64,000 nt of DNA from Candidatus Woesearchaeota archaeon. GTDB lineage: Archaea; Nanobdellota; Nanobdellia; Pacearchaeales; GW2011-AR1. Both the position numbers and the translations under genes were made by a program. Of the stretch, positions 1 through 64,000 are shown piece by piece; positions within the stretch are counted from its first letter, which is position 1; each line of letters begins with the position of its first letter. Under the pieces are notes generated by a model, which worked only from the letters and a program-made list of their open reading frames with translations, had not been told where the DNA came from and ran no database searches. The stretch is taken from contig CAYJQB010000001.1 in the NCBI GenBank assembly GCA_964372205.1, positions 226,967 to 290,966 of the forward strand, in the 5' to 3' direction.

Positions 1-89
1 CCTCCATCAACAATAACGTTAGAAGGATTCATATCTCCATGAATAAGAGCAATATCTACCTTTTTAAAGTCCTAGTTTCCTTATATTAA

Positions 90-641
90 GTGGAAATCTA
101 TTTCGTTAGACATGCCGAAAAAGAAAAGGATGTAGAAGACCCCTGGCTAACTGAAAGAGGAATCAAACAAGCAAAACTGCTGGCCAAGAGACTCAAGGAA
201 GAGAAGTTCACCCATTTCTATTGTAGCGACACTAAGCGAACGAAACAAACAGCAGAATATTTGGTTAAAGAGATAGGCATGAAACCTGAAATTGTGCCTT
301 GTTTGAACGAATATAGTTCAAAAATGCTAAAAACAGATACGGATGAATGGGAAGAGGGCGAGGCTATAAGATATACTGAACTTTTAAGTTTCTTAAAAAA
401 AATATCTGCCCACGCTTCCGAAACTAAAAAAATCTTAATTATAGCGCACGGAGTAACAAACAGACTGATAATGGCCGCACTACTCGACATTAATTTACAA
501 AATATAATCAGATTTGCACAACTTGAAGCCACAATTAATGTTGCTTATTGGGTTGAGCGTTTTGGTAACTGGAGATTACGTTACTGGAATGATAATAACT
601 ATCTTCCAAGTGAACTCAGACACAGCTTGGACGGATATTAA
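90..641 (+). CDS. histidine phosphatase superfamily protein (phosphoglycerate-mutase-like); GTG start
   Basis: N-terminal FVRHAE (RHG-type catalytic motif variant) and IIAHG second-His motif; 183 aa ORF. Confidence 0.6.
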   Translation: MEIYFVRHAEKEKDVEDPWLTERGIKQAKLLAKRLKEEKFTHFYCSDTKRTKQTAEYLVKEIGMKPEIVPCLNEYSSKMLKTDTDEWEEGEAIRYTELLSFLKKISAHASETKKILIIAHGVTNRLIMAALLDINLQNIIRFAQLEATINVAYWVERFGNWRLRYWNDNNYLPSELRHSLDGY

Positions 642-912
642 TTTTTCTTAAAAACCATTATTCCCTTCGGAGGAAATAAGTCTGGTTTTTCAAAATTGGC
701 CTTTATAAATTCGTAGTATTGGCATCGGAAATCTTTATCGGATAGTCTATATCGAAGGGTATTCTTTCAATAGATAACACCTCTCCAGATATTCTCATGC
801 GAGAGATTATTTGAATATGTATAAAAATCTTTCTTTAAACAGAGAATTTTAATTTTCATCTGATGAAATATATCGCAAGCCAAGTTTTTATGGGAGAGTT
901 ATTTATGCCTTC

Positions 913-1170
913 CTAGCAACAAGAAACGTCATAGAATTGTCTTCGCTGAAGAACTCTTCTTAATCTTCCAATTGCGTTATCTCTTATCTGTTCTACTCTC
1001 TGACGCGTCACGCCAAGAGATTGCCCTATGTCTTCTAGCATATTGTGTCCAAAATATATCTCTTCAAGAACAGTCCTTTCCCTTTCAGGCAAGAAACTCA
1101 TCCCATAAGTCAAAAGGTCTCTCTGTTCATGAGTTTCTATTGGAGAAACCACCAATGTTCGATAAACCAT
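913..1170 (-). CDS. small sigma-70 region-4-like HTH protein
   Basis: LPERERTVLEEIYFG...LEDIGQSLGVTRQRVEQIRDNAIGRLRR matches the sigma70 region 4 / ECF HTH pattern (RE..VL....G.....IG...GVTR.RV.QI...A...LR). Confidence 0.5.
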   Translation of the reverse strand: MVYRTLVVSPIETHEQRDLLTYGMSFLPERERTVLEEIYFGHNMLEDIGQSLGVTRQRVEQIRDNAIGRLRRVLQRRQFYDVSCC

Positions 1171-1266
1171 TATCTCCCAACCTCGCCAATATCAAGTTCA
1201 TCATTCAGCTTCCGGATAATATCGGAATCCATATTTACCTTTCAGAAAGTAAGGATTTAAGCATTT

Positions 1267-1704
1267 CTATAGTCCAATTTCTTCACATCTTTCAGTATCT
1301 TCTCCATAAGGAAACACTTCAGCATGACCGGATTTCACAACTTCTCTATTTACAAAAATGCCATCAGAATAAACATATCTAAGAAGCCTCCCATAAGAAT
1401 CTCTATCAGAAACATCACTTTCTAGCATAACATCCCTATCCAGTATAAGCTCTGAAAGATATTGAGTAGCTTCAACATATCCTGCTTCCCCAAATTCCGG
1501 AGCATCAACACAAATTAGTCTAACAATCTCTCCAGTTCCTATCTGGAATGTGTCTCCATCTATCACACTTACAACTCTATATGTCTGTTCATATCGAATT
1601 TGGTCAGATGGATAATCAAATCCTGGATTTCTGAAGATTATAATAAACATAACTATCAAGAAAACAATTAACATTCCAAGAAGCAATTTCCTATTTCTAA
1701 ACAT
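1267..1704 (-). CDS. membrane-anchored thermonuclease (staphylococcal nuclease / SNase-like)
   Basis: N-terminal TM helix; VIDGDTF...VRLICVDAPE...GYVEA...DRDSYGRLLRYVY motif set typical of SNase homologues. Confidence 0.75.
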   Translation of the reverse strand: MFRNRKLLLGMLIVFLIVMFIIIFRNPGFDYPSDQIRYEQTYRVVSVIDGDTFQIGTGEIVRLICVDAPEFGEAGYVEATQYLSELILDRDVMLESDVSDRDSYGRLLRYVYSDGIFVNREVVKSGHAEVFPYGEDTERCEEIGL

Positions 1705-1773
1705 GAAATTCCAAGTTTTCTTTATTTATAATTTGTTCCAAAGTTATATTAACTTTCGTAACTTAAGAATATT

Positions 1774-2037
1774 ATGAGTCTTCTGAAAAGAATTGAACCT
1801 TTCCCTAATCCAATTCCACGTGTGGACGAAGAATTAGAACCTCCTCCTCCAATGATTGATGTTCTGACATTTCAAGCACTAAGTGGAATTCCTCTTCCGA
1901 TAATTGTAGGATACATTGAAGAAAGAGCACAAAGGCATTATTCCCCTATCCCAATTTCACTGATAGCCCCTCAAGCCACATCAGATAGATCGATAATACT
2001 ATATTCCGGACCTGGATTGGACTATCAAGTTGATTAG
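1774..2037 (+). CDS. hypothetical Pro-rich small protein (doubtful)
   Basis: 87-aa ORF in a divergent intergenic region; no recognisable motif. Confidence 0.2.
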   Translation: MSLLKRIEPFPNPIPRVDEELEPPPPMIDVLTFQALSGIPLPIIVGYIEERAQRHYSPIPISLIAPQATSDRSIILYSGPGLDYQVD

Positions 2038-2072
2038 CCAAGCCTTAAATATATTTAATTCCAGATAGTCTT

Positions 2073-2537
2073 ATGCTAAATCTTACCACAATTGTTATTG
2101 TCATAATTGCTTTAATTGCAGTCTTCATAGCATTTCGTCTAGGTCAGAAATACGGAGCTTTTAGGAAAGAGCAGTACTGGCTCGGAGAACTTCCAAATCA
2201 CAGAAAGGATGCCATAATGAAGTCTCGAGCAGTTTTAGGAGGACACTTCACGGAGAATCTTGCTCCGTATTTGCCAAATTTTCCTTTTGTTCCAACAGAA
2301 TGTAGGTTTGTAGGAAAGCCTGTAGATTTTCTTGTGTTTAAAGGAATGGATGAAAAAAAGATAGATGAAGTCATTTTTGTAGAAGTGAAGAGTGGAAATG
2401 CCAAACTCTCTCCTCAAGAAAAGAACTTGAAGGAAGCCATAGACAAAAAACGAGTTAAGTTTGTTGAATACAGAATTCCTTCAGAACTGACGGACAAAAA
2501 TGACATTGAAGATAAGTTAGGTGAATTTTTAGATTAA
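2073..2537 (+). CDS. membrane-anchored PD-(D/E)xK nuclease-like protein (Hjc-like core)
   Basis: N-terminal TM helix; PVDFLVF...EVIFVEVKSGNAKLSPQEK resembles the D...E-V-K-S...Q core of archaeal Holliday-junction-resolvase-type nucleases. Confidence 0.45.
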   Translation: MLNLTTIVIVIIALIAVFIAFRLGQKYGAFRKEQYWLGELPNHRKDAIMKSRAVLGGHFTENLAPYLPNFPFVPTECRFVGKPVDFLVFKGMDEKKIDEVIFVEVKSGNAKLSPQEKNLKEAIDKKRVKFVEYRIPSELTDKNDIEDKLGEFLD

Positions 2538-2541
2538 TATC

Positions 2542-2829
2542 TTAACTGCCTCTTGGAAAACTTTCCATGTATGCTGGTCCAGATCTGTAAGGAGCATCTA
2601 CCTCTTGAGCCGCTCTAAAGAAATCTTCTTTTATTTGGCTTGATCGATGTTCAGGTGCTCCAACAATTATCTCTGTAGGCATTGAATCGATAGCAGTTAA
2701 TCCTTCTAAAACATGATATCCTTTCTCTCTCAAAGGTCGTATTAACCTCTCCTTCTCTTCTGAACTGAACTTTCCTCCAACAACTCTATTTTGATCAAGA
2801 TCAAATCTCTGGTACACTGCATTTGTCAT
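2542..2829 (-). CDS. hypothetical protein
   Basis: 95-aa ORF, no motif recognised. Confidence 0.3.
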   Translation of the reverse strand: MTNAVYQRFDLDQNRVVGGKFSSEEKERLIRPLREKGYHVLEGLTAIDSMPTEIIVGAPEHRSSQIKEDFFRAAQEVDAPYRSGPAYMESFPRGS

Positions 2830-2853
2830 GAAAAACTCACTTTTTGTCCATAT

Positions 2854-3459
2854 TTAAATATTTGCGCTTTGATTGGCACCAAGTCTTCTTCCTGTTTTCA
2901 TATTCTCAATTATAATTCCAACTCTCTTCATCCTTGTTTCAGGCCTCTTCGCATGAAGTAGCCATCTGAAATACATTCTCTTTTGAGATGGGGGAAGTTT
3001 TTCAAAATTCTCCTTGGCTGTTTTATTCTTCTTTTTTTCAAGCTCCGCCTTCAAATCCTCTGGCATATCAGGATTCTTAGGTATTCCATGATCATGCGGT
3101 TTCTTAGTCAAACCGAGTTCAAACATCTCTTTTCCAAAATCAGACATTTTCCCTTGAGAAATCATCTCTCTAGCTCTTGCAAAAGTGTTATCGCTCCATC
3201 TGCTTGTCTTTTTTCTCTTAACAAATGTAACTCCATACTTTTCATCATCTATTCTTTTCAACGTTGTATCAATCCATCCAAAACATATTGCCTCATTCAT
3301 AGCAATACTTTGATTGAACATTCCTTTTCCAGTATGTTTTTTGTATCTTATTAGCAGAACTCTATCTTCTTTCAAGTGATTCTTTTCAAGCCATGCTCTC
3401 CACTGCTCAACATTTTCACAAGTGATTTGTTTTATTTTCTCTTTATTATTCATCATCAT
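2854..3459 (-). CDS. YdeI/OmpD-associated (OmdA-domain) family protein
   Basis: W..WL..NH at N-terminus, CFGWID motif, C-terminal LPPSQKRMYFRWLLHAKRPETRMKRV typical of the YdeI/OmdA family. Confidence 0.55.
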   Translation of the reverse strand: MMMNNKEKIKQITCENVEQWRAWLEKNHLKEDRVLLIRYKKHTGKGMFNQSIAMNEAICFGWIDTTLKRIDDEKYGVTFVKRKKTSRWSDNTFARAREMISQGKMSDFGKEMFELGLTKKPHDHGIPKNPDMPEDLKAELEKKKNKTAKENFEKLPPSQKRMYFRWLLHAKRPETRMKRVGIIIENMKTGRRLGANQSANI

Positions 3460-6400
3460 AATCTTTCTATTGTTGTCCAGCCAACTAATCTTCTTAAATT
3501 ATCTATAAGTTTTGCCCATCCGTTACCCTCTCCTTCTGGAGAATAATTCAAGTTTCCTATTGGCGCTCCCCCAGAATTCATAAAGATACTATTTATCTCT
3601 GCATCACTTAAATCTCTATCGTAGAAACGAAATTCATCCATCATTCCCGTAAATTGATTAGCCGAGTTCCAAGGGTCTGCACCAAGAGCAAGAACATGAG
3701 TGAGTGTTAAGATAGGACCAGAAGCTGAGATTTCTTCTACTTTCTGCCCATCAATCCACAAACTAAGGAATAATCCATCATAGCGAACCACATAATGATG
3801 CCATTCCTCATCTCCAACTATAGTATGGGAAAGCCCGTAGGTATTATCATCAGTCGCAAGTCCTGCCGTAACCGTATTGGCGTCTGAAAAGCTCAGAGCA
3901 ATCTTATTGGGATGTGCATAGAATACCTTCCCGTCAGAATCAGAAAGATTACGCTTCACCCAAACGCCAATAGTAACAGCCTCAAGACCATTAAGTTCAG
4001 AAAAGTGCGTTTGCTGTAGATAACTAATGTTAGTAGTTTCTGAGAAAATCAATGAATTGCCATTAACTCCTTCACCATAAGTAGGTTCCATATTAGTAAG
4101 AAGTAAATGATTTCCTCGTCCAGACATATCAATATATTGACCATCAAAAGGCATGTAAACCAAAAGATCTGGATCCTCCGTATTTACTACCTGAATAGTT
4201 TTCTGATGGATATCTGTTCTGCCTGAAGAATCAACAGCAGTCAATGAAATAGCATGTTCTTCAACGAGAACAGTACGCAGGGAAAAGGTTGCATTGTTAA
4301 TGCGAATCCTATTCGTATCTCCACCACATCCAAGAGATTCCTTCTTCAGATAAACAGGACGAAGATCATTCTGCGGTGAGATACGGATATAATCGCTACC
4401 AATCTCTCGGATGATATATATTCTCGCATTTGACAGAGGAGAAGGAAGCCCCGTTCCATCAAAAGCAGTAACCATGACGAACTGTTCCAAAAATAGTCCA
4501 GTTGGATCAATGTATAATTTGCTAAACTCTAACTCTTGCTCATCCGTCAAATCATAATAAAAACATTCCCCATTGTCGTAATAATGTGTAGGAGGAAGGT
4601 TGAAGTGAAACTCCTTGAAATCAAGAGCACTATCAGCAGTATCCAGTTGAAGTGAAAGAGTATCTCCGTTGCCAACTACATTACCATTATCTTTCCATTC
4701 TTCACTTTGCAAAGATCCAACGCAAGCATAAGACCCGCTATAGAAATCAATCTCAGAACCACTAAAAACAAACTTGTTATTACCAGTTTTCAACGGATCA
4801 CTTCCAATAAGAGAAACTGGATTAGAGGAAATCTCGCAAGGTCTAAAATAACTCCAAGGTCCTTTTCTCGGAGTGGAATCTTCAAGATAAGATAAGTCTA
4901 CTACTTCTCGAGAACTATCCTCCAGGAGAGAATCATCCGGCCCGACAAAGCCGTAGGCTCCCCGTTCACGATTAACAGTTGGATATACAGTACCAATAGT
5001 CAATTCATCTCTGAATGTAGAATTAAGAGTATCGTGATTATTTGAAACATCCTGAGAATTAGTCATATTTTGTTCAGGAAAATCAAAATCGCTGAAGACC
5101 GCATTGACAGCAAATAAGTTCTTTTGCAGTTCTCCGTCAAGTTCAGGTACTTGAGTACCTCTTTCTCTCCAAACCCAGTTAACTCCGGGATTTCCAAAAT
5201 GCGCAAAGTAAAGATGATCCGTTGCTGCTGGTTGATTCTGAACAGGACCATCATTGATATTTTCAACAAAGACATTAACGAACGCCAAATCACTGATGCC
5301 ATATATGGCACAATCATAGAGGATGTTCTGGCTACCTAAAATACGATGTGCCAACACCCCATAATTAATTACATTTTCTACACGTCCATTGCACGAACCT
5401 GAAAAATATTGGAACACGTCCGTGTGATGGTCCAAAATGGAACCATCTAACCAATATATTTCTGTGTTTAAGACTAATTTAGAATTTTGCACCACGTCAC
5501 CAGATGACTTCTCAATCAACGATCCACGAAGGAGTTGCGCATCCGTAAATCCGTAAATCATGTCATAAGAATGAGAATTTGTTACATAGTAGCCAGAGTA
5601 ATCGGTTCTGAACGGACTAGACCCTCCATTGGAGTCTCCCCATCCTTTAGATTTTGTAATGAGGACATCGTCCAGCCAGACAGCATAATTTGTGTAAAAC
5701 TGAGAAACACGTGAAAAATCAACAGCAATATCCTGTAACTTTAATCGTTTTAGCTTTCCTCTCAAGTCGCTGTGGATAGGAAGATTCCAGCTATCCCAAT
5801 AAAAAAATAATCCATCTACATCTGGGTCATAAGCATAATTAACATCATCAGGATACACAGTTCCTTGGTCAATACCATAGGTTAGAAATACCTTTTTGCC
5901 ATTAATACTAGGATCGGAAGTGATTGTTACCCAGTGTTCAAACCCAGATAATGTACCACTTCGCATATTTGTTACACCATAATGGCCTTCTTCAAGCAGA
6001 ACAATCGTGCTCCCTTCATACCTTGCAGGATCGCTTGCCATGGTTTCAAAAGCTTGCCTGATAGTTCGATGTGGATTGTCCCTTGACCCATCAGTAACAG
6101 GTTGTTGATTGCTTGGTTGCACATACAATGTAGCAGAATTGGTATATGTATCGTTGCTATTTGTATACAAAAACATCGAATGTTCTCCAATCGTGATACG
6201 TTCTGTTCCAGGAATGTTATCATAGAGTTTGGTTCCATCAATTGCTCCTGATAGAACTCGCGGTTTCCCTTCGAAGGGATATATTATGGCGCGTACTTCA
6301 ATCATTTGGTCAGTAACGCTTGATGCGTTCACGCCGACAGTGTACTCATAGACATCCGTTCGTGAATTAAGAGTCATTTCGGAGACTGCTAAAAAAGGTC

Positions 6401-7418
6401 CTCCGTTAAGGGAGAACTCCAGCCTATTAATTCCTACCTTATGAAACGCAACAATTCCCAAGTTAAAGAGATTCCCAACCATATCACTGCTTCCACCAAA
6501 GCGTTGATAAGGAACAACGTCCCACCTTGCAATTGCCTGTGCATCTTCTTCAACCCCAATTGTCTCAGATATAGTATTTCCAAAACTATCAATTATTGGT
6601 CCGCTGTTGTCAACTAAAATTCCGTTTTCAAACCTCCAGTCACCATTAAAGCCCAAACCAGGAACAAGGATGACTCCATTCTCAGTAACATTTCCTTCAT
6701 CAGTTTCATCTCCATCATCCGTGCTTTGACATCCAGGATCAACCGGAAAGTCAATAAGTCCATCACCATCATCATCAGCTCCATTAGAACAAGCAGGAGA
6801 GCTTCCTCCACCTCCTCCCCCACCGCCACCTCCTCCTCCGCCTCCTCCATTCCCACGAGTTCCATCATCCCCATCTCCACCTTCATCTAACTGACAATTT
6901 ATAGGAGAGACAGCAGAACAATACCCAAAAGATTCAGAACCAGCAGATATCTGAACATAATCAACACTCGACACTTCATCTCTAGAAAAGCTGAACTCTT
7001 TACTTCCAGGAGATAAATCGACTTTTCTCACAAACGGAAGGAATGCAAGCCAATCAATAGTTTTTCTTACGGCAATGCTCAAAGGAGAAAAATAAACATC
7101 TTCAGAAAAACTATCGTCAAGGTTTTCAGTTGGATCTCCAAAAACAAAGTTTATAGAATCAACATTATCCAGATTTCCCTCAACAGTAACTTTCACTTCA
7201 TCATTATCATATAAACAAGAAATCGGTCTTACAGAAGCTTCACTACAGAACTCTTCCAAAGACTGAGTTGTTCCTTCTGCTCCAGAACTTGTACCCTTTC
7301 CATCTGTAATAAGTTGAGGAAGAAACACAAGAAGTATTCCAACTGTAACAACAACTATAGCAAGAACTAGATAATGCACTGGCTGTAATGTAAACCACCC
7401 TCTTTTAATCATTTTCAT
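3456..7418 (-). CDS. giant secreted/surface protein (1320 aa) with N-terminal signal anchor, 16-Gly tract, DDDGDGLID Ca-binding-type motif, C-terminal ConA/LamG-like lectin domain
   Basis: Continuous 1320-aa ORF; N-terminal TM (LVLAIVVVTVGILLVFL); poly-G plus acidic D-x-D-G-D motifs; C-terminal region with lectin-like HYVVRYDGLFLSLWIDGQKV pattern; paralogue of the adjacent gene. Confidence 0.85.
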   Translation of the reverse strand: MKMIKRGWFTLQPVHYLVLAIVVVTVGILLVFLPQLITDGKGTSSGAEGTTQSLEEFCSEASVRPISCLYDNDEVKVTVEGNLDNVDSINFVFGDPTENLDDSFSEDVYFSPLSIAVRKTIDWLAFLPFVRKVDLSPGSKEFSFSRDEVSSVDYVQISAGSESFGYCSAVSPINCQLDEGGDGDDGTRGNGGGGGGGGGGGGGGGSSPACSNGADDDGDGLIDFPVDPGCQSTDDGDETDEGNVTENGVILVPGLGFNGDWRFENGILVDNSGPIIDSFGNTISETIGVEEDAQAIARWDVVPYQRFGGSSDMVGNLFNLGIVAFHKVGINRLEFSLNGGPFLAVSEMTLNSRTDVYEYTVGVNASSVTDQMIEVRAIIYPFEGKPRVLSGAIDGTKLYDNIPGTERITIGEHSMFLYTNSNDTYTNSATLYVQPSNQQPVTDGSRDNPHRTIRQAFETMASDPARYEGSTIVLLEEGHYGVTNMRSGTLSGFEHWVTITSDPSINGKKVFLTYGIDQGTVYPDDVNYAYDPDVDGLFFYWDSWNLPIHSDLRGKLKRLKLQDIAVDFSRVSQFYTNYAVWLDDVLITKSKGWGDSNGGSSPFRTDYSGYYVTNSHSYDMIYGFTDAQLLRGSLIEKSSGDVVQNSKLVLNTEIYWLDGSILDHHTDVFQYFSGSCNGRVENVINYGVLAHRILGSQNILYDCAIYGISDLAFVNVFVENINDGPVQNQPAATDHLYFAHFGNPGVNWVWRERGTQVPELDGELQKNLFAVNAVFSDFDFPEQNMTNSQDVSNNHDTLNSTFRDELTIGTVYPTVNRERGAYGFVGPDDSLLEDSSREVVDLSYLEDSTPRKGPWSYFRPCEISSNPVSLIGSDPLKTGNNKFVFSGSEIDFYSGSYACVGSLQSEEWKDNGNVVGNGDTLSLQLDTADSALDFKEFHFNLPPTHYYDNGECFYYDLTDEQELEFSKLYIDPTGLFLEQFVMVTAFDGTGLPSPLSNARIYIIREIGSDYIRISPQNDLRPVYLKKESLGCGGDTNRIRINNATFSLRTVLVEEHAISLTAVDSSGRTDIHQKTIQVVNTEDPDLLVYMPFDGQYIDMSGRGNHLLLTNMEPTYGEGVNGNSLIFSETTNISYLQQTHFSELNGLEAVTIGVWVKRNLSDSDGKVFYAHPNKIALSFSDANTVTAGLATDDNTYGLSHTIVGDEEWHHYVVRYDGLFLSLWIDGQKVEEISASGPILTLTHVLALGADPWNSANQFTGMMDEFRFYDRDLSDAEINSIFMNSGGAPIGNLNYSPEGEGNGWAKLIDNLRRLVGWTTIERL
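6783..7418. repeat. ~640-bp direct repeat, copy 1 (5' end of giant gene 1; the first ~240 bp are 100% identical to copy 2, the rest ~90%)
   Basis: Nucleotide comparison of 6783-7418 with 11023-11656 by eye. Confidence 0.8.
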
Positions 7419-7444
7419 TAACCGAAGAATTTCTATTTAAACAT

Positions 7445-10400
7445 TTATATCTCTTCTATTGAAAACCCCAGAATTTTTTTAAAATTATCTATAAGTTTTG
7501 CCCATCCGTTACTCTCTTCTTCTGGAGAATAATTCAAGTCTCCTACAGGCAAGCCTCCACCCCCTAAACACGGATATGCACCCACATACCCTCCATCGTC
7601 AGCCATGGAGCAAGGATCTACAGGAGGTTCTCCAATAGGACTGGATTCTGTAAGATGATAATCTCCATTTGCTTCATCAATGAATACCAATGACATGTCA
7701 AGTTCCTGGCTTTCAAAATAGTTGCTAAGATTATAAGTCCTCTGTTGCCAATGATCTGTAACAAACAAGTTATGGTGACGATCATAATTTGGACCAACAG
7801 CACCCCCACCAAAAATATTATTTTTTACAACTACATTCTGGAAGTTGTCTCCGAATCCGATAGAACCAACAAGAGAATTACGTTCAATAGTGATTCCATT
7901 AGGGCTCCTTCCTTCATAGGACGAGTTCCAGCCAGATATGCCTACATTTCCGTGATTATACCTGAAGGTTATTCGTTCAGATTCTGAAACAGTCATATCA
8001 GTTGCATTAATAACAGTATTATTTTCTACTAATATGTCTTGGCTATTCTGGTATGTGGATATGGAATTGCCGTGCTGTCCAGCGCTATCATGAATATAGT
8101 TATCAGAGATTATTCCATCTTTAGCAAATGCAAAGTATATACCAGTTCTTCCCACACGAGTAATTTCATTACTTCTAACTAAAAATCCCGTACCCTGAAC
8201 TGACGAATTTCTTCCCCCTATACTTATTCCTCTTCCAATCAAAGTATCATGGATATAATTGTTTTCAATCAAGAGGTTATCTGCGAGGAGAATGCCAATA
8301 GAGAATCCTTTGATATGCCTTAGCTCATTATTTCGAATCTCAATATTTTGAATATCTGAATTGCTACCTTTATCGCGATTAACGATAGGCGTTCCCACAT
8401 ATCCTTCAATAGTAAATCCATCAATGATAATGTTGTTTTTTCCATTTAGCTCAAAAGCAATATTTTTACCAAATTCCTGTATGTTGTTTACAGAAGAAAG
8501 AGGCCAAAGATAGATTCTTGACATATCATAATCAACATAAAACTCTCCAGGCTCGTCCATAATCGATGGATGATTCCAAAGAGAATAAGTGTCTTTATCC
8601 TGTTCAAGAGAGGTATCTAAAGATTCGAAAGTAACTATGTGTAAATTAGGGTCATAAGTAAGAATCTCACGATAAAAGATGTTATTATTTCCTGAGTGGA
8701 TAATTAAGTAGCTTCCAACCCAGTAATTTGAATCAGGGTGAGTAAACACTGCAGCATCCGTGATAGAAGTTTGAGTAATTTCGGATGGACTGTACCATCC
8801 ATCAGGCTTATTAAAATATAATTTGTCTACAGGTGTTGGATCTTGTGCAACACTAAGCAAGGTGCTCTCCTCAAATAGCACAACTTCTTCTATTGGAGGA
8901 AGATTCGATTTATTAACATAATATACATTCTGCCAATTCGGATTATCTTGGCATTCTGCTTGCGAGGCACAGAGTTGCCAACCTGGAAGACTACTAAATC
9001 CAGAGACGACTGGTTTTTCCCCAGGGTACGCCTTAAATGTTATTGGTTGCCCCGGAAGCCCTTCATTATTAAACCAGACCGAAATATCTTCATCTCGCGC
9101 ATCGTAATGATAACCAATTTCATCGTAGACTCCTTCTCTGACTAAAACTGTATCTCTAGGCTGTATAACATCTGCTGCATGCTGTAGTGTTTTCCAAGGT
9201 TGTGAAATTGTTCCAGGATTTCCATCATTTCCGGAGGTGCTGACATAATAAGTAGCTTCTTCATCAGTGCTATTCTCTGTATTGTCATCGGAAGATAAGC
9301 ATTCAAGATCAAGCCCATAATCAATAAGTCCATCTCCATCATTGTCTTCAAAGTCTCTGCATTCAGGAGGATTTATTCTATACTTATTCCACATAGCTTC
9401 TGCAAATCCACTGATGTATCCAGCGCCGCCAGTATTGTTGTCTTGTCCATGTCTATATGGAAATCTTCCAATTCCATCAGAAGGGTCACTATCCATTATA
9501 CATGAGCTGAGATTGTTTGGATTTTCTCCATAAGTCACTTTATAGAACTCAGGTATCAGATTCTCACATCTGACTCCTCCACAATCATCATTAGGAGATG
9601 GTCCATGATCTACTCCACAAAGTTGGCCATTATAATCTCCTCCATTACATTGTCCCCCAGCACAATATCCATTAGGACAGGCGTTCACGTTCGCGTAAGT
9701 GCATACATTTCCATTATTGCTTCCTCCAACACAATATCCCATCACCGGAGCACATATATCTGGTTGTGCCCACGCCCCAAGATTAACCCATCTGTTGACA
9801 TAATCCTCAAACAATTGATTATTCCAGACATTTTTTGCTTCAGGCAATAATTGATTTATAAGAACAGAGCCTTTCCATATCAAGCTGTTTATTCCTTTCT
9901 GATAACTTGTTCCTGGAACAACTCCTCCATCAATATACCCATAAGGATCGGAAAGAGTTCTGCTTGCAGAATCAGTAGCAAGAGCTCTCCAATACCAAGA
10001 GGTTCCCTCTCCAAACAAAACTGTCCCAACTCCACTATTTGCCTGTGGATAGAAAGTCAAAAATCCATCTTCTTGGAAGGTCATCTTAGGAGCATTCATA
10101 ACGTCATCTTTCCAGGTTTGATTGTTGAAAAGTAATGCCGTGAATATTATAGGAGTCTTTCTCCCACTTCCATGTCCCCCATTTGGATACCAAACTCCAC
10201 CGTTATCCATTATGTGATAAAGGTCTATTCCCATCTGCATGTAATGCACTAATTGAGGAAACTTATCTTCGTAAGTGTCATTTAACATGAATCTTAATGC
10301 AGCGTCCCCATTATCTATAGCTACTCTACCACCATAACCTCTGTAACTCCCACTCCTATTGTAATTATCATAAGGTCTTACCTGTTCACCCGGATAACTT

Positions 10401-11656
10401 CCAATATCCAATTGTACTCTTCTAAACCTGTCATCCATCCATGAAAAACTTTCAGAAGAATAACCTGTTGGAGGCTCAAGACTTAACAGAATATCTTTAT
10501 TAATTTCTAATGTAGAGTACATTGGCTTGGCATTTCCAAAGAAAGGAGGTCTGAACACTGTAAGTCCTGCATTTGCGGGAACGCTCTCAAGAACAGTAAG
10601 CACAGCAGCAGTTTGCAAACAAGGTCTACAACCAGAGTCATTCAACGGCTCTAAAGATATTGTTTTAATGATTGAATCTCCAGGTTGTGCAGTATATGGA
10701 AGCACAGGAACAAGAGAGCTGTTGTAAAGAGGACCTGCTCTTGAGTCAAATGGTTGTTCTTTAGTGGTCTTGTAATTAACAGTCCATCCATGATGGCTTC
10801 CGTCATAGTCAGGAGTCATACTTGTGATGGTTACAGGCCCCACAACCCAATAATCACCATTCGCGAACTGTCCATATTCTACATCTTCAGAAAAAGTCCA
10901 AGTTATTCCATACTGCGATAAACTAGAATTATAATCTCCTTCAGGATTGTATTCGTCATTGTCGCTAGTATCATCACATCCTGAATCTTCCAAATCAATA
11001 AGTCCATCACCATCATCATCAACACCATTAGAACAAGCAGGAGAGCTTCCTCCACCTCCTCCCCCACCGCCACCTCCTCCTCCGCCTCCTCCATTCCCAC
11101 GAGTTCCATCATCCCCATCTCCACCTTCATCTAACTGACAATTTATAGGAGAGACAGCAGAACAATACCCAAAAGATTCAGAACCAGCAGATATCTGAAC
11201 ATAATCAACACTCGACACTTCATCTCTAGAAAAGCTGAACTCTTTACTTCCAGGAGATAAATCAACCTTTCTCACAAACGGAAGAAATGCAAGCCAGTCA
11301 ACAGTCTTTTGCACAAGAATCCCAAGAGGAGAGAAATAAACATCTTCAGAAATACTATCATCAAGATTTTCAGTTGGATCTCCAAAAACAAAGTTTATTG
11401 AATCAACATTATCAAGATTTCCCTCAACAGTAACTTTAACCTCATCATTATCATATAAACAAGAAATAGGTTTTACAGAAGCTTCACTACAAAACTGTTC
11501 CAAAGATTGTGTTGTTCCATCTGCTCCTGAAGAAGTAGAATTTCCATCACTAATCAACTGAGGAAGAAACACAAGAAGTATTCCAACTGTAACAACAATT
11601 ATAGCAAGAACTAGATAATGCACAGGCTGTAATGTAAACCACCCTCTTTTAAACAT
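7445..11656 (-). CDS. giant secreted/surface protein (1403 aa) with signal anchor, 16-Gly tract, Cys-rich module and right-handed parallel beta-helix (pectate-lyase-fold) repeats
   Basis: Continuous 1403-aa ORF; first ~230 aa nearly identical to the neighbouring gene; Cys-rich CAPVMGYCVGG...CNGG block; repeated NNxIxxxxxxGI / IENNYIHD beta-helix repeats; conserved C-terminal ~40 aa shared with the paralogue. Confidence 0.85.
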   Translation of the reverse strand: MFKRGWFTLQPVHYLVLAIIVVTVGILLVFLPQLISDGNSTSSGADGTTQSLEQFCSEASVKPISCLYDNDEVKVTVEGNLDNVDSINFVFGDPTENLDDSISEDVYFSPLGILVQKTVDWLAFLPFVRKVDLSPGSKEFSFSRDEVSSVDYVQISAGSESFGYCSAVSPINCQLDEGGDGDDGTRGNGGGGGGGGGGGGGGGSSPACSNGVDDDGDGLIDLEDSGCDDTSDNDEYNPEGDYNSSLSQYGITWTFSEDVEYGQFANGDYWVVGPVTITSMTPDYDGSHHGWTVNYKTTKEQPFDSRAGPLYNSSLVPVLPYTAQPGDSIIKTISLEPLNDSGCRPCLQTAAVLTVLESVPANAGLTVFRPPFFGNAKPMYSTLEINKDILLSLEPPTGYSSESFSWMDDRFRRVQLDIGSYPGEQVRPYDNYNRSGSYRGYGGRVAIDNGDAALRFMLNDTYEDKFPQLVHYMQMGIDLYHIMDNGGVWYPNGGHGSGRKTPIIFTALLFNNQTWKDDVMNAPKMTFQEDGFLTFYPQANSGVGTVLFGEGTSWYWRALATDSASRTLSDPYGYIDGGVVPGTSYQKGINSLIWKGSVLINQLLPEAKNVWNNQLFEDYVNRWVNLGAWAQPDICAPVMGYCVGGSNNGNVCTYANVNACPNGYCAGGQCNGGDYNGQLCGVDHGPSPNDDCGGVRCENLIPEFYKVTYGENPNNLSSCIMDSDPSDGIGRFPYRHGQDNNTGGAGYISGFAEAMWNKYRINPPECRDFEDNDGDGLIDYGLDLECLSSDDNTENSTDEEATYYVSTSGNDGNPGTISQPWKTLQHAADVIQPRDTVLVREGVYDEIGYHYDARDEDISVWFNNEGLPGQPITFKAYPGEKPVVSGFSSLPGWQLCASQAECQDNPNWQNVYYVNKSNLPPIEEVVLFEESTLLSVAQDPTPVDKLYFNKPDGWYSPSEITQTSITDAAVFTHPDSNYWVGSYLIIHSGNNNIFYREILTYDPNLHIVTFESLDTSLEQDKDTYSLWNHPSIMDEPGEFYVDYDMSRIYLWPLSSVNNIQEFGKNIAFELNGKNNIIIDGFTIEGYVGTPIVNRDKGSNSDIQNIEIRNNELRHIKGFSIGILLADNLLIENNYIHDTLIGRGISIGGRNSSVQGTGFLVRSNEITRVGRTGIYFAFAKDGIISDNYIHDSAGQHGNSISTYQNSQDILVENNTVINATDMTVSESERITFRYNHGNVGISGWNSSYEGRSPNGITIERNSLVGSIGFGDNFQNVVVKNNIFGGGAVGPNYDRHHNLFVTDHWQQRTYNLSNYFESQELDMSLVFIDEANGDYHLTESSPIGEPPVDPCSMADDGGYVGAYPCLGGGGLPVGDLNYSPEEESNGWAKLIDNFKKILGFSIEEI
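11023..11656. repeat. ~640-bp direct repeat, copy 2 (5' end of giant gene 2)
   Basis: See copy 1. Confidence 0.8.
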
Positions 11657-11696
11657 GCCTTCTAAGAGAAATATTTCTATTTAAGCATTTAGAAAT

Positions 11697-12164
11697 TTAT
11701 ACAAGAGCAATATTCAAGGTAAACGCAAATCCACACCAGACTAAATAGGGCAAAAGTATCCATCTAGTTCTTCTGTCAATTTTCCCGGAGACGATTATCA
11801 TTCCAATTATAGTTATTATTATCAATGCCAGGTTTATCAAGGCAATAGTAGGTTTTTGCATTCCAAAGAAAAATATACTCCAAGTCATATTAAGAAACAG
11901 GTTAATCCCATAAATCCACGCAATACTTTTTTTCTCTTTCTTCCTGGCTTTGCTCCATGTCAGATATAGCGCTATCCCTATTAACAGATATAGAATTGTC
12001 CAAGCAATAGGGAATACAAAATCAGGTGGGGTGTAACTCGGTTTATTGATTTCATACCATTCACTATTTGCTCCGGGCGATGTGAACATACTTCCAATAG
12101 CTCCAGGCAAGAACGCCAGGATTACGCAAATCACCAATAGTTTCGTATTTACCCTCTTTTCCAT
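11697..12164 (-). CDS. tspO: TspO/MBR family tryptophan-rich sensory protein
   Basis: Five TM segments; WY..L.KPS..PP...FPIAWTILY..IGIA motif typical of TspO. Confidence 0.7.
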   Translation of the reverse strand: MEKRVNTKLLVICVILAFLPGAIGSMFTSPGANSEWYEINKPSYTPPDFVFPIAWTILYLLIGIALYLTWSKARKKEKKSIAWIYGINLFLNMTWSIFFFGMQKPTIALINLALIIITIIGMIIVSGKIDRRTRWILLPYLVWCGFAFTLNIALV

Positions 12165-12349
12165 AATTAATAAAAGAAAATAGAGTATAAAAACCTAATA
12201 GATTAGAAAAAGTATCTTCCATCAGCACCCGACATACATATCAGGAGCCAAGTTGTTTTTAATGTCTTCCTAGCTCCTGTCCATATTCCTTAGAATTTAT
12301 ATTTGTTATAGGTAATTAAAAACTAAAAAATAAAAAATATTTTGTGAGT

Positions 12350-12475
12350 TTATCTTCTAGCTCTTGTTGTTCTTCTAGCGCCTGTTGCTCTTGTTGTTCT
12401 TCTTGCAGCAGTTGTTGTTCTTCTAGCACCAGTTCTAGCTCTTGTTGTTCTTCTTTCAGCCATTTTATACCTCCT
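12350..12475. repeat. imperfect tandem repeat (unit ~ cttgttgttcttctagc) encoding an E/Q-rich 61-aa ORF on the minus strand
   Basis: Visible tandem repetition in the DNA; ORF 12316-12501 translates to EEQQ/LEEQQ low-complexity coiled-coil-like sequence. Confidence 0.4.
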
Positions 12476-12526
12476 TTCTGTAGATTACTATAGTAACTCA
12501 ATTATATAAAATTTGCTAATCTCCTC

Positions 12527-13426
12527 TTATTTACCGACGAGCTTAATGAGCACAGCTTTCTCTGCCCACATCCTGTTTTCAGCCTGATTATACACAATAC
12601 TTCTCTTTGAGTCCATCACTCCATCAGTCACTTCATGCCCCCTTCCAGCCGGAAGGCAATGCATAAACAACGCCTTTTTGCTTACATTGAACAATTTTTC
12701 GTTAACCTGGTAAGGCTTGAATATCTTCTCCCGAGACTTTTCCTGATTTGCAGGTATCTGATAACTCATCCAGCTATCCGTGTATATCACATCAGCATTC
12801 TGCACAGCTTTTTCAGCATCTTTCTCATAGACATACTTGACATTTCCAATAGCCTTAGGGTTAGGCATAAAATCTTTCCCAGAAGGGCAGGACACAACCA
12901 TCTTTGCCCCAATCTTTTCAGCTCCAAGAATCAAATCGTGAGTTACATTGTTGTTCCCATCACCCAAATATACTATTTTGATACCCTTTAACTTTCCAAG
13001 ATGTTCTTTGATTGTCATAAAATCTCCTAATATTTGGCAAGGATGATAGTAATTTGTTAACCCATTTATTATAGGCACATCGGAATTCAATGCCAGCTCT
13101 TCAATATCTCTATGCTCATACAGCCGAGCCATTACAACATCAACATATCTGCTTATAACTTTAGAAAAATCCTTTATAGATTCTTTTTTTCCAAGAGTCG
13201 AATCTCCTAAATTGTAGAAGATAGGATATCCCCCAAGCTGATGCATAGCCACCTCAAAGCTCAAATGTGTTCTTAACGAAGGTTTTGCAAATATCATAAG
13301 AAGAGTTTTCCCAGAAAGAGTTTTCATCTGTTTCTTAGGAGACTTCTTCAACTTAATTCCCAGATTAACTATCTCTAAAATTTCCTTTTCAGACAAATCT
13401 TTTATAGATAAAAGATGCTTTCTCAT
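12527..13426 (-). CDS. ornithine-carbamoyltransferase-family enzyme (OTC/PTC-like)
   Basis: Carbamoyl-phosphate motif region SLRTH (STRTR variant), HPCQ (HPxQ) and HCLP motifs typical of OTCases. Confidence 0.75.
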   Translation of the reverse strand: MRKHLLSIKDLSEKEILEIVNLGIKLKKSPKKQMKTLSGKTLLMIFAKPSLRTHLSFEVAMHQLGGYPIFYNLGDSTLGKKESIKDFSKVISRYVDVVMARLYEHRDIEELALNSDVPIINGLTNYYHPCQILGDFMTIKEHLGKLKGIKIVYLGDGNNNVTHDLILGAEKIGAKMVVSCPSGKDFMPNPKAIGNVKYVYEKDAEKAVQNADVIYTDSWMSYQIPANQEKSREKIFKPYQVNEKLFNVSKKALFMHCLPAGRGHEVTDGVMDSKRSIVYNQAENRMWAEKAVLIKLVGK

Positions 13427-14730
13427 ATAAACTTCCTCTTTTTTAGGACATTTTCAAGACTAAGTCCTATTTCAACAAGAGCATAAGTAACATTTACAAT
13501 AGGCTTCTTTGCCTTTATCAATCTGGAGAGTTTTATTGGTGTTCCGCTGACAATCACATCACAAGGAGTCCTGTTTATAGTATCTTGAAGTTCCTTTATC
13601 TGCTTCTTCCCATACCCCATTGCTGGAAGAACTTCAGTTACATGAGGATACTTAGAATAAGTTTCTTTTATAGAGCCAACAGAGTAAGGTTTTGGGCTGA
13701 CGATTGTAGCTCCACTATTCTTTGCAGCAATATAACCTGCTCCGAATTTCATCCCTCCATGAGTTAAAGTTGGACCATCCTCAACAATCAATGCTCTCTG
13801 CCCTGCTAAATGGTCTCTATCAATAGTCAGTTCAGAAGCGGCATGTATGACAATTGCTGATGGGTTGAATTTCTTTATGTTGTCTTCAATTTTAGTCACC
13901 CCTTCTTTAGGTGCTGTCTGGACTTTATTAATAACAATAACGTCAGCCATCCTAAAATTAGCTTCTCCGGGATGATATAGCAATTCATGCCCTGCTCTGA
14001 AAGGGTCCGTAACAACAATATGTAAATCCGGCTTGTAGAAAGGTAAGTCGTTATTTCCTCCATCCCAAAGGATTATGTCTGCTTCTTTTTCAGCCATTCT
14101 TATTATTTTCTCATAATCAACTCCGGCATAGATTACCATTCCTTCCCTTATCCAAGGTTCATATTCTTCTCTTTCTTCAATAGTGCAATCTTGCTTGTCA
14201 AAATCTTGATAGTTTGCAAATCTCTGCACCTCCTGTTTAATCAAATTTCCATAAGGCATAGGATGTCTTATAGCCACAACTCTCTTTCCTTTTTTCTTAA
14301 GAATCTCTGCAACTTTTCTTGTTGTCTGGCTTTTTCCACTTCCAGTCCTTACAGCACAAACAGCAATAACGGGCTTTTTTGATTTTATCATTGTGTCCTC
14401 TGCCCCCAATAAAACATAGGTTGCCCCATTTGCAATAGCTATAGATGCCTTATGCATGACTTCTTCATGAGTTATATCAGAATATGCAAATACAACTTCG
14501 TCTATCTTGTATTTCTTTATTAGTTCAGGAAGCTGTTCCTCAGGGAATATTGGAATATCTTGTTTGTATCTTTTTCCAGCAAGTTTTTTTGGAAAAGTCC
14601 TTTTTTCAATACCTGGGATTTGGGCAGCCGTAAAGAATTTAACATCATAGTGCGGACTATCTCTATATTTTACAATGAAATTATGAAAATCTCTTCCTCC
14701 AGCACCTATTATGGCAACGTTCCTCTTCAT
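13423..14730 (-). CDS. two-domain protein: N-terminal Rossmann-like domain plus MobB-like P-loop NTPase (possibly DUF1611 / cyclic-2,3-diphosphoglycerate-synthetase-like); function uncertain
   Basis: VAIIGAGGRDFHNF glycine-rich Rossmann start; Walker A VRTGSGKSQTT followed by VAIRH as in MobB-type P-loops; 4-nt overlaps with both neighbours. Confidence 0.35.
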   Translation of the reverse strand: MKRNVAIIGAGGRDFHNFIVKYRDSPHYDVKFFTAAQIPGIEKRTFPKKLAGKRYKQDIPIFPEEQLPELIKKYKIDEVVFAYSDITHEEVMHKASIAIANGATYVLLGAEDTMIKSKKPVIAVCAVRTGSGKSQTTRKVAEILKKKGKRVVAIRHPMPYGNLIKQEVQRFANYQDFDKQDCTIEEREEYEPWIREGMVIYAGVDYEKIIRMAEKEADIILWDGGNNDLPFYKPDLHIVVTDPFRAGHELLYHPGEANFRMADVIVINKVQTAPKEGVTKIEDNIKKFNPSAIVIHAASELTIDRDHLAGQRALIVEDGPTLTHGGMKFGAGYIAAKNSGATIVSPKPYSVGSIKETYSKYPHVTEVLPAMGYGKKQIKELQDTINRTPCDVIVSGTPIKLSRLIKAKKPIVNVTYALVEIGLSLENVLKKRKFI

Positions 14731-15161
14731 TTAAACCTCTTCTCATAAAAATAAAATGCATTTCCCTTTTTATATCCTATCTTTTCATTAAATTTTTGCA
14801 TCTTTTTGTTGTCAATTTTGACTATTTGAGTAATATATTTGAATCTCATTTTTTTCGCCTGTTTTTCACATTCCTCTACAAGCTTAGTGGCTATTCCCTC
14901 ACCTCTGAACTTCTGGAACACAAAAATATCGTTCAAAATTGTTTGCTTCACGCTTGGAATGTGATGGGCAATCAAGAACCCCTGTACCTCACTACCATTC
15001 TCGGCAATCAAGACAAGATTGTCTTTGTCATATTTTATCACCGCCTTAAGCCAATCTTTATCATAGGTATCTCCAGTAGCATTTGATTGCAACTCCGGAG
15101 TCTCTGTAAGTATTTTCCATAAAATATTGAAATCAGTCTCTTTTGCTTTTCGTATTTTCAT
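14727..15161 (-). CDS. GNAT family N-acetyltransferase
   Basis: QKFRGEGIATKLV acetyl-CoA binding motif (Q/RxxGxG/A). Confidence 0.7.
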   Translation of the reverse strand: MKIRKAKETDFNILWKILTETPELQSNATGDTYDKDWLKAVIKYDKDNLVLIAENGSEVQGFLIAHHIPSVKQTILNDIFVFQKFRGEGIATKLVEECEKQAKKMRFKYITQIVKIDNKKMQKFNEKIGYKKGNAFYFYEKRFK

Positions 15162-16045
15162 CTTGTAATTGTCGTCCCGCTTTTTCCTACTAATGCTTTA
15201 GTTATGTTTTCTATGTTTGTGATTATCACTTTTCCTCTTCTTTTTTCCAGAAAGTTTATCGCAGCCTGTATCTTTGGTCCCATGCTTCCAGGAGGAAAAT
15301 GACCTTCTTTGTAAAGTTTTTTTATTTCTTTCAAGCTAATTTTGTCAAGTCCTTTTTCATCAGAGGAGTTGTAGCTCAAATAAGCCCTATCAACATCAGT
15401 CACCATTATGAAAACCTCAGCCCCTGTCGAATTTGCAACGCACGCAGATGCTAAATCTTTATCAATTACAGCTTCAGCACCTTCTAATTTTCCATTTTTG
15501 TATATCACAGGAATCCCTCCTCCACCAGCAGCAATAACAACAGCCTTCTGTTTCAGAAGGTTATTTACAGACTCAGACTCAATTATTTTTATAGGATTAG
15601 GGGACGCAACGACTCTTCTGTATCCCCTGTCAGAATCTTTTTTTATTTTGAAATCATTTTTCAATCTATCAGCTTCCAGCTTTGTATAAAAAGGTCCAAT
15701 AAACTTTGTGGGATTCTTAAATCCAGAATCATTTTTATCTACAAGAACTTGAGTAATAAGAGTTATCACCTCTCTGTTCCTTAGAACATTATGCAGTTTT
15801 TGTTGTATCATATAACCTATTTGTCCTCCGGTCTCTGCATCTAATATATCAAGAGGAGCATTCTGTTGCATTAGTAAATAGCCAACCTGAGGTCCGTTTC
15901 CATGAGTTATCACAACATCATTCTTCTTTATCACAGGAGCAAGAGCCTTTATAGCTTTGGTAACATTTCTCTCCTGAGTATCAAATGTAGGTTTCTCTCC
16001 CTTTTTCAGAAGTGCATTTCCGCCAAGTGCAATCACAAGTCTCAT
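15158..16045 (-). CDS. arcC: carbamate kinase
   Basis: LVIALGGNAL...VVITHGNGPQVG hallmark motifs of carbamate kinase; 295 aa. Confidence 0.8.
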   Translation of the reverse strand: MRLVIALGGNALLKKGEKPTFDTQERNVTKAIKALAPVIKKNDVVITHGNGPQVGYLLMQQNAPLDILDAETGGQIGYMIQQKLHNVLRNREVITLITQVLVDKNDSGFKNPTKFIGPFYTKLEADRLKNDFKIKKDSDRGYRRVVASPNPIKIIESESVNNLLKQKAVVIAAGGGGIPVIYKNGKLEGAEAVIDKDLASACVANSTGAEVFIMVTDVDRAYLSYNSSDEKGLDKISLKEIKKLYKEGHFPPGSMGPKIQAAINFLEKRRGKVIITNIENITKALVGKSGTTITR

Positions 16046-17193
16046 TTCTTCAACACCCTTTCTATTTTATCCATTGCAGTTTCAATAAGTTTGTAGTCTG
16101 TTGCAAAACTACATCTTACATAACCCTCTCCATGAGGCCCGAATTCAGTTCCAGGTATCACTGCAACCTTTGCTTTTTCAAGAAGCATCTTTGCAAATCT
16201 GCTTGAGTTGTTACTATACCTCTGAATATTTGAAAAAGTGTAAAATGCTCCAGAAGGAGTTATAGTGGGCATGTTAAGTTCATTCAATCTTTTAACAATA
16301 AGGTCCCTTCTTCTTTTATACTCTTTGTTCATTGAATTGATATATTTCTTATCGAGAGAAAGAGCTTTGATTCCCATAAACTGTGGTAAGCTAGGTGGAG
16401 AGACAGTCATGTAATAGTGGGATTTATTCATATCACGAATAAGTTTTTTAGGACCGATAGCATAACCTAATCTAAATCCACACATTGCAAATGTCTTTGA
16501 GAATGTTTGGAATGTTGCAACATAGTCTTCCATACCATTCAAACTTCCAACAGACACATGTTTTTTGTCATCGTAAATTATTTGTTCGTATGCTTCATCT
16601 GAAAAGATGTAAATATTTTTGTCAACAGCAACATCTGCCAATTCCTCCAGGATTTTTTTTGAAAGAACAGTTCCGGTTGGATTTCCAGGAGTGTTGATTA
16701 TTATTGCCTTTGTCTTTCTAGGATTTATCATTTTTTTAAGCTCATCAGGGTTTATTGAAAATCCCTCTTCTTCTTTAAGTTTCAAGAATACTGGAACTCC
16801 ATTTGCAAGTTCTACAACAGGCCTATATCCAGCATATCCAGGACTTGTCATAATAATCTGTTCAGTTGGATCAATAGAAGTCAATATAGCAGAAAAAAGA
16901 GCTTCCTGACTTCCACAAGTTACTAATACCCTATCAATATCCGCATTTATTTTATTTTCTTTTTTGACTTTTTTGATTATAGCTTCTCTTAATTCTTTCA
17001 TCCCCCTAGGGTCAGAATAATGAGTAGCTTTGTCTATCATTTTCTTAGCATAGTCCAATAAAGGTTTAGGAGTGATAAAATCCGGTTCTCCAGGCCCTAG
17101 AGAAATCACTTTCTTGTCATTGATGACTCTATCAAAAATTTTAGGAAATTCCAGTTCAGGAAGTTGCAACTCTCTTTCAGACAGATGTACCAT
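16042..17193 (-). CDS. class I/II pyridoxal-phosphate aminotransferase (AspAT-like)
   Basis: FSKTFAMCGFRLGY (SxSKxFxMxGxRxGY PLP-lysine motif), 383 aa. Confidence 0.8.
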   Translation of the reverse strand: MVHLSERELQLPELEFPKIFDRVINDKKVISLGPGEPDFITPKPLLDYAKKMIDKATHYSDPRGMKELREAIIKKVKKENKINADIDRVLVTCGSQEALFSAILTSIDPTEQIIMTSPGYAGYRPVVELANGVPVFLKLKEEEGFSINPDELKKMINPRKTKAIIINTPGNPTGTVLSKKILEELADVAVDKNIYIFSDEAYEQIIYDDKKHVSVGSLNGMEDYVATFQTFSKTFAMCGFRLGYAIGPKKLIRDMNKSHYYMTVSPPSLPQFMGIKALSLDKKYINSMNKEYKRRRDLIVKRLNELNMPTITPSGAFYTFSNIQRYSNNSSRFAKMLLEKAKVAVIPGTEFGPHGEGYVRCSFATDYKLIETAMDKIERVLKK

Positions 17194-17278
17194 ATAGCCT
17201 CTTTGTCCTCTTAATTTCGGAAAGATTGTTTAAATAAGTTCCCAATAGTATTTAAAAGCCAATCCGAGCTGAGATTAT

Positions 17279-17776
17279 ATGGACGAAAGTAGAGTTTATT
17301 TCCATCGCATTCCACAGACAGATTGGACTTTCATTGCAGATTCTAAAAGGCAGATAATCGGTTCTGTAAAATCTATAAATCATGAGAGATGGAAAGCCCA
17401 TAGAGATAGAAATCAGCAATTGGTTGTGCCTAATCTGGACGCAATCATCTCTTTGGCTTATGTTAATATTCCATTCGTCTTTCCAGACTCTACAAATGTC
17501 TCCGAAGAAGTTAGAATAGCCCCCAGAGTAAGCATCCACTTTGATTTAAGAGATGTAGGGTATCTAATGAGCTTAAGGGATATGACTTGGCAGGCAGGAG
17601 AGCTCTCTGGTTTTTACACAGGAAAAGATTCAATAACATTTACACCTGAAAGAATTATAGATGCAATTTCCGACTATGACTGGGAAAGTCATATTGAAAG
17701 AATGATGCCTCTAATTACTCAACCCGTTCCTGTAAGAAAAGTAATCCACAGGGCTCATCACACAAGGGAAATTTAG
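17279..17776 (+). CDS. hypothetical protein
   Basis: 165-aa ORF; competing 95-aa minus ORF overlaps its 5' part. Confidence 0.35.
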   Translation: MDESRVYFHRIPQTDWTFIADSKRQIIGSVKSINHERWKAHRDRNQQLVVPNLDAIISLAYVNIPFVFPDSTNVSEEVRIAPRVSIHFDLRDVGYLMSLRDMTWQAGELSGFYTGKDSITFTPERIIDAISDYDWESHIERMMPLITQPVPVRKVIHRAHHTREI

Positions 17777-18246
17777 CTTTGTTTGTTCCAATCAGAATTA
17801 ATCTTAGTCAAGAACTCTTGCATTTTTGGATTGAAGTCTGCATTCCAGAATTTCACACTATCATCTATAAATTCAGCTTCTCTTTTCTTGTCTTTAGAAA
17901 GTCCAACCAAAGTATTCCTGCTTGCAAGTTCCATAGCCTTTCTTATTAGTCTCCATAGATCATTCCTTTCTTGTTGACTAAGAGATTTGCTTTCAGAATT
18001 CATTATCATGTCAGAAGGGTTTGGAAATATCAGATTATACATGTAAGAGTTCCAGTTCATCAAATTTTCAGAGATTCGCGAACAAATTTGTCTCGAGAGT
18101 GCGTCGCTAACAAAACCATCTTTCAAAATAGCATCTTTCACAAAAAATATTTTTTCAATATCTTGGAAACTTGATTTGAAGCCAAGCTCTTTCTGCATTT
18201 TTTCAAAACTCTTCTCAAACTCCTCTAAAAGTTCATGTTTGCTCAT
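17773..18246 (-). CDS. hypothetical protein
   Basis: 157-aa ORF, 4-nt overlap with downstream phosphoesterase gene start region. Confidence 0.4.
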   Translation of the reverse strand: MSKHELLEEFEKSFEKMQKELGFKSSFQDIEKIFFVKDAILKDGFVSDALSRQICSRISENLMNWNSYMYNLIFPNPSDMIMNSESKSLSQQERNDLWRLIRKAMELASRNTLVGLSKDKKREAEFIDDSVKFWNADFNPKMQEFLTKINSDWNKQS

Positions 18247-18851
18247 ATGTCTATTACAACACCTTTCTTTCCCACATTTATAACTCTTGTCTTGTCAATA
18301 AGCTCTTCCATCCCAGAGGCTTCATGTATATGCCCATGTAATAACAAATCTGGCTTAAATTTCTTTACTGCTTTTCTTATAGCTTCACTACCTTCTATCC
18401 CAGAGAATTCAGACTTACTTCCTGCAGGATGCATGTGAGTGAGCATTACTTTTTTCTCTATACCTTCAAGTCCCTTGTGTGCTTTTTCAAGTGTCTTCAT
18501 AAGTTCTCTTTCACTAACTCTTGAAAACGGTCCAACATCTGCCCCTCCTGCTCCGAAAAATCCTATCTTATCATACACTGCAGAATATCCATGTATATTT
18601 CTCATTCCATAAAAATTTGCAAGAAAGTCTGTCGTAGCAAAACTATCCCAGTTTCCAGGCAGAAGAAGAACTTTCTGATTTTTTTTCTTGAAAGGCTTTA
18701 GGAGGTTATCACTCTCTTTAAGCCCAGTTATATCTCCACAAAGAACTACTAAATCAACCCCTTCTTTTTCAGCTCTCTCTGATAAGCTCTTTGTTGCACG
18801 CGTATCTCCATGAATATCCGATGCAGCCAAGATTTTTAGTTTTCTTGTCAT
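18243..18851 (-). CDS. metallophosphoesterase (calcineurin-like, YfcE-type)
   Basis: DIHGD, LCGDITG, GNWD, HMHP and HGHIHE metal-binding motifs in canonical order. Confidence 0.75.
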   Translation of the reverse strand: MTRKLKILAASDIHGDTRATKSLSERAEKEGVDLVVLCGDITGLKESDNLLKPFKKKNQKVLLLPGNWDSFATTDFLANFYGMRNIHGYSAVYDKIGFFGAGGADVGPFSRVSERELMKTLEKAHKGLEGIEKKVMLTHMHPAGSKSEFSGIEGSEAIRKAVKKFKPDLLLHGHIHEASGMEELIDKTRVINVGKKGVVIDI

Positions 18852-19015
18852 AACTCCTAGTAAGAAATAAGGTTTAATAGCTTTACTAACTCTTAAAAAG
18901 GATGAAAAACCATTTTAACAGAGCGACACGGATTAACTACTATTCTAGATAACAATCAGGCAGAAAAGTTTAAAAGCTATATAACGATTGAAATATATAG
19001 GTTGAAATATATAAG

Positions 19016-19282
19016 ATGAAAGACAATTTCGATGTATTCTTCAGGAGAAAGCCTGCATTGATGTTAGTTGCTTTAAAGAAGCTATCAAGGGCAAGATACG
19101 GCAGTTTACTAGCAAAAGAAGTTGACTGCACATACAGCCATGCTGTAAAAATCCTTCAGGCATTAGAAAAACTAGGATTGGTTGTTTTTGAAAAGAAAGG
19201 AAGAATGAAACTTATCAAGCTTACAAAGAAAGGCACAGAAGTCGCCAATAACATAGAAAACATCAAAAGACTTATAAGTTAA
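19016..19282 (+). CDS. winged-helix transcriptional regulator
   Basis: 88 aa; LAKEVDCTYSHAVKILQALEKLGLV helix-turn-helix followed by wing. Confidence 0.45.
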   Translation: MKDNFDVFFRRKPALMLVALKKLSRARYGSLLAKEVDCTYSHAVKILQALEKLGLVVFEKKGRMKLIKLTKKGTEVANNIENIKRLIS

Positions 19283-19344
19283 GCCTAGAATTCTTAAGTT
19301 TCTAAAATCGAAAGGTTTAAAATGTACTCAAATGTTATCTTTTT

Positions 19345-19647
19345 ATGGTAGCAAAAAACTTGCAAAGAATCTTAGGTGGAGCAATTTTAGCAGGAACTCT
19401 GCTTGGAAACGCATCGTGTAGCAATAGGTATATGTCAATTCATGATAGAAAAGACGAAACAATAATCAATTATCAAGGAAAACAATTGGTAGTGGTAGAC
19501 ACCGATTTAGGACCTCTAGTAGAGGGATATCTCAAAAGCGTGAGAGCTGATGGAGAGAGAAGAGCAATAATCGTTGAACCTCTTACAGCAGAAGAGAACA
19601 AAGAGATAAGAGATTATCTAAAGGCAAATCGTTTAGCAGGATTCTAG
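19345..19647 (+). CDS. hypothetical secreted/lipoprotein-like protein
   Basis: Signal-like N-terminus ending in GNASCS; 100 aa. Confidence 0.35.
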   Translation: MVAKNLQRILGGAILAGTLLGNASCSNRYMSIHDRKDETIINYQGKQLVVVDTDLGPLVEGYLKSVRADGERRAIIVEPLTAEENKEIRDYLKANRLAGF

Positions 19648-19868
19648 TCAACAAATAACTGAATGTCGTAGCCTTTCTCAATTACATACTTCTTTATTCT
19701 ACGGAAACTTACATTGTCAGGTCTTCCTCTACCAGATTCATAATTTTTTATACTACTCAAACCGACACCAATAATTCTTGCAAATTCATCTTGAGTTAAG
19801 CCTTCTAATTTTCTAATCTGTTTTGTCACATCCGAATTAAATCTTCTTTTCAAGTAATCACTCCACAA
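19644..19868 (-). CDS. XRE-family (Cro/C1-type) HTH regulator
   Basis: LTQDEFARIIGVGLSSIKNYESG helix-turn-helix signature. Confidence 0.6.
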   Translation of the reverse strand: MWSDYLKRRFNSDVTKQIRKLEGLTQDEFARIIGVGLSSIKNYESGRGRPDNVSFRRIKKYVIEKGYDIQLFVD

Positions 19869-19945
19869 ATAACTGGGCTCACATACTTTGTCCGAAATTT
19901 AAATATATGGAAATATTTATAAACTATGAGTATTCATGACTAATC

Positions 19946-20188
19946 ATGGATACAACAACAATAACTATAGACTTGAGAGTTAAGAAGATGCTTGATAGTT
20001 TGAAGCGTGCTAGAAGAGAGTCTTATAATGATGTTCTTAGTAGAGTTCTCCCAAGTGCATCAACTGATGATGTAGAGTCATTACAAGAGACTGCTGCGAT
20101 ACTGTCAGATTCTGATACAATGGCGAGGCTAGCAAAAAGTATGGGCGATTTTAAACATGGCCGTTTAATAGATTTTAAAGATGTGTAA
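19946..20188 (+). CDS. ribbon-helix-helix antitoxin (CopG/ParD-like)
   Basis: TITIDLRVKKMLDSLKRARRESYNDVLSRVL beta-strand plus two-helix RHH pattern; stop adjoins the RelE start. Confidence 0.5.
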   Translation: MDTTTITIDLRVKKMLDSLKRARRESYNDVLSRVLPSASTDDVESLQETAAILSDSDTMARLAKSMGDFKHGRLIDFKDV

Positions 20189-20446
20189 ATGGACAAACAA
20201 ATCAAGTTCACTCTAGAAAGCAAAGAAGCACTACACTCTTTACATATAGATATTCAAAAATCGGTAAAGTTTGCATTGAAGAAACTTGCCAACGGAGAGA
20301 TTCAGGGAAAACCTCTTACTGAAAGCCTCACAGGATTTAGCAGTCTTAGAGTCGGGAACCATAGAGTAATTTACAGCGTTGAAAAAGATGTGATTATTGT
20401 TTTTGATGTCGGACATCGTAAGAATATTTACAATAAAAAATTGTAA
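20189..20446 (+). CDS. relE: RelE/ParE family toxin
   Basis: LRVGNHRVIYSVEKDVIIVFDVGHRKNIY matches the RelE C-terminal consensus (RVG.YRIIY...I..I.HRK..Y). Confidence 0.75.
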   Translation: MDKQIKFTLESKEALHSLHIDIQKSVKFALKKLANGEIQGKPLTESLTGFSSLRVGNHRVIYSVEKDVIIVFDVGHRKNIYNKKL

Positions 20447-20462
20447 TGGCCCCGAGGGGATT
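20447..20462. repeat. 16-nt direct duplicate of the tRNA-Lys 3' end (att-like scar)
   Basis: tggccccgaggggatt identical to 20531-20546 (3' acceptor plus start of T-stem of tRNA-Lys). Confidence 0.6.
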
Positions 20463-20530
20463 CCTGAAGCTTCGTGAGAAGCGAGGGCTAGCGATTTCAA
20501 TCGCTCTGTGTTCAAATCCCTGAATATAAA

Positions 20531-20674
20531 TGGCCCCGAGGGGATTTGAACCCCCGACACCTGGATTTCTCCTTTCTGGCAATCTTAGTTTCTTTGATTT
20601 CCAGGGAAACTTTCTTTTCTAAAGAAAGTAAGCCTTAAGAGTCCAGTGCTCTAACCAGGCTGAGCTACGAGGCC
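20531..20674 (-). tRNA. tRNA-Lys (anticodon CTT) with 69-nt intron at canonical 37/38 position
   Basis: Hand-folded cloverleaf: acceptor GGCCTCG/CGGGGCC, D-stem GCTC/GAGC, anticodon stem CTGGA/TCCAG with loop CTCTTAA, T-arm GGGGG-TTCAAAT-CCCCT, discriminator A; anticodon 3' strand displaced by a 69-nt insert; BRE/TATA (tttaaaaa) ~28 nt upstream. Confidence 0.8.
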
Positions 20675-20966
20675 ATGCTTAAAAAAGAAACAATTTGTTT
20701 TTAAAGCTTAGTATAAAAATATTTTTAAAGGATATTTCATAAAAAACATCATGGGTGATGATAAGAGAACAGGTTTTCAATTAAGATCTCCAAATTATAG
20801 TGATTTGACTTTATTTCCCGGAAGTTTTCCTCCATCAAGAGATTCTTTAACAGAAGATGGGAATGTAGCATATGATGAAGGAACCCGTGACATACACACT
20901 CTACCATTATTTCCCCATATTCCAACAAATCTTACAGGCGAACAGAGAAAGATATCTTACGATTGA

Positions 20967-21275
20967 TTACTTGTACACTCTCCAAGTGTGTTCACACTCA
21001 GTACACTTATAGAATTTCGTTTCAGCTTCATCTGATGAACGAGTTTGCATAGTCCAGAAAAACGCTTCTTTGTTTTTGCACTTAGGACATTTTATCTCAA
21101 CAACTGGATAAGTATTCAGTTTGTTTTCATCTATTACTGCCACTCCTTCAGTTCTTTCTATCTTCTCAGAACTTTTTATCTTGATATGGCCTTTCGGCTT
21201 GTAACCACACTTAGCACAAGCAGCTTTTTTCTCTTTAATAAGTATAATACTGCCACATTTAGGGCAAAATTCCAT
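20967..21275 (-). CDS. tfs: transcription factor S / RNA polymerase subunit M
   Basis: N-terminal CPKCG...CAKCG zinc ribbon and C-terminal CPKC...QTRSSDEAETKFYKCTECEHTWR TFIIS-type zinc ribbon with acidic hairpin. Confidence 0.8.
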   Translation of the reverse strand: MEFCPKCGSIILIKEKKAACAKCGYKPKGHIKIKSSEKIERTEGVAVIDENKLNTYPVVEIKCPKCKNKEAFFWTMQTRSSDEAETKFYKCTECEHTWRVYK

Positions 21276-21326
21276 GCCGGTTTAAAGGGAGGGACACTAT
21301 TTTAAGCTTTTGGTTAGAAAAGATAA

Positions 21327-21896
21327 CTACTTACAGAATCCTCTTTGCTCTTCAGATCTAGAGCCTTCAAAGAAGATAAGCTTTAGCCATCCAACTACAG
21401 GTATTCTCACAACGGCTTTTCCAAGGATTTTATCTTCATCTATTCTCTTCTCCTGCGCAAGCTGTCCAAAGTTATTATCTCCCTTTGTGCTGTAAGGAAC
21501 TTCATCTATCAGTCTATGAATCAAAGGATACTTGAAGTCTGTTTGAAATACGATTATGTCTCCGAGTTCATAATCTCCTCTGCCGTATATAAGAACAACA
21601 TCCCCCTTATTCAGCCCGCTTTTCATAGAAAATTCTTCAAACTCTTCTTTCTCAATACCTTCCTTCTCATACCAAACACCATTTCTGTCCCACCACTCAT
21701 CGAAATCGACGCCGTGATACATAGAACAAGATTCCACCACAACTAATGGCAAAGAGCTTCCAGTAGCAAAAGACAACAACGGGAAAAATACAAATTTTAT
21801 AACTACAAAAGTTAATATCAAGGACACAATCCACGAATCCCAGGTATCTTTTTTTAGATATTTCCAAATCTTCTTAGGATATTCGAGAATATTCAT
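21327..21896 (-). CDS. signal peptidase I (S26 family, archaeal Sec11-type)
   Basis: TM anchor followed by VVESCSMYH (catalytic Ser motif), GDVVL and GDIIVF...IHRLI boxes. Confidence 0.7.
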   Translation of the reverse strand: MNILEYPKKIWKYLKKDTWDSWIVSLILTFVVIKFVFFPLLSFATGSSLPLVVVESCSMYHGVDFDEWWDRNGVWYEKEGIEKEEFEEFSMKSGLNKGDVVLIYGRGDYELGDIIVFQTDFKYPLIHRLIDEVPYSTKGDNNFGQLAQEKRIDEDKILGKAVVRIPVVGWLKLIFFEGSRSEEQRGFCK

Positions 21897-21927
21897 TTCC
21901 TTGAAAAAGAAACAAGTTATTTAAATT

Positions 21928-22695
21928 TCACTCTTTCAAATCATTATAACTCAATGGTCTAATCCCCAATCTTCCTCTTGAAGCTTGTAGACTTGGATCT
22001 CTCAGAGCAGTATATGTTTCATCACTCAAATCTTTCACTCCAATTGTGCTAAATGTAGTGCTAGAAGCCAAAAGCTTTCCAACAAGTCCAATCAATTTTC
22101 CAATTCTGTGCTCCCCTCTTCTGAATCTTAAAGTCACTTTGTCTCCACGAGCTACTGCGCTTCTGAGGCTATCAATTTCCCCTAGATAATATTCAAATGC
22201 TCCTGGTTGAACTTGCACGTCATAGCGTTCTTTGCTTAGCAATATGAGCATGGAGTTTACATTATCAAACTCACCTGCCCTATACAACACAGCTCTCAAT
22301 GAATAGTGACTAAGTAGAGATCCATCTCCTTTCACAACTCCTGCTCCAAACTCGAACCCTTTAACACGAGGCTTTCCTAAAGAGTTTCTAACTCCTTCTC
22401 TATAAATCTCTGCATCCTCCTCACAAAGCAGTTCCGAAAATCTTCTGTTTCTGAGAGTTTCTCTTCCATGTTGAAGGTTCATAAGAGCTTCTCCTCCAGC
22501 AACAATAATTTTTCCATCAGCATCAAGAACAAAATATCCTTTGCCTCGATTGTGAAACTTTCTTTTCTCTACAGGATGACTTGTTAAGAAATCTTGTAAT
22601 TCTTTCCTTGCAAGAGTTATAGAATTTCTTTGATATTCAGATAGCTCCATAAACTCACTTCTTGCGAAACATTTAAATAGTTGCTGTATATACAA
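21928..22695 (-). CDS. hypothetical protein
   Basis: 255-aa ORF, conserved-looking but not recognised. Confidence 0.4.
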   Translation of the reverse strand: MYIQQLFKCFARSEFMELSEYQRNSITLARKELQDFLTSHPVEKRKFHNRGKGYFVLDADGKIIVAGGEALMNLQHGRETLRNRRFSELLCEEDAEIYREGVRNSLGKPRVKGFEFGAGVVKGDGSLLSHYSLRAVLYRAGEFDNVNSMLILLSKERYDVQVQPGAFEYYLGEIDSLRSAVARGDKVTLRFRRGEHRIGKLIGLVGKLLASSTTFSTIGVKDLSDETYTALRDPSLQASRGRLGIRPLSYNDLKE

Positions 22696-22726
22696 TCAGT
22701 ATACACAAAGAGTATTTCCTTAGAAG

Positions 22727-23068
22727 ATGACTGACATATTTGATACGAAGATTATCTGCACAAAATGCAACAACAGGATGGAGCAAACATTCGTGCCTAA
22801 AAATGGCTTCAAGTTAAGGGCTGTAAAATGTCCTCAATGCCACGATCAGATAATTCATCCAGCTGACCAAGCCAAGTATGAAAAGTTTGACGATTTAAAG
22901 GGAAAAACTTATAATGTCAAGCTAAGACTTGTGGGTAATAGCCACGCAGTGAGTATCCCAAAGGAAATCATAGACTTCATCCACAAGCAGGAAGAAGTAA
23001 TGGATGACATGGTAAGGCTATGTTTTGAAGACATGCATAGAATAAGCTTAATGTTTGGAGACAAATAA
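22727..23068 (+). CDS. zinc-ribbon protein with AbrB/SpoVT-like C-terminal segment
   Basis: CTKC...CPQC zinc ribbon; VKLRLVGNSHAVSIPKEIIDF swapped-hairpin-like motif; 14-nt overlap with cdc48. Confidence 0.45.
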   Translation: MTDIFDTKIICTKCNNRMEQTFVPKNGFKLRAVKCPQCHDQIIHPADQAKYEKFDDLKGKTYNVKLRLVGNSHAVSIPKEIIDFIHKQEEVMDDMVRLCFEDMHRISLMFGDK

Positions 23069-25352
23069 TATGGTAGAACAAGTAAAACTTAAAGTGTTGG
23101 AAGCATTGCAGGACGATGCATACAAAGGTGTCGCGCGTATAGACACTGAGATAATGAAAGTACTCAATTTAAAGAGGGGAGATATAATTTCTATAAAAGG
23201 CGAAAGAGAAACTGTAGCTATAGTGGATAGGTCTTATCCTGCAGATGTAGGTGAAGGCATAATAAGGATAGACGGTTTGATAAGAAGAAACGCCAAAACA
23301 GGTATTGGAGAATTTGCGACAATAAAAAAATCGCCCCAAGTTAAACCTGCTAAAAAAATAGTTCTTGCACCTGCCCAACAAGGAGTTGTCGTACAAGGGG
23401 ATCCAGAATTTTTCAGGAATGGACTTCTAGGAAGGGCAGTAGTAAAAGGCGACATCATATCTTTAGGTGGAGCACAAAGACGTAGAGATTTGATGCATGA
23501 CATGTCTGACATATTTGGAGACATAGAAGAGCTATTCGGAAACAATTTCGGATTCTCAGGATTCCAAAGAGTGCGACTACTTGTTGCAAACGTAAATCCA
23601 GCACAGCCAGTCATAATAACAGAAGATACAGAAATAACAGTCAATTCCAAATCAATGGACATTACAGAAGAGAGTGTTCCAGATGTCACTTATGAAGATA
23701 TTGGAGGATTGAAAGAAGAGATAAAGAAAATCAGAGAGATGGTTGAACTTCCTTTGAAACATCCAGAAATATTCGACAGATTAGGAATAGAGCCTCCTAA
23801 GGGTGTTTTGTTACACGGTCCTCCCGGAACAGGTAAGACTCTATTAGCAAAAGCAGTTGCAACAGAATCAGAAGCAAACTTCATTCTTCTCAATGGTCCA
23901 GAAATAATGAGCAAGTTCTATGGAGAATCTGAAAAAAAGATTCGTGATTTGTTTGAAGATGCAGAAAAGAACGCTCCAACAATCATATTCATTGACGAGA
24001 TTGATGCAATTGCTCCGAAGAGAGAGGACGTTCAAGGAGAAGTTGAAAGAAGAGTTGTTTCACAATTGCTTACAGCCATGGACGGACTTCAGTCTAGAGG
24101 GAGAGTAATAGTTATAGGGGCAACAAACAGACCTAACTCAATTGACCAAGCTCTTAGGAGACCAGGAAGATTCGACAGAGAAATAGAGATATCAGTTCCT
24201 GATAAACACGGAAGATTAAACATTCTAAAGATTCACACGAGAAACATGCCTCTTGACAAGTCAGTAAAGTTAGAATTCCTTGCAGGAAAAACTCACGGAT
24301 TTGTAGGAGCAGACCTTGCATCATTAGCAAAAGAAGCTGCTATGAATCTTCTAAGAAAGATACTTCCAGACTTCAAACTAGAGGACGGAAAAGAAATACC
24401 TCAAGAAGTGTTGGATAAAATGATAATTTCAATGGAGCACTTTGAAGAAGCTCTTAAGGTTGTAAGACCTTCAGCGATGAGAGAAGTCTTAGTTGAAAGT
24501 CCGAATATTAAGTGGGAAGATATTGGCGGTCTTGATAACACTAAGCAGATGCTTAAGGAAGCAGTAGAATGGCCTATGAAATACAAAAGTAGTTTTGATA
24601 GATTAGGAATAAAACCTCCAAGAGGAGTTCTTCTTTATGGTCCTCCCGGAACAGGTAAGACTCTATTAGCAAAAGCAGTTGCAACAGAATCAGAAGCAAA
24701 CTTCATTCAAGTCAAAGGCCCCTCATTACTTTCTATGTGGGTAGGAAAATCAGAAGAAGGAGTAAGAAAGGTCTTTGAAAGAGCAAGGCAAGTATCTCCA
24801 TGTATAGTCTTCTTTGATGAAATAGATGCGCTTGCAGGAAAGAGAGGAATGGAAACGGGTACTAAAGTGACTGAACGTGTTCTCAATCAGCTTCTTGCAG
24901 AAATGGACGGACTTGAAGGGCTTAAAGATGTTACAGTTATAGCTGCTACAAATCGCCCGGACATGTTAGACTCTGCATTATTAAGACCGGGAAGATTTGA
25001 CAGAATATTATTGGTAGATGTTCCAGACAAGGAAAGCAGAAAGAGCATATTGGAAATTCATACAAAGAACATGCCTCTTGACAAGTCAGTAAAGATTGCT
25101 GATCTGGTTAAGAAGACAGAAGGATTTGTAGGAGCAGACCTTGAGAACTTCGTCAGAGAAGCAGCCCTCACAGCATTGCGTAAAAATATAAATGTCGATA
25201 AAGTAAGCATGGAAGATTTTGAAGAGGCATTGATGAAAACCAAACCTTCAGTATCAGAAGAAACTGCAAAGCGTTACAAGAAGATAGAAGACTATTATCT
25301 AAAGACTGCCAAAGCCGGGCTGGCATCACAAGGGCCTGTATACACAGGCTGA
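23055..25352 (+). CDS. cdc48: Cdc48/VCP-like AAA+ ATPase (tandem AAA domains)
   Basis: Two Walker [16 protein letters not shown], two Walker B/second-region-of-homology segments, N-terminal double-psi barrel region; 765 aa. Confidence 0.9.
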
Positions 25353-25525
25353 TCATAGTCACTCTGTTAAGGAGCGACGTCACCTCTTATCCCAGAAGAG
25401 GACGCTTGAATCCACCTAAGTTCTAAACCCCTCTTTAATTCAGGCGTTCTCTTCCAGGGTTGAAAGTTTGATTATAATTGTCTAGCTAATCAAATACATA
25501 ACCCAAAATTATCTTAATACAGAAA

Positions 25526-26353
25526 TTACTGCTTCGTCTTTACTTTACTCAAAGGAGTGAAATCTCTCCAATTCTTCTCAAACATCTCTTTCAAAGAACC
25601 AGCAAAGAAATCACTAGCGAGCCAGACAGCAACATCATAGTTAGGATGCACCTGTTTATCATCCATCAGCATGAACATAAGTTGTTTATCATCTACCATT
25701 GCAAACCTTCCTACAGACTTTCCATCAACAGATCTTACTTCTGCATACTTGGAGAGCTCTTTAGCAACCTTGTAATTTGAAGAATCAATAGGAGCTGCAA
25801 CCTTTATGCTCACTCCACGCTTTTTTGCCTTTTCAAACGCAGGCAATAATGCTTCCATCTTTCTATTAAGACCTTCAGCACTCGTTACAATAACTGCATT
25901 CTTCTCAGCATCTTTAAGCATCATATCAAGATGATTGTACATGTTCTGTCTTCCCTTTATGCTACCAGAAAGATCAGATGGCTCAACAAATTTTATCCCT
26001 TGAGTGAACAATCCACTCAACTCTTGCAGGACTTCGTCGTCTTTCAGCTTATCGAGTCTCTTCGATTTTTCATGAGCATCAACAACAAGATTCTTCTTTA
26101 CTCTTTCAACAACCTCTTCAGGCTTAAGAGCTATAAACTTTATTGGCTTTCCCAATTTCATTATAATAAATCCTTTCTTTTCAAGTGATTCAAGTATATC
26201 ATAAGTCCTGCTTCGTGGAACGTCAGAAATATTGCTCAGCTCCCCAGCAGTAGAAACACCTCGAGAAAGCAAAGAAGTCCAGACTTTAACCTCATATAGA
26301 TTTAGGTCAAAAATTTTTCTCAACCTGCTCAAAAACTCTTCATTAACTATCAT
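25526..26353 (-). CDS. TrmB-family transcriptional regulator
   Basis: N-terminal LNLYEVKVWTSLLSRGVSTAGELSNISDVPRSRTYDILESLEKKGF wHTH typical of TrmB, plus C-terminal sensor domain. Confidence 0.6.
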   Translation of the reverse strand: MIVNEEFLSRLRKIFDLNLYEVKVWTSLLSRGVSTAGELSNISDVPRSRTYDILESLEKKGFIIMKLGKPIKFIALKPEEVVERVKKNLVVDAHEKSKRLDKLKDDEVLQELSGLFTQGIKFVEPSDLSGSIKGRQNMYNHLDMMLKDAEKNAVIVTSAEGLNRKMEALLPAFEKAKKRGVSIKVAAPIDSSNYKVAKELSKYAEVRSVDGKSVGRFAMVDDKQLMFMLMDDKQVHPNYDVAVWLASDFFAGSLKEMFEKNWRDFTPLSKVKTKQ

Positions 26354-26429
26354 TTGGTCTCGAAATCAGCCTCTCAAATTTACAATTCAAAAGACTATTT
26401 AAATCTTTTTAATCGTTATTGCTTTTAAA

Positions 26430-29303
26430 TTACGAAATTTTGATGGAAAAATGTTTTTCCTTGATGGTGAAACTTAAACTATCATTCTCAGGTTTTTCGT
26501 CGGAAAAAATTATTTTTTTAGAATTTGTCCTTTCTTTCAAAAAATCTAGATAAGGGGTAAAAATCACCATATATTTTTTCTCGCTCCAGACTTTTAATTC
26601 GATTACGTCTTCTTTTTTCATACCAAGTTTTTTTCTTTCAGATTGGATTCTTCTAGCAAGCTCCCTTGCAAACCCTTCAGCTTCAAGCTCAGGAGTAATC
26701 TTGGTGTCCAAAACTGCAGTTGTTGTAGAATTATCTTTCTTTTTTACAACCACTTCCTTAACATTAAGCTGTCTTGATATTATCTCTTTCAACTCTTCGG
26801 GAAAATATTCATTGCCAAAAAGTTTATTGCTAATAGTAGCAGTTACAGATGGCAATGGCCATCTCAATCCCACTTTTGCATTATCTCTTTCAGCAAGTCC
26901 CTTCTCAATTATTTCCAATGCTATGTTAAAACCAAACTCAAGATTCGTGTCTATCTTCTTTTCATCTACTTCAGGCCAGCTTGTCAAATGAACACTTTCA
27001 CCCTCAGCGATTCCCTTGCTTCTTAAGTTTTGCCAGATTCTTTCAGTTATGAATAATGAAACTGGAGCTAACAATGTAAGAACTCTCTTCAAACAGTGTG
27101 AGATTATTTCTCCCTTTTGTTCATCTCTGTTCATCTGCACATATCCTCTTGAAAGGTCATCAAGTATAAATCCAGTAATATCTCTGAACGCATCACTGAA
27201 TTGAAATTTATCAACTTTTTCTTTATAATCTCTAGTCATCGTTTCCAATCTCGAAAGAATCCATTCATCAGTCACATCTTCGATTTTAACATCTCCCTTT
27301 ACAGCAAGATTTTGCAGGTTCCATAACACATTCAAAACTTTTCCAACCTCTTTTTTAGCAATATCCATATTGAACTTTTGAGTTTCATAAGGTGCAACAT
27401 CCCAACAAAAGTAATATCTGAGTGTATCTGCTCCAAGTGTGTCAAGCGCCTCTTCTGCCGTCGTGACATTACCTAAAGACTTAGACATTTTATTTCCATT
27501 TCTATCAAGCACCCACCCAGTCATGCTCACTTCTTTATACGCAGGCTTTTCAAAAATGGCTGAAGAGCAGAACATCAATGAATAGAACCATCCTCTTATC
27601 TGGTCTTGTGCTTCATTTATTCTAGACACGGGAAAATTCTTCTCAAATAGTTCCTTATTCTTTTCAGGATAACCTAAGCTTGCCCAGGGAGCAATCCCCG
27701 AATCAAACCAAACATCAAGGATTCCTTTCATCTTAATAAATTTCTTACCTTTCTTTTCTATTACTATGTCATCAACTGCATGCAAATCAGATATTTTTTT
27801 CCCACTAAGTTTCTCAAGCTCTTTTCCACTTTTGATTACAATCTCTTCTCCATCTTCAGCTCTCCAAATTGGAATTGGTATACCCCAGTATCTCTGTCTT
27901 GAGATGTTCCAGTCTTCTGCATTATCAACCCAATTATCAAATCTTTCTCTTGCAAAATCAGGATACCATAGTACCTTTTCATTTTCTCTTTGGATTATCT
28001 TTTTTACCTCATCAACTCTGAAAAATAATTGCTTGCTAAGTCTGAAAATCAAAGGCGATTTGCATCTCCAACAAAGTGGGTAATTGTGTTTTATGATTTC
28101 TTTGAAAAGAAGCTTACCCTCATTTTCCAGTCTTTCAATAATCTCATTATCTGCGTCTTTAACAAATCCCGAAAATCCAGAATCTTCAGTAAAATGGGCT
28201 CTGTTATCTAAAGGCGAGACTGCGGCAAGTTTGTAATGCTGTCCGACAAGGCCATCTGTCTTTCCATGTCCTGGAGCGGTGTGAACTAAACCAGTGCCTT
28301 CCACAGTTGTCACAAACTCTTCAAAAACATCCTCACCTTTAACACCCTTTTTAGTTCTCATCTTACTTGCCACTCTTTCTTTCAAGATAGCTATCGAAGC
28401 AACAATTATATGTGATTTTCCATATTTTCCTTTTAGAAGATTTCTTTGCAAAGGAACATCTAGCAATGGTTCATATTCCTTTCCAACTAATTCCTTTCCC
28501 TTGAAAGTTTTTAGGATGCTATATCCGAATCCTTCCTGTGATAATCTTTCCAGCCTTTTCTGAGCAAGAATTACTCTTTTTCCTGCAACTTCTGCTACAA
28601 CATAATCTTCATTAGGAGCTATAGCAATGGCGACATTAGCTGGCAAAGTCCAAGGCGTTGTGGTATACACAAGAAGATGCTCATCAGAATTTTTCAACCT
28701 GAAAAGAACATATACTCCAGGATCACTGACTTCTTTATAACTATCTGTGACTTCATAACCTGCAAGGCTAGTTTCACACCTAGGACACCACATAACCGGT
28801 TTCTCTCCCTCGTAAACAAGTCCCTTTTTGTACATCTCACTAAAAGCCCACCAACCCGATGAAACATAATAATCTTCATAGGTTAAGTAAGGTTTTTTCA
28901 AGGTGTAAAGGCTTCCAAGCTTTTCATAAGCTTTCATCCAAAGGTCTTTATTCAATATAGCACTTTCCTTACATTCTTTCATGAAATTGTGCACACCAAA
29001 TTTTTCAATATCTTTTTTAGTTTTCAAGTCAAGCTTCTTCTCAACCATATTTTCAACAGGCAGACCATGGGTATCAAATCCTGGCTGGAAAAGCACATTA
29101 TACCCTTTCATAAATGCGATTCTTATAATCATATCTTTGAAAATAGTGTTCTTGATGTGGCCTACGTGAGGCGTGAAATTAGCGTAAGGAGGACCATCAA
29201 GGAGAAAATAACTCTTTCCCTCCCTAGATATCAATTTTTCATTTATTTTATTTTTCTTCCAGAAATCTCTTACTTCTTTTTCAATTTGAGCATGGTCTAT
29301 CAT
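26430..29303 (-). CDS. ileS: class I aminoacyl-tRNA synthetase, most likely isoleucyl-tRNA synthetase
   Basis: HIGH-type motif PHVGH, KMSKS motif NKMSKSLGN, PGFDTHGLPVE (IleRS-type WDCHGLPIE box), WCPRCETSL zinc knuckle; 957 aa. Confidence 0.6.
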   Translation of the reverse strand: MIDHAQIEKEVRDFWKKNKINEKLISREGKSYFLLDGPPYANFTPHVGHIKNTIFKDMIIRIAFMKGYNVLFQPGFDTHGLPVENMVEKKLDLKTKKDIEKFGVHNFMKECKESAILNKDLWMKAYEKLGSLYTLKKPYLTYEDYYVSSGWWAFSEMYKKGLVYEGEKPVMWCPRCETSLAGYEVTDSYKEVSDPGVYVLFRLKNSDEHLLVYTTTPWTLPANVAIAIAPNEDYVVAEVAGKRVILAQKRLERLSQEGFGYSILKTFKGKELVGKEYEPLLDVPLQRNLLKGKYGKSHIIVASIAILKERVASKMRTKKGVKGEDVFEEFVTTVEGTGLVHTAPGHGKTDGLVGQHYKLAAVSPLDNRAHFTEDSGFSGFVKDADNEIIERLENEGKLLFKEIIKHNYPLCWRCKSPLIFRLSKQLFFRVDEVKKIIQRENEKVLWYPDFARERFDNWVDNAEDWNISRQRYWGIPIPIWRAEDGEEIVIKSGKELEKLSGKKISDLHAVDDIVIEKKGKKFIKMKGILDVWFDSGIAPWASLGYPEKNKELFEKNFPVSRINEAQDQIRGWFYSLMFCSSAIFEKPAYKEVSMTGWVLDRNGNKMSKSLGNVTTAEEALDTLGADTLRYYFCWDVAPYETQKFNMDIAKKEVGKVLNVLWNLQNLAVKGDVKIEDVTDEWILSRLETMTRDYKEKVDKFQFSDAFRDITGFILDDLSRGYVQMNRDEQKGEIISHCLKRVLTLLAPVSLFITERIWQNLRSKGIAEGESVHLTSWPEVDEKKIDTNLEFGFNIALEIIEKGLAERDNAKVGLRWPLPSVTATISNKLFGNEYFPEELKEIISRQLNVKEVVVKKKDNSTTTAVLDTKITPELEAEGFARELARRIQSERKKLGMKKEDVIELKVWSEKKYMVIFTPYLDFLKERTNSKKIIFSDEKPENDSLSFTIKEKHFSIKIS

Positions 29304-29327
29304 GAATATACTTCTCGAATTACTTTT

Positions 29328-29597
29328 TTAAAACCTTCTTTTTCGAGTCCAAGAATGGTCTTTGCTCTTTACAAGTCCAACAGAGGAAACTATCAGTATG
29401 AACAAAGATGTGAGCGCTTCGGCGGGGCTTTTAGTCAACCAGAACCATAAGACGCTCGCTACTGAAACAATGACTAGCATCCTTAGCCAGACTCTTCCTG
29501 GAACGAGTTCATCTCTTGCAAACCATGAAACTAAAAATCCTACAGGCACAGCTAATACCAGCACAATCAGAGTTAATACCCAGCTAGTCAAGGACAA
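29328..29597 (-). CDS. small membrane protein
   Basis: Three hydrophobic segments; 89 aa. Confidence 0.3.
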   Translation of the reverse strand: MSLTSWVLTLIVLVLAVPVGFLVSWFARDELVPGRVWLRMLVIVSVASVLWFWLTKSPAEALTSLFILIVSSVGLVKSKDHSWTRKRRF

Positions 29598-29958
29598 ATT
29601 CCCCTCCCTCTTTGTTTAAAGCAATTACTAAATCAATTATAGAGACAACTCCCAAAATTTTTCCAGCTCTTATAACAGGCAGAACTTCAAGTTTATTTTT
29701 TTTCATAATCTTTCCAACCTTTTCAAGTCCAGAGTTAGGAGACACTCCGATAATATTCTTGTTCATTATTTGAGATATCTTAAGGTTCTTACCAAAATTA
29801 TTCAATAAATCATCCTTAGTTATGACTCCAAGAACATTCTTTCCATTTAGATACATAATACTAGCAGTTCTTTTCTCAGTCATGATTTTCGCAGCCTCAG
29901 ACAGATTAATATCATTATCAACTGCAATCGCCTCTCCCATTATTTCATTTACAATCAT
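29584..29958 (-). CDS. CBS-domain pair protein
   Basis: Two CBS-like repeats (VGVITKDDLL... and LGVVSIIDLV). Confidence 0.6.
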   Translation of the reverse strand: MIVNEIMGEAIAVDNDINLSEAAKIMTEKRTASIMYLNGKNVLGVITKDDLLNNFGKNLKISQIMNKNIIGVSPNSGLEKVGKIMKKNKLEVLPVIRAGKILGVVSIIDLVIALNKEGGEFVLD

Positions 29959-29964
29959 TTTGAA

Positions 29965-30732
29965 TTATAATTTTTCCTTATATTTAAGCTTTCTTTTATT
30001 ACTCCCTACAAGCACCCTCAAAATTACTCCTACAGATATCAAAATTATTCCAGTTACAAAAACTCCAAAGAAGCTGACATAAAGAAGGTGTGTAAAATTA
30101 TCTAACAGGTTTTTCAACGCCAAAGGTATAAAATCTATTTCTACTACTGAAAAAATTCTTTCCTTTATAATTCTCAACACATTCTGCTCTATTCTACTAA
30201 CTCCTAGGAAAGGCAATCCTCCTAGAAAGCTTGAAATCCCAATAAAAGTTACAGCAGATATTTTCATTATCAAAAAAAGAGCAAGGGATAACACAACAAT
30301 AATCAGGCCGAACACCCACACGGAATACTTAACAAATTCAGTCTTGCTGTCAATATTCAATTTGTTCAGCTCTAGAACTACTTGAGATTTGACTTGTTCT
30401 TTGACAGCATCAACAAACGCTTCTTTTCTCTGCTTTATCTGTTCACAATCAATCTCCACAAGACCTCCATATTTTTCATTCGAGATTGTCAGGTTTTCTG
30501 CAGATTCACATTTTTCAAGGGCTGATTGGTAGGCTTCATCAATGTTTTCCTGAGAAACCTGGTTTTGCAGAGCGATTTCTACAGTTTCATTTGCAGAATC
30601 TATCAAAATCATATCTAAATCATTTTCAACAATCTGTGTTACAGAATTTGAAATTACAAATCCAACAATAGCTAGAGCTAAAAGAATACTTATAAACACA
30701 GAAACCAAAATCTTAACTCCTGCTCCTATCAT
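29965..30732 (-). CDS. membrane protein
   Basis: N- and C-terminal TM helices; 255 aa. Confidence 0.4.
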   Translation of the reverse strand: MIGAGVKILVSVFISILLALAIVGFVISNSVTQIVENDLDMILIDSANETVEIALQNQVSQENIDEAYQSALEKCESAENLTISNEKYGGLVEIDCEQIKQRKEAFVDAVKEQVKSQVVLELNKLNIDSKTEFVKYSVWVFGLIIVVLSLALFLIMKISAVTFIGISSFLGGLPFLGVSRIEQNVLRIIKERIFSVVEIDFIPLALKNLLDNFTHLLYVSFFGVFVTGIILISVGVILRVLVGSNKRKLKYKEKL

Positions 30733-31005
30733 CTACTTTCTTATTTTATCAACCTCTTCTGCAAAATCAAAATCATTATCTGTAAGCATCTTTTGAGAAT
30801 AAGTAGTCAATAGAATTCTAACCATATTATGACTTATTAAAATGTCGGGGTGATGGTTCTGTTTTTCTGCAATCTCTGCAATCTTATTGACGAATTCAAG
30901 AGCCATTTTAAAATCGGGAAAACTGAATATCTTGACTATGGTGTTGCCTTCTAAACTCCAATTGTGCAATTTATCCATCCGTTTAGCAATATCTTGAAGA
31001 TTCAT
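30733..31005 (-). CDS. pterin-4a-carbinolamine dehydratase (PCD/DCoH)
   Basis: FSFPDF...NHHPD...HNMV...LTTY motif order typical of PCD. Confidence 0.6.
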   Translation of the reverse strand: MNLQDIAKRMDKLHNWSLEGNTIVKIFSFPDFKMALEFVNKIAEIAEKQNHHPDILISHNMVRILLTTYSQKMLTDNDFDFAEEVDKIRK

Positions 31006-31039
31006 AAACTAAGAAGAAATAACCCGTTAATAAGTTTTC

Positions 31040-31744
31040 TTATTTTTTCTTTATAACTTTTTCAAGCTTTATAGCCTCTTTTTTCTGCTTCTCAAGTTTT
31101 TTTACTTTGTTCTTTTTAAGATCTTTCTCTATAGTCTTTACCTTAGACTTTAACTCACCTAGCTGATATTTTTCTTCTTTTATGTTTTTAGCTCTCTCCT
31201 TTTCTTTTTCTTTTTCAATATACTTGAAAAGTCTTTTTGCAGGAAATTTCAAGAGCTCTAATATGATTGAAAGTATCATTATTAAAATCAATAAAGCAAG
31301 GACAACTTCAACACTAATTTTTCTAGGAGTATAAACGAACAGAATCATCGCATAAGCAATGAGATTAATAGTTAATGTTGAGCCAAGATATCTGGCAAAT
31401 TTTTCAGGCAAGAGGTGTTCAAAGTTAAATCTCATCAAGATAAGCCCTATCAAGAACAAGAACACGACTGCAATGCTCTTCGATTGGTAAGTTATAAAAT
31501 TAATTGCTCCAGCACTATCTAAGCTGTAGATATATCTCAAAAGTCCCATAGCAACAAAAAGAAAGACAAGAGAGTTACCTAGGTAGTCATTCCATCCAGG
31601 TCTTTCCTCTCTATATCTCTGGAAATAAAGCAAGAGAAGTATTGTTGCTATTGCAAGAGGTATGACTTCCCATAAAACTATCTTTTGAAAAGTTAAACCT
31701 ATAAAATGGATTAGAGTTTTATAAATTTCAAAAATCATTTTCAC
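31040..31744 (-). CDS. membrane protein with K/E-rich coiled-coil C-terminus
   Basis: Four predicted TM helices then KEKE-rich tail. Confidence 0.4.
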   Translation of the reverse strand: MKMIFEIYKTLIHFIGLTFQKIVLWEVIPLAIATILLLLYFQRYREERPGWNDYLGNSLVFLFVAMGLLRYIYSLDSAGAINFITYQSKSIAVVFLFLIGLILMRFNFEHLLPEKFARYLGSTLTINLIAYAMILFVYTPRKISVEVVLALLILIMILSIILELLKFPAKRLFKYIEKEKEKERAKNIKEEKYQLGELKSKVKTIEKDLKKNKVKKLEKQKKEAIKLEKVIKKK

Positions 31745-31806
31745 CTCCAGTCTTTAGAGAAGCTTAGATACTTAAAGTTTATCAATAGATTCTCAAACCC
31801 TTAATT

Positions 31807-32223
31807 TTACTCTTCAGATTCTTCGTCTTCAAGATTTTCATCTTCAGACTCATCGTCATAATCGTCAGCAATCTCTAATTGCTCCAGCACGTTCAGTATT
31901 TTATCTAATTTTGCGTTGATTTGTTCAAATTGCTCTGAGGACGCTCCAGATGAGTTCCCTCTATCTCTTGAGCCTCTATCATCATTCTGTCTGAAACAAT
32001 CACTACAATAAACAGGCTTCTCTCCTGTTGGTTTGAATGGAACCTGGCAGTTTTTGCCACATTTACTACAAAGAACATTATGCATTTCAGGAGCTCCTCT
32101 AGAGTCTCTTCCTCTGAATCCCCCTCTGTCTCTATCTCCGCCAAAGCTTCTTCCACGGTTTCCACCAGATCGGCCGAATCCGCCACTTCTATTGTTTGAA
32201 TTAAATCTTCCCATATAAGTCAT
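31807..32223 (-). CDS. RGG-rich zinc-ribbon protein with acidic C-terminal tail (likely start at MTYMGRF)
   Basis: CSKCGK...CSDC zinc ribbon after RGG/RG repeats; TATA-like tttatata about 25 nt upstream of the internal ATG at 32223; the 5' extension in the ORF track overlaps another small ORF. Confidence 0.45.
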   Translation of the reverse strand: MTYMGRFNSNNRSGGFGRSGGNRGRSFGGDRDRGGFRGRDSRGAPEMHNVLCSKCGKNCQVPFKPTGEKPVYCSDCFRQNDDRGSRDRGNSSGASSEQFEQINAKLDKILNVLEQLEIADDYDDESEDENLEDEESEE

Positions 32224-32269
32224 CAAAGAAGTGAGTATATAAAGCTTAGCTATTTGGTTTTTACTCAAC

Positions 32270-32434
32270 CTAAATCTTGCCCTGATTAGCCACATACCTT
32301 TTCATAAGAATTTCAAGTTCTACTTGGGGTGCGAATCCTTTCAGACTGCACATTTTCATGAAGTTATCGAATGTAACTTGATCAACCATGAAGTCAAGTT
32401 TTCTCTTTCTTGCTCCAGGAGGTGTTGCTGCCAT
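32270..32434 (-). CDS. small protein (54 aa), possibly ribbon-helix-helix-like
   Basis: Uninterrupted ATG-to-TAG frame found by hand (below the ORF-track size cutoff). Confidence 0.25.
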   Translation of the reverse strand: MAATPPGARKRKLDFMVDQVTFDNFMKMCSLKGFAPQVELEILMKRYVANQGKI

Positions 32435-32472
32435 AAAGAGTAATTAGCTTCCTTCGTTATAAATCTTCCTGA

Positions 32473-32703
32473 TTACACGCCTAAGAATTTCAATATCTCA
32501 AATACTAAGAAAGCAGGCCAAACAAGAGCTTTAAGCACCCCTAAAAATCCCATCCAGAATCCTGTAGCTGTAGAAATATAGTATATTGCAGCTCCTAAAA
32601 ATCCCAGTCCGTAGAATGCTCCTCCACACGAATTACAAGACATGCTCTTGCAGGAGCGGTCTTTGTAGGAGTAGTCTTTACTTTTGTTCATTTTCCTTTT
32701 CAT
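32473..32703 (-). CDS. small Cys-rich membrane protein
   Basis: CxxxxC...CNSCGG N-terminus then two TM helices. Confidence 0.35.
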   Translation of the reverse strand: MKRKMNKSKDYSYKDRSCKSMSCNSCGGAFYGLGFLGAAIYYISTATGFWMGFLGVLKALVWPAFLVFEILKFLGV

Positions 32704-32759
32704 TCAAAAAACAGGCTTTTCTCATTTAAATATCTTGTTAAATAGAGTTTTTTTCTTAA

Positions 32760-33176
32760 CTATTGATTTTCTACGTAATTCTTGAAATTGTTCAAAATAG
32801 CCTGCCAGCCATTTCTTTGCATCTCAATAGAGTTTTCCATCTCAGGCTCAAAAGTTACCTTCACTCTAGTATCGCCATCTTCATTCTCACCGAACATGAC
32901 TTCCACTTTTCTTCCGTCATCCATAGTGTAAGAGATTATTTCATTTTCTTCAACTTCATCATAAACTCCTGAGAAATCAAACCCCGAATTCCCATCTTTT
33001 GATTCCATTCTATAAGTAAATCTTCCACCAACTTGCAAATCATTTTCAGCTCTAGGAGTATGCCAGTCTTCAGACGCATTATTCCATTGTTTTACATGTT
33101 CTGTCTGAGTATAGAATTCCCATACCCTTTCAAGAGGGGCATCAATTATGGTTTCGACAGTTATTTTTTCAGCCAT
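32760..33176 (-). CDS. SRPBCC superfamily protein (Aha1/ activator of Hsp90 ATPase-like)
   Basis: ITVETIIDAPLERVWEFYT...W motif and length 138 aa typical of AHSA1/SRPBCC. Confidence 0.6.
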   Translation of the reverse strand: MAEKITVETIIDAPLERVWEFYTQTEHVKQWNNASEDWHTPRAENDLQVGGRFTYRMESKDGNSGFDFSGVYDEVEENEIISYTMDDGRKVEVMFGENEDGDTRVKVTFEPEMENSIEMQRNGWQAILNNFKNYVENQ

Positions 33177-33223
33177 CTTTTGTTTTGTTTCTGAGTCTTT
33201 TTAAAATCTCGTAGTAATATTTA

Positions 33224-33562
33224 CTATTTCTTATTTTTTCTAGATTGTTTTTCGAGTATGCCTCTTACAGAAGGACTTACTTGTTTATCTTTCCTATGAA
33301 TACATCCAATCCAGCAACAAGGTCTTCGCATCCCTTCCTTGAGTTCACTAACAACTCTCCCAACATGCTCTTTTCTAGTATTATCTTGCTTTACAAAAGT
33401 AGTCCAACATATCCACTCGTTTCTTGCGAGAGGTGTAAGACCTTCCCACTTCTCCAGAGCCACTTTATCAGAACTAAGAGCTTTTCGTAAATCCTCTGGT
33501 AAATTATGCACAGTTCCTCCAGAGATTTCTTTGTTTGTCATACGATATATCATTCTTTCCAA
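33224..33562 (-). CDS. OmdA-domain (YdeI/OmpD-associated) protein
   Basis: LTPLARNEWICWTTFVKQDNTRKEHVGRVVSELKEG resembles the C-terminal domain of the 2854-3459 protein. Confidence 0.5.
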   Translation of the reverse strand: MERMIYRMTNKEISGGTVHNLPEDLRKALSSDKVALEKWEGLTPLARNEWICWTTFVKQDNTRKEHVGRVVSELKEGMRRPCCWIGCIHRKDKQVSPSVRGILEKQSRKNKK

Positions 33563-33585
33563 GATTTATAAGTTTTCCATCAAAA

Positions 33586-33700
33586 ATGCAAAAGTGTATT
33601 ACGCCCGGACCAAACACAGCACACTTTTGCATAATCACTGGGACTCGTATTGATTAGCTTATTTCTTTCTAGTGGCTAGGATTTTTAAGCATTCTCGAGA
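33586..33700. repeat. intergenic repeat copy A: 12-bp perfect hairpin enclosing a 14-nt copy of the tRNA-Ser 3' end, plus motif2 (gggactcgtattgattagctt) and motif3 (ggatttttaagcattctcgaga)
   Basis: atgcaaaagtgt / acacttttgcat inverted repeat; ttacgcccggacca identical to 38774-38787; motifs shared with copies B and C. Confidence 0.7.
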
Positions 33701-33768
33701 TGGAAGTGATATGTGATTATTTCACCTCAATCGGAAGATTTATATATAAGTAAGATATTCTTACCGGT

Positions 33769-34035
33769 ATGAAAATAGAGCTAACAAAAATAAGCAGTAA
33801 GGGACAAGTAGTCATACCTTTAGACGTGAGAAGAAAGCTTGCCCTTAAGGATGGAGAGACACTTGCAGTTTCTACTGAAGATGACTTAATTGTATTGAAA
33901 AAGGTAAAGAACCCTATGGAAGAAGATGATTTGCGTACTCTTAAGGAAATAAAAGAAGCTTGGAAAGAGATTGCACAAGGGAAATATAGAAAAATGAACA
34001 AAGAAGATTTTCTCAAAGAAATTGAGACCTGGTAA
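33769..34035 (+). CDS. AbrB/MazE/SpoVT-family antitoxin
   Basis: SKGQVVIPLDVRRKLALKDGETL swapped-hairpin motif. Confidence 0.7.
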   Translation: MKIELTKISSKGQVVIPLDVRRKLALKDGETLAVSTEDDLIVLKKVKNPMEEDDLRTLKEIKEAWKEIAQGKYRKMNKEDFLKEIETW

Positions 34036-34281
34036 ATGGTAGAATATATCTTTACAGAAAAATTTGAGAAGGAATTTAAAAAAGCAGACAATTCTATTAA
34101 AGAAAAAGCACGAAAACAAATAAAAAAGATACTTGAAGACCCAGAAACAGGAAAGCCATTAAGATATGACCTAAAAGGCGAGAGAACAGTCTATGTCAAA
34201 CCATTTAGAATAATATATTCGTTCTCGAATAACACAATTTACTTCCTACGATTTGAACATCGCAGCGAAGTTTATGATTAA
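34036..34281 (+). CDS. RelE/ParE family toxin
   Basis: YRIIYSFSNNTIYFLRFEHRSEVY C-terminal RelE consensus; start abuts antitoxin stop. Confidence 0.7.
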   Translation: MVEYIFTEKFEKEFKKADNSIKEKARKQIKKILEDPETGKPLRYDLKGERTVYVKPFRIIYSFSNNTIYFLRFEHRSEVYD

Positions 34282-34293
34282 TAACTAATCCGT

Positions 34294-34352
34294 GGGACTC
34301 TGATCGATTAGCTTCTTTTCTCTGATCTCTAGAATTTTTAAGGATTGTCGAC
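34294..34352. repeat. intergenic repeat copy B (motif2 plus motif3 only)
   Basis: gggactctgatcgattagctt ... gaatttttaaggattgtcgac, about 75% identical to the corresponding part of copy A. Confidence 0.6.
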
Positions 34353-34367
34353 TACTTCCAAGAAGAG

Positions 34368-34955
34368 TCACTCAAATCTCACATTTATTACGTAAGCCTC
34401 TCCGAGAAACAAATCATAACCCTCCCTATTGAGGGTTTTTTCAAATTCTTTTATTTTTGTCTTTGGAGGAGAGTCGCAACGATCTAATCTCCTTTTTAAG
34501 GCCAACACTCCTCCTCGGTCTGCCCTTTGCTCATTATCCGAAATCGGAACGTTTGTGAATTCAAGATTAACCTTGCTTGAAGCATTATCCAGAACTTCTA
34601 ACATTGCTTTTTCTCCGACCAGAGCTTCTAGAGCGTGCGCCTCTTCATGACCTCTAACAAATTCTGTGTGAAGTCCATCCATTCCAGAGCGGTAGGAAGT
34701 TCTTAAGGTAAGGCTTATTAGCTCTTCATTATTCCCGGCTACTACGCGTGTGGCTATACATAAACCAGTTGTTTGCATGTCTGATAAAATATTGTCTATA
34801 GTTTTCAATACAGGTTTTAAAGAAGGTCTCTCTGCTTTCATTCTATAGAGAAAGTAATTTCCAACAGCTCCATCATCATAATAACGTACATCAACACCTC
34901 CAGGTACAGGGACTTCAATTCCTAATCTTTCAAGATAAATTGTGTTTGTCATCAT
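34368..34955 (-). CDS. hypothetical HExxH-motif protein (possible small metallopeptidase, ImmA/IrrE-like?)
   Basis: RGHEEAHALE... with a Glu ~20 residues downstream; local GC visibly higher than surroundings. Confidence 0.35.
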   Translation of the reverse strand: MMTNTIYLERLGIEVPVPGGVDVRYYDDGAVGNYFLYRMKAERPSLKPVLKTIDNILSDMQTTGLCIATRVVAGNNEELISLTLRTSYRSGMDGLHTEFVRGHEEAHALEALVGEKAMLEVLDNASSKVNLEFTNVPISDNEQRADRGGVLALKRRLDRCDSPPKTKIKEFEKTLNREGYDLFLGEAYVINVRFE

Positions 34956-35041
34956 TATTCTGTTCTTATCAAGAGGACGAGTTTAATATTCATATTTAAA
35001 ACTTTCTATGTTGTTACTATTATTAAGAAACAAAAATGGTA

Positions 35042-35151
35042 TTACGCCCAGACCAAACCGAACCCTATCATGCGATATTTTAGGGACGGTTTTATGTACA
35101 AGTTATATACAAGATTTGCTAGACTTTTAGGATTTTTAAGGATTGTCGAGA
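35042..35151. repeat. intergenic repeat copy C: degenerate copy of tRNA-Ser 3' end (ttacgcccagacca, one mismatch) plus motif3 ggatttttaaggattgtcgaga
   Basis: Aligned by eye with copy A and with the tRNA-Ser 3' end. Confidence 0.65.
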
Positions 35152-35164
35152 TAGAATTGATGGA

Positions 35165-35923
35165 TTAAATATACCCTTTCCATTCTTCCTCACAAGGAAT
35201 TTCAAATTTCTCAAACGGGGCCTTAGTCTTCAATGGGAAGAATAAAGACTGGTTTATGTATGCTCTTGAATCCAAATGTGCTAGCAAATTTGCTATAAAG
35301 TAAGCGAAACTTAGATTTGGGATCTCATATCCTTTAAGTGAAAATGGTTTATGTTCCCACCAAACATGCAGAAATTTTTCATCTCCTAAGGCGATGTTGC
35401 TAACTTTTTTAAAAATTGAACAATCAGTTATGTTAAAATAATCTTTTAAAGAGTCTCGAATTGTATTGATAGTGAGAAAGCATTCATAACAAAACAAGCC
35501 ATTGAATATTTTATCATTTTGTGCAACAGTTTCTATTTTTTTGCCATTTTGTTCGCATTTCTTAATAGTTTCTTTGAGATCTGAACCATTCCTAATTGAG
35601 GTCTTAACTTCGATTATAGCTCTGACTATATTCGCAGGAACAATTACAAAATCTCCTTCTGAGAATAAAACAGGTGAACGATCATCGTAGATTATTAGAT
35701 CTATTTGGTTGGTTAATTCTTTTTTTGGATTTATTACAAATCCTGTTCCAATTGAGAGATTTTTTGGCAAAAATCGAGAGATAACATTCTTTAATACAGC
35801 CTCTTTATATCTCCCATCTTCTCCCCAGTGAGCCTCTCCTATCAGACTCCTTACTCTATCCTTAACAGCAATTAATTCTTTGTTTATTGATTCATAAAAA
35901 TTTTTGAAATCTTGTTCTACCAT
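35165..35923 (-). CDS. predicted PD-(D/E)xK-fold nuclease-like protein
   Basis: QIDLIIYDD ... FVIVPANIVRAIIEVKTS gives the D...(D/E)xK arrangement with flanking hydrophobic strands; 252 aa; 7-nt overlap with upstream gene. Confidence 0.45.
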   Translation of the reverse strand: MVEQDFKNFYESINKELIAVKDRVRSLIGEAHWGEDGRYKEAVLKNVISRFLPKNLSIGTGFVINPKKELTNQIDLIIYDDRSPVLFSEGDFVIVPANIVRAIIEVKTSIRNGSDLKETIKKCEQNGKKIETVAQNDKIFNGLFCYECFLTINTIRDSLKDYFNITDCSIFKKVSNIALGDEKFLHVWWEHKPFSLKGYEIPNLSFAYFIANLLAHLDSRAYINQSLFFPLKTKAPFEKFEIPCEEEWKGYI

Positions 35924-36597
35924 TTTTCGTATTGTAAGTTTTCTATATTTACATCCATTTTTTCTTTTTTAATTATCATATCCCATACTATGTACTTTAC
36001 ATCTTTTACCTTAAAATCATAATTATATGGAATGATTATTTTTTGATTTGGAAGAATTTTTCCTTTTTGGACAGGAGCTGTATATAAAACAGTATCCCCT
36101 ATAGTGAAGATAACATCCAAGTTCACATATTCACTATAATCATCTCCTATATTTGATAACACTATCTCTCCCGAAGACGTATGAATTGTGTCATCTAATG
36201 TTTCCTCTAAAGAATTAAACAATGGAATGGATTTAGAAACACAAGTCCCAAATGTGCTTGAGCCACAACCCAATAACTGAGCTGAATAGGCGGCCAGAAT
36301 TATAGAATCTTTTGTTATGGTGATTGCATGATAATCTCCTCTTTCATTGATCTTGTAATATTCAATTTTTGCGCTATTAACTTCCAAAGGAGATGGATCT
36401 TCTCCATCTAAATATCTATCTCCATCAGTGTTTGGGTTTGTTAAGTTTGTTCCCAAATTGAGTTCTTCTTCATCACTTAATCCATCTTTGTCAGTGTCCA
36501 TTGGTTTGCTCACTAGAAAAATTATAGCTAACAAGGCTACCAAGATAATTACAATTAAGCATAGAATCCAGTGAAACAAATCACCCTTTCTATTCAT
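35917..36597 (-). CDS. membrane-anchored protein with thrombospondin-type-3-like Ca-binding repeats (likely start MNRKGDLFHW)
   Basis: TM helix ILCLIVIILVALLAIIFLV followed by DTDKDGLSDEEE and NPNTDGDRYLDGED acidic D-x-D-x-D-G repeats; ATGA start/stop overlap with the upstream small peptide gene. Confidence 0.5.
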   Translation of the reverse strand: MNRKGDLFHWILCLIVIILVALLAIIFLVSKPMDTDKDGLSDEEELNLGTNLTNPNTDGDRYLDGEDPSPLEVNSAKIEYYKINERGDYHAITITKDSIILAAYSAQLLGCGSSTFGTCVSKSIPLFNSLEETLDDTIHTSSGEIVLSNIGDDYSEYVNLDVIFTIGDTVLYTAPVQKGKILPNQKIIIPYNYDFKVKDVKYIVWDMIIKKEKMDVNIENLQYEKW

Positions 36598-36758
36598 TTT
36601 CCATATGCTCCAAAAACAACGGCTAGTACAATCAGTATTCCCATTATTCCGCCAAATAACCAACCAAACACACTTCCAAAAGCAGTGATTATAGCTGTTG
36701 CGGCTCCAGTGGACAAAACTATTATGGCCATTATTATTGTTATTATCAATTTTTCCAT
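36594..36758 (-). CDS. 54-aa Gly-rich double-TM peptide (GlsB/YeaQ/YmgE-like transglycosylase-associated family?)
   Basis: Hand-found ORF MEKLIITIIMAIIVLSTGAATAIITAFGSVFGWLFGGIMGILIVLAVVFGAYGK with GGAGGT Shine-Dalgarno-like sequence 8 nt upstream; translationally coupled to the next gene. Confidence 0.45.
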   Translation of the reverse strand: MEKLIITIIMAIIVLSTGAATAIITAFGSVFGWLFGGIMGILIVLAVVFGAYGK

Positions 36759-36940
36759 TTTACCTTACCTCCATTTTATTTCTAGTGAATAAGAAGTAGC
36801 CTCAGAGGATACCCTCCAGGGTTACCTCTTTTTCTTTCAAAACGTGGTTTGAGAGATATTTATATTTTTCTACTGGTTCTTTAACTAACTTGTATAAATT
36901 TTGTACATAAAAACAGCCCACGAGATGTTTATAACCAGAT

Positions 36941-38617
36941 CTAATTTTCTTGATAAATATTTTCAAAAGAATTGTTTGGATTTCTTCTCACCAAACGAAT
37001 ATAATCTGCTTTTATTTTTCTGGACATATTCTGAACAAATTGAGAATTTTTAAAGATGTTTTTATAGTCCAAAAAACCATCATTTTGTTCAATATATTCT
37101 TCAAAGTCGATATTTATATCTGGAGTAATTAGCTCCCAAACCTTCTTAATAGTTGCAACAAATTTGGCTTTGTTTGTTGTTATACACTCTAAAGGATCAT
37201 CAATAATTTGCTTTCCAAGGTTGTCTTCTCTCAATATCTCTGCTAATACGTGCGAGAAGAAAAAGATGGAAAGCCCGTAGTCTCTTAAATGTTCATTATT
37301 TAACAAACCTGCTTCGTTTTTAACAAGGTCATATACGACCTTCCCAAGATATATTTTATTCGCAGAGATATTTCTTGAGAAAATATGATTATATTCTTCT
37401 CCAAATAATTTTTGTTTAAGATGGGTATTATGGGGTTTACCTAAATAGAAGGCCATAATTACCTGAGCAGCAAAATCTTTTTCAATTATCTCAGCTTCCG
37501 AGTTCAATTCCTCTCCTCGCTTCCTTCTGTAAAGAATATTTCCTTCAAATGTACGTTCAAACTCAGTCTGAATGGTTTTTTGCACAGAATCGTTTGATTT
37601 TAAATCCTTCAAACTTATGGAGTTTTGATTGTTAGTATAGAAAGTTATTTTCTTTACAAGAGGAGAAGTAGGGTTCAATTTTATTATTTTAACAAGGATA
37701 AAAAGATTATTGCTCAATGAATCTCTATTTTCAAAAAATGTTAACATTGATTGACATCCGTTGATTAAGGAATATCCTCCAAGAGTAATTTTGTGATTTG
37801 TTAGGTCCTCAGAGAAGTCTCTACAAATTATTGTAATGCCATTATGATACATAAAAAAATTGTTATGTTCTGAAGTATCCAAGATAGTTTTTTTGATGGC
37901 TTTGTTTACCCTGGTATTCCCAACACCATATCTTACATTTTTATAAAAAAGAGTCCTATCTTGAATACCTTCAAGTTTGACTAACTCCTTTGCTTTAATT
38001 GCATAGGTCCTAACAAGAGTACCATCAGGGAGGTTATATTCTATTTTTGAGGGATTTTGGATTGAAAGGTCTTTTTGAGGGAAGTTTGTTTCTTGGTCTG
38101 CAAAATAAGTATACTTGTCAAATAAAATATTAGAGTCATAACCCTCAAAATCAGTTATTGTGTTTATATAATCTTTCGCAGGAGAATTAAATATTTTGTT
38201 TGTAGTAAAAATTAGAACTTTTTTGTAATGAGTCTTTTCAGACAAGTTATTTCTTTCTACAAGAGATTTTAGCTCTCTATTTGCATCACTGTTGAGTAGA
38301 TTATTTATAGAATCACTACCTTCAAACCAGATCCTTGTTCCAACAAAATTTCTTATGTCTCTATCTCCTTGATCTTGGTTGTTGTTAGGGCTGAATTTTG
38401 ATTGAAATAAGTAAATTGTTTCTTCATCATCATCTACATATAATCCATCAATTCCTTTATCATTTCTATGATCGCACACACTATCTATTGCTTCTAAAGG
38501 ATCAAGCCTAAAAAAATTTTCAAGAAACCATATCAAAAATGCAGAAGACTCTTCTCTACCCGAACTATATTCAGAGACCTCATCCCTCATCCGATTATAG
38601 AATTCAGATTGATTCAT
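36941..38617 (-). CDS. AIPR-family abortive-infection-like protein
   Basis: 558 aa; N-terminal FLIWFLENFFRLDPLEAIDSVCDHRNDKGIDGLYVDDDEETIYLFQSKFS resembles the Mrr-like DG-IDG...Q-K N-terminal nuclease module of AIPR proteins. Confidence 0.55.
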   Translation of the reverse strand: MNQSEFYNRMRDEVSEYSSGREESSAFLIWFLENFFRLDPLEAIDSVCDHRNDKGIDGLYVDDDEETIYLFQSKFSPNNNQDQGDRDIRNFVGTRIWFEGSDSINNLLNSDANRELKSLVERNNLSEKTHYKKVLIFTTNKIFNSPAKDYINTITDFEGYDSNILFDKYTYFADQETNFPQKDLSIQNPSKIEYNLPDGTLVRTYAIKAKELVKLEGIQDRTLFYKNVRYGVGNTRVNKAIKKTILDTSEHNNFFMYHNGITIICRDFSEDLTNHKITLGGYSLINGCQSMLTFFENRDSLSNNLFILVKIIKLNPTSPLVKKITFYTNNQNSISLKDLKSNDSVQKTIQTEFERTFEGNILYRRKRGEELNSEAEIIEKDFAAQVIMAFYLGKPHNTHLKQKLFGEEYNHIFSRNISANKIYLGKVVYDLVKNEAGLLNNEHLRDYGLSIFFFSHVLAEILREDNLGKQIIDDPLECITTNKAKFVATIKKVWELITPDINIDFEEYIEQNDGFLDYKNIFKNSQFVQNMSRKIKADYIRLVRRNPNNSFENIYQEN

Positions 38618-38776
38618 AAATACAAATCAGTAATTGAACTTTAAATGAATTTCTATAATTGACTTTTTAGCTCTTTTACCAGCAAATTTCTTTTGTCATT
38701 TATGGAAAATTATCAAGAAATAACTTGTATAAAACTTGTATATACTCCGTCCCATGATTATCGCACAATAGGGTTA

Positions 38777-38861
38777 CGCCCGGACCAGGATTTGAACCTG
38801 GGAATCGCTTGCGCGAAACGGGATTAGCAATCCCGCGCAGTAACCGCTGTGCCATCCGGGC
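38777..38861 (-). tRNA. tRNA-Ser (anticodon GCT), long variable arm
   Basis: Hand-folded: acceptor GCCCGGA/TCCGGGC, anticodon stem CGGGA/TCCCG with loop TTGCTAA, long variable arm, T-arm CCAGG-TTCAAAT-CCTGG, discriminator G. Confidence 0.85.
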
Positions 38862-38907
38862 ATAAATTGATTAGAAAAAGATTGCTTTTAAGTCTTATTA
38901 TAGATTC

Positions 38908-39348
38908 TTATTTACTTCTCTTTTTTGCTAGAGCAAGTTTCCCTGCACCGAATGCAGCAAGCACTACCAAACAAATGAATATCAACAAATCTCTTTCAGA
39001 TCCTGCAGTTATTCCATTAGGTATTTGCATAAACAAGAATGCTACACCAATAACAACCATCAATGGATAAGTTACCCAAGGGAATCCCCCTCCGATAATC
39101 AATGCTAGTCCAAACACAACTTCAACAATTCCAACTATAATCCCAACCCATCCAGGCAATCCGAAAGGACCAAATCCTCCAGTCAATTTAGGATATCCAT
39201 GATATACAAATATGAAACCAATCCAAAGTCTCAAGGCCAATAATGCCCATCCTCTCAAACTCTCTTTTCTCATCGTTTTTTGTAATCTCCAAGCTTTAAA
39301 AATCTTTTTATGAAAAGTATATAAACCTTGAATCATTAAGACAGTCAT
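38908..39348 (-). CDS. DoxX-family membrane protein
   Basis: WALLALRLWIGFIFVYHGYPKL motif and four TM helices. Confidence 0.6.
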   Translation of the reverse strand: MTVLMIQGLYTFHKKIFKAWRLQKTMRKESLRGWALLALRLWIGFIFVYHGYPKLTGGFGPFGLPGWVGIIVGIVEVVFGLALIIGGGFPWVTYPLMVVIGVAFLFMQIPNGITAGSERDLLIFICLVVLAAFGAGKLALAKKRSK

Positions 39349-39601
39349 GGTGATGGAAACATTATTTTTTCAAAGCATTCCTCAATCATGGTTGATATGG
39401 TTAATCCCTTTGATGATATGGGAAGCTATATGGAAAGGTGTAGGTCTTTGGAAATCAGGAAGAAATAATCACCTAGTCTGGTTCGTGTTCATCTTCTTAG
39501 TTAATTCTGTGGGAATATTGCCAATAATTTATTTAGCATTCTTCCAAAAGAAGAAGTCTCAACCTAGAAGAAGTCCTAGAAAGGTAAAAAGAAGAAGATA
39601 A
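39347..39601 (+). CDS. small membrane protein with basic C-terminus
   Basis: Two TM helices, KKKSQPRRSPRKVKRRR tail. Confidence 0.4.
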   Translation: MVMETLFFQSIPQSWLIWLIPLMIWEAIWKGVGLWKSGRNNHLVWFVFIFLVNSVGILPIIYLAFFQKKKSQPRRSPRKVKRRR

Positions 39602-39602
39602 T

Positions 39603-40070
39603 TTAATCTAGTATTTTCTGATAAACGAATAATCCTTTTTCATACTCTATCTTTTCCCAAGCCCTCATACTCTGCATATTTCCAACCTCTACAAGAAACA
39701 TTATTTCTCGGATTCCTGCCCCCCTTAAGAATGATTCCATTTCCTTCATTATCTCTCCTCCAATGCCCTTGTTCTGCATATCCCCTCTGACAGATATCTC
39801 TGTTATTTCTCCATGTTCCTCAAACTTAGAGAAATTGACACTTTTCAGAATTTTACATGCCCCAAATCCAATAACCTCTTCATTCAACTCATAGACAATC
39901 AGCTTTCTTTTATCTTCGCCAATATATTTTTTGAATCTTTCTTGAAAATCTTTTTTTTCATTATCTTTCAGCGCGAATCTTCCTGGTTTGATTTTAACTA
40001 GTTTTTTTACTAACATTTCATGAAGCAAATACACTTTATTAAAATCCTCAATTTTAGCATCCCTAATCAT
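39603..40070 (-). CDS. GNAT family N-acetyltransferase
   Basis: MQNKGIGGEIMKEM (QxxGxG) motif. Confidence 0.65.
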   Translation of the reverse strand: MIRDAKIEDFNKVYLLHEMLVKKLVKIKPGRFALKDNEKKDFQERFKKYIGEDKRKLIVYELNEEVIGFGACKILKSVNFSKFEEHGEITEISVRGDMQNKGIGGEIMKEMESFLRGAGIREIMFLVEVGNMQSMRAWEKIEYEKGLFVYQKILD

Positions 40071-40122
40071 AGTCGCATGAAGACGATAACATTTAAAAGT
40101 CCTTTCATCGCTGTATTGTTAT

Positions 40123-40198
40123 AGCGGGGTGGAGCAGCCTGGAGTGCTCACCGGGCCCATAACCCGGAGGTCGCGTGGTTCAAATCCCGCCCCCGCTA
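40123..40198 (+). tRNA. initiator tRNA-Met (CAT)
   Basis: A1:U72 acceptor pair, anticodon stem with three consecutive G-C pairs (CCGGG/CCCGG), loop CCCATAA, T-loop TTCAAAT; one mismatch/bulge in T-stem. Confidence 0.75.
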
Positions 40199-40296
40199 CT
40201 TATTGTAGTCCCTAAAGTAGTGCCTAAATATCACGTTTTTATTCTGATAACGTTACACTATATCTTTTTAAACGGCCTCTCACCAGGTTTTCCACC

Positions 40297-40908
40297 ATGG
40301 CAGCCCAAATATCCTTAGTCAAGCTTGGAGAATCTCATTATTACTCACTCATAAGGTCAGCGATAGAATCTTGGCCAAAAGAGGTAATGGGAGAAGTATA
40401 TGGAAAAACTCACTCTAGCATTCTGAAAGCTACAAACATCTACGAATTTGTAACAGCTAGAAGACGCCCTACTTCAGTATCTTACGGAAATAATGAAGCC
40501 ATGAAGCGCCTAAGACGTTTAGATGAGGTAATAACAAGAAACAAATACCTCAAAAGCAAACTATTGGGAGGATTCCATACTCACGTTATAAATCGCTCCA
40601 ATAGGACACTCACAAGAAAACAGCAAAATACTCTCTCTAAGGAAGATATAGAGTTCATAAAAGGTGAGATGGAAATAGCAGGGCTTGGAGAATGGATAGA
40701 AATTCTTGTAAGGATTGAAAAGAAGAGTTATCTGTCACCAAAGAAACCAAGCAAGACTCTCACATATAAGGGGAAGAAAATGAGAATCAATTTGATTGAT
40801 CTTCCTCATTCAGGATACGACATAACTTTTTCAGCATTCCACATAAACAGAGATTCGAAAGTCAAAGAACTAGAAATAAGGAATGGGGAAATGATAAAGT
40901 CATCATGA
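40297..40908 (+). CDS. hypothetical protein (weak MPN/JAB-like HxH segment)
   Basis: GGFHTHVINRS resembles but does not complete the JAMM motif. Confidence 0.35.
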   Translation: MAAQISLVKLGESHYYSLIRSAIESWPKEVMGEVYGKTHSSILKATNIYEFVTARRRPTSVSYGNNEAMKRLRRLDEVITRNKYLKSKLLGGFHTHVINRSNRTLTRKQQNTLSKEDIEFIKGEMEIAGLGEWIEILVRIEKKSYLSPKKPSKTLTYKGKKMRINLIDLPHSGYDITFSAFHINRDSKVKELEIRNGEMIKSS

Positions 40909-40949
40909 TACAAATCATTAAAAATCCATAGTTCTGAATAAAGTTACTC

Positions 40950-41345
40950 ATGGAAGAAACTGATTTTTCTTCAAAATGGAAAGAGACTTCTCCTCATTCA
41001 AGAATATGGGAAATAACTGTCCACAAAGAAAACCCGGTGACTTATCATGCATGGAGAGAGTTGAACGGAGATAATCAACCTGTTTATGGAATAGGCTTCA
41101 AACCTAAAAAGACTCCTAAAGGTTATGCTTATCAAACTTACATCTCCGGCACAATAACTGAAATTAAAAAAGATGTGCACTCAAAAGAAAAAGCCACTAA
41201 TCTTGGAAACGGATTAAGTCTTGTTCGCAAGGGTGGTGGAACACTTCCAAGCGGAGTAAGAGAAGGTTTAGAAGGAGCAGTAGCAAAAAGACTAGGGGAA
41301 ATCCTTGAAAGAGACATGAAAAAAAGAACTTTCACTATAAGATAA
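40950..41345 (+). CDS. hypothetical protein
   Basis: 131-aa ORF. Confidence 0.35.
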   Translation: MEETDFSSKWKETSPHSRIWEITVHKENPVTYHAWRELNGDNQPVYGIGFKPKKTPKGYAYQTYISGTITEIKKDVHSKEKATNLGNGLSLVRKGGGTLPSGVREGLEGAVAKRLGEILERDMKKRTFTIR

Positions 41346-41351
41346 GTTTAA

Positions 41352-41756
41352 TCACCCGTTTAATGCTTCATTCACAAGTTCGTCAGCTCTCTGCTGGAAT
41401 TTATCCCATCTACTAACATGCTTGTAGATTATCTTTTCAAAATTATTTTCTAACTTCTTCGCTATAAGGTTTAGTGGAACAAGCTGACTTGCTCTCACTT
41501 GATACTCTCCATTCATCTGTTTCACAACAAGCTCCGAATCCATTATCACAATTACTTCTTTTTTTGTAAACCTGATTGCATTTTCTAAAGCCTTTATCAA
41601 AGAGTTATACTCCGCAACATTATTAGTAGTCACTCCTATTTTCTCTCTGAATTCAAAAAGAATTTTATCTTCATCTCTTATTACAAATCCAATAGCCGCT
41701 TTCCCAGGATTTCCTCTGCTTCCCCCATCGCAGTTTATTGTAATTTTATCATGCAT
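41352..41756 (-). CDS. rnhA: ribonuclease HI (RNase H type 1)
   Basis: CDGGSRGNPG...NNVAEYNSLIKAL...DSELVVKQMNGEY catalytic D-E-D architecture. Confidence 0.7.
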   Translation of the reverse strand: MHDKITINCDGGSRGNPGKAAIGFVIRDEDKILFEFREKIGVTTNNVAEYNSLIKALENAIRFTKKEVIVIMDSELVVKQMNGEYQVRASQLVPLNLIAKKLENNFEKIIYKHVSRWDKFQQRADELVNEALNG

Positions 41757-41849
41757 CCATATAACTTGGAAATTGGACTTTTAATATTTTTCATCTAAGA
41801 TATGTTTAAATAAAATGGTCAATTAACTTAATTATAAGGAGGCGAAACA

Positions 41850-42101
41850 ATGAAAGCTGAAGTAATAGAAAAGATTAGCGCCTTGATGATTGCTGCTTTT
41901 GGACTTGTTGCTGCGTTAGCTTGGAATGATGCAATCAGAGCGTTATTTGTAGGTCCATGTGGAACAGACGGAGCAGGAGCACTTTGCGCAGTTTCATCTG
42001 GAGGACCATGGTTGTATGCAGTAATAGTCACAGTAATTGCAGTGGTTGCAACAATCTGGATAGGCAAGGTTGCTGATAGAGCCAACAAGAAGAAGCAGTA
42101 G
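41850..42101 (+). CDS. small membrane protein
   Basis: Two TM helices, basic tail. Confidence 0.4.
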   Translation: MKAEVIEKISALMIAAFGLVAALAWNDAIRALFVGPCGTDGAGALCAVSSGGPWLYAVIVTVIAVVATIWIGKVADRANKKKQ

Positions 42102-42153
42102 CCAGATAACTTTGATTAACAAGATTTATATAATTGTTTAAATTTCATATTAA

Positions 42154-42765
42154 ATGGAGAGTGATATCAATTTTAAGAAGATATTTCTAATTACTCTTAT
42201 AATTTCCTTAAGTATTAGCGCTCTGTTAGGAATAATAATTTTCTTGATAGGAGAATTCGGCTATACTCAAACAAGAATTCTTTTAACAACTTTGACAATC
42301 GGAGGATTTAGTCTCACAGGTTTATGTTGTGCAACATTGTTAGATAGAAAAAGGTTTTCAGCATTTGCAATCATAGGAATGATTATTTCTGTTTTAGGAT
42401 TTTTGTTCATAACTTCCTTAATTTGGGAAATTATTGATTGGGACTCATCGAGTATTATTTCGAGAACTGTGATAATAGTGATAATTCTTGCATTTTCAGT
42501 AGCTCACGCTTCATTATTATTGCTCATAAAGTCGGATAAAACAATTGTCAATGTTTCACTCTCAACAACTCTTTTATTCTTGTCTCTCGTCGCTCTTGAG
42601 CTAATTGTTCTGGTCATTAACGAATTTGGAAATGTTGAAAATATATGGTGGAGGATTTTAGGAGTGTTTGCTATTCTAGACGTACTAGGAACGATTGTTA
42701 CTCCAATACTTCTAAAGGTGACTTCTTTGCATTCCCAAGAAAAAGCAGCAGGACAGAAAATTTGA
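42154..42765 (+). CDS. polytopic membrane protein
   Basis: Six hydrophobic segments. Confidence 0.45.
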   Translation: MESDINFKKIFLITLIISLSISALLGIIIFLIGEFGYTQTRILLTTLTIGGFSLTGLCCATLLDRKRFSAFAIIGMIISVLGFLFITSLIWEIIDWDSSSIISRTVIIVIILAFSVAHASLLLLIKSDKTIVNVSLSTTLLFLSLVALELIVLVINEFGNVENIWWRILGVFAILDVLGTIVTPILLKVTSLHSQEKAAGQKI

Positions 42766-42805
42766 AAGCCAATATATTTTTATACCTCTGACTTTTTCAT
42801 TAAAT

Positions 42806-43489
42806 ATGTACATAATAGGGGTGGACGATGCCGGAAGAGGTCCTTTAATTGGTCCAATGGTTTTAGCAGGGGTTTTGATAAAAACAGCAGACCAGGATTT
42901 CTTGAAAGAATCAGGAGTAAAAGACTCCAAAATGCTCACTCAGGAAAAACGTCTTGCTCTCGATGAATTAATCAAATCAAAATCCCTTGGATATAAAGCA
43001 GTTCTAGTTCCTCCAATCGAAATCGATGATGCAGTTCTCTCAGGAAGAAACTTAAACAATCTGGAAGCAATAAAATGTGCTGAAGTAATAGACTCCTTGA
43101 ATACAGAAGACATGCATGATAAAGAGATAAAGGTTATTGTAGACTGTCCATCTCCAAACACAAAAGCTTGGCAAGCTGTTCTCATCTCACATATAAAATA
43201 TTCTAAAAATCTAAAGATAAAATGTGAGCATAAAGCAGATGCGAATCATCCGTGTGTTTCAGCAGCATCTGTTTTGGCAAAATTAGCAAGAGAAGAAGCT
43301 GTAGCAGAAATCAAATCTCAATATGGGAATATAGGTTCAGGTTATCTAACAGACCCAGTAACTCAAGCATTCATAAAAGAAAAAAGCGCAGAACTTGAAA
43401 ACTCAGGCATATTCAGAAAATCATGGTCTACTTGGACTAATCTTGTCGCAGAAAAACAACAGAAGAAACTATTCGGGATATTCTTCTAG
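42806..43489 (+). CDS. rnhB: ribonuclease HII
   Basis: IIGVDDAGRGPLIGPMV N-terminal catalytic motif and DxxS...D region of RNase HII. Confidence 0.8.
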   Translation: MYIIGVDDAGRGPLIGPMVLAGVLIKTADQDFLKESGVKDSKMLTQEKRLALDELIKSKSLGYKAVLVPPIEIDDAVLSGRNLNNLEAIKCAEVIDSLNTEDMHDKEIKVIVDCPSPNTKAWQAVLISHIKYSKNLKIKCEHKADANHPCVSAASVLAKLAREEAVAEIKSQYGNIGSGYLTDPVTQAFIKEKSAELENSGIFRKSWSTWTNLVAEKQQKKLFGIFF

Positions 43490-44341
43490 TTTTTTCATCG
43501 CTAGCTTTATTGATTTGGAATTAGACGAAAATACTTTCCAAGGATTTTTCTCAAGATATCTTGAAATGCTTTTTATTGTATATTTATCAAATTTAAAATC
43601 TGGTTTAAGCTCATTCCAAGAGAGAGGCATTGCGATTGTTCCAGGCTCTTTTGCTCTTAATGAATAAGGCACGACTTTTAGTTGAGCTCTTGCGTTTCTC
43701 AAATAATCAATGAAAACTCTCCCTTTTCTCTTATTTATTCTCTGTTCTGTTGTGAACTTGTCAGGATTTATTTTTTCAATTATCTCAGCTATTCTTCTCG
43801 AAAACTTCTTTGTTTCATTAAACGTGACGTCTCTCTTTATAGGCACAATTATGTGAAAGCCCTTCTGACCGGTTGATAACAAATAACTCTTTAATTCTAG
43901 GGAGTCAAGAATCTTTTTTACTGCATTCGTTGCCTGAACTGCATCAGAAAGTTTTTTCTCATTCGGAGGATCAATGTCCCATACAACAACCTCCGGATAA
44001 TCAATTTTGTCAATCCTTGACAGCCAATGATGAAAAATCAGAGTATCTTGATTAGCAAGGTATACTAAAGTGTCTTTATCATTGCATACAACATATTCAG
44101 TTCCATTGATTTTCTTTGTTTTAATCCACTTAGGAAAATACCCCCCAGCATTTTTCTGATAGAAACACATTTTTCCAGCACCTTCAACACATCTCTCAAG
44201 AGCAATAGGTCTATCTTTCACATAAGGAAGAATTTTGTTTGAAACTTTAATGTAATAATTAATTACATCTTTTTTGGTTATCTTTGATTTAGGATAGATA
44301 ATCTTGTCAGGATGAGTGATTTCTACTTTTCCGATTTTCAT
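43469..44341 (-). CDS. LigD-type polymerase/primase (PrimPol) domain protein, stand-alone
   Basis: ITHPDKIIYP...ITKKDVINYY...DRPIALERC...FYQK motifs as in the NHEJ LigD Pol domain. Confidence 0.65.
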   Translation of the reverse strand: MKIGKVEITHPDKIIYPKSKITKKDVINYYIKVSNKILPYVKDRPIALERCVEGAGKMCFYQKNAGGYFPKWIKTKKINGTEYVVCNDKDTLVYLANQDTLIFHHWLSRIDKIDYPEVVVWDIDPPNEKKLSDAVQATNAVKKILDSLELKSYLLSTGQKGFHIIVPIKRDVTFNETKKFSRRIAEIIEKINPDKFTTEQRINKRKGRVFIDYLRNARAQLKVVPYSLRAKEPGTIAMPLSWNELKPDFKFDKYTIKSISRYLEKNPWKVFSSNSKSIKLAMKKLEEYPE

Positions 44342-44913
44342 TTTTTCTTCTTTCCTCTTGCAATCTGCTCAAGAGTTTTTCCAGACTTTACAGACTTATT
44401 TTCTCCAGCAATCTTCTTATTTGCAAAATCATCTTTCATTTTGAATAACAGCCAGTTTTTGTTTTGTCCTTTAAATCTTATTAGTGCATAAGCTCCATTC
44501 AGTTTCTTCCCTTCAAGAAACACTTCTATCATCCCCATTTCATAAGACTTCTTCATGTCAATAGGAGTTTCTTTTTCTCCTTTGAGGTTTATGAATTTAC
44601 CTTTGTCCCAGAGCATAACAGTTCCAGCTCCGTAATTTCCTTCAGGAATAATGCCTTCAAAGTTTCCATAGTCCATTGGATGTTCCTCTGTTTCAACAGC
44701 GAGCCGTTTATCGGTAGGATTATTAGAAATTCCCTTAGGCACAGCCCAGGATTTTAGCGCTCCTTCTATTTCTAATCTAAAATCATAATGTAACTGTGAA
44801 GCATCATGTTTCTGAACAACAAATACTCCTTTCTTCCCAGAGCTTTTCTTCACTTTCCATTTCGGCTCAGGAGTCTTATCGAATTTCCTCTTTTTTTCAT
44901 ATACTGTTGGCAT
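44338..44913 (-). CDS. LigD-type 3'-phosphoesterase domain protein, stand-alone
   Basis: FVVQKHDASQLHYDFRLE...LKSWAVPKG...EHPMDYGNFEGIIPEGNYGAGTVMLWD matches LigD PE domain motifs; 4-nt overlap with Pol gene. Confidence 0.7.
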   Translation of the reverse strand: MPTVYEKKRKFDKTPEPKWKVKKSSGKKGVFVVQKHDASQLHYDFRLEIEGALKSWAVPKGISNNPTDKRLAVETEEHPMDYGNFEGIIPEGNYGAGTVMLWDKGKFINLKGEKETPIDMKKSYEMGMIEVFLEGKKLNGAYALIRFKGQNKNWLLFKMKDDFANKKIAGENKSVKSGKTLEQIARGKKKK

Positions 44914-45023
44914 CCTTTAAGGAGGAAAAAGGTATTAATTAATGTTTTCCAATAAAATATGTCTTATAACGACTAACAAAAGCCCTAAATAATCTTTAAA
45001 TAACTCATATCCCAATAGATATC

Positions 45024-47894
45024 ATGACTCACATAAAAAGGTTGGTGATACAAGGATTCAAGTCATTCGCTCCAAAGACAGAGATACACTTCGGCCAAGG
45101 TATAAACGTCATAGTTGGTCCAAATGGCTCTGGTAAAAGCAACATCTCAGACGCATTATGCTTTGTTCTCGGTAGATTGTCTATAAAGTCCATGAGAGCT
45201 GCAAAAGCAAGCAATCTCCTTTTCATGGGGAGCAAATACACAAAGCCTGCTAAAGAGGCAAGCGTTGAATTGGTATTTGATAACACTAATAAGACTTTTT
45301 CTTTTGAAGCTCCAGAAGTATCTCTTAAGAGAGTTGTCAGACACAACGGTCAGAGCATATACAAAATAAATGACGAAGTAAAAACAAGAGCTGAGATTGT
45401 AGAAACGCTTGCACATGCAGGAATAGATCCTCATGGTTTTAATCTAGTTCTTCAGGGCCAGATACAAGCAATTGTGAAAACTCACCCTGAAGAGAGAAGA
45501 AAAATAGTAGAAGAAGTTGCAGGAATCTCCATCTATGAAATGAGGAAGGAGAAGTCTATAAAAGAATTAGACAAAACAGAAGAAAGACTAAAAGAAATAT
45601 CTACAATATTAAGAGAAAGAACAGCATTTCTAAGAAATCTTGAAAAAGAAAGAAGTCAGGCTCTAAGATACAAAGAGTTAGAGACTACTATAAAGAGATG
45701 TAAAGCATCCATCCTAAGCAGAAGAATACAAGACAAACAGAAAGAAGTTGAGAATATCCAAAAAACAATTCTTGAAAAGACTGCTCAAAGAGACAAAATA
45801 AAGGAATCAATCAGACAAACACAGGATTCTATAGATGAGATGAATGAGAACATTTCCAAAATCAATAAACACATTCAAAGGTCCACAGGTTTGGAACAGG
45901 AAACTCTCAGGACACAGATATCAAACTTAAGAGCAGAGATAGAAGGCCTGAAAGTAAGGAAAGAGAATTTTGAGCATAGACAACAGGAAATAGAAAGAAG
46001 GATAGAAGAGATGCAAAAATCCATTCCAGAGAATGAATCAGAAATTCTTGAACTAAGGAAAGAATCTCCAATGGTTGCTAAAAAACAAGAAGAGCTGAAA
46101 AAGAAAAAAGAAGAACTTAAGCAGATAGAAGAGGAAAAGAAGCAAGTATACACATTAAGAACAGAATTAAACGCAGTAAAAGAGCGCATTAGAGACAAAG
46201 AACTCAATCTAGAAAGACTAAGCTCGCAATCAGATTCTATTCTAAAGCAGATAGAAGAATACTCTACAGATATAGAATATGAAACAAGAGAGTCATGTGA
46301 GAAAGAAATATCTTCCTTAAAGAAGTCTGTCCAAGATTACAAGATTAAGATTGAAGAGTTAGTAAAGTTAGAGTTAGAGCAGAACAGAAAAATAACCTCA
46401 TCAGAGACTACAATTGCTTCTTCAGAAAAGATAAAATCTCAAGTCCAGAGCATAGAAGTTTGCCCCCTTTGCCAGAACAAGATGACTCCAGATCATCTCT
46501 CACACGTTCTATCAGACTCAGATAGCAAGATAGAAGAATCAAGAAAAATAATCTCAATTTCAGAAGAAGAGATATCAAAGATATTTAACTCCAAGAAAGG
46601 TTTTCAGGAAGAGCTTCAAAAATTAGGTATGAGGCAATCCAAATTGGAAAACGAGCTCCATACTCATAGGATTATCACAGACAAAAAATCACAGATTAAA
46701 TCTTTACTAGAACAGGAAGAAAAGCTGAAAACAGAAATAAAGTCTCTTCAAGTAAAAAGAGATAATCTTCAATCCCATACATTAGACACTTCGAGAATAG
46801 ACGAGAAATATGGAGCCAAGATTATGGAGATAGAGGAAATTTCTGCAAGAACAACAGAAGACATCGACAAGACTTTGATGTACAAAGAAAGAGAGCTTGA
46901 AAGAATGAAAGAAGTCATCAAGCTAAGCAAGCGTGATTTAGGTGAGATGGAGCAGGAAGTCACAGAGATAGCAGAAACAATAGAATCTAAGATTGAAACT
47001 TTGGAGAAGAAAGAAGAAGAGGATGCAGAGCTTACAGCTAAGTTCAAGAAGCTTTTTGCAGAGAGAGACAAGCTTCAGGAGATAATCCAGGAGAAGAGTT
47101 ACGAGTTAAGTAGTTCTCAAACTTCAGCAGCACAGATTGAAGAGCAAGTCAACTATTTGAAGGTTGGAAATGCAAAATTAAGCGCCGAAAGAGAAGCAAT
47201 AGAGATGGAGTTAAAAGAGTTTTCAGGAATTGAGCTGATAAAATCGCCACTTTCCTTTCTTGATGAAAAATTGAAGAAATCTCAGGAAGCTATAAGCACA
47301 ATAGGTCCTACAAACATGAGGGCTTTAGAAGTATATGATGGAGTAAAGGAAGAATATGACAAAGTCTATGAAAAAGTGCAAACAATAGAAAATGAAAAAA
47401 ATGAGATTCTAAGAATTATAGAAGAGATAGACAAGAAAAAAAAGAAATCATTCATGAAGACTTTCAACGGGATAAGTGATCTCTTCAGTAGCAACTTCTC
47501 TAAACTTTCTTCAAAAGGTCAGGCTTTCTTGGAGTTAGAGGACAAAGAGGACATTTTCAACGGAGGAGTGAATATAGTAGTAAAACTCGCAAAGGGAAAA
47601 TATTTCGATGTCACTTCTCTATCTGGAGGAGAACAGACTCTTATCGCAATATCTCTCCTATTCGCCATTCAAGAATTCAGGCCATATCACTTTTATGTTC
47701 TAGATGAGATAGATGCAGCCCTAGACAAAAGAAACTCAGAAAGGTTGTCTGCATTACTTAGAAAATATATGAAAGATGGTCAGTATATTGTAATTACTCA
47801 TAATGATGCTCTCATAATGGACTCTGATATCCTATACGGAGTTAGCATGCATGAGGGTGTTTCTAAAATCTTAAGCCTCAAGCTAAGTGAGTAA
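45024..47894 (+). CDS. smc: SMC-family ATPase (short, 956 aa) with mid-coil CPLC motif
   Basis: N-terminal GFKSF...GPNGSGKSN Walker A and VLGRLSIKSMRA SMC signature, C-terminal LSGGEQTLIAISLLFAI ABC signature and YVLDEIDAALD D-loop; long coiled coils; VCPLCQ at the midpoint. Confidence 0.7.
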   Translation: MTHIKRLVIQGFKSFAPKTEIHFGQGINVIVGPNGSGKSNISDALCFVLGRLSIKSMRAAKASNLLFMGSKYTKPAKEASVELVFDNTNKTFSFEAPEVSLKRVVRHNGQSIYKINDEVKTRAEIVETLAHAGIDPHGFNLVLQGQIQAIVKTHPEERRKIVEEVAGISIYEMRKEKSIKELDKTEERLKEISTILRERTAFLRNLEKERSQALRYKELETTIKRCKASILSRRIQDKQKEVENIQKTILEKTAQRDKIKESIRQTQDSIDEMNENISKINKHIQRSTGLEQETLRTQISNLRAEIEGLKVRKENFEHRQQEIERRIEEMQKSIPENESEILELRKESPMVAKKQEELKKKKEELKQIEEEKKQVYTLRTELNAVKERIRDKELNLERLSSQSDSILKQIEEYSTDIEYETRESCEKEISSLKKSVQDYKIKIEELVKLELEQNRKITSSETTIASSEKIKSQVQSIEVCPLCQNKMTPDHLSHVLSDSDSKIEESRKIISISEEEISKIFNSKKGFQEELQKLGMRQSKLENELHTHRIITDKKSQIKSLLEQEEKLKTEIKSLQVKRDNLQSHTLDTSRIDEKYGAKIMEIEEISARTTEDIDKTLMYKERELERMKEVIKLSKRDLGEMEQEVTEIAETIESKIETLEKKEEEDAELTAKFKKLFAERDKLQEIIQEKSYELSSSQTSAAQIEEQVNYLKVGNAKLSAEREAIEMELKEFSGIELIKSPLSFLDEKLKKSQEAISTIGPTNMRALEVYDGVKEEYDKVYEKVQTIENEKNEILRIIEEIDKKKKKSFMKTFNGISDLFSSNFSKLSSKGQAFLELEDKEDIFNGGVNIVVKLAKGKYFDVTSLSGGEQTLIAISLLFAIQEFRPYHFYVLDEIDAALDKRNSERLSALLRKYMKDGQYIVITHNDALIMDSDILYGVSMHEGVSKILSLKLSE

Positions 47895-47936
47895 TAAAAA
47901 AATAAAAATAGAAAAAGAGAAAATTAAAAAATAAAT

Positions 47937-49184
47937 TTAGTAATAACTTTCTCCGTAGTTTTCAGCTTTTTCAGGTTTCCTTGTTAAAAGCACGATAAGC
48001 ACTACAAGAAGAACTACAAAGACTATTGCTAGGATAACAGTCAATAAAACGACTGCGTTTCCTGTAACAGCTGAGCTTCTTCCTTCCACATTAGCTGTGA
48101 ATTCAGCGCTATCTATAAGTTGTTCCTCAGAGTACACGTTAACAACGAATCCGTATTCACCATCTTCGGAAGCCATAGCTGTTATCTGTACGCTCTTACT
48201 TGAGCCTGCAGGAACTGCCACAACGCTTTCGTCGAAGTCAACACTCAATCCGCTATCAGCGTCAACAACAAGGTCATAGACCATGATGCTGTTTCCGGCA
48301 TTGACAAGTGTCAAGGTGTAAGTTTGTTCTTCACCAGCGGCAAATGTCTTGCTTTTGCTTGAGGATACAACTCTATTGTCACTAGCAGAGCTCTTAATGA
48401 AGACCTTCTTACTTGCGAAAGTAGAGGAGTCGTCATTGAATGCTTCTAGCTCAAGGGTATAAAGACCTTCTGCAACGTTTGAAGGAATTCCAACCAGAAC
48501 TCTTCTCATTACAGCGTCTTCTGAGTTATCTCCATCAATATTGTCCTTGGCATAAAGATCTCCATAGAAAACAGTTCTGCTTATTCCAAGTTCAGCTATT
48601 GTAGCTCTCAAATAAACGTCTTCTGCTTTGTGGATTCCTCTATTCTTCACGACAACATCTACTGCAAGATTGTCTCCAGCTTTTACTTCATTCAAAGCAT
48701 CAAGAGGAGCAATCTCCAATAGGTAGGAGTCCCTTTGAACTACTAAGTCAATTCTTGCTTCGTCACCAACGCCATTTTCTCCTTCAACGGTAACCACCAA
48801 TGTAAAGGCTTCCTGTAAAGGATCTAGGTCGGATGGAACTCTCATTGTAAGAGTATTGTGGTAGGTTCTTCCACCATACGCTACAAACTCTTGTGTCTCA
48901 ACAAGTGTGCCACTCTCTCCCAAAATTCTTGCGGTGACTCTTGCAGTCCAGATTGGACTTATATTGTCATCAATTGTAACTACAGTGCTGATTTCAAGTT
49001 CATCGCCAGCGAAAACGCCAGTGACTCTATCATCTTCAGCTGTAAGTTGCCCATTGACACCAATTCTATTGAAGTCTGCCCAGTCATCTAATGCCAAGGC
49101 ACCCGGAACTACAAGAATTGCTAGTGCAAAAAGTGCAACAAGTGTAACCAAAATATTTTTGGCTCTCATTTTTGTTGTGTCCAT
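47937..49184 (-). CDS. cell-surface protein with signal peptide and C-terminal TM anchor
   Basis: N-terminal signal/TM, beta-rich repeats, C-terminal VVLLTVILAIVFVVLLVVLIVLLTRK anchor. Confidence 0.5.
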   Translation of the reverse strand: MDTTKMRAKNILVTLVALFALAILVVPGALALDDWADFNRIGVNGQLTAEDDRVTGVFAGDELEISTVVTIDDNISPIWTARVTARILGESGTLVETQEFVAYGGRTYHNTLTMRVPSDLDPLQEAFTLVVTVEGENGVGDEARIDLVVQRDSYLLEIAPLDALNEVKAGDNLAVDVVVKNRGIHKAEDVYLRATIAELGISRTVFYGDLYAKDNIDGDNSEDAVMRRVLVGIPSNVAEGLYTLELEAFNDDSSTFASKKVFIKSSASDNRVVSSSKSKTFAAGEEQTYTLTLVNAGNSIMVYDLVVDADSGLSVDFDESVVAVPAGSSKSVQITAMASEDGEYGFVVNVYSEEQLIDSAEFTANVEGRSSAVTGNAVVLLTVILAIVFVVLLVVLIVLLTRKPEKAENYGESYY

Positions 49185-49296
49185 ATTTAATTAATATTTC
49201 AACCCAGAAGTCCTTTATAAACTTTATGGTAATGACATAAAAACGTAATTATAGAGTAACGAAAAAGTTTATAAAATATACCTTGGTATACCTTAT

Positions 49297-49548
49297 ATGA
49301 ACAATATAACTACTATAAAACTTAATAAAAAAACGAAGGGCAGATTAGAAAACCTTCGCACTCATAAAAGGGAGACTTACGATGAAGTCATACAAAAAAT
49401 GCTCAACATACTCAACATTTGCAAGGCAAGCCCGGAGCAGGCAAGGATAAGATTGAGAAATATAGACAGAATTAGGATAATGAGCAAACAAAATAAGTCT
49501 AGCTCTGTAAAATCTTCAGACCCTCAACACAATCCTCAACAAGAGTAG
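49297..49548 (+). CDS. hypothetical small protein (doubtful)
   Basis: Overlaps 3' end of the convergent nfo gene by 50 nt. Confidence 0.2.
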   Translation: MNNITTIKLNKKTKGRLENLRTHKRETYDEVIQKMLNILNICKASPEQARIRLRNIDRIRIMSKQNKSSSVKSSDPQHNPQQE

Positions 49549-50266
49549 GAGACTCATTAACAATTACTATCTCTTTGTTTTCAGGCAAGTTTGCAAACAG
49601 TTCTTTCCATTCATCTGTCTTTGTTGTTATATGATGTTTTTCTCCCTTTTCACCATACACAATTCCTGAAAAGTGGCAGTGCCATTCTTTTTGAGGAAAG
49701 AGCATTTTCACTTTTTCATAATCAACTCTCTTATCTCTAGCAAGCATGTGGGCAAAATCAAGACAAAAAGAACATCCAGTATCATTAACAAGTTTAGATA
49801 TCTCTTCAACACTTCCAAAAACATTTACCTTTCCCATAGTTTCAGGAGCAATTTTTATCTTCCATCCCTTTTCTTTTATTTCTTGCATCATAGAATCAAC
49901 TCCCTCTTTTATCTTTCCGTACGCACTTTCCTTGTCCTTTCCATAATATCCCGGATGAAACACAACTGTTTTAACCCCCATTATCTCTCCAATTCTACAA
50001 CAGTCCAAAATTCTTTTCTTAGTTGATTCTCTTTTCTCTTTCTCAGAGGAGTTCAAGTTCAGCCAATAAGGAGCATGAATGCTTAGGTTTATCCCAAGCT
50101 CCTTAGCTTTCTTACCGATAGCTTCTGCATCAGAATCACTCTTTATGTATATTCCATAAGTAAACGCAATTTCACAAGCTCCGAATCCAAGTTCATGATA
50201 TTTCTCAAGAGTTCGAATAGCAGTCTTTACAGGTCCAAGCCCGGCAGGTCCGATTTTAATAGCCAT
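49499..50266 (-). CDS. nfo: endonuclease IV-like AP endonuclease / xylose-isomerase-fold TIM barrel
   Basis: SIHAPYWLNL and VVFHPGYY metal-binding boxes characteristic of AP endonuclease family 2. Confidence 0.6.
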   Translation of the reverse strand: MAIKIGPAGLGPVKTAIRTLEKYHELGFGACEIAFTYGIYIKSDSDAEAIGKKAKELGINLSIHAPYWLNLNSSEKEKRESTKKRILDCCRIGEIMGVKTVVFHPGYYGKDKESAYGKIKEGVDSMMQEIKEKGWKIKIAPETMGKVNVFGSVEEISKLVNDTGCSFCLDFAHMLARDKRVDYEKVKMLFPQKEWHCHFSGIVYGEKGEKHHITTKTDEWKELFANLPENKEIVIVNESPTLVEDCVEGLKILQS

Positions 50267-50295
50267 AATATAATGGAGTTTAAGGATTTAAATTT

Positions 50296-50748
50296 TTACT
50301 GATTCAACAAGTCATCTTTGATATCATCCAAGTTGTCCACAATGTATGCATGGAGATTCTTTATCAAAATAGTCTGCAAATCCTCTTTCAACAAGCCATG
50401 GCATTTAGATAAATCTTTCTCCGGGAACGCTGTCTCTCCAATATCATAAGCACAAATCATTGCATGCCCTTCATAGTTTCTAAGCTCAAGGTCTCCTTCC
50501 TTAGCTTGTAATAGTGTCACCTCTATAGAGCATCCATCTATCTTTTTACCAACTATTCTATAATCCCATGAAGCCTCGGTTTCTTCATTAATATAATGGG
50601 CACGCCTGCATGTTTCCATATATTCGTCAAAACAAGCTTTATCAGAACATTCTTTTCCTTGCACAAACCTGAATGCAAGAATAACAGCGAGTAATAAAAC
50701 AACTAACATAACAATTGCCAGTCCAATAAACCTCTTTTTATTCATCAT
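50296..50748 (-). CDS. hypothetical secreted/membrane-anchored protein
   Basis: N-terminal TM/signal, Cys-containing ectodomain. Confidence 0.4.
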   Translation of the reverse strand: MMNKKRFIGLAIVMLVVLLLAVILAFRFVQGKECSDKACFDEYMETCRRAHYINEETEASWDYRIVGKKIDGCSIEVTLLQAKEGDLELRNYEGHAMICAYDIGETAFPEKDLSKCHGLLKEDLQTILIKNLHAYIVDNLDDIKDDLLNQ

Positions 50749-50791
50749 ATCTCTAGGATTTTATCCTATATAAATATTAAGATTCTAAGAT

Positions 50792-51964
50792 TTAGATGCT
50801 AACAAGCTGCACTTTAGAATTAGGCACATAAGCAAAATTTGTAGCCCCTAGATAAGATACTCCCTTTTCATCACAGGATTTTATAAGGGGAGATGTAGCC
50901 TGTCCATCAACTATAACTGCAAAAACCCTTTTTCTTGTTCTAACCAATACTCCTGGAAGTCCAGCAGAATTAACTCTCTTCAGCTCATTCATTCCATTGT
51001 CAAAAAGAATAGCTCTTCGAGTATCTTTTATTTCAGAATATCTTTTTCTAAGCTCCTGCTTTAGGTCTCCTGCAAAATCTTCAACATCCTCGTCCTCTTC
51101 TTCAGGTTTTGTATAGTTAGAATAATTATTTCCTCCGTTCAACAATCCTCCATTTTTTTGAAGGAATTCATCTTTAGTCATTTTCCTTCTCAGACTAATG
51201 AGAATTTCTTTTCCAACAAGCTCCTCAACTTCTTTTCCATCAGGAGCAATGGCGACATAAGAAATATCGGCATTTCCGATTACATTTTTAGCAATGAGCT
51301 TCCCACCTCTATCGCCATCAATGAATAATGTAAGTTCTTTTTCTTTCCCTAATTCAGCAATCTCAGCAGGAAGTTTAGCTCCGTTCATTCCTATGACATT
51401 ATTCACCCTGTTCTTCAGAAGGTTTACAACATCAGCCCTTCCCTCAACAACTATTACTTCAGGTCCACTAATATCTCCACAAGGAAGCTTTTCAGCTCCA
51501 TATTCTTGGATTCTAGCCACTCTGGACTCCTCTTTAAGTGTTTTGGACATCTTAAGTTCATCTCCAGAATCCAACCCTTCTAGAAGTCTTCTAGCTCTTT
51601 CAATAATATAATCTCTTTTGTTTCCCCTCACATCTTCTATTCTAAGCACTTCGATTTTAGCTTCAGTAGGTCCAATTCTATCAATGGTTTCCAAAGTTGC
51701 AGCAATAATAGTAGTTTCAGACTTATCGAGAGCGCTAGGAACTTTTATCTCTCCAACTGTCTTCCCATCAACGGTATTAAGCTCAACTTCAATTCTTCCT
51801 ATTTTTCCCTCTTTCTGTAGCTCTCTCATTTCAAGATCACTTCCTAAAAGTCCTTCTGTCTGGCCGAATATTGCACCAATAACATCAGGTTTTTCAAGAG
51901 GACCATCAGCGCTAAAGCTAGCTAAAATCATATACTTAATTGATACCGGACTTATTTTTGCCAT
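50792..51964 (-). CDS. dnaG: archaeal DnaG-type primase (Toprim domain)
   Basis: IVVEGRADVVNL and FIDGDRGGKLI Toprim motifs, ~390 aa archaeal DnaG architecture. Confidence 0.75.
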   Translation of the reverse strand: MAKISPVSIKYMILASFSADGPLEKPDVIGAIFGQTEGLLGSDLEMRELQKEGKIGRIEVELNTVDGKTVGEIKVPSALDKSETTIIAATLETIDRIGPTEAKIEVLRIEDVRGNKRDYIIERARRLLEGLDSGDELKMSKTLKEESRVARIQEYGAEKLPCGDISGPEVIVVEGRADVVNLLKNRVNNVIGMNGAKLPAEIAELGKEKELTLFIDGDRGGKLIAKNVIGNADISYVAIAPDGKEVEELVGKEILISLRRKMTKDEFLQKNGGLLNGGNNYSNYTKPEEEDEDVEDFAGDLKQELRKRYSEIKDTRRAILFDNGMNELKRVNSAGLPGVLVRTRKRVFAVIVDGQATSPLIKSCDEKGVSYLGATNFAYVPNSKVQLVSI

Positions 51965-52022
51965 TTATACTCCTTTCTGAAAGAATCAGTCGCACATATA
52001 TTCAAAGGACTAATAACGAAGG

Positions 52023-52090
52023 TCCGTGAACGTGATGATGATAGGAACTAATCCCATTCAGTGATGATAGAACTTGTTTTCACGGTATTT
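52023..52090 (+). other. structured element: two direct GTGATGAT(G)A repeats closed by a 7-bp terminal stem (CCGTGAA/TTCACGG); function unknown
   Basis: Read directly; lies in the dnaG upstream region. Confidence 0.3.
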
Positions 52091-52219
52091 AAATCTTTTT
52101 GTAAGAAAAAAGGGTAAAAAATAATTAGATGTCCGAATATATAAATCTTGTCCAAAGTCAAAAATAGACGACAAAACATTTATAAAAGATTGCGCTCACC
52201 AGAAAGATAAATAAAAAAG

Positions 52220-52345
52220 ATGGTGACACAAACTGACTTAGAAGTAAACGAGCCTTCACTTGAGTCAGAATCCGACGAAGACTTGGAAACTGACTTCAAT
52301 CTTGGAGACTTCACTGATCTCGCAAGCGGCGATCTTATTGAATAA
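52220..52345 (+). CDS. small acidic protein (41 aa) with its own TATA box and T-rich terminator
   Basis: Hand-found ORF MVTQTDLEVNEPSLESESDEDLETDFNLGDFTDLASGDLIE; tttataaaa ~45 nt upstream; hairpin-free T-rich tract after stop. Confidence 0.25.
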   Translation: MVTQTDLEVNEPSLESESDEDLETDFNLGDFTDLASGDLIE

Positions 52346-52385
52346 CAACGCCTTTATTTTTTCAGGCTTTTTTTATTTTTTAGAA

Positions 52386-52955
52386 CTAATTTTCTTTCTT
52401 TAATTTATAATACTCTCTTATGTTCCCTAACTTATCATATATCTCAAGCAGATGATTCTGCACTTGGTTTCTTTCTCCAGGCTCAAGATCGAGGGTAAGT
52501 ATCTTCTCAAAAATCTTTTTTGCCTGATTTCTTTTATCTTTCTGAAGGAAAATTTTTGCCTGCACCATATAAAAGTCCTTAAGATTTGTCTTCATCTGCA
52601 TCTTCTCTCTTTCATTTCCAAGCGCAAGAGCTTGCGCAAAAACTCTATCTGCTTCTATATAATCTCCAGACTTTACATAAAGATCAACAACTTTCATATA
52701 GTCAGTTATCTGGCCTTTGAAAGTAGTGTTTATGTCTGCAGCAGCTTTCACAGACCTAGCAGCCTCAAGATACATGCCTTTTTTTTCATAAATCTTGGCA
52801 AGTCTTATCAATGCATATTTCTTTGTTTCAAAATCAAGAGGAGATTTCAAAGCTCTTTGCAAATAGCTCATCTGTACATATTCTCCCTGTCCTTGAAGTA
52901 CAGCTTCCATCTCCCTAGATGACCTCTCTTTTATAGGCCTATCAACGCCATGCAT
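52386..52955 (-). CDS. TPR-repeat protein
   Basis: Repeated A..Y/ALG/ALKSP 34-residue helical-hairpin patterns. Confidence 0.5.
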   Translation of the reverse strand: MHGVDRPIKERSSREMEAVLQGQGEYVQMSYLQRALKSPLDFETKKYALIRLAKIYEKKGMYLEAARSVKAAADINTTFKGQITDYMKVVDLYVKSGDYIEADRVFAQALALGNEREKMQMKTNLKDFYMVQAKIFLQKDKRNQAKKIFEKILTLDLEPGERNQVQNHLLEIYDKLGNIREYYKLKKEN

Positions 52956-53055
52956 GACTTTATCACTTTGTCTTAGTTTTTAATCTTTATTGTGAAATTT
53001 TGTTAGATTTTGCTCAAATCATAAGCTTAATAAACTAAGTTCTATCTGGATATTT

Positions 53056-53286
53056 ATGGCTAATAAACATGAGCCTGAAGATAGTCTTAGGAGCAAAGAC
53101 TCTAAATTAAAAAGGATTGCTAATGATGCAATCTGCGTTGCTACTGTAATAGGATTTGGAGCAGCATATGTTACAAACCTAGCTATACAAGGAGCAAGAA
53201 GACTCTATCATGAAGGATTGTTTGGAGAAAGATCAATTCTCGATGATCATGACACTTCTTTTCCAAAATATAGATTCTATAAATAA
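53056..53286 (+). CDS. hypothetical small membrane-associated protein
   Basis: 76-aa ORF with one hydrophobic segment. Confidence 0.3.
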   Translation: MANKHEPEDSLRSKDSKLKRIANDAICVATVIGFGAAYVTNLAIQGARRLYHEGLFGERSILDDHDTSFPKYRFYK

Positions 53287-53394
53287 AAGCAGATTGCCGT
53301 TTTTACATCAATTTCTCTTTGCCAGTCTAACCTAAACTAAAACTAAATTAACACTTTTTAATATTTTCTAAGATAAAGAGGTTAAAACAAAAAG

Positions 53395-54675
53395 TTAAAT
53401 TTTCTTTGCTGTTACTTCAATACATACACCAGCTGCAACTGTTGCTCCAGCGTCTCTTATTGCAAAACCAGACATATGTGGATTTGCTGCTTGAGTCTCA
53501 ATGACCAAGTTTCCAATAGGCTTGACTCTGACTTTAGCAACTTCTCCATTCTTCAAGAAGTCTGGCTTCTCTGTTTTGTGTCCGCTTGCATCTGTCTTTT
53601 CAATAAGCTCGATGAATTGGCATGGAACCTGAGCTGTGTGCACGTGAAATACAGGTGTGTATCCTTTAGCAATAACTGTTGGGTGTGAAATGACTGCAAT
53701 CTGTGCAACGAACTCTTCAGCTATTGTAGCCGGGCTTCCTGCATCACAGACAACGTCTCCTCTTGCAACATCTTTCTTTCCAACTCCTCTGATGTTTATA
53801 CCAACATTATCTCCTGCTTCAGCAGTTGGCATTTGTTCATGGTGCATTTCAATTGTTCTAACCTCACCATTAACTCCAGTTCCAGATCTTCCAGGTAATA
53901 TTACTACTTTCTGTCCGACTTTCATCACTCCAGTCTCAATCTTTCCAACAGGAACAGTTCCAATACCTGTAATTTCATAAACATCCTGCAAAGGCATTCT
54001 CAAAGGAAGACTAGTTGGTTTTTCAGGCTGTGGGAACAAATCAAGTTGCTCAAATACAGTTGGTCCTTTATACCAAGCCATCTTATCAGATTTCTTAAAG
54101 ACATTGTCACCCATAAGCCCAGAAGCTGCGATGAATGTTACTTCAGCAGGATTGTATCTTGCTTGCTTTATAATATTAGAAACATCTTCTTTACATTTAT
54201 TGAAGGCATCTTCTTTATAATCAACTGTATCCATCTTGTTGATTAACACTGCAATATTCTTTACACCCATGGTTCTCAAAAGCCATGCATGCTCTTTTGT
54301 CTGAGGCTGTACTCCTTCTTTTGCTGCAACAGTCAAGAAAGCTGCATCAGCCTGGCTTGCACCAGTAATCATGTTTTTGACAAAGTCTTTGTGTCCAGGA
54401 GCATCAATTATTGTAACTTCTCTCTTTGGTGTGATTATCTTTTGATATGAAAGGTCAATTGTAACTCCTCTTTCTCTCTCTTCCTTGAATCTGTCCATGA
54501 CATAAGCGAATTCAAATCCAACTTTTCCATGTTCTTTTGCAAGAGCCCTTAATTTCTCCAACTCTTGTGGTGGAACCGCGCCAGAATCAAACATAAGTCT
54601 ACCTATAGTTGTAGATTTTCCGTGGTCTACATGTCCGACGAATGCGACGTTAATTATTGGTTTTTCTCTTGCCAT
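53395..54675 (-). CDS. tuf: translation elongation factor 1-alpha
   Basis: [15 protein letters not shown]1 box, [12 protein letters not shown], full 426-aa aEF-1alpha architecture. Confidence 0.95.
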
Positions 54676-54813
54676 TTTAAATTGATAATTGTGTGTATTT
54701 TTTGAGGTTTTTAAACTTTGCGGTAACTTTTGTTTTCTATGGAGACCTTGCAGATAATATTCGACAATAACTCAACAAGACATGTATAAATAGGACATAG
54801 TCTATATTTTTTT

Positions 54814-55197
54814 ATGAATGATGAAAAAGATTGGAAGAAGAAACTAACAAGGGAGCAGTATAAAATTCTTAGAGGAAAAGGAACTGAGAAAGCATTTACA
54901 GGAAAGCTTCTTCACAATAAAGAAAAAGGAACTTACAATTGTGTAGCATGTGGAAATCCACTTTTCTCGTCGGAAACAAAGTTTGATTCAGGCTCTGGCT
55001 GGCCTAGTTTTTGCGATGTTATCTCAAAAGGTAATGTAAAACTTGTAGAAGATAAATCTCTTGGAATGAGCAGGACAGAAGTTGTATGTGCAAAATGTGG
55101 AAGCCATCTAGGTCATGTTTTCGACGATGCTCCGCACATGCCAACAGGAAAACGTTTTTGTATAAATTCCTGCGCACTCGATTTCAAGAAAAAATAA
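54814..55197 (+). CDS. msrB: peptide methionine sulfoxide reductase MsrB
   Basis: Two CxxC pairs (CVACG...CAKCG), GWPSF and HLGHVF motifs. Confidence 0.8.
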
Positions 55198-55389
55198 TTA
55201 GCAGTATTTGCTAAAACTATGCTCTTCTCTTCTCTTCTCTAATTGTTTGGTTTCTTTTTTCACAAGAGTATCCATTTCTGACTTCATGAACTTCTCGACT
55301 TTTTTGCTCATGCTGTATCCTTCCTTCTTACAGAACTCTTTAAATTTTTCATAGGTTTCGTTATCAATACTAAATGTTTTGATTCCCAT
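55198..55389 (-). CDS. hypothetical small protein
   Basis: 63-aa K/E-rich ORF. Confidence 0.3.
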   Translation of the reverse strand: MGIKTFSIDNETYEKFKEFCKKEGYSMSKKVEKFMKSEMDTLVKKETKQLEKRREEHSFSKYC

Positions 55390-55500
55390 AGTTCACCTCT
55401 TTGCACATTCTTTTTTAATTAAGATTATATATTTTCAGAGATTTTAAAGCTTTCTAAAACCTCCAAATTTAAAAATTGGTTAATTATTAATTAATTTTAA

Positions 55501-55926
55501 TTAAACAACAGAATATCCAGAACCAACTCTTTCAGTATCTCTAACCTCATGAAGAATACGTACAGCCCTCGAAAAGCTGAATTCAGGGTGCGTTCTAATA
55601 AATTCTGCTTTTTCCGAACCTAAGGGATCATCTGGCCTTTGATATGAATGTCTGCCAAATCCTCTATCTGGAGGATGATAGTCTGGACAACCTGCGACAA
55701 TCTTTCCCAAAATGTCACGTGCAGAATCATACTCGCGATGCGCAAGTTCTTTCAAAGCCGCCAAGAAAAGCAAGTCCATTCTTACTTGTAAGTTTTCAGA
55801 ACCAGGGAATCTATCAAGAGCAAGCAAATCATCAATTACAGAAACTGGATCTCCCTGACCTAATCTCCTACTACTTCCCCTTCCAGGAATCACAGAATGA
55901 TGGCTACTGTATTTTCTAGCACCCAT
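55501..55926 (-). CDS. hypothetical protein
   Basis: 141-aa ORF between EF-2 and EF-1alpha genes; composition atypical (more G+C) for this window. Confidence 0.4.
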   Translation of the reverse strand: MGARKYSSHHSVIPGRGSSRRLGQGDPVSVIDDLLALDRFPGSENLQVRMDLLFLAALKELAHREYDSARDILGKIVAGCPDYHPPDRGFGRHSYQRPDDPLGSEKAEFIRTHPEFSFSRAVRILHEVRDTERVGSGYSVV

Positions 55927-55975
55927 ATTACCTTAAAGAAAAATGGCTTTATAAAATTGTTTGTAATAAATTTAA

Positions 55976-58165
55976 TTACTGGTTTTCACTCAAACCCTTT
56001 CTTTCTCTAATCTTTCTTATAGCGTTTTCTTGAAGTTCTCTTGGAAGAGGCTTGAACTGCTGGTCCATTAAACTGGAAATTCCTCTGCCTTCAGTTGCGC
56101 TTCTTAAATCATTACTCCATCCAATCATCTCTGCAACAGGAATTTGTGCTTTAATCATGACTTGCCCACTTTCTTGCTGAACATCTTGTAATACTCCTCT
56201 CTTGCTTGCAACTAAGTTTGTAAGAGTTCCCATGAATTCAAGTGGCCCTTCAACAAGATGTGTCTGAATAGGTTCAAGCATTCCAGCCCCAGCTTGCTTC
56301 ATCGCTTCATGCATTCCAAGTCTTACAGAAGGATATATTTGAGCAGGCCCTCTGTGCATGTGGTCTGTGTGAATCTTAGCGTCATGCAATATGAATTTAG
56401 TCTTCATCATAGGTTCCTTTGCAAGAGGTCCGCCATTGATTACAAGTCTCCATCCATCCATAATAGATTCTATAATATCTCCAAGCAAAACAAGTCCTCT
56501 TGTTCTGTCCTCAAAAATGTTACCTTTATAGATATCTTTCACCTGTCTAGCTTCATCCGAAGACATTCCAGCTTCCTCGAGTTTCTTCCAAAGCTCTTCA
56601 GCTTTCTTCTTTGGCCTTCCTTCAGGAATTTCATTGCCGTCTATTTTTTTATAAACTTCATCTTCAAGAGTTTCTATACTAAAGAAGAATATGTTGTGCC
56701 CATTAGGTGTTCTTGCTTCAATCTTATCACTCTTCTTTGTTACAGTCTCTCTGTAAACAACTATCGGAGGCCCTGTTTTTACCTCAAGCCCTTTTTCACT
56801 CTTTATTCTTCCTTCAATAATCTCTAAGTGCAGTTCTCCCATTCCAGATATCAAGTTCTCACCAGTTTCTTCGTTGATTTCAATCTTAATGCTAGGATCT
56901 TCCTTTCCAACTTTTCTAAGAACATCAATAAGCTTAGGAAGATCAGCAGATCTAGTTACTTCAATAGATTTAGTGATTACAGGCTGGAAGATGTGTTTTA
57001 TCTCCTCAAATGGTTGTATATCCTCTGTAGAGATAGTATCTCCAACTTCTGTATTCAATCCTACAATAGCTACAACATTTCCAGCAGGAATCGTTTCAAC
57101 CTGTCTCGGCTTGATTCCTTCATAAACTAAAACCTGTTGTATCCTAGTCTTCTTCTTAGTCAATGTAGAGTACACTTCAGCACCATTCTGCAAAGTTCCA
57201 GAGAAAAGTCTTCCAGCTGCTACTTCCTTCCCAACTCTCGGATCTATTATTATTCTTGTAATAACGAAAGCCAACTTTCCGTTCTTATCACAGGTTACAA
57301 GATTTTGACCAAGTTCGCTCTCAATCTCTCCACTCCATATTTTAGGAATCCTATATTTTTGAGCGTCTACAGGATTAGGAAGATGTTTTACAACCATGTC
57401 AAGAATTACTTCATTCAATGCCGCATTTTTCCAGACCCAGTCCTGTCTTTCAGCTTCTTCCATCTCATATATTCTATAAATATCTTTGAAGCTTATCCCT
57501 TTCTTTTTCATGAATGGAACAGACATAGCCCAATTTTCTCTAGCAGAGCCAAAAGCAACACTTCCTTCGTTGATGCTAACTTGCCATTTCTCAGCCAATG
57601 CAGGTTCTGCTATCTGCTGGACAAGATGATTGAATTGGTTGAATATTTTGATGAATCTTTCCTGCATCTGTTCAGGAGTCACCTTAAGTTCTTTGATAAG
57701 TCTATCAACTTTATTGATGAACAACACTGGTTTAACCCTTTCTCTAAGTGCCTGTTTCAATACAGTCTCTGTCTGAGGCATTATCCCTTCAACAGCGCAC
57801 ACAAGAACAACTGTTCCATCAATGGCTCTCATAGCTCTTGTAACATTTCCAGAGAAGTCAACGTGTCCGGGAGTGTCAATAAGATTAATTAAATATTCTT
57901 CACCGCCGAATTCATGGGGCATAGAAACATTCGCAGCGTCAACAGTCATAAGTCTTTCCTGCTCATCTGCATGTTGCCAAGTAGTCATTCCCTCTTCCAA
58001 ATCTCCTGCATTTTTTGCAGCCATCATACCAGCCGCAGCTAACAAATTGTCAGTGAAAGCAGTTTTTCCATGGTGGATATGCGCGCTTGTCGCTATGTTT
58101 CTTATATTCTTCTGATTACTAATCAATCTGCTTATTTTGTGTAGTCCTGTTTCTTTTTCTGCCAT
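55976..58165 (-). CDS. fusA: translation elongation factor 2 (aEF-2)
   Basis: AHIHHGKTAFTD G1, DTPGHVDF, NKVD, domain IV with diphthamide-region GRGISS...; 729 aa. Confidence 0.95.
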   Translation of the reverse strand: MAEKETGLHKISRLISNQKNIRNIATSAHIHHGKTAFTDNLLAAAGMMAAKNAGDLEEGMTTWQHADEQERLMTVDAANVSMPHEFGGEEYLINLIDTPGHVDFSGNVTRAMRAIDGTVVLVCAVEGIMPQTETVLKQALRERVKPVLFINKVDRLIKELKVTPEQMQERFIKIFNQFNHLVQQIAEPALAEKWQVSINEGSVAFGSARENWAMSVPFMKKKGISFKDIYRIYEMEEAERQDWVWKNAALNEVILDMVVKHLPNPVDAQKYRIPKIWSGEIESELGQNLVTCDKNGKLAFVITRIIIDPRVGKEVAAGRLFSGTLQNGAEVYSTLTKKKTRIQQVLVYEGIKPRQVETIPAGNVVAIVGLNTEVGDTISTEDIQPFEEIKHIFQPVITKSIEVTRSADLPKLIDVLRKVGKEDPSIKIEINEETGENLISGMGELHLEIIEGRIKSEKGLEVKTGPPIVVYRETVTKKSDKIEARTPNGHNIFFFSIETLEDEVYKKIDGNEIPEGRPKKKAEELWKKLEEAGMSSDEARQVKDIYKGNIFEDRTRGLVLLGDIIESIMDGWRLVINGGPLAKEPMMKTKFILHDAKIHTDHMHRGPAQIYPSVRLGMHEAMKQAGAGMLEPIQTHLVEGPLEFMGTLTNLVASKRGVLQDVQQESGQVMIKAQIPVAEMIGWSNDLRSATEGRGISSLMDQQFKPLPRELQENAIRKIRERKGLSENQ

Positions 58166-58264
58166 TTTGTTCCAAAATTTTAGAATAATTTCTGATAGGA
58201 GAAACGCTTTTTAAACGTTTTGCTGTTTATATAAAAAAAGAGAAAGAAATAGCACTTTAATTAT

Positions 58265-58495
58265 TTACTTGAATAATTTTACAAGCACCCACAGTCCTGA
58301 CAACCCTACAAGCAAGTAAATGATTGCAGCAAGCCAAGGAAATCCGCCAAATATAAGTGCGACAATATCCCAGCTGTAAGATACTCCGCTGAAGCTTGTT
58401 ATTCCAACAAGTCCCCAGTTAATTGCACCAATAACAACTAGGACATAAGCTATCCAGTCAGTTGCGCTTCTTTTCATAGAAACACCTCCTTTCAT
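58265..58495 (-). CDS. DUF378-family small membrane protein
   Basis: INWGLVG ... two TM helices typical of DUF378. Confidence 0.5.
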   Translation of the reverse strand: MKGGVSMKRSATDWIAYVLVVIGAINWGLVGITSFSGVSYSWDIVALIFGGFPWLAAIIYLLVGLSGLWVLVKLFK

Positions 58496-58559
58496 ATATT
58501 AACCAGATTTGTCGAATATATAAACATTATCTAGAGACTCAAATTGTAGAACAAACTCC

Positions 58560-59153
58560 TTATCTTGCAGCATCAGCCTGCTTCTCAGACTCGTTCTTTT
58601 TCTGCATAGCGTAACCTTCCATATTACCATCAGAAGCAAGCATTATTTCATTAGCTAGCGATTCAGCCATTTTTCTTTTTTTTCCGAACGATTTTTGGTA
58701 AGCTCCCTGAACAAGCCATCTCACAGCTAAACTGACTCTTCTCATAGGAGATACATCAACAGCTTGAGGGTATCTTGCTCCACCATATTCAATAGTAGTT
58801 ATCTCATCTCTTGGAGAACATGCTTCAATTGCCTTCACAAGAATTTGTAGAGGGTTTTCTTTCTTTTTCTCTTCTATTATCTTTAGAGCATCCATAACAG
58901 TCTTCATGTTAGTGTTATATTTTCCTGAAGCCCAGTGAGTAATTATTCTGTGTTTCTTTCCAATATGTCCAGGGACGGCAATTCTGTTAGCAATCCTTTC
59001 TATTATGCTCACTCTTGCGCTTGTAAACTTTCCAAGATTTCTTCCATGGGACTTTATTAAAAGACGTGCATCCAGATTGATATATGGTTTAAGAGAAGGA
59101 TCTTTTACTGCTATCCCTCCAGCATCATACACACCAAATATTTTGAATTCCAT
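58560..59153 (-). CDS. rps7: 30S ribosomal protein S7
   Basis: Archaeal S7 length and conserved VKAIEACSPRDEITT... block; position downstream of S12. Confidence 0.9.
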   Translation of the reverse strand: MEFKIFGVYDAGGIAVKDPSLKPYINLDARLLIKSHGRNLGKFTSARVSIIERIANRIAVPGHIGKKHRIITHWASGKYNTNMKTVMDALKIIEEKKKENPLQILVKAIEACSPRDEITTIEYGGARYPQAVDVSPMRRVSLAVRWLVQGAYQKSFGKKRKMAESLANEIMLASDGNMEGYAMQKKNESEKQADAAR

Positions 59154-59155
59154 TA

Positions 59156-59578
59156 TTATCTTCTTCCTTTCTCTATCTTTCCTTTAACTAAAAGATGAAG
59201 GGGTTGGTCGTTAACTTTAATCACTTGATATCTTATCCCAGGAATATCTCCTTTGGATCTTCCCATTTTACCACCAATTCTTTCAATGAGAACTTCATCA
59301 TGTTCATCTACAAATTTTTGAGCTAGATTTCTAGGTATAAACGCGCCAACCTGAACGCCATTCTTTATCAACTGAACTTTGCAACATTTTCTCATAGCAG
59401 AGTTTGGCTGTTTTGCTTCTTTCTGGAATTTTTCAGTCACAATTCCTTTAGCTTGCCAGCTTCTTCCAAGAGGATCAGATTTCTCCTTCAGTTTCATGAC
59501 TCTATTCTTGTAAGTACGCTTGCTCCATCTGAATTTGTTCCTATTGTTCTTCAGTTTCCTTGCATTGTTTAATCCCAT
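59156..59578 (-). CDS. rps12: 30S ribosomal protein S12
   Basis: [10 protein letters not shown]...PNSAMRKC...NGVQV...IPG motif set of S12/S23. Confidence 0.9.
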
Positions 59579-59629
59579 TTTATGATTTTAATAAACGCTG
59601 TTTATAAATCTTCGTGGAGAAATCGCTTT

Positions 59630-60529
59630 TTAAAGATTACTATGGGCTTGAGGGGGAATAAAGTGCTTCCTCCTCCCTTTTCCATTTTTGATATTCCAGT
59701 ACTTTCTGAACTCGCAAAGTGCCCCCTCGATATTAGTTATAGAAAGATATGGATAATTTGAAAATGCTTTCTCATACGCAATGCTTTCCCATTTTTCTGA
59801 AAGAGAATCTTTTTGCATCTCATATAGCTCATACAGCCTATGCTTAACTTCTTTATTGCTTAATTTCTTTCCATAGATTATTTCTAATCCCCACTTTGCT
59901 CCAGGCCCAACGTTCACAAAGTCGTTATCATTCCAGCCCTGCCTAAAGAATCCTAAGTAAGTCAAATCCGTCCATATTTCACACGCAAGGAACGGACCAA
60001 CCATCGGAATTCTTTTTAATATCTCGAAAGACTCTTCAGGAGTGCTACTTTGGTCTATTCTTTTTATTATTTCACTAGAATTGTTGGAAAGAATTTTCAA
60101 ATTGTTTAGGACACTAACATGTTTATCTTCACCTTTTTTCCCTGAAATAATGTAAGCATTGTTGAACAAAGGTTTACCCAATTTTTTCATCCTATCGAAC
60201 TTTTTTAGGATTTCAGCTTTAACTCCATCGTCAAACTTCTTAAACGGCTCTATCTCCAATTCCTCATACAATCCGTGTCTGTTAAAAAATCTGTAAAATA
60301 CAACATTGAGAAGAATTGATTTCCTGTCACTCAATTTGTTTAGTTTTTTCAATAAATAAATGGTGCACTTGTCAAGCTCCCTATACATATTGATTACTTT
60401 ATATTTCTGTAGAATTTTATCCTCAGTCCAAGGGGAACGTTCTTTTAGAACAAATCTCTTATGCCAAATTAAATGTCTTCTGTAAATGAAATCAAAAAAC
60501 TCTTGTTTTAAATTTTCTCGCACAGGCAT
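59630..60529 (-). CDS. 299-aa protein resembling the alpha-glutamyl/putrescinyl thymine pyrophosphorylase (aGPT-Pplase) / DNA base hypermodification family; assignment tentative
   Basis: N-terminal FFDFIYRRHLIWHKRF...PWTEDKILQKYKVINMYRELDKCT resembles the conserved FxxERHxI...PWTxDxIL..Y.F.NVYRExD block of that family (from memory); start codon overlaps the nusA stop. Confidence 0.4.
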   Translation of the reverse strand: MPVRENLKQEFFDFIYRRHLIWHKRFVLKERSPWTEDKILQKYKVINMYRELDKCTIYLLKKLNKLSDRKSILLNVVFYRFFNRHGLYEELEIEPFKKFDDGVKAEILKKFDRMKKLGKPLFNNAYIISGKKGEDKHVSVLNNLKILSNNSSEIIKRIDQSSTPEESFEILKRIPMVGPFLACEIWTDLTYLGFFRQGWNDNDFVNVGPGAKWGLEIIYGKKLSNKEVKHRLYELYEMQKDSLSEKWESIAYEKAFSNYPYLSITNIEGALCEFRKYWNIKNGKGRRKHFIPPQAHSNL

Positions 60530-60942
60530 TACACAATCTTTAGCTCTTTGCCAAAGTAATCTTCCATTATCTTTGAAAGTTCTATCAAGCGCCTTTTGTT
60601 TCTTCCTATAAGGGCTGCTTTTCCGATTGAGCCAGCTGTTAAGATTATATGTCCTTCTTTTACTTCAAGTGATTTGAAACTTACTGGGTCAACTATATCC
60701 TGGATGAATCTTTGCACATCTCGATTATCTCTTGCTTCCTTGACAACCCTTATCTTTTTTCCCAAAGTCTCCTGAATCATCTTTATGTTCTTTCCGTTGT
60801 CTCCAAGAGCTTGCCTCATCATACTTCCGGGAACAACATATATGATGGAATTGTTATAAACAAAACAATCTTTAGTATTTACTCTAGCGACTCTTCTGAA
60901 CAGGTTGATATACCTAATAGTCTGCATATTGATTGTAGTCAT
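60529..60942 (-). CDS. nusA: archaeal NusA-like KH-domain transcription termination factor
   Basis: Two KH motifs (VVPGSMMRQALGDNGKNIKMIQETLGKKIRV and AALIGRNKRRLIELSKIMEDYFGKEL). Confidence 0.8.
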   Translation of the reverse strand: MTTINMQTIRYINLFRRVARVNTKDCFVYNNSIIYVVPGSMMRQALGDNGKNIKMIQETLGKKIRVVKEARDNRDVQRFIQDIVDPVSFKSLEVKEGHIILTAGSIGKAALIGRNKRRLIELSKIMEDYFGKELKIV

Positions 60943-60943
60943 C

Positions 60944-61183
60944 TTATCTTCTTATCCCAAATATCTCTGATCGGAATTCTAGTCCAATCTTTTTTGCAAT
61001 TTCATCTTTTGAAAACTCTGAAGTATCAAACTTTATTTTGTTCGCAGCAAGAATTTTTTTTATTTCAGCACGGCAATCTGCGCTTACAATTGCTCTCTCA
61101 ATTTGATTAGACTTTTTCAAGCACTCTCTGATTCCAAAAAAAATCTTTCGAGAGTCTATAAATTTTTTCAATTCATCAACCAT
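60944..61183 (-). CDS. rpl30e: 50S ribosomal protein L30e
   Basis: 79-aa L30e/L7Ae-fold protein in the canonical position between rpoA and nusA. Confidence 0.65.
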   Translation of the reverse strand: MVDELKKFIDSRKIFFGIRECLKKSNQIERAIVSADCRAEIKKILAANKIKFDTSEFSKDEIAKKIGLEFRSEIFGIRR

Positions 61184-61246
61184 TTTATCTAAAACCTATT
61201 CAACGAATTAGTTTATAAATTTATCTTTAAACTTAGTCAGTTCGTT

Positions 61247-64000
61247 TTATTTTTTATGCTCAAGAAGTTTTTTATCGACGAGAGGACCAGTGACTCTTAC
61301 TAATAATCCAGGTAATCCAGTTCCAATAGGTACAGGTTGATTTAACATTATGTTTTCAATAACTGATGCAAGTTCATCTCTCTTGCCTTGGATTGTTGCG
61401 TTAACAAATTCCTTATCAGGAGTTTCAAAGGCTGCTCTAGCAAAAACGCTTGATTTTTCCGAGACAATTCCCATTCTAGTTACTCCTTTGACAACTCCGC
61501 TTGAAGTCATAGCATCAGCAATAAGGTCAAGATGTCTTATGTTGATGTCAAGACCTTGGCTGTCAATGACCTTTTTCAATTCACCAACTATTGTTTGTCT
61601 TGCAGCTTCAATCCCAAGAACTTCAGCAGTTTCATGTATGTCATTAGAATAGATTTTATTCTTGTCAACACCCTTTACTTCAACTACTTCCTTCAGATTA
61701 GTTCCTGCAGTAAGTACAACATAATCCTTATCTCTCTTAGAAACAACCACTTGAGAGATATTCTTAACTCCAGAGATTATTGTCTTCTTAAGTTTCTCTT
61801 TTATCTTGAACATTTCCCTAAATGACTTCTCTCCAAGACCGACGATTATTTTGTTGGTGTCTTTTGCTTTAGCCTCGAATCCTTTATCATTCAGTCTATC
61901 TACAACTTTCTGGATTCCTGAATGGATATTTCTTAGTCCATTGTTGTCCAATTCAATCTCAATTTTCTTTCCAGAAAAGTCAATGCTGATTTCTTTGGAT
62001 ATTTCTTCGATAGAAACTTCTTTTATCTTTTCAGCAATTACTCTTGCGTCTTTTTCATTATTCGCTTCTTTCTCAAGATATATCTCCATCAATGGAGTGG
62101 AAGGTTTCTTCCTTGCATCAAATATCTCAATAAGTCTTGGTAATCCGAGTGTAATCTGCATTTCTGCGACTCCGGCAGAGTGGAATACGTTCAAAACCAT
62201 CTGTGTTGAAGCTTCTCCAAAGCTTTGCGCAGTGACAACTCCTACAGATTCACCAGGAGCTACTTGCTTGTTTAAGTGAAGGCTCGCAACATCCAATCCA
62301 TCTCCTCCATATAGATACTGGATTATATTTCCAGATGCATCTCTGACAGTTCCATCATATTCAGCTCTCAAATCTTGAAGAGCGCTTACAAGTCTTCTGT
62401 AAAGATAACCAGATTTAGGAGTTCTAAGTGCGGTATCCATAAGTGAGTCTCTTCCAGTTATTGCCCCAAAGAAGAACTCTGTAGGTTTCAATCCCTCAAA
62501 GAATGACGACTTAATGAATCCTCTAGCTTCTGGGCCTATATCTTTTTTATGGAAGAATGAAAGAGTTCTGTCAGTATAACCGAAGCTGATTCTCTTATTC
62601 CAGAGTATCTGTTGTCCGACACAACATCCAATCTGTGTTATGTTAAGCATGCTACCTTTAGCTCCAGGAGTAATCATTTTGTTGATATTAGCCTCTGCAG
62701 GGAATGTTGATTTTACAACTCTTCCAATCTCAGATCTGACTTCGTTAAGTACTTGTGATATTCTCAACTCCCTAGTTTCTTCAATACTCTTTCCAGGCAC
62801 AGGAGTAAGCTTTCCATTCTCAGCTTCTTTTATTATCTCTTGAGTCTTTTTCTCAGCCTCCGAGATTATTTCCTTTGTTGTGTCTTTAACCTTAGGAGCA
62901 ACATTCAAGTCTTGTGCTGAAAGAGTGTATCCTACTCTTGAGATGTGTGTAGTTCCTAGAGTGAACGCCTTCTTTATCGCTAGAACAGTTGCATCCTTTC
63001 CAAACTCTTTGTCCAGATGTTTTATCATTACACCATCTTCCACTCCAAAAGTTTTTTCTCCAGTTAAGTCATTAGGAATCTTTATCTCCGTACCCTTCGG
63101 CAAAATCTCTACAAAGATATCTTTTCCAGAAACTGTTTTTTTCTTAATTCCACTTACAATTCCAGCAGAATACAATAGTTGTTGCGCATATTCTCTGCTG
63201 TAATCTTCCCTACCTAGAAGATACAATCCTGTAACTGCATCAGTAATACATCCAACAAGGGCAGTATTATTCTTTGAAGATATGATATTCTGGTTTATTT
63301 CCAAAAGCTTTATTGCCTCAGCTCTTGCTTCTTCTGTCTGAGGGGAGTGGATGTTCAATTCATCTCCGTCAAAGTCAGCGTTGTAAGGGAAAGTCACAGC
63401 AGGATGTATTCTAAAAGTCCTGTGAGGAAGAATTCTAGCTCGGTGAGCCATGAGACTTTGTTTGTGAAGTGAAGGGTGTCTGTTCAGTAAGACAATGTCT
63501 CCATCTTGCAGATGTCTTTCAATTTTGTATCCTGGGACTATCTCATTGCACAAATCTTCTTTCAACTCATCAGTTATCTTCTTTTTCTTTCCATCAGGTC
63601 TAACAACATAGTTTGCTCCAGGATGTTCACTTCCTTTTCTTATTAGCTTCTTCATCCTTTCCATGTTCATGCTTGTGACATTTTCAGCCACAGTGATTAT
63701 TTCTGCTATTTCGAGAGGGATTCCAATCTCATCAATATCAAGGTAAGGGTCAGGAGAACCTACAGTTCTTCCAGAGAAGTTGACTCTTTTTCCAGCAAGA
63801 TTTTTTCTGATTCTTCCTTCTTTTCCTTTAATCCTTTCAGTTATAGTCTTCAAAGGCTGGCCAGATCTATGTCTAGCAGGAGGAATTCTCGAAGTGTTAT
63901 TATCAAAATATGTTGTTACGTGATACTGAAGCAAGTCCCATAAGTCCTCAATGATAACTTCAGGAGCTCCTGCGTTAAGATTCTCCCATAATCTTTGATT
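61247..64000 (-). CDS. rpoA: DNA-directed RNA polymerase largest subunit, apparently fused A'/A'' (5' end outside window)
   Basis: Catalytic NADFDGDE, bridge-helix region (TALRTPKSGYLYRRLV) and trigger-loop region (AQSFGEASTQMVLNVFHSAGV) in one uninterrupted 895+ aa frame that continues past position 64000. Confidence 0.85.
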   Translation of the reverse strand, partial: NQRLWENLNAGAPEVIIEDLWDLLQYHVTTYFDNNTSRIPPARHRSGQPLKTITERIKGKEGRIRKNLAGKRVNFSGRTVGSPDPYLDIDEIGIPLEIAEIITVAENVTSMNMERMKKLIRKGSEHPGANYVVRPDGKKKKITDELKEDLCNEIVPGYKIERHLQDGDIVLLNRHPSLHKQSLMAHRARILPHRTFRIHPAVTFPYNADFDGDELNIHSPQTEEARAEAIKLLEINQNIISSKNNTALVGCITDAVTGLYLLGREDYSREYAQQLLYSAGIVSGIKKKTVSGKDIFVEILPKGTEIKIPNDLTGEKTFGVEDGVMIKHLDKEFGKDATVLAIKKAFTLGTTHISRVGYTLSAQDLNVAPKVKDTTKEIISEAEKKTQEIIKEAENGKLTPVPGKSIEETRELRISQVLNEVRSEIGRVVKSTFPAEANINKMITPGAKGSMLNITQIGCCVGQQILWNKRISFGYTDRTLSFFHKKDIGPEARGFIKSSFFEGLKPTEFFFGAITGRDSLMDTALRTPKSGYLYRRLVSALQDLRAEYDGTVRDASGNIIQYLYGGDGLDVASLHLNKQVAPGESVGVVTAQSFGEASTQMVLNVFHSAGVAEMQITLGLPRLIEIFDARKKPSTPLMEIYLEKEANNEKDARVIAEKIKEVSIEEISKEISIDFSGKKIEIELDNNGLRNIHSGIQKVVDRLNDKGFEAKAKDTNKIIVGLGEKSFREMFKIKEKLKKTIISGVKNISQVVVSKRDKDYVVLTAGTNLKEVVEVKGVDKNKIYSNDIHETAEVLGIEAARQTIVGELKKVIDSQGLDINIRHLDLIADAMTSSGVVKGVTRMGIVSEKSSVFARAAFETPDKEFVNATIQGKRDELASVIENIMLNQPVPIGTGLPGLLVRVTGPLVDKKLLEHKK

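Follow-up and report, generated by a model that had tools for sequence, protein, structure and literature searches.

Probable gene conversion of a shared stalk and replacement of passengers in two adjacent giant genes for putative surface proteins of a DPANN-type archaeon

How can two adjacent giant genes have nearly identical ends and unrelated middles? Evolution with conserved ends and swapped middles is well documented for the adhesins of bacteria and parasites. In DPANN archaea, genes for huge surface proteins take up much of a tiny genome, and these proteins presumably mediate contact with host cells. The question is raised by genes A and B, which are separated by 26 nt on the minus strand of the 64-kb stretch of DNA analysed here (the window). 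A sequence-only reading had described them as two adjacent giant genes of 1320 and 1403 aa, and ORFs and translations agreed with this description (Table). We consider it likely that they form a lineage-restricted pair of giant surface-protein genes, in which the stalk was homogenised by gene conversion and the passengers were replaced. As part of this best explanation, both products would be giant, acidic, membrane-anchored proteins that are built as an anchor or stalk, a passenger and a tail, and they would be displayed outside the cell.

Gene A codes, in this order, for the N-module, an acidic repeat, an Ig-like domain with a beta-helix and beta-sandwiches, a LamG domain and the C-tail; gene B codes for the N-module, an acidic repeat, the mid1 domain, a second acidic repeat, a beta-helix and the C-tail. 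When both proteins were compared with the window by tblastn, A and B were the only two copies of the N-module. Their middles of ~1000 aa are unrelated and belong to separate homolog families.

Table. Features of the two-gene locus, in window coordinates
Feature	Position	Strand	Basis or remarks
Gene A	3456-7418	minus	ORF, translation; 1320 aa
Gene B	7445-11656	minus	ORF, translation; 1403 aa
Promoter-like motif upstream of A	7429-7447	minus	starts with the stop codon of B
Promoter-like motif upstream of B	11673-11691	minus	TAAATGCTTAAATAGAAAT, archaeal TATA-like TTAAATAG
Homogenised 5′ block, A copy	6747-7418	minus	sequence alignment
Homogenised 5′ block, B copy	10991-11656	minus	codes for N-module, aa 1-222
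Perfect 239-nt tract, A copy	6781-7019	minus	(GGN)15 run at 6804-6848
Perfect 239-nt tract, B copy	11025-11263	minus	(GGN)15 run at 11048-11092
Acidic double-disulfide repeat of A	6723-6797	minus	NF033662, alignment; A-type junction FPVDPGCQSTDDGDETDE
Acidic double-disulfide repeat 1 of B	10970-11041	minus	C-SNG-V-DDDGDGLID-LEDSG-C; NF033662, alignment
Second acidic disulfide repeat of B, aa 764-799	9260-9367	minus	NF033662
Passenger of A, aa 240-1130	4029-6701	minus	Ig-like domain, right-handed beta-helix, further beta-sandwich domains
LamG/concanavalin-A-like domain of A, aa 1136-1276	3591-4013	minus	PF13385
mid1 domain of B, aa 236-760	9377-10951	minus	beta-sandwich and helical subdomain
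Right-handed beta-helix region of B, aa ~800-1360	7577-9259	minus	Pfam, NCBIfam, PDB
Putative recombination breakpoint, B vs L011g, aa ~880-900	~8960-9020	minus	identity profile
C-tail of A	3459-3581	minus	GGAPIG-NLNYSPEGEGNGWAKLIDNLRRLVGWTTIERL; 58-nt homogenised block 3496-3553
C-tail of B	7448-7567	minus	GGLPVG-DLNYSPEEESNGWAKLIDNFKKILGFSIEEI; homogenised block 7482-7539

At the 5′ ends, nt 1-666 of B align with nt 7-672 of A with 50 mismatches (92.5% identity) and the homology ends abruptly; the N-terminal proteins are 90.7% identical over 236 aa. The near-identity of ~640 bp and the perfect stretch of ~240 bp that had been read from the sequence were thus borne out as a block of 666 nt and a tract of 239 nt, and the DDDGDGLID motif is present in both genes, but the supposed 16-Gly tract is a run of 15 residues (GNG15). 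In the first 393 nt, the 46 differences between A and B follow a coding pattern (pN/pS 0.23). Given this mismatch rate of 46/393 just upstream, the probability of a perfect tract of 239 nt is ~1e-13. The N-module consists of a hydrophobic anchor (aa ~12-33), which is the sole hydrophobic helix of each protein, an S/T/G linker, a beta-rich domain with four Cys, an acidic/Gly15 linker and the start of the repeat. The claim that the (GGN)16 tracts create spurious antisense ORFs proved trivial: one ORF of 54 aa does lie on the plus strand, but the other (90 aa) is on the coding strand in an alternative frame.

The homology of A and B stops inside the acidic repeat, just past GDGLID. Units of the form C-x4-DDDGDGLID-x5-C occur at aa 208-232 of A and at aa 206-229 and 764-799 of B (NF033662, E=7e-5 and 5e-7; 22.4 bits in A and 29.5 bits in B against a curated cut-off of 41). 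They resemble the repeat of NF033662/thrombospondin-type-3/MopE-like Ca-binding motifs and probably bind Ca. Here, in contrast to that repeat, they stand singly or in twos as linkers where domains meet, each unit isolated, and it is in the first of them that the recombination boundary falls.

In the upstream direction, the homology of A and B reaches into a 19-nt promoter-like motif, TAAATGYTTAAATAGAAAT, which has only two matches in the window and is also kept upstream of L011g and L012g, the two related genes described below. This motif may act as the promoter. A sigma-70 promoter and terminator scan gave background levels only, and its model is irrelevant for an archaeon. The true start of gene A is probably the ATG at 7412, giving 1318 aa, because this second ATG is 20 nt from the motif, as is the ATG of B, and because B, L011g and L012g all start at the corresponding position of the alignment.

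The shared 3′ end is less uniform than the ~90% identity that had been claimed for it. A block of 58 nt with two mismatches (97%) is followed by a divergent final stretch of ~40 nt, and the ends as a whole are 78% identical over 113 nt without gaps, and 56% identical in protein over 39 aa. The C-tails follow the pattern GGG-A/L-P-x-G ... SPE..E...W..L..N and then have type-specific endings: the tail NLRRLVGWTTIERL of A and its last 15 aa are identical in L012g, and the KKILGFSIEEI ending of B is identical in L011g. Both C-tails are short and look amphipathic.

The LamG domain of A scored 74 bits with PF13385 (gathering score 27.6, E=1.8e-20), and the match runs from position 9 to position 151 of the 151-position profile. 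Although Pfam gave no match for a beta-helix in A, the AF2 model of the passenger (pLDDT 74) was matched by Foldseek to the lacto-N-biosidase 6kqs (GH136, E=6e-5, probability 1.0), the exopolygalacturonase 2uve (GH28) and the lyase 6qps (PL6), with E values from 6e-5 to 4e-3. Homologs of the A passenger include P0002 and P0003 (36% identity, 90% coverage). In B, the beta-helix region scored above threshold for PF13229 (31.4 vs 25.9 bits) and PF07602 (DUF1565; 21.2 vs 20.3), and GH141_M was also found; in a PDB sequence search, its N-terminal part matched the GH120 xylosidase 3vst (E=8.5e-6) and the rest was noise. The PelN model (NF041899) covered only the N-terminal cap, aa 799-888, where it scored 48.6 bits and thus fell far short of its cut-off (740), so that the earlier term pectate-lyase-type is right for the fold only. 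Likewise, the proposed contrast of a lectin in A with a beta-helix in B is right about LamG in A and about the Cys-rich stretch and Beta_helix/DUF1565 matches in B, but is incomplete because A also contains a right-handed beta-helix. The likeness to beta-helix CAZymes (GH136, GH28, PL6 and GH120) is thus at the fold level for A and at the profile level for B, with sequence identities of just 9-12% and no family-specific model reaching its cut-off. Both passengers may be carbohydrate-directed, with putative glycan binding or cleavage.

The mid1 domain of B, with a Cys-rich insert at aa ~636-720 (window ~9497-9751), is a widespread uncharacterised family. It has 659 homologs, mostly without a Pfam domain in the mid1 region, and its AF2 model (pLDDT 95.9) had no significant fold match in the PDB.

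The N-module had no relatives among 1.84 billion representative proteins in an exhaustive phmmer search and no match in a word-indexed search of 5.8 billion proteins, in a GTDB genome scan or in a first metagenome scan. A profile that included the L002 copy matched L011 and L012, whose genes (L011g and L012g) are the only other places where the module was found. These are separate contigs (87 kb and 115 kb) of one Pacearchaeota-containing metagenome, and the argument below stands with or without their membership in one genome. By type, A pairs with L012g, and B with L011g.

These four genes allowed grouping by genome and grouping by type to be compared along the sequence. In nt 1-666, quartet sites were 165:0:0 for grouping by genome, whereas in nt 667-740 they were 12:1:2 for grouping by type; in the tail, seven sites grouped by genome and 11 by type. 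Protein identity of the N-module is 92.3% between L011g and L012g, similar to the 90.7% of A and B, and 52-55% across genomes. Differences at fourfold sites are 0.13 and 0.12 within and 0.38-0.45 across genomes. In contrast, A and L012g have identical junctions (FPVDPGCQSTDDGDETDE), the B junction is common to B and L011g, and grouping by type also holds for the last ~40 nt, for relic sequences and for the synteny of the flanks. On either side of A, L012 follows the window collinearly (YdeI-like 85%, metallophosphoesterase 78% and CDC48 88%); upstream of the A-type gene of L012, 15 nt of a B-type 3′ end survive as a relic, and L011 has a TspO relic of ~80 nt upstream of its B-type gene. Because junctions, tails, synteny and relics all group by type, the A/B pair predates the split of the lineages, and because the N-module groups by genome, gene conversion has kept the stalk uniform inside each lineage.

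The passengers followed a different course. At the syntenic A-type locus of L012, junction and tail are the same but the passenger that they enclose is wholly different, and BLAST found no similarity between aa 250-1285 of A and aa 244-1487 of L012g. B and L011g are ~90% identical in protein up to aa ~860-900 and ~33% identical thereafter (pS 0.70). As judged from these alignments, replacement affected the whole passenger at the A locus, but in B only the part from aa ~900 onwards. We also considered a recent transfer of the 5′ part of B between lineages; its fourfold difference is 0.28-0.37, against 0.25-0.66 in six syntenic genes, a contrast too small for precise dating or for bearing out such a transfer.

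These patterns suggest the following course of events. The ancestral arrangement would have been a TspO-B-A tandem. Within a genome, the paralogs would stay alike in the promoter, the N-module and, here, the 58-nt tail block through gene conversion, a non-reciprocal form of homologous recombination between them. The latest such event may have produced the perfect tract of 239 nt, which ends where the type-specific junction begins. Over evolutionary time, the conserved ends may have served as recombination anchors for the swapping of whole passenger segments. Selection for a common stalk, which would have to fit a shared partner in the membrane, the envelope or a secretion apparatus, may drive the homogenisation.

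An independent ENA assembly of the same population provided a second view of the locus. Its gene A is 99.97-100% identical to that of the window, and its contig L001 starts exactly at 7019, the first base of the perfect tract. L001 and the window have two differences inside the 239-nt tract. Between the two assemblies, one base differs at the edge of the tract, and a stretch of 10 vs 31 nt outside the locus, near 2989-3019, is unaligned. Assembler consensus could make the 239-nt tract look slightly more perfect than it is.

Could the 5′ block or the perfect tract be an artefact of a collapsed or chimeric short-read repeat? The same-population ENA assembly does break at the repeat, and its Gly tract is marred by junk sequence and a scaffold gap; an NCBI Pacearchaeota assembly is interrupted by runs of N at these very places. 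However, the 46 coding-pattern differences in the first 393 nt indicate that two distinct copies exist, a break precisely at the tract boundary is what a true two-copy repeat produces, and the long contigs of an independent metagenome have the same two-paralog structure with homology that ends at the same codon. We therefore regard an artefact as highly improbable. A simple recent tandem duplication with divergence, or purifying selection alone, would account for adjacent genes on the same strand and for the low pN/pS of the N-module without any gene conversion. This explanation is scarcely credible and is contradicted already by the type orthology of L011g and L012g: the middles are non-homologous, the types predate the split yet synonymous sites of the N-module differ far less within than between genomes, and selection alone cannot yield 239 nt without any synonymous change.

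Active programmed surface variation is a stronger form of recombination, in which A, B and unseen copies would often swap cassettes within the population, as in pilE/pilS, vlsE or bab chimeras, and so change adhesin specificity on an ecological time scale. The conserved 5′ and 3′ anchors, the very recent 239-nt conversion tract, the single-base difference between the assemblies at the tract edge and the analogy with the bab genes of H. pylori (PMC4552749) would fit such a system. We nevertheless judge it improbable. It is unsupported because both genes are complete and have their own promoter-like motifs, and because tblastn found no silent or partial cassettes in the 64-kb window; there is no recombinase, invertase or diversity-generating retroelement (DGR) among the genes annotated beside the locus, the two assemblies agree closely on gene A, and the observed passenger swaps are old and on a between-lineage scale. 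When 3000-12500 was searched for repeats, no TR/VR-like pair of the kind that marks a DGR turned up. Of the shuffling by recombination that had been suggested, the part that stands is that the conserved ends recombine (165/165 sites by genome); shuffling within the present population would be conjectural.

The nature of the stalk is a separate matter. The N-module may be an archaeal type IV pilin-like segment with a class III signal peptide. A prepilin peptidase would then process the proteins, which would sit on a pilus-like fibre or form part of it instead of being held by a transmembrane helix. In A and B, the start M(F/I)KRG leads into ~24 hydrophobic residues, after which comes a small beta-rich domain; a neighbouring giant gene in L002 has a very pilin-like start, MFKRGVSSVVVTVLIVLL, DUF7289 was weakly matched (E=0.04-0.45), and the combination of an anchor, a small beta domain and a Gly linker recurs in other DPANN homologs. 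On the other hand, W at position +1 is atypical for class III signals (FlaFind-type motifs), pilus machinery was not identified in the 64-kb window, KRG is missing in L011g and L012g (MIKKERLVYY...), and no pilin family of Pfam or NCBIfam was matched at a useful E value. Owing to the last two points, membership in the class III signal peptides or pilins was rejected, and pilus-like display appears rather unlikely.

The homogenisation of a stalk between paralogs with replaced passengers has a close parallel in babA/babB/babC of H. pylori, which consist of an N-terminal homology region, a type-defining variable middle and a C-terminal homology region and undergo intragenomic gene conversion at their 5′ and 3′ ends (PMC4552749). 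As judged from the alignments, the 5′ and 3′ blocks of A and B also appear to be homogenised between paralogs, with type-specific middles, and there is a bab-like discordance in which nt 1-666 group by genome and nt 667-740 by type, the tail being mixed. However, A and B are archaeal, N-terminally anchored multidomain proteins, whereas the bab products are bacterial beta-barrel outer-membrane proteins; A and B have no sequence homology to bab and no phase-variable dinucleotide repeat, and their middles are unrelated domain sets rather than diverged versions of one domain.

The host is supported as a DPANN archaeon of the Pacearchaeota/Woesearchaeota type, on the evidence of its genes. CDC48 and an Rpb1-type RNA polymerase are encoded in the window, a 144-nt tRNA match is best read as intron-containing, the best relatives of its IleRS are from Woese-/Pacearchaeota (60-68%), and the B ortholog (L011g/P0051) is annotated as Candidatus Pacearchaeota CG10; together these support a DPANN-type host, in line with the episymbiotic or small-cell archaeon that had been expected.

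According to one study, LamG/PKD surface proteins of DPANN archaea are commonly proposed as host-recognition factors, and the clustered genes SVXNc_0801-0831 of Nanohaloarchaeota, for which this role is proposed as well, code for large proteins, secreted or bound to the membrane, that carry LamG/PKD and adhesin-like domains (PMC10266531). Genes A and B resemble these giant surface proteins in that A has LamG and the B ortholog L011g carries PKD and LamG, both of which B lacks. In the passages of that study that were consulted, there is no mention of an orphan N-module and C-tail, of beta-helix CAZyme-like passengers or of passenger replacement alongside concerted evolution. Judged only from domain content, A and B may take part in host attachment.

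A full-text literature search found no description of a concerted stalk with swapped passengers for DPANN archaea. The locus is a clean sequence-level example, in which a lineage-specific stalk evolves in concert and complete passengers are exchanged between conserved bookends. One further idea, which we offer as speculative and rather doubtful, is that the N-module and C-tail are a dedicated Pacearchaeota display scaffold that is recognised by lineage-specific machinery and into which glycan-directed passengers are slotted by recombination. Such a scaffold would combine an anchor or pilin-derived stalk with a C-terminal sorting or docking helix. If so, passenger exchange would be a route to new host or substrate specificity for episymbionts, and gene conversion would keep the scaffold fitting its partner.

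Two undescribed elements are flagged by this locus, the N-module/C-tail pair and the widespread mid1 domain, which has a confident predicted fold without a solved match. Exact look-ups of the A and B proteins returned no entry, and A is on record only as a fragment of 1139 aa. Because assemblies break at the shared module, such giant genes are fragmented or labelled 'partial' in short-read MAGs.

The neighbouring predicted surface-protein genes A and B aligned without gaps at their 5′ ends (B nt 1-666 with A nt 7-672), with 50 mismatches (92.5% identity). Their products were 90.7% identical over the N-terminal 236 aa (the N-module), beyond which similarity stopped abruptly. The block contains a perfect tract of 239 nt, preceded by 393 nt with 46 mismatches (P ~1e-13 for a mismatch-free run of this length). 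The coding pattern of these 46 differences (pS 0.29, pN 0.066) indicates that the two 5′ copies are distinct and under purifying selection. The Gly run within the tract, previously counted as 16 residues, has 15, encoded by an imperfect (GGN)15. The 3′ ends were less alike than the ~90% claimed in the sequence-only reading: overall identity was 78% ungapped (113 nt) or 56% at the protein level (39 aa), with a near-identical 58-nt block beyond which the final ~40 nt were divergent. A/B homology extended upstream to a 19-nt motif, TAAATGYTTAAATAGAAAT, with an archaeal TATA-like element, present at two places in the whole window, upstream of A and of B only. The second ATG of A (7412) lies 20 nt from this motif, the same distance as the ATG of B, and aligns with the start codons of relatives, so that it is probably the true start. 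A search of the window found no N-module copies beyond A and B.

Features of the A/B locus, of the encoded proteins and of related contigs (window coordinates unless stated)
Feature	Position	Strand	Description
Gene A	3456-7418	minus	ORF, 1320 aa
Gene B	7445-11656	minus	ORF, 1403 aa
Perfect tract	6781-7019 = 11025-11263		within 5′ block
3′ block	3496-3553 vs 7482-7539		2 mismatches
N-module part 1	aa ~12-33		sole hydrophobic segment of each protein, K/R before
N-module part 2			S/T/G linker
N-module part 3			~120-aa beta-rich region, four conserved cysteines
N-module part 4			acidic stretch and Gly15 linker
N-module part 5			C-x4-DDDGDGLID-x5-C unit; NCBIfam acidic double-disulfide repeat, match below cut-off
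mid1	B aa 236-760		domain
Segment extra to L012	7445-17770 vs L012 7856-7980		~10 kb
ORF	12316-12501	minus	61 aa
tRNA match	20531-20674	minus	144 nt; Rfam only, without ARAGORN report
ORF	35917-36663	minus	predicted surface protein
AIPR-family ORF	36941-38617	minus	558 aa
L002 ORF	L002 15423-18593	plus	predicted surface protein, 1056 aa
L012 ORF	L012 5869-6714	plus	Sigma-70 regions 2 and 4
L001 ORF	L001 5981-6238 = window 913-1170	plus (window minus)	Sigma-70 region 4 only

Both proteins are acidic (pI ~4.3). The passenger (middle part) of A belongs to a family that occurs with other N-termini in many bacteria; the homologs P0002 and P0003 were 36% identical to A over 90% of the query, LamG included. 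An AF2 model (pLDDT 74) of this passenger showed an Ig-like domain and a right-handed beta-helix, the latter with GH136, GH28 and PL6 enzymes as best PDB matches, and further beta-sandwiches and a clear LamG domain follow. In B, mid1 is a very widespread domain without a Pfam model, fused in other proteins to LamG, FN3, PKD, dockerin or T9SS domains. Its predicted structure (pLDDT 96) had no significant match among solved structures, only a weak resemblance to alpha/alpha-toroid lyases and hydrolases; mid1 is widespread yet uncharacterised. The Cys-rich module noticed earlier in B is indeed present, as an insert inside mid1, after which come a second acidic repeat and a beta-helix with a DUF1565-type cap. 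LamG in A and the beta-helix in B were correctly seen, but the proposed contrast of lectin versus beta-helix is incomplete, because both proteins carry beta-helix CAZyme-like domains. Both end with GGG(A/L)P(I/V)G, LNYSPE-x-E-x-NGWAKLIDN and a type-specific ending. The pair of N-module and shared C-tail belongs to no described family.

Two other predicted surface proteins were observed, both with R/K-G and a hydrophobic stretch at the N-terminus. The one in the window (MNRKGDLFHWILCL...) has a TSP3-like repeat; the one on L002, the NCBI Pacearchaeota assembly, opens with the very pilin-like MFKRGVSSVVVTVLIVLL, after which come a small domain with four cysteines, a pair of acidic disulfide repeats and an NHL/SBBP propeller. 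Their composition suggests that an anchor joined to a small beta domain and an acidic repeat is a wider design in these archaea. Several DPANN-like B homologs (P0052, P0053 and P0056) have short aromatic, amphipathic-looking C-termini (...FNSIKEFFNWIKNLF, ...FFTKLAMGWFR) that resemble the WAKLIDNLRRLVGW tail of A/B; such stretches may be a recurrent docking or sorting helix.

The N-module had no match in 5.8 billion proteins (word index), GTDB genomes or JGI metagenomes (first try), nor among 1.84 billion representative proteins by exhaustive phmmer. These searches were empty because the region is gapped or missing in assemblies such as L002, where the homolog is interrupted by N gaps in these regions, which leaves its protein "partial", without the N-module. 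A profile including the L002 copy recovered two genes, L011g and L012g, from metagenome Ga0210057 (on an 87-kb and a 115-kb contig). L011g (1709 aa), the complete form of the CG10 gene, encodes the N-module, Gly tract, B-type junction (LEDSGC...DNDEYNP), mid1, beta-helix, PKD, LamG and a tail ending KKILGFSIEEI. In L012g (1523 aa), N-module and Gly tract are likewise present, and its junction FPVDPGCQSTDDGDETDE and tail end NLRRLVGWTTIERL are identical to those of A; its passenger, TSP3-like repeats and a B-like beta-helix, is unrelated to that of A.

N-module identity was 92.3% between L011g and L012g, as against 52-55% in all cross-genome pairs, and the fourfold-site difference was 0.13 and 0.12 within genomes and 0.38-0.45 across them. 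Informative sites in nt 1-666 grouped A with B and L011g with L012g, rather than in either alternative, by 165 : 0 : 0. In nt 667-740, 12 sites grouped A with L012g and B with L011g, versus 1 and 2 for the others, and in the tail 11 grouped by type and 7 by genome, the latter all within the 58-nt block. The homogenised region ended at the same place in both lineages, just after GDGLID. Contig L012 and the window were collinear to either side of A/L012g (identity 85% for a YdeI-like gene, 64% for an ORF pair, 78% for a metallophosphoesterase and 88% for CDC48). The sequence immediately before L012g comprises a 15-nt relic from the 3′ end of a B-type gene (ATAGAAGAGATATAA) and then the promoter motif; on L011, a ~80-nt relic of a TspO 3′ end (83% over 108 nt) lies upstream of the B-type gene. 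Collinearity and relics independently identify A/L012g and B/L011g as positional orthologs, and synteny and relics indicate an ancestral order TspO-B-A, with both gene types older than the split of the two lineages. Because the types predate the split, yet within each lineage the two promoters and N-modules hardly differ, these results indicate concerted evolution by gene conversion. Between ORF 17773-18246 and gene A, the window has an extra segment that holds B, TspO, OTCase, a cobW-like gene, an amino-acid kinase and an aminotransferase (arginine-type biosynthesis); its lack in L012, with the relics in L012 and L011, indicates that this lineage underwent a rearrangement or a deletion.

At the syntenic A locus, A and L012g had no detectable similarity over ~1000 aa between the shared junction and tail. 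Identity between B and L011g was 88-92% for aa ~250 to ~800, dropped first to 80% and then to 65% within aa 801-900, and was ~33% for aa ~900 to 1350, where pS was 0.70 and divergence exceeded that of all six syntenic genes (60-88% aa). PKD and LamG are present in L011g and absent from B, and LamG plus tail of A and L011g were 34% identical over 279 aa. These contrasts and the LamG/PKD distribution indicate that modules were exchanged among family members; one breakpoint lies at the junction, another within the beta-helix and a third ahead of the tail.

We propose that A and B would be membrane-anchored, extracellular, glycan-directed proteins on a common stalk, that gene conversion between the paralogs homogenises promoter, stalk and part of the tail, and that the conserved ends also anchor the recombination by which, now and then, an entire passenger is replaced. 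From the sequence comparisons, we consider conversion-homogenised ends with occasional passenger replacement quite likely. With lower confidence, domain content and proposals for DPANN LamG/PKD proteins suggest that the proteins bind or cleave polysaccharides of envelopes or of the environment, and perhaps serve in host attachment; PMC10266531 proposes a host-recognition role for LamG/PKD proteins of other DPANN archaea. A pilin-like N-module, compatible with this explanation, is rather doubtful. A programmed high-frequency variation system is unlikely: the window has no silent cassettes, and both genes are complete, each with a promoter-like motif. That an assembly artefact explains the shared 5′ block is very improbable. 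An ENA assembly made independently (ERZ13693047, L001) matches the window at 99.97-100% identity. It begins at 7019, exactly where the perfect tract begins, and shows a scaffold gap and junk sequence within the Gly tract, as expected when short reads are assembled across a repeat that truly has two copies. Plain duplication, or selection without gene conversion, is hardly credible, given that the N-modules group by genome although both gene types predate the lineage split. Two bases within the repeat differed between L001 1-365 and window 6759-7019, one in the Gly run (GGT/GGA) and one beside A/B-discriminating codons (AAC/AAT), the latter recurring in the main contig; these may be population heterogeneity at the conversion-tract edge or low-coverage (4x) error.

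The closest functional analogue is the bab family of H. pylori, in which regions of homology at the N- and C-termini flank a middle that defines the type, and gene conversion acts on both ends (PMC4552749). Conserved converted ends and a type-specific middle are common to both, but the A/B family is archaeal, its proteins are N-terminally anchored, its middles are unrelated multidomain passengers, and it is known here from assembled genes rather than population chimeras. A full-text literature search of limited reach returned no text that describes gene conversion between paralogous surface-protein genes of DPANN archaea. The evolutionary mechanism is well supported and comes from a group that has received little study, but it does not amount to a new kind of system.

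The window (GC ~36%) codes for CDC48, an Rpb1-type RNA polymerase subunit and class I tRNA synthetases; its IleRS was 60-68% identical to those of Woesearchaeota and Pacearchaeota genomes (GTDB). Together with the annotation of the closest relative of B as Candidatus Pacearchaeota archaeon CG10, this indicates a DPANN host of the Woesearchaeota/Pacearchaeota group. The minus-strand order is OTCase, TspO, B, A and a YdeI/OmdA-like gene. Between TspO and OTCase, the 61-aa ORF is repetitive and glutamate/glutamine-rich (EEQQELELVLEEQQLLQEEQQEQQALEEQQELE), built from 9/18/27/51-nt tandem repeats. The tRNA match is probably an intron-containing archaeal tRNA. The AIPR-family match (abortive-infection phage-resistance-like; PF10592, E=1.7e-35) may mark a defence gene in a DPANN genome. 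The Sigma-70 matches on L012 and L001 are unusual for archaea, and these ORFs may encode HTH regulators or derive from mobile elements.

Follow-up and report, generated by a model that had tools for sequence, protein, structure and literature searches.

Short repeat-bounded units downstream of tRNA genes in DPANN archaea, with a RelE/VapB/XRE cassette beside one of them at a tRNA-Lys(CTT) locus

The tRNA-Lys(CTT) gene and the neighbouring cassette

The window (the whole 64-kb stretch of DNA analysed) has a tRNA-Lys(CTT) gene on its minus strand (20531–20674), identified with Rfam RF00005 (53 bits), with ARAGORN -i and by its cloverleaf fold. On that strand the gene comprises exon 1 (20674–20636), a 69-nt intron (20635–20567) and exon 2 (20566–20531); CCA is not encoded and the tRNA ends at position 73. 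ARAGORN at default settings fails to call this gene; with the intron search switched on, it gives tRNA-Lys(ctt) and puts a 69-nt intron behind the anticodon loop. The placement of the intron at the canonical position 37/38 agrees with the Rfam insertion site, confirming the intron proposed by the first-pass annotation of this DNA. That annotation also expected a bulge-helix-bulge (BHB) motif, which holds in part. The predicted fold has the anticodon stem, a 3-nt AAA bulge containing the 3′ splice site and a central helix of 4–5 bp, CUCU(U)/(A)GGAG, but the 5′ splice site lies within a multiloop and has no canonical 3-nt bulge; the motif is therefore relaxed rather than canonical hBHBh′. The intron end AAGAG-NN|A is seen again in related intron-containing tRNA-Lys genes, with conservation of both the AAA bulge and the central helix.

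Downstream of the tRNA gene lies a 779-bp XRE/antitoxin/toxin cassette (19666–20444), delimited by BLAST breakpoints against a syntenic relative (locus L001) and by its junction sequences. It is flanked only by the tetranucleotide AATG (19662–19665 and 20445–20448), and no tRNA fragment is present at its far junction. The toxin gene (20189–20446, plus strand, 85 aa) belongs to the RelE/ParE family, with a match to PF05016 (E-value 5e-9; 37 bits, cut-off 23) and one to TIGR02385 (RelE_StbE) of 26.7 bits, slightly under the cut-off of 27.9. Upstream of it is a putative antitoxin gene (19946–20188, plus strand, 80 aa), whose stop codon directly adjoins the toxin ATG (20189), and the two are predicted to form one operon. 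The pair had been described as RHH/RelE. The RelE half of this description is upheld by PF05016, while the antitoxin is of the VapB type (PF02697) and matches no RHH family of Pfam. The Cro/C1-type regulator reported beside the pair is indeed an XRE-family HTH gene (19644–19868, minus strand; HTH_3, 1.4e-9), whose product has 74 aa if translation starts at a TTG, or 69 aa with the ATG at 19853 as start. The final seven codons of the gene and its stop fall in flank sequence common to L001, and a homologue search bearing on possible truncation returned nothing at E ≤ 1e-5 but the protein itself.

PF02697 antitoxins are also paired with RelE toxins at the homologous loci L126–L128. With four homologue loci examined, three of five RelE-family contexts lie beside tRNA 3′-end sequence, these being the window, L126 and L129, and in the latter two the RelE homologues adjoin tRNA-Ser 3′ ends or fragments. 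At the window's tRNA-Ser gene there are also two islands in tandem, delimited by three copies of the gene's 3′ end.

The gene order TFS, tRNA-Lys, wHTH and metallophosphoesterase is conserved among syntenic loci. L001 is about 88% identical to the window and lacks the TA/XRE cassette, so that the presence/absence difference among relatives sought for the 19.6–20.46 kb segment was found. Homology between the two stops exactly at the tRNA 3′ end (window position 20529) and picks up again at 19665. These junctions were compared by eye, a global alignment with a hypothetical cassette-free window being uninformative. In L001, the tRNA and that locus's degenerate distal copy of the tRNA end are separated by a different cassette of 1.6 kb. 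It encodes TrmB as well as two small ORFs, and has a 13-nt direct repeat and imperfect terminal inverted repeats of 30 nt. An ORF of 100 aa (19345–19647, plus strand), to which no function is assigned, is present in L001 and missing at more distant syntenic loci, and thus represents an older layer of the variable region. Searches of this ORF and of the L001 cargo with NCBIfam and PADLOC gave no matches. The stretch from the tRNA to the wHTH and metallophosphoesterase genes is a hot spot that gathers cassettes layer by layer.

The direct repeat, its spacer and related units in DPANN archaea

The 16-mer TGGCCCCGAGGGGATT corresponds, as reverse complement, to the final 16 nt (positions 58–73) of the minus-strand tRNA. 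It has exactly two sites in the window (20447–20462 and 20531–20546), still two when three mismatches are allowed, and none of 100 dinucleotide shuffles had two matches. The exact repetition of the tRNA 3′ end 84 nt downstream was thereby verified, and since RF00005 places the tRNA end at 20531, the duplicated 16-mer does correspond to tRNA positions 58–73. With flanking bases included the repeat extends to 18 nt, AATGGCCCCGAGGGGATT. The proximal copy (20529–20546, minus strand) consists of tRNA positions 58–73 (20531–20546) and two flank bases, and the distal copy (20445–20462, minus strand) is the tRNA 3′ end in displaced or duplicated form. The stop codon of relE, TAA, occupies 20444–20446 and the distal 16-mer therefore begins at the next base, as had been noted. 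This distal copy is colinear with that of L001, CCTCGGGGCCATT (L001 12331–12343).

Between the 18-nt repeats lies a non-coding spacer of 66 nt (20463–20528, minus strand; 68 nt between the 16-mers) with a GC content of 46%, compared with about 36% locally. Read in the tRNA sense, it consists of a T-rich linker, an inverted repeat and two hairpins, ending in ...GCTTCAGG. The inverted repeat GGGATTTGAAC (20510–20520, minus strand, given on the tRNA-sense strand) is the exact reverse complement of tRNA positions 53–63, GTTCAAATCCC (20541–20551, minus strand), found by a repeat search; the 11-nt arms are 100% complementary and 20 nt apart. Hairpin 1 (20490–20505) is AGCGAT TTCA ATCGCT and its position is occupied by a hairpin of other sequence in L019 and L127, while hairpin 2 (20469–20482), GCTTC GTGA GAAGC, is conserved in L019, L052 and L127, the three loci whose units have homologous spacers. 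The ends of the spacer (TTTATATTCAGG... and ...GAAGCTTCAGG) are not inverted repeats of each other, and the sole inverted repeat of the unit is that pairing the spacer with the tRNA T-loop. Lacking terminal inverted repeats of their own, such units are neither classical MITEs nor mini-casposons. An Rfam search of the spacer gave no family, as the tRNA alone scores and other matches had E > 1, far under gathering thresholds.

A number of other identities were considered for the spacer and rejected. Neither strand shows a further tRNA or half of one, as judged by manual reading and a permissive Rfam search. A T-loop intron, a split tRNA or an alternative 3′ exon using the distal copy was discarded because neither junction has BHB geometry. 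In the fold, the 57/58 junction sits within the continuous 11-bp helix formed with the inverted repeat, and the four bases ahead of the distal copy, CAGG, are unable to pair with TTCA. No boxes of a C/D-box or H/ACA sRNA were read in the intron or spacer, and none is conserved in L019. The repeat copy is without the complement of CCA that a retroviral-type primer-binding site would have, and the sequence does not fit integron attC-like core motifs, P-nucleotide-type palindromes or the terminal repeats of classical MITEs.

Units of this kind are found downstream of tRNA-Lys(CTT), tRNA-Lys(TTT), tRNA-Gly and tRNA-Pro genes, singly or in arrays of two to four. Exact 16-mer duplicates at short range (50–290 nt downstream) occur at 11 of 81 DPANN tRNA-Lys loci, some of them as arrays of 2–4 units, and three of 35 bystander tRNAs other than tRNA-Lys (one Gly and two Pro) duplicate their own positions 58–73 with a period of 80–86 nt. 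In every family member, across the four tRNA species, it is positions 58–73 of the resident tRNA that are duplicated. Of 16 units, 11 have at the start of the spacer an inverted repeat that agrees with the resident tRNA at 9–11 of its 11 positions, a match that takes in a Gly-specific A-to-T change and Pro-specific changes. The remainder of the spacer can be shared: Lys genes (the window, L019 and L052) and a Gly gene (L127) have in common a core of roughly 50 nt (...GCTTC..GAAGCTTCAGG), for which the mean column identity is 84%.

On the left, the identity of every distal copy reaches into the T-loop, to 0–7 nt ahead of A58, and past A73 its length varies from 1 to 36 nt. This variable length, together with a native-looking hairpin between tRNA and unit in L033, makes a simple fixed-TSD model a poor fit. 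The repeat-bounded segments are gene-less and of 50–185 nt across the family; L052 has internal 57-nt sub-repeats, and beyond the last copy L019, L050 and L084 have further, partial units.

Variation in the presence and number of units is seen among related loci. L083 and L044 have no duplicate of the tRNA 3′ end and a tRNA–wHTH gap of about 65–75 nt, and L079 has 81 additional nucleotides (a 65-nt spacer and the 16-mer) before the same wHTH gene, amounting to one unit, the boundaries of this insertion being taken from gene positions rather than from nucleotide alignment because the intergenic flanks are too diverged. L056 and L119 have two and four identical 89-nt units, respectively, with flanks that are 100% identical. 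In the window's own species, no excised form and no empty or unit-free allele was found, and every contig has the TA cassette.

Possible origins of the units

The repeat is best explained, with a probability of about 60%, as the footprint of a site-specific mini-insertion anchored in the T-loop at a tRNA hot spot, the TA/XRE cassette being a separate and later arrival. In this reading, the locus would consist of the tRNA (positions 1–73), the T-rich linker, the 11-nt inverted copy of positions 53–63, the two hairpins, the second copy of positions 58–73 and the former native flank. The unit would be a miniature, gene-less insertion at the tRNA-Lys 3′ end and the 16-nt repeat its boundary duplication, by which the tRNA would be regenerated, with a cut or crossover at about 57/58. 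A candidate for the enzyme responsible is a tyrosine recombinase that works on an att core, like that of an element at the Woesearchaeota locus L032. The alternative candidate is an integrase making staggered cuts with a 16-bp ruler of fixed length, in the manner of casposases at tRNA TψC regions. A circle of 84 bp would not suffice for ordinary att × att recombination. The 779-bp RelE/VapB/XRE cassette would have arrived later, or been retained, just outside the distal copy; the difference from L001 may go back to an insertion or to a deletion at the AATG microhomology. Short units are present in many genomes without a TA module, and the repeat and the TA pair are thus two events. The perfect Watson-Crick pairing of all unit hairpins, with no G-U pair in about 60 hairpin base pairs, favours a role at the DNA level, short of proof.

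A more specific proposal, put forward tentatively and considered unlikely, is that an unrecognised DPANN insertion system docks on the tRNA T-loop, measures 16 bp to the gene end and inserts short palindrome-rich DNA. Its product would be an array of tRNA ("leader"), repeat, spacer and repeat mirroring casposon/CRISPR integration, in which the inverted T-loop copy may act as a target-matching guide or as a second binding site. As the inverted copy follows the resident tRNA at Lys, Gly and Pro genes, within this proposal it would derive from the target or be corrected against it.

The first-pass annotation had regarded the repeat as the scar or remnant of a tRNA-targeting element, and the variable hot spot agrees with the general idea. 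In its classical form this would be an integrase-borne island with RelE/VapB/XRE cargo in the tRNA-Lys gene, the 16-mer being its attR/attL scar, an origin that appears rather improbable. A 4.1-kb element of L032 does encode a tyrosine integrase (PF00589), and its flanks are TTCAAATCCCCTCGGGGCCAT, the same tRNA-Lys core sequence; the TA/XRE segment is missing from L001, and RelE homologues beside tRNA-Ser sequence (L126 and L129) and the tandem islands at the window's own tRNA-Ser gene are in keeping with such a history. However, the copies in the window enclose only 68 nt, leaving the TA/XRE genes outside, with just AATG at the far end. A Pfam scan of 10 neighbouring and 22 other window ORFs (32 in total) gave no recombinase, transposase or integrase, identical units exist without TA genes, and the same core is found at another tRNA, there accompanied by a repeat of that other tRNA, a combination that a carried attP leaves unexplained. 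No homologues of the L032 integrase were found near other loci by tblastn. A viral or plasmid source of attP was likewise rejected, as the spacer and both gapped patterns had no matches in viral contigs. The plain 16-mer had 10 matches there: seven are a sequence whose translation is a P-loop (Walker A) motif, one belongs to a tRNA-like 3′ end, and the remaining two come from GC-rich contigs.

An origin that involves no mobile element, namely template switching and slippage at the palindromic T-arm followed by unequal crossing-over to give a minisatellite, is regarded as having a low probability. It would accommodate the copy numbers of identical units (two in L056 versus four in L119), the 57-nt sub-repeats of L052, the partial units past the last copy in L019, L050 and L084, and the fact that inverted and direct repeats both copy the resident tRNA. 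Against it, the GC-richer hairpin spacers are unlike the AT-rich flanks of the unit-less loci L083 and L044, the roughly 50-nt core is common to different genomes and tRNAs, and the left boundary recurs at 57/58.

Similarly improbable is a functional RNA attached to the tRNA, whether a structured 3′ trailer, a tRNA-like small RNA that has a tRNA 3′ end as its terminus and is matured by tRNase Z or the CCA-adding enzyme, or an alternative 3′ exon. Hairpin positions are kept while their sequences differ (window, L019 and L127), a GGGATT/AATCCC stem closes a three-way fold, the 5′ strand of the T-stem pairs with the distal copy in the consensus fold, and the unit is invariably on the tRNA strand with a T-rich tract after the distal copy. 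These points are countered by the lack of an Rfam match and, on manual checking, of BHB geometry for a T-loop intron, by the absence of G-U pairs from the hairpins, and by a fold z-score of only -1.4 for the window. Furthermore, most orthologous loci, including the close relative L001, are without the unit, and the tRNA is already complete with the proximal copy. A chance match of the 16-mer, for which nothing speaks but the modest repeat length, can be dismissed given the shuffling result and the recurrence of the architecture in more than 15 independent loci.

Repeats of tRNA 3′ ends are usually taken as the edges of kilobase-scale islands, whereas here they bound gene-less units of about 70–100 nt, which occur, at times in small arrays, at several tRNA species across DPANN and repeat one stretch of the resident tRNA directly and another in inverted form. 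A TA module nearby need not be part of the repeat-bounded element, and the units account for recurrent contig breaks beside tRNA genes in DPANN MAGs. Contig ends at 20505, 20510 and 20517 fall within the spacer. If a T-loop-anchored integrase of the ruler type produces the units, they would represent a natural system near the proposed casposon-to-CRISPR transition, in hosts whose mobile DNA is barely charted. Insertion at tRNA 3′ ends is already known as a general kind, and the family of miniature units appears to be new to the literature.

Comparison with known systems

Like tRNA and tmRNA islands, the units have a regenerated gene, tandem downstream repeats, integrase-less segments, differing cargo and TA or defence genes in the vicinity. 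The ssrA islands of Dehalococcoides, with a 20-bp direct repeat, insertion midway through the T-loop, tandem arrays and integrase-less members, are such a case (PMC3146451). Unlike these islands, the segment described here is gene-less, of 50–185 nt, and starts with an inverted copy of the resident T-loop. There is also a difference from islands with a carried attP, as one core is found at different tRNAs, each with its own tRNA's repeat. Of the features of integrase-borne elements, the tRNA 3′ repeats, the intact tRNA and a site that varies among relatives are present, but the recombinase within the segment, which L032 has, is missing. Mobile element integration is reported to leave tRNA fragments behind (PMC9897764).

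The arrangement of two repeats with no genes between them recalls a CIME (cis-mobilizable element, as defined in PMC5704250), in which attL and attR persist after loss of the integration and transfer genes, although typical CIMEs are decayed and of kilobase scale, and the core shared between different tRNAs argues against simple CIME decay.

With casposons, the units share the tRNA 3′ end as target. A TψC-loop segment as "leader" and a duplication of fixed length, about 14–16 bp, would be further parallels, but at some loci identity runs on by 1–36 nt and L033 departs from the pattern. The casposase of A. boonei requires the TψC-loop segment and has a 15-bp TSD at the 3′ end of tRNA-Pro (PMC5137440). 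Only 5 bp of this TSD are tRNA sequence, against the full 16 bp of the duplication here. As in tandem casposons, reported from M. mazei (PMC4779613), the units of an array share one duplicated segment, giving a topology resembling leader, repeat and spacer. They differ from casposons in having no terminal inverted repeats, no Cas1 or PolB at the scanned loci (neither a Cas1 casposase nor PolB was found in the unit or among the scanned window ORFs), and a size of about 70 nt instead of kilobases.

The TA pair resembles type II systems on islands in its small size, its contiguous antitoxin-toxin order and its position at the edge of variable DNA beside a tRNA-end repeat, which is also the case for L126 and L129. 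Its distinguishing features are the combination of a VapB-type PF02697 antitoxin with a RelE-type toxin, as a putative pair, and the divergent XRE gene without detectable relatives. Introns, split tRNAs and the disruption of tRNA genes by mobile elements have been described in archaea (PMC3293823), and like those disrupted genes the tRNA-Lys(CTT) bears an intron, has a tRNA fragment nearby and is associated with DNA in which mobile elements are implicated. Unlike in split tRNAs, the fragment comprises positions 58–73 only, lies directly downstream of the gene, and is without the BHB motif or leader complementarity for splicing.

The tRNA-Lys gene and its duplicated 3′ end

A tRNA gene is encoded at 20531-20674 on the minus strand (Rfam RF00005, 53 bits, E 1.5e-8). 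ARAGORN with intron search typed it as tRNA-Lys(ctt) interrupted, past the anticodon loop, by an intron of 69 nt, as the first-pass annotation had proposed. The default (bacterial, intron-free) ARAGORN run leaves it unreported, and since only the intron-aware run or Rfam detects it, the gene and its repeat are overlooked by routine annotation of such genomes. The bulge-helix-bulge (BHB) motif expected of the intron was recovered in part. In the predicted fold the 3′ splice site lies in a canonical bulge of 3 nt, and a helix of 4-5 bp connects the end of the intron to the anticodon loop, but the 5′ splice site falls in a multiloop rather than a canonical bulge, and the motif is thus a relaxed one. 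The intron end AAGAG-NN|A is common to related intron-bearing tRNA-Lys genes.

The final 16 nt of the tRNA (positions 58-73, AATCCCCTCGGGGCCA; CCA is not encoded) recur exactly at 20447-20462, immediately after the relE stop codon (20444-20446), as had been noticed. The window holds no further match, even at up to three mismatches, and two copies arose in none of 100 shuffles, which rules out a chance match. Extended into the flanks, the repeat measures 18 nt (20445-20462 and 20529-20546).

The proximal (tRNA) and distal copies bound merely 68 nt. Read in the tRNA sense, this spacer consists of TTTATATTCA, GGGATTTGAAC, the hairpin AGCGAT/ATCGCT, a second hairpin GCTTC/GAAGC and TTCAGG, with GGGATTTGAAC being a perfect inverted copy of tRNA-Lys positions 53-63 located 20 nt from its source. 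A second tRNA or known RNA family was rejected, an Rfam search of the spacer giving no family match, as were a T-loop intron or split tRNA using the distal copy (BHB geometry is absent), a primer-binding site (the copy lacks the CCA complement) and a viral attP as the source of the unit (viral contigs gave no hit to the spacer).

Same-species contigs from several metagenomes show no differences across the region. Five independent same-species contigs terminate inside the unit, one at 20505, three at 20510 and one at 20517, in the stretch that separates the inverted repeat from hairpin 1; three contigs read through the site. These ends may reflect population heterogeneity in the core of the unit, a reading suggested by the sub-repeats of another tRNA-Lys locus (L052), which start at the equivalent point.

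Toxin-antitoxin genes and variable DNA in the window

The neighbouring genes had been described as a RelE/RHH pair with an XRE regulator, and the locus as looking like the scar or remnant of a tRNA-targeting integrative element. By Pfam profile the XRE protein (HTH_3) and the RelE/ParE toxin (PF05016, slightly below the TIGR02385 cut-off) bear out the gene calls, but the antitoxin belongs to the VapB-type PF02697 rather than to an RHH family. Nor do the tRNA-end repeats bound these genes, which lie beyond the distal copy.

Their boundaries are apparent from a syntenic relative (L001, GCA_053534795.1; ~88% nucleotide identity, synteny on both sides), in which homology to the window ends at window position 20529 and restarts at 19665. 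Where the window has its unit, the tRNA of L001 is followed by a segment of 1.6 kb whose imperfect terminal inverted repeats of 30 nt (L001 10747-10776 and 12297-12326) lie immediately within a 13-nt direct repeat of the tRNA end. This segment, which encodes a TrmB regulator plus small ORFs of 104 and 74 aa without family matches, closes with a second copy of CCTCGGGGCCATT, followed by CCGTTATTTATGGACTAG. The window's equivalent of this flank (CAGTTATTTGTTGACTAG) appears only after the toxin-antitoxin and XRE genes, and because this flank is shared, the two distal copies are orthologous. Relative to L001, the 779 bp at 19666-20444 form an extra cassette with AATG borders (19662-19665 and 20445-20448), and the XRE reading frame extends seven codons into the shared flank before its stop. 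This difference is more simply read as an insertion in the window lineage, a microhomology-mediated deletion in L001 being possible. A 14-nt direct repeat of borderline significance brackets the XRE gene (19648-19661 and 19862-19875; TCAACAAATAACTG and TCCACAAATAACTG, 13/14 matching), its first copy being native flank common to both genomes; the XRE gene may be an insertion separate from the toxin-antitoxin pair.

Homologues of this RelE are rare (63-79% identity). Among four loci compared, two have the RelE stop close to tRNA sequence, 33 nt away from where a convergent tRNA-Ser ends (its 3′ end) in L126 and 12 nt away from a 3′ fragment resembling tRNA-Ser in L129. In L127 the pair is flanked by tRNA-Gly and tRNA-Val, and L128 has no tRNA nearby. 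The family tends to favour the extreme edge of variable DNA beside tRNA-end repeats, as expected of an island-stabilising module; the cassette itself is ordinary.

The 3′ end of a tRNA-Ser (TGGTCCGGGCGTAA) likewise occurs three times on the tRNA strand (33602-33615, ~35045-35058 with one mismatch, and 38777-38790), delimiting two tandem segments with related ends (33632-33710, 34286-34351, 35128-35161). Their cargo is of defence type (AIPR, 36941-38617; DUF6602, 35165-35923) and no integrase was found in them, so integrase-less, repeat-bounded accretion at tRNA genes is habitual in this genome. The window also encodes an RNase H/RVT_3 protein (41352-41756), a LigD-type primase-polymerase (43469-44341) and a 5-hmdU DNA kinase helical-domain protein (59630-60529; PF18723, 2.4e-50), a family named from the thymidine-hypermodification (5-hmdU) DNA kinase.

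Related units at other tRNA genes

The units are discrete, and their presence differs among relatives. Distant loci retain the order TFS, tRNA-Lys, wHTH (88-93 aa) and metallophosphoesterase. Two of these (L083, L044) have no duplicate and a tRNA-to-wHTH gap of just ~65-75 nt; in a third (L079) the gap is 81 nt longer, which corresponds to the 16-mer and a spacer of 65 nt; the intergenic flanks of all three are too diverged for base-for-base alignment. Units are capable of tandem amplification; identical 89-nt units occur twice in L056 and four times in L119, with flanks otherwise 100% identical. The comparison is of one MAG with one metagenome contig, and the differing copy number is either a true polymorphism or the product of a tandem array collapsed in assembly. 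Further occupants of this hot spot are, in L086, an inserted DNA methyltransferase-like gene and, downstream of tRNA-Lys in L056/L119, a gene judged Toprim-like by eye. A 100-aa ORF is present in the window and L001 and missing from these distant loci, which indicates that the region was filled in layers.

When species-representative genomes were searched for this tRNA 3′ end, 81 DPANN tRNA-Lys loci were returned, 11 of which have an exact 16-mer duplicate 50-290 nt downstream. In a twelfth (L032) the duplicate is 4.1 kb away, and the segment, with TTCAAATCCCCTCGGGGCCAT on both flanks, has a tyrosine recombinase gene (PF00589, 2.9e-9) directly after the tRNA; bona fide integrase elements thus use the tRNA-Lys core. 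In all distal copies identity starts 0-7 nt before A58, within the T-loop, and it stops 1-36 nt beyond A73. Their own positions 58-73 are also duplicated in 3/35 bystander non-Lys tRNAs of the fetched loci (tRNA-Gly(GCC) in L127, tRNA-Pro in L101 and in L093), with a period of 80-86 nt.

Both the direct and the inverted repeats track the resident tRNA. The spacer start matches the reverse complement of resident positions 53-63 at 9-11 of 11 nt in 11/16 units, following tRNA-specific differences (Gly GGGAATTGAAC; Pro CGGATTTGAAC and AGGATTCGCAC) that show up as compensatory change in the consensus fold. A single core family is located at different tRNAs: ACTGCACGAA..TTCGCTGG.CTT.GCTTC..GAAGCTTCAGG is common to the Gly unit (L127) and the Lys units of the window, L019 and L052 (84% mean column identity), hairpin 1 keeping its position with changed sequence. 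If tRNA genes themselves are set aside, GGATTTGAAC directly follows tRNA-Lys ends 13 times and appears at only a handful of other places in 875 kb.

Several DPANN genomes (L051, L064, L086, L069, L058) have a different conserved element of ~55 nt (..CTCCGCAGTGAG..CCGAGC..GTCGAACAAGAGAG..) in the first ~60 nt after tRNA-Lys, with no tRNA-end duplicate alongside. Duplication of tRNA 3′ ends through mobile-DNA insertion is textbook (PMC9897764); full-text searches gave no description of miniature units with a fixed 58-73 duplication, a resident-matched inverted T-loop copy, cores shared across tRNA species and small DPANN arrays.

Origin of the units

The units are probably footprints of mobile-DNA insertion at a tRNA hot spot (probability about 0.6). 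Insertion would be site-specific and anchored at the T-loop, with a break or crossover at ~57/58, and the tRNA would be kept intact through duplication of positions 58-73.

Two mechanisms remain. Recombination at att sites by a tyrosine or serine recombinase is favoured by the recombinase-bearing element of L032, but leaves both the 84-bp elements and the occurrence of one core with different tRNA tails unaccounted for. A staggered-cut, ruler-type integrase resembling a casposase accounts for the target-derived repeats; however, neither Cas1 nor terminal inverted repeats were seen in the units and scanned window ORFs, and repeat length varies at some loci. The locus L033 fits neither a simple att nor a simple target-site duplication model: in the first 130 nt after its tRNA-Lys, the unit is preceded by a hairpin similar to the native flank found beyond the distal copy of L032, which places both unit and 16-mer on the far side of what looks like native flank. 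That the unit is instead a functional RNA is improbable: conserved hairpin positions speak for this reading, but G-U pairs are absent, the fold z-score is weak and close relatives have lost the unit.

Among known systems, the ssrA islands of Dehalococcoides offer a precedent for att recombination, with a 20-bp repeat, mid-T-loop insertion, tandem arrays and integrase-less members (PMC3146451); the CIME concept is described in PMC5704250. The casposase requires a TpsiC-loop segment together with a segment of 15 bp that is duplicated, at the 3′ end of tRNA-Pro, and is able to make tandem arrays (PMC5137440, PMC4779613).

What the first reader, a model, noticed from the sequence alone, without database searches (positions are those of the whole stretch)
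33586..38861. tRNA-Ser-linked composite island with three copies of the tRNA 3' end, defence cargo and no integrase
The 14-nt sequence ttacgcccggacca, which is the 3' acceptor end of tRNA-Ser(GCT) plus 3 flanking nt, occurs three times. It occurs in the intact tRNA (38774-38787), at 35042-35055 with one mismatch, and at 33599-33612 where it sits in the loop of a perfect 12-bp hairpin. This is the pattern left by two successive site-specific integrations into the tRNA 3' end. Inferred insert 1 (about 33.6-35.0 kb) carries an AbrB-RelE pair and an HExxH protein. Inferred insert 2 (about 35.1-38.8 kb) carries a PD-(D/E)xK protein, a Ca-binding membrane protein, a small TM peptide and an AIPR-family Abi homologue. 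No integrase or recombinase ORF is present anywhere in the island. That is unusual. It suggests either decay, mobilisation in trans, or an unrecognised recombinase among the hypothetical proteins. The coding content differs in feel from the flanking housekeeping genes.
Basis: partly seen in the sequence, partly recalled or inferred. Interest (0 to 1): 0.8.

Follow-up and report, generated by a model that had tools for sequence, protein, structure and literature searches.

The report
Integrase-less cassette array at archaeal tRNA-Ser
A small archaeon carries, just after a serine tRNA gene, a stack of short inserted gene cassettes (a toxin-antitoxin pair and anti-virus genes) that lack their own insertion enzyme, a familiar kind of genomic island seen here in a little-studied group.

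Summary
TTACGCCCGGACCA, the 3' end of tRNA-Ser(GCT) plus TAA, occurs three times where 0.04 is expected.

The genome is a DPANN archaeon, close to Pacearchaeota and Woesearchaeota. Region 33.6-38.8 kb is a tRNA-anchored array of integrated cassettes. Each junction has a conserved element arm (P, about 100 nt), the tRNA-derived core, and an inverted-repeat partner arm (P'). The 12-bp "hairpin" is simply these two arms.

Related genomes support insertion:
- L018 carries an integrase-less homologue of insert 1 as an exact 1,158-bp insertion. L032 has the empty site, with flanks 90-100% identical.
- In L021, L023, L008 and L028 the same kinds of arm sit beside a DPANN tyrosine integrase gene, or its remnant, directly after the tRNA.
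- The MazE-ParE cassette is far less diverged between species (pS 0.19-0.41) than neighbouring chromosomal genes (pS 0.49-0.88), so it moved horizontally.

I found no integrase, Cas1 or transposase in the ORFs tested in the window. Integron attC sites, casposons and a split SSV-type integrase were tested and rejected.

Best reading: successive tyrosine-integrase integrations, two still delimited by intact cores plus one relic junction, left as non-autonomous cassettes that are mobilised in trans or decaying. This resembles CIME or tycheposon islands. It is a new variant of a known kind, of moderate interest.

The parts
38776..38862 (-). Intact tRNA-Ser(GCT), the integration target (attB side); no CCA encoded
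   Evidence: ARAGORN; Rfam tRNA 56.3 bits; 90-94% identical to tRNA-Ser(GCT) of related DPANN genomes
38774..38787 (-). Core copy C: tRNA 3' end (TGGTCCGGGCG) plus TAA
   Evidence: sequence read
38724..38773 (-). P' arm of the tRNA-proximal cassette (E2 type): CCCTATTGTGCGAT..GGGACGG..TACAAGTTTTATACAAG. It is the inverted repeat of 35063-35113. The TACAAG repeats resemble the motif upstream of integrase genes in L028 and L173
   Evidence: (I3, I9)
36941..38617 (-). AIPR / AbiU-like abortive-infection gene (cargo)
   Evidence: Pfam AIPR 1.7e-35; PADLOC AbiU 1.7e-38; homologues 58-67% identical in sources naming CPR bacteria, other bacteria and archaea, in different gene contexts
36889..36919 (-). 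Internal third copy of the GGGnnG..TGTACAAnnTTTATACAAG motif, without a core. Either a promoter/operator-like repeat or a relic P' arm between AIPR and the downstream genes
   Evidence: (I1)
36594..36758 (-). 54-aa hydrophobic (TM) peptide, cargo of unknown role
   Evidence: translation; no Pfam or PADLOC hit
35917..36663 (-). Membrane protein with a bacterial TSP3 (Ca-binding type) repeat, cargo
   Evidence: Pfam TSP3_bac 2.9e-05, just under the cut-off
35165..35923 (-). DUF6602, a NucC-like PD-(D/E)xK nuclease (cargo)
   Evidence: Pfam DUF6602 3.4e-22; PADLOC PD_DExK 9.8e-28, NucC 9e-18
35056..35161 (-). P arm of the tRNA-proximal cassette: R'' unit (TCGACAATCCTTAAAAATCC) plus E2-type inverted repeat
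   Evidence: nhmmer P-arm profile hit 35043-35160, E = 1.6e-07
35042..35055 (-). Core copy B (1 mismatch), the junction between the two delimited inserts
34956..35041 (-). P' arm of insert 1 (TACCATTTTTGTTTC...), similar to the P' arm after core 2 of L024
34368..34955 (-). 195-aa protein with an HEEAH motif and no known family. In L171 its 78%-identical homologue is a cassette of its own between two degenerate cores
34276..34370 (-). R' unit: a P arm whose core has been lost, a relic junction inside insert 1
   Evidence: nhmmer E = 6e-17, model positions 2-90 only; (D3, D4)
33769..34281 (+). MazE/AbrB antitoxin (33769-34035) and ParE/RelE toxin (34036-34281), a horizontally exchanged TA cassette
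   Evidence: Pfam; 93-98% aa identity and pS 0.19-0.41 against L024 and L018, while chromosomal neighbours show pS 0.49-0.88
33613..33710 (-). R unit: full E1-type P arm (TCGAGAATGCTTAAAAATCC..CTAATCAAT.CGAGTCCCAGTGATTATGCAAAAGTGT)
   Evidence: nhmmer E = 5.9e-29; conserved in L018, L024, L031 and L171
33599..33612 (-). Core copy A, the distal end of the array
33586..33632 (.). Perfect 12-bp inverted repeat around core A. It is the P arm paired with a P'-like arm, the palindromic att architecture of this element family
   Evidence: the same palindrome is seen between L031 P and L018/L024 P'
33563..33598 (-). P'-like remnant (TAATACACTTTTGCATTTTTGATGG...) outside core A. It matches the element-borne P' next to the tRNA in L018 and L024, and now lies upstream of the OmdA gene

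Best explanation
Window 33.6-38.8 kb is a tRNA-Ser(GCT)-anchored array of small, non-autonomous integrative cassettes in a DPANN (Pacearchaeota/Woesearchaeota-like) archaeal genome.

Proposed mechanism. Each cassette entered by site-specific recombination between two sites. One is the 3' end of the tRNA gene (core TGGTCCGGGCGTAA). The other is an element-borne attP carrying the same core between two inverted-repeat arms: about 26 nt in the E1 type and about 50 nt in the E2 type, plus a conserved outer P-arm segment of about 60 nt. The enzyme is a DPANN-specific tyrosine integrase of about 383 aa with N-terminus MKIDPYKHKERY. In related genomes it is encoded 110-140 nt downstream of the same tRNA end. 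Each new arrival uses the intact tRNA and pushes older cassettes outward.

This gives the order: tRNA | AIPR-TM-TSP3-DUF6602 | core B | 195-aa gene | relic junction R' | ParE-MazE | core A.

In this genome the integrase gene is missing from the array and from the ORFs tested in the 64-kb window. The cassettes are therefore integrase-less derivatives. They can move only if an integrase is supplied in trans (CIME-like), or they are slowly eroding.

Shown here: the repeats, the arm architecture, the precise insertion against an empty site in relatives, the association of the arms with integrase genes, and the horizontal exchange of the TA cassette.

Inferred: that the integrase acts on these arms, and that mobilisation in trans still occurs.
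For: - Repeats far above chance.
- Three copies of the P-arm profile, found only in the island.
- An inverted repeat next to cores B and C.
- L018 against L032: an exact 1,158-bp integrase-less insertion bounded by TGGTCCGGGCGTA, with flanks 90-100% identical. It carries ParE-MazE, the R arm and a homologue of the 195-aa protein.
- L024, the closest syntenic relative, has a different cassette set at the same tRNA (HicBA | 132 aa | ParE-MazE), with cores and arms.
- L171: the 204-aa homologue lies alone between two degenerate cores.
- A tyrosine integrase (PF00589) follows the tRNA directly in L021 and L040, both at tRNA-Ser(GCT), and in L023, which has an E1-like P' arm (CAGTGGGACTCG). It is truncated in L008. 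In L028 a 25-aa remnant sits behind an E2-like TACAAGTTTGATACAAG motif.
- The integrase family has at least 2,416 homologues; the source names that exist are from Nanoarchaeota or unclassified archaea.
- TA cassette pS 0.19-0.41 against 0.49-0.88 for neighbouring chromosomal genes.
- No integrase in the window: tblastn found nothing at E <= 10, and Pfam scans of about 40 ORFs found none.
Against: - No island-free or partly occupied allele of this same species was found.
- No circular or excised junction could be searched for, because no reads were available.
- The sequence outside core A is itself P'-like, so the original attB flank is not defined.
- Nobody has shown that this integrase family recombines these sites.
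- Whether the source genome encodes such an integrase elsewhere is unknown.
- The low divergence of the TA cassette rests on only 169 codons.
Confidence: 0.75

Rival explanations
1. Pure decay. The cassettes are immobile fossils of once integrase-bearing elements whose int genes were deleted. The TA module's similarity between species reflects transfer as part of larger elements, or homologous recombination between arrays, rather than trans-mobilisation of the small cassettes.
For: Integrase pseudogenes occur in relatives: 87 aa in L008 and a 25-aa remnant in L028. R' has lost its core and core 3 of L024 is degenerate. In the E2 cassette, AIPR sits where int sits in relatives, behind an int-type upstream motif.
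Against: The L018 insertion is precise, recent (flanks 90-100% identical to the empty L032 site) and already integrase-less, with both arms intact. P arms are conserved over about 100 nt across four genomes.
Confidence: 0.35
2. An integron-like array (CALIN): the junctions are attC sites and the cassettes are moved by an IntI-type integrase, as in the reported archaeal integrons.
For: The cassettes are small, with one gene or operon each. The cargo is TA and defence genes. The junctions are imperfect palindromes. Archaeal integrons, mostly CALINs, are reported in Nanoarchaeota (PMC9668308).
Against: No R''(RYYYAAC)...R'(GTTRRRY) pair occurs anywhere in 33000-39200 on either strand, and no such box at any junction. 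The repeated core is the tRNA 3' end and lies in the centre of the palindrome. The array is anchored in a tRNA gene. The linked integrase scores only 38 bits against the XerA/integron-integrase model, whose cut-off is 220.
Confidence: 0.04
3. A non-autonomous casposon-like transposon: terminal inverted repeats plus a 14-bp target-site duplication at a tRNA 3' end, moved by a Cas1 casposase. The casposon features are from my own knowledge of that family.
For: The tRNA-proximal cassette has about 50-nt inverted repeats next to 14-nt direct repeats at a tRNA 3' end.
Against: No Cas1 or PolB among the window ORFs tested. The same arm motifs lie beside tyrosine-integrase genes in relatives. The left repeat is offset 7 nt from the core. 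Insert 1 has no such terminal repeat beyond the att palindrome.
Confidence: 0.03
4. A recombinase is present but unrecognised. Candidates are the 195-aa HEEAH protein and the DUF6602 PD-(D/E)xK nuclease. Alternatively, an SSV-type integrase gene was split by integration.
For: The 195-aa gene occupies the tRNA-proximal position of insert 1, in the same orientation as int in relatives, and has no known family.
Against: It is absent from L024's equivalent unit, where a 132-aa gene takes its place, and shortened to 119 aa in L018. It is a separate cassette in L171. The family integrases are full-length and not interrupted by the att core. ORFs overlapping the cores show no integrase similarity. 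The AF2 model was uninformative, with pLDDT 35.
Confidence: 0.05
5. Ancestral, vertically inherited content whose repeats are chance matches or a local duplication.
For: No same-species empty allele was found.
Against: Repeat statistics. Empty against occupied site in L032 and L018. Different cassette sets at the same tRNA in L024, L018, L021 and L040. The TA cassette's pS is far below the genomic background.
Confidence: 0.02

Closest known systems
tRNA-linked genomic islands built by tandem site-specific integration ('accretion'), with integrase-less cis-mobilizable elements (CIMEs) of Streptococcus ICE families. The concept is from my own knowledge; the term appears in ICEberg 2.0, PMC6323972.
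   Same: The elements are flanked by att repeats and lack any recombinase. Their att arms are related to those of integrase-bearing relatives. They are stacked in tandem at one site, and mobilisation in trans is the expected route.
   Different: The host is a DPANN archaeon. The cassettes are very small (0.7-3.7 kb, one gene or operon each). The att arms are long inverted repeats. There is no conjugative partner, and trans-mobilisation is not demonstrated.
Tycheposon islands of Prochlorococcus (10.1101/2020.12.28.424599)
   Same: Tyrosine-recombinase elements integrate at tRNA genes. Neighbouring elements are separated only by a partial tRNA copy, and newcomers push older elements into the island. 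Degenerate remnants and extra partial tRNAs are present. The cargo includes defence genes.
   Different: Tycheposons are defined as carrying their own integrase and often a replication module. Here no integrase or replication gene is present, the host is archaeal and the integrase family is different.
Integrons and CALINs, including archaeal integrons (PMC9668308)
   Same: Arrays of small cassettes separated by imperfect palindromic recombination sites. TA and defence cargo. Arrays often lack the integrase and are thought to be mobilised in trans.
   Different: No attC R''/R' boxes. The recombination core is a tRNA 3' end in the centre of the palindrome. The platform is a tRNA gene, not attI. 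The integrase is not IntI-like.
Archaeal tRNA-integrating elements with SSV-type (partitioned) or pNOB8-type (intact) integrases. This distinction is from my own knowledge.
   Same: An archaeal host, a tRNA 3' end target, and direct repeats of the tRNA fragment.
   Different: The integrase genes in relatives are intact after integration, so they are not SSV-type. The window element has none at all.

Membership tests
tRNA-targeting tyrosine-integrase integrative element / genomic island | Direct repeats identical to the 3' end of an intact tRNA gene bound the insert | tested here: met
   Three copies, 0-1 mismatch, 0.04 expected; intact tRNA
tRNA-targeting tyrosine-integrase integrative element / genomic island | Element encodes its own integrase | tested here: not met
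   tblastn with the family integrase found no hit in the window at E <= 10; Pfam, PADLOC and NCBIfam scans of all island proteins found none. Integrase is present in relatives L021, L023 and L040.
tRNA-targeting tyrosine-integrase integrative element / genomic island | Empty site in related genomes with insertion exactly at the repeat | tested here: met
   Met for the homologous element: L018 (occupied, 1,158 bp) against L032 (empty). Not found for the window's own species.
Cis-mobilizable element (CIME-like, non-autonomous integrative element) | Flanked by att sites, has no recombination genes, and its att arms are related to those of an autonomous element | tested here: met
   P arms conserved across genomes. 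An E1-like P' arm lies beside int in L023, and an E2-like TACAAG motif lies beside int or its remnant in L028 and L173.
Cis-mobilizable element (CIME-like, non-autonomous integrative element) | Excision or integration when the integrase is supplied in trans | not testable with these tools
   Indirect support only: a recent, precise, integrase-less insertion in L018 and horizontal exchange of the TA cassette.
Tycheposon | Tyrosine (or serine) recombinase next to the tRNA, plus a replication module and cargo | tested here: not met
   No integrase, primase, helicase or polymerase in the island. Only the island-level pattern matches: tandem units separated by partial tRNA copies.
Integron / CALIN | attC sites with R''(RYYYAAC) and R'(GTTRRRY) boxes at the ends of an imperfect palindrome | tested here: not met
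   Zero R''...R' pairs on either strand of 33000-39200, and no box at any junction
Integron / CALIN | IntI-type integrase | tested here: not met
   The linked family integrase scores 38 bits against NF040815, cut-off 220. None is present in the window.
Casposon | Cas1 casposase (and usually PolB) within the element | tested here: not met
   No Cas1 or PolB domain in island or window ORFs tested
Casposon | Terminal inverted repeats abutting a 14-15-bp target-site duplication | tested here: inconclusive
   About 50-nt inverted repeats lie next to cores B and C, but are offset by 7 nt on one side. The same motifs accompany tyrosine integrases elsewhere.
SSV-type integrative element | attP lies inside the int gene, so integration splits int into two flanking fragments | tested here: not met
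   Family integrase genes are full-length and start 110-140 nt after the core. No int-like fragments flank the window cores.
Type II toxin-antitoxin (MazE/AbrB antitoxin with ParE/RelE toxin) | Adjacent small antitoxin and toxin genes matching both families | tested here: met
   PF04014 2.4e-09 and PF05016 1.3e-11; the genes abut at 34035/34036
AIPR / AbiU abortive-infection proteins | AIPR domain | tested here: met
   PF10592 1.7e-35; PADLOC AbiU 1.7e-38. Function was not tested.

The most novel reading that the evidence does not exclude
DPANN archaea may possess a tRNA-anchored, integron-like cassette system. Single genes or operons (TA modules, defence genes) would each be bounded by a palindromic P-core-P' junction of roughly 80-150 nt. 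A widespread, conserved DPANN tyrosine integrase acting in trans would capture, stack, shuffle and exchange them between species. The integrase-less array would then be a functional gene-capture platform rather than debris.
Probability: 0.3. Interest if true: 0.65.

Novelty: new variant of a known kind. Interest (0 to 1): 0.42.

Why it matters
DPANN archaea have tiny genomes and depend on hosts, and how they acquire genes is poorly understood. This locus, with its relatives, shows a concrete route: a conserved tyrosine-integrase family targets tRNA 3' ends. It also shows very small integrase-less cassettes, carrying toxin-antitoxin and anti-virus genes, that have moved between species and accumulate in arrays. 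If these cassettes are mobilised in trans, this is a compact gene-capture system comparable in role to integrons or tycheposons, but in archaea. The conserved att arms give a searchable signature for mapping it across DPANN genomes. As it stands, the mechanism class (tandem site-specific integration with non-autonomous derivatives) is well known.

Tried and rejected
1. Same-species empty or partly occupied alleles. Exact-protein look-ups for DoxX, OmdA, the 195-aa protein and ParE returned only contigs with the same arrangement.
2. Metagenome scan for tRNA+TAWTAC junctions. It returned only the L018, L024 and L008 contigs again, plus two unrelated loci.
3. Viral-contig scan for the non-tRNA form of the core (TTTGGTCCGGGCGT). 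The 112 hits were all chance-like: none had an integrase, island-protein similarity or matching arms.
4. AIPR homologue contexts (L169, L170). They share no neighbours or arms, so the E2 cargo is not a conserved unit.
5. AlphaFold model of the 195-aa protein from a 2-sequence alignment. Mean pLDDT was 35, which is unusable, so no fold search was run.
6. PDB sequence search with the family integrase found no hit.
7. Rfam scan of the island found only the tRNA.
8. Canonical attC test was negative.
9. Casposon and split-integrase readings were rejected.
10. One literature search was wasted on a badly chosen term.

Full report
**1. Observation**

ARAGORN and Rfam find one tRNA-Ser(GCT) on the minus strand at 38776-38862, with no encoded CCA. 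The 14-mer TTACGCCCGGACCA is the reverse complement of the last 11-12 tRNA bases plus TAA. It occurs at 33599-33612 and 38774-38787 exactly, and at 35042-35055 with one mismatch. With up to two mismatches allowed, 0.04 matches are expected in the window, and no shuffle gave three. Copy A sits in the loop of a perfect 12-bp inverted repeat, 33586-33597 against 33621-33632, with dG -10.5 kcal/mol and z = -3.2.

- MazE/AbrB with ParE/RelE;
- a 195-aa HEEAH protein with no family hit;
- DUF6602, a NucC-like PD-(D/E)xK protein;
- a TSP3-repeat membrane protein;
- a 54-aa hydrophobic peptide;
- AIPR/AbiU.

The flanks are small accessory genes (OmdA, AHSA1, zinc finger, DoxX, DUF5652, GNAT), not housekeeping genes. 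GC is only slightly lower in the island, 0.327 against 0.365.

**2.

Two further repeat systems are confined to the island within the 64 kb.

- A unit of about 80-100 nt (R, containing TCGAnAAT.CTTAAAAATCC ... CTAATCAAT.CGAGTCCCA..GATTATGCAAAAGTG) lies next to copy A at 33613-33710 and next to copy B (partial, 35118-35161). A third copy lies at 34276-34370, between ParE and the 195-aa gene, and has no adjoining core.
- An inverted repeat of about 50 nt (CCCTATyrTGCGAT..GGGACGG..TACAAGTTwTATACAAG) lies directly inside copies B and C, at 35063-35113 and 38724-38773. A partial third copy lies at 36889-36919, between AIPR and the downstream genes.

Read in tRNA orientation, the locus is:

tRNA-core C | P'(E2) - AIPR - (motif copy) - TM peptide - TSP3 protein - DUF6602 - P(R''+E2) | core B | P' - 195-aa gene - P(R', core lost) - ParE - MazE - P(R) | core A | P'-like remnant - OmdA.

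**3. Organism and comparative loci**

A scan of one genome per species with the 25-nt 3' end of the tRNA returned 45 loci. All are DPANN archaea labelled Pacearchaeota, Woesearchaeota, Nanoarchaeota and the like.

The decisive loci are these.

- **L018/L164 and L032.** In L018 (Nanoarchaeota H43-bin084) the tRNA-Ser is followed by a P' arm (TATTACACTTTTGCATTTTTCATGG), a 119-aa homologue of the C-terminal half of the 195-aa protein, ParE-MazE, the R arm and a second core at +1158. L032 is 90-100% identical in both flanks and has nothing between the tRNA and the downstream membrane-protein gene. The 1,158-bp integrase-less unit is therefore a precise insertion bounded by TGGTCCGGGCGTA.
- **L024/L163.** This is the closest syntenic relative and shares the tRNA-Met, GNAT and DoxX genes. 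Its array is tRNA | HicB-HicA | core 2 | 132-aa gene - R'-like - ParE-MazE | degenerate core 3. The same site thus holds a different cassette set.
- **L171.** The 78%-identical homologue of the 195-aa protein lies alone between two degenerate cores, with an E1-type P arm on one side and E2-type arms around it, followed by ParE-MazE. R' in the window is therefore a relic junction. Insert 1 is a fusion of two former cassettes.

**4. The enzyme**

In L021, which shares the divergent tRNA-Met/tRNA-Ser(GCT) arrangement seen in the window, a 383-aa protein starts 123 nt after the tRNA. It matches Phage_integrase at E = 4.9e-06 and the archaeal XerA model only weakly.

Homologues sit in the same position in other loci:
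- L023, behind an E1-like P' arm (...TTTTGGCATTTTCAGTGGGACTCG);
- L008, truncated to 87 aa;
- L028, a 25-aa remnant behind AGTACAAGTTTGATACAAGTT, the E2-type motif;
- L040, at tRNA-Ser(GCT), 28% identical;
- L173 and L175, next to intron-containing tRNAs, with similar P' arms and TACAAG-like repeats about 45 nt before the start codon. Their downstream cargo is defence-like: reverse transcriptase, AAA_5, radical SAM with a deoxyribosyltransferase, and ResIII with a methyltransferase.

The family has at least 2,416 members at E <= 1e-10. The best 120 are 63-100% identical to the L021 protein. The few that carry a source name are labelled Nanoarchaeota, Nanoarchaeia or archaeon. The genes are intact after integration, so this is not the SSV-type split-integrase arrangement.

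**5. att architecture**

Across the window, L018, L024, L031 and L171, the element side of each distal core is conserved over about 100 nt. The inner roughly 26 nt of this P arm (GAGTCCCAnnGAwwATGCAAAAGTG) is the inverted repeat of the P' arm found next to the tRNA (ACACTTTTGCATTTTTCATGGGGC). E2-type sites have the same layout with different, longer arms. In both types, GGGAC lies about 20 nt from the core.

At copy A the outer flank is itself P'-like, matching L018 and L024 in 22 of 24 positions. Copy A therefore looks like a cassette-cassette junction whose outer partner has been eroded down to the OmdA start. That is probably why the predicted "tRNA followed directly by OmdA" allele was not seen.

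**6. Mobility without an integrase**

| Comparison | Genes | Amino-acid identity | Synonymous difference (pS) |
|---|---|---|---|
| Window vs L024/L163 | MazE, ParE | 98% | 0.19-0.29 |
| Window vs L018/L164 | MazE, ParE | 93-95% | 0.31-0.41 |
| Window vs the same genomes | Chromosomal neighbours (DoxX, GNAT, a 203-aa protein, RNase HII, zinc-finger protein) | 24-79% | 0.49-0.88 |

The TA cassette has therefore been exchanged long after these lineages split, and each time it lies in the tRNA-Ser array with its R arm. Together with the recent, precise, integrase-less insertion in L018, this favours mobilisation in trans. Transfer within larger elements followed by decay, or homologous recombination between arrays, is not excluded.

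**7. No recombinase in the window**

tblastn with the family integrase finds nothing in the 64 kb at E <= 10. Pfam scans of the island proteins, the neighbours and 20 further mid-sized ORFs show no integrase, Cas1, PolB or transposase.

The 195-aa protein has only one non-identical homologue in the large protein database. It is dispensable in L024's equivalent unit, and it gave an unusable AlphaFold model with pLDDT 35. Nothing suggests it is a recombinase.

**8. Alternatives tested**

- **Canonical integron attC sites.** There is no RYYYAAC...GTTRRRY pair in 33000-39200 on either strand, and no box at any junction.
- **Casposon.** The inverted repeats plus 14-nt direct repeats at a tRNA end are reminiscent of one. 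However, no Cas1 is present and the same motifs accompany tyrosine integrases in relatives.
- **Chance or ancestral content.** This is contradicted.

**9. Cargo**

AIPR homologues are 58-67% identical across proteins that sources name as CPR bacteria (Moranbacteria), Syntrophorhabdaceae, Flavobacterium and archaea. They sit in unrelated defence-type neighbourhoods. The gene is therefore a widely transferred stand-alone defence gene, and the E2 gene set is not a conserved system.

**10. Comparison with known systems and verdict**

In mechanism, the locus works like a tRNA-linked island built by tandem tyrosine-integrase integrations, with non-autonomous CIME-like derivatives. At island level it resembles tycheposon islands, where elements are separated by partial tRNAs, newcomers push older ones inward, and remnants persist. 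Functionally it recalls integron CALINs, which are small TA and defence cassettes without an integrase. It fails the defining features of tycheposons (own integrase and replication module), integrons (attC, IntI), casposons (Cas1) and SSV-type elements (split int).

What is new is the host group, the very small cassette size, the long palindromic att arms and the evidence for inter-species exchange of an integrase-less cassette. I rate it a new variant of a known kind, of moderate interest.

The main gaps are three. There is no same-species polymorphism and no read-level evidence of excision. It is not known whether the source genome encodes the integrase elsewhere. There is no biochemical link between this integrase family and these arms.

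Noticed in passing
window 59630-60529 (-): A 299-aa protein with a strong match to HMUDK_hel, the 5-hmdU DNA kinase helical domain (2.4e-50). This domain is associated with phage DNA hypermodification. Here it lies next to ribosomal protein S7 and elongation-factor genes in an archaeal genome.
   Followed up: no
window 43469-44913 (-): Adjacent LigD primase-polymerase (290 aa) and LigD 3'-phosphoesterase (191 aa) genes, an NHEJ-type repair module in a small DPANN genome.
   Followed up: no
window 36889-36919: A third, core-less copy of the GGGnnG..TGTACAAnnTTTATACAAG motif between the AIPR stop and the TM-peptide gene. It may be a promoter or operator shared with integrase genes, or a relic junction that would split the tRNA-proximal insert into two cassettes.
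   Followed up: partly
L173 9700-10000: Upstream of the integrase, an intron-containing tRNA that ARAGORN missed is followed by core-P', then about 35 nt later by P-core-P'. This looks like an 'empty' minimal cassette of about 60 nt between two cores.
   Followed up: partly
window 36941-38617 and P0037, P0040, P0069, P0072: AIPR proteins 60-67% identical occur in proteins that sources name as Moranbacteria (CPR), Syntrophorhabdaceae, Flavobacterium and archaea. This indicates recent cross-domain transfer of the defence gene.
   Followed up: partly
L001, L166, L168, L172 (other assemblies of the same population): Several independent low-coverage contigs break inside the island: in the 195-aa gene, in ParE, or next to the R units. 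This could be low coverage (2-4x) or repeat- or heterogeneity-induced assembly breaks.
   Followed up: no
window 2854-3459 (-) and 33224-33562 (-): Two OmdA/YdeI-domain genes lie in the window. The one beside the island is a short, C-terminal-domain-only version, and its start lies only 36 nt from core A, inside P'-like sequence.
   Followed up: partly
L013, L014, L037, L040, L047 (tRNA 3' flanks): Other DPANN tRNAs with the same 3' end are followed by a different short palindrome (for example GACATAAGTGTCTCAG or TGTATCATAAATGATACAG). In L040 a distant integrase (28% identity) follows, suggesting further att-site types for related integrases.
   Followed up: no
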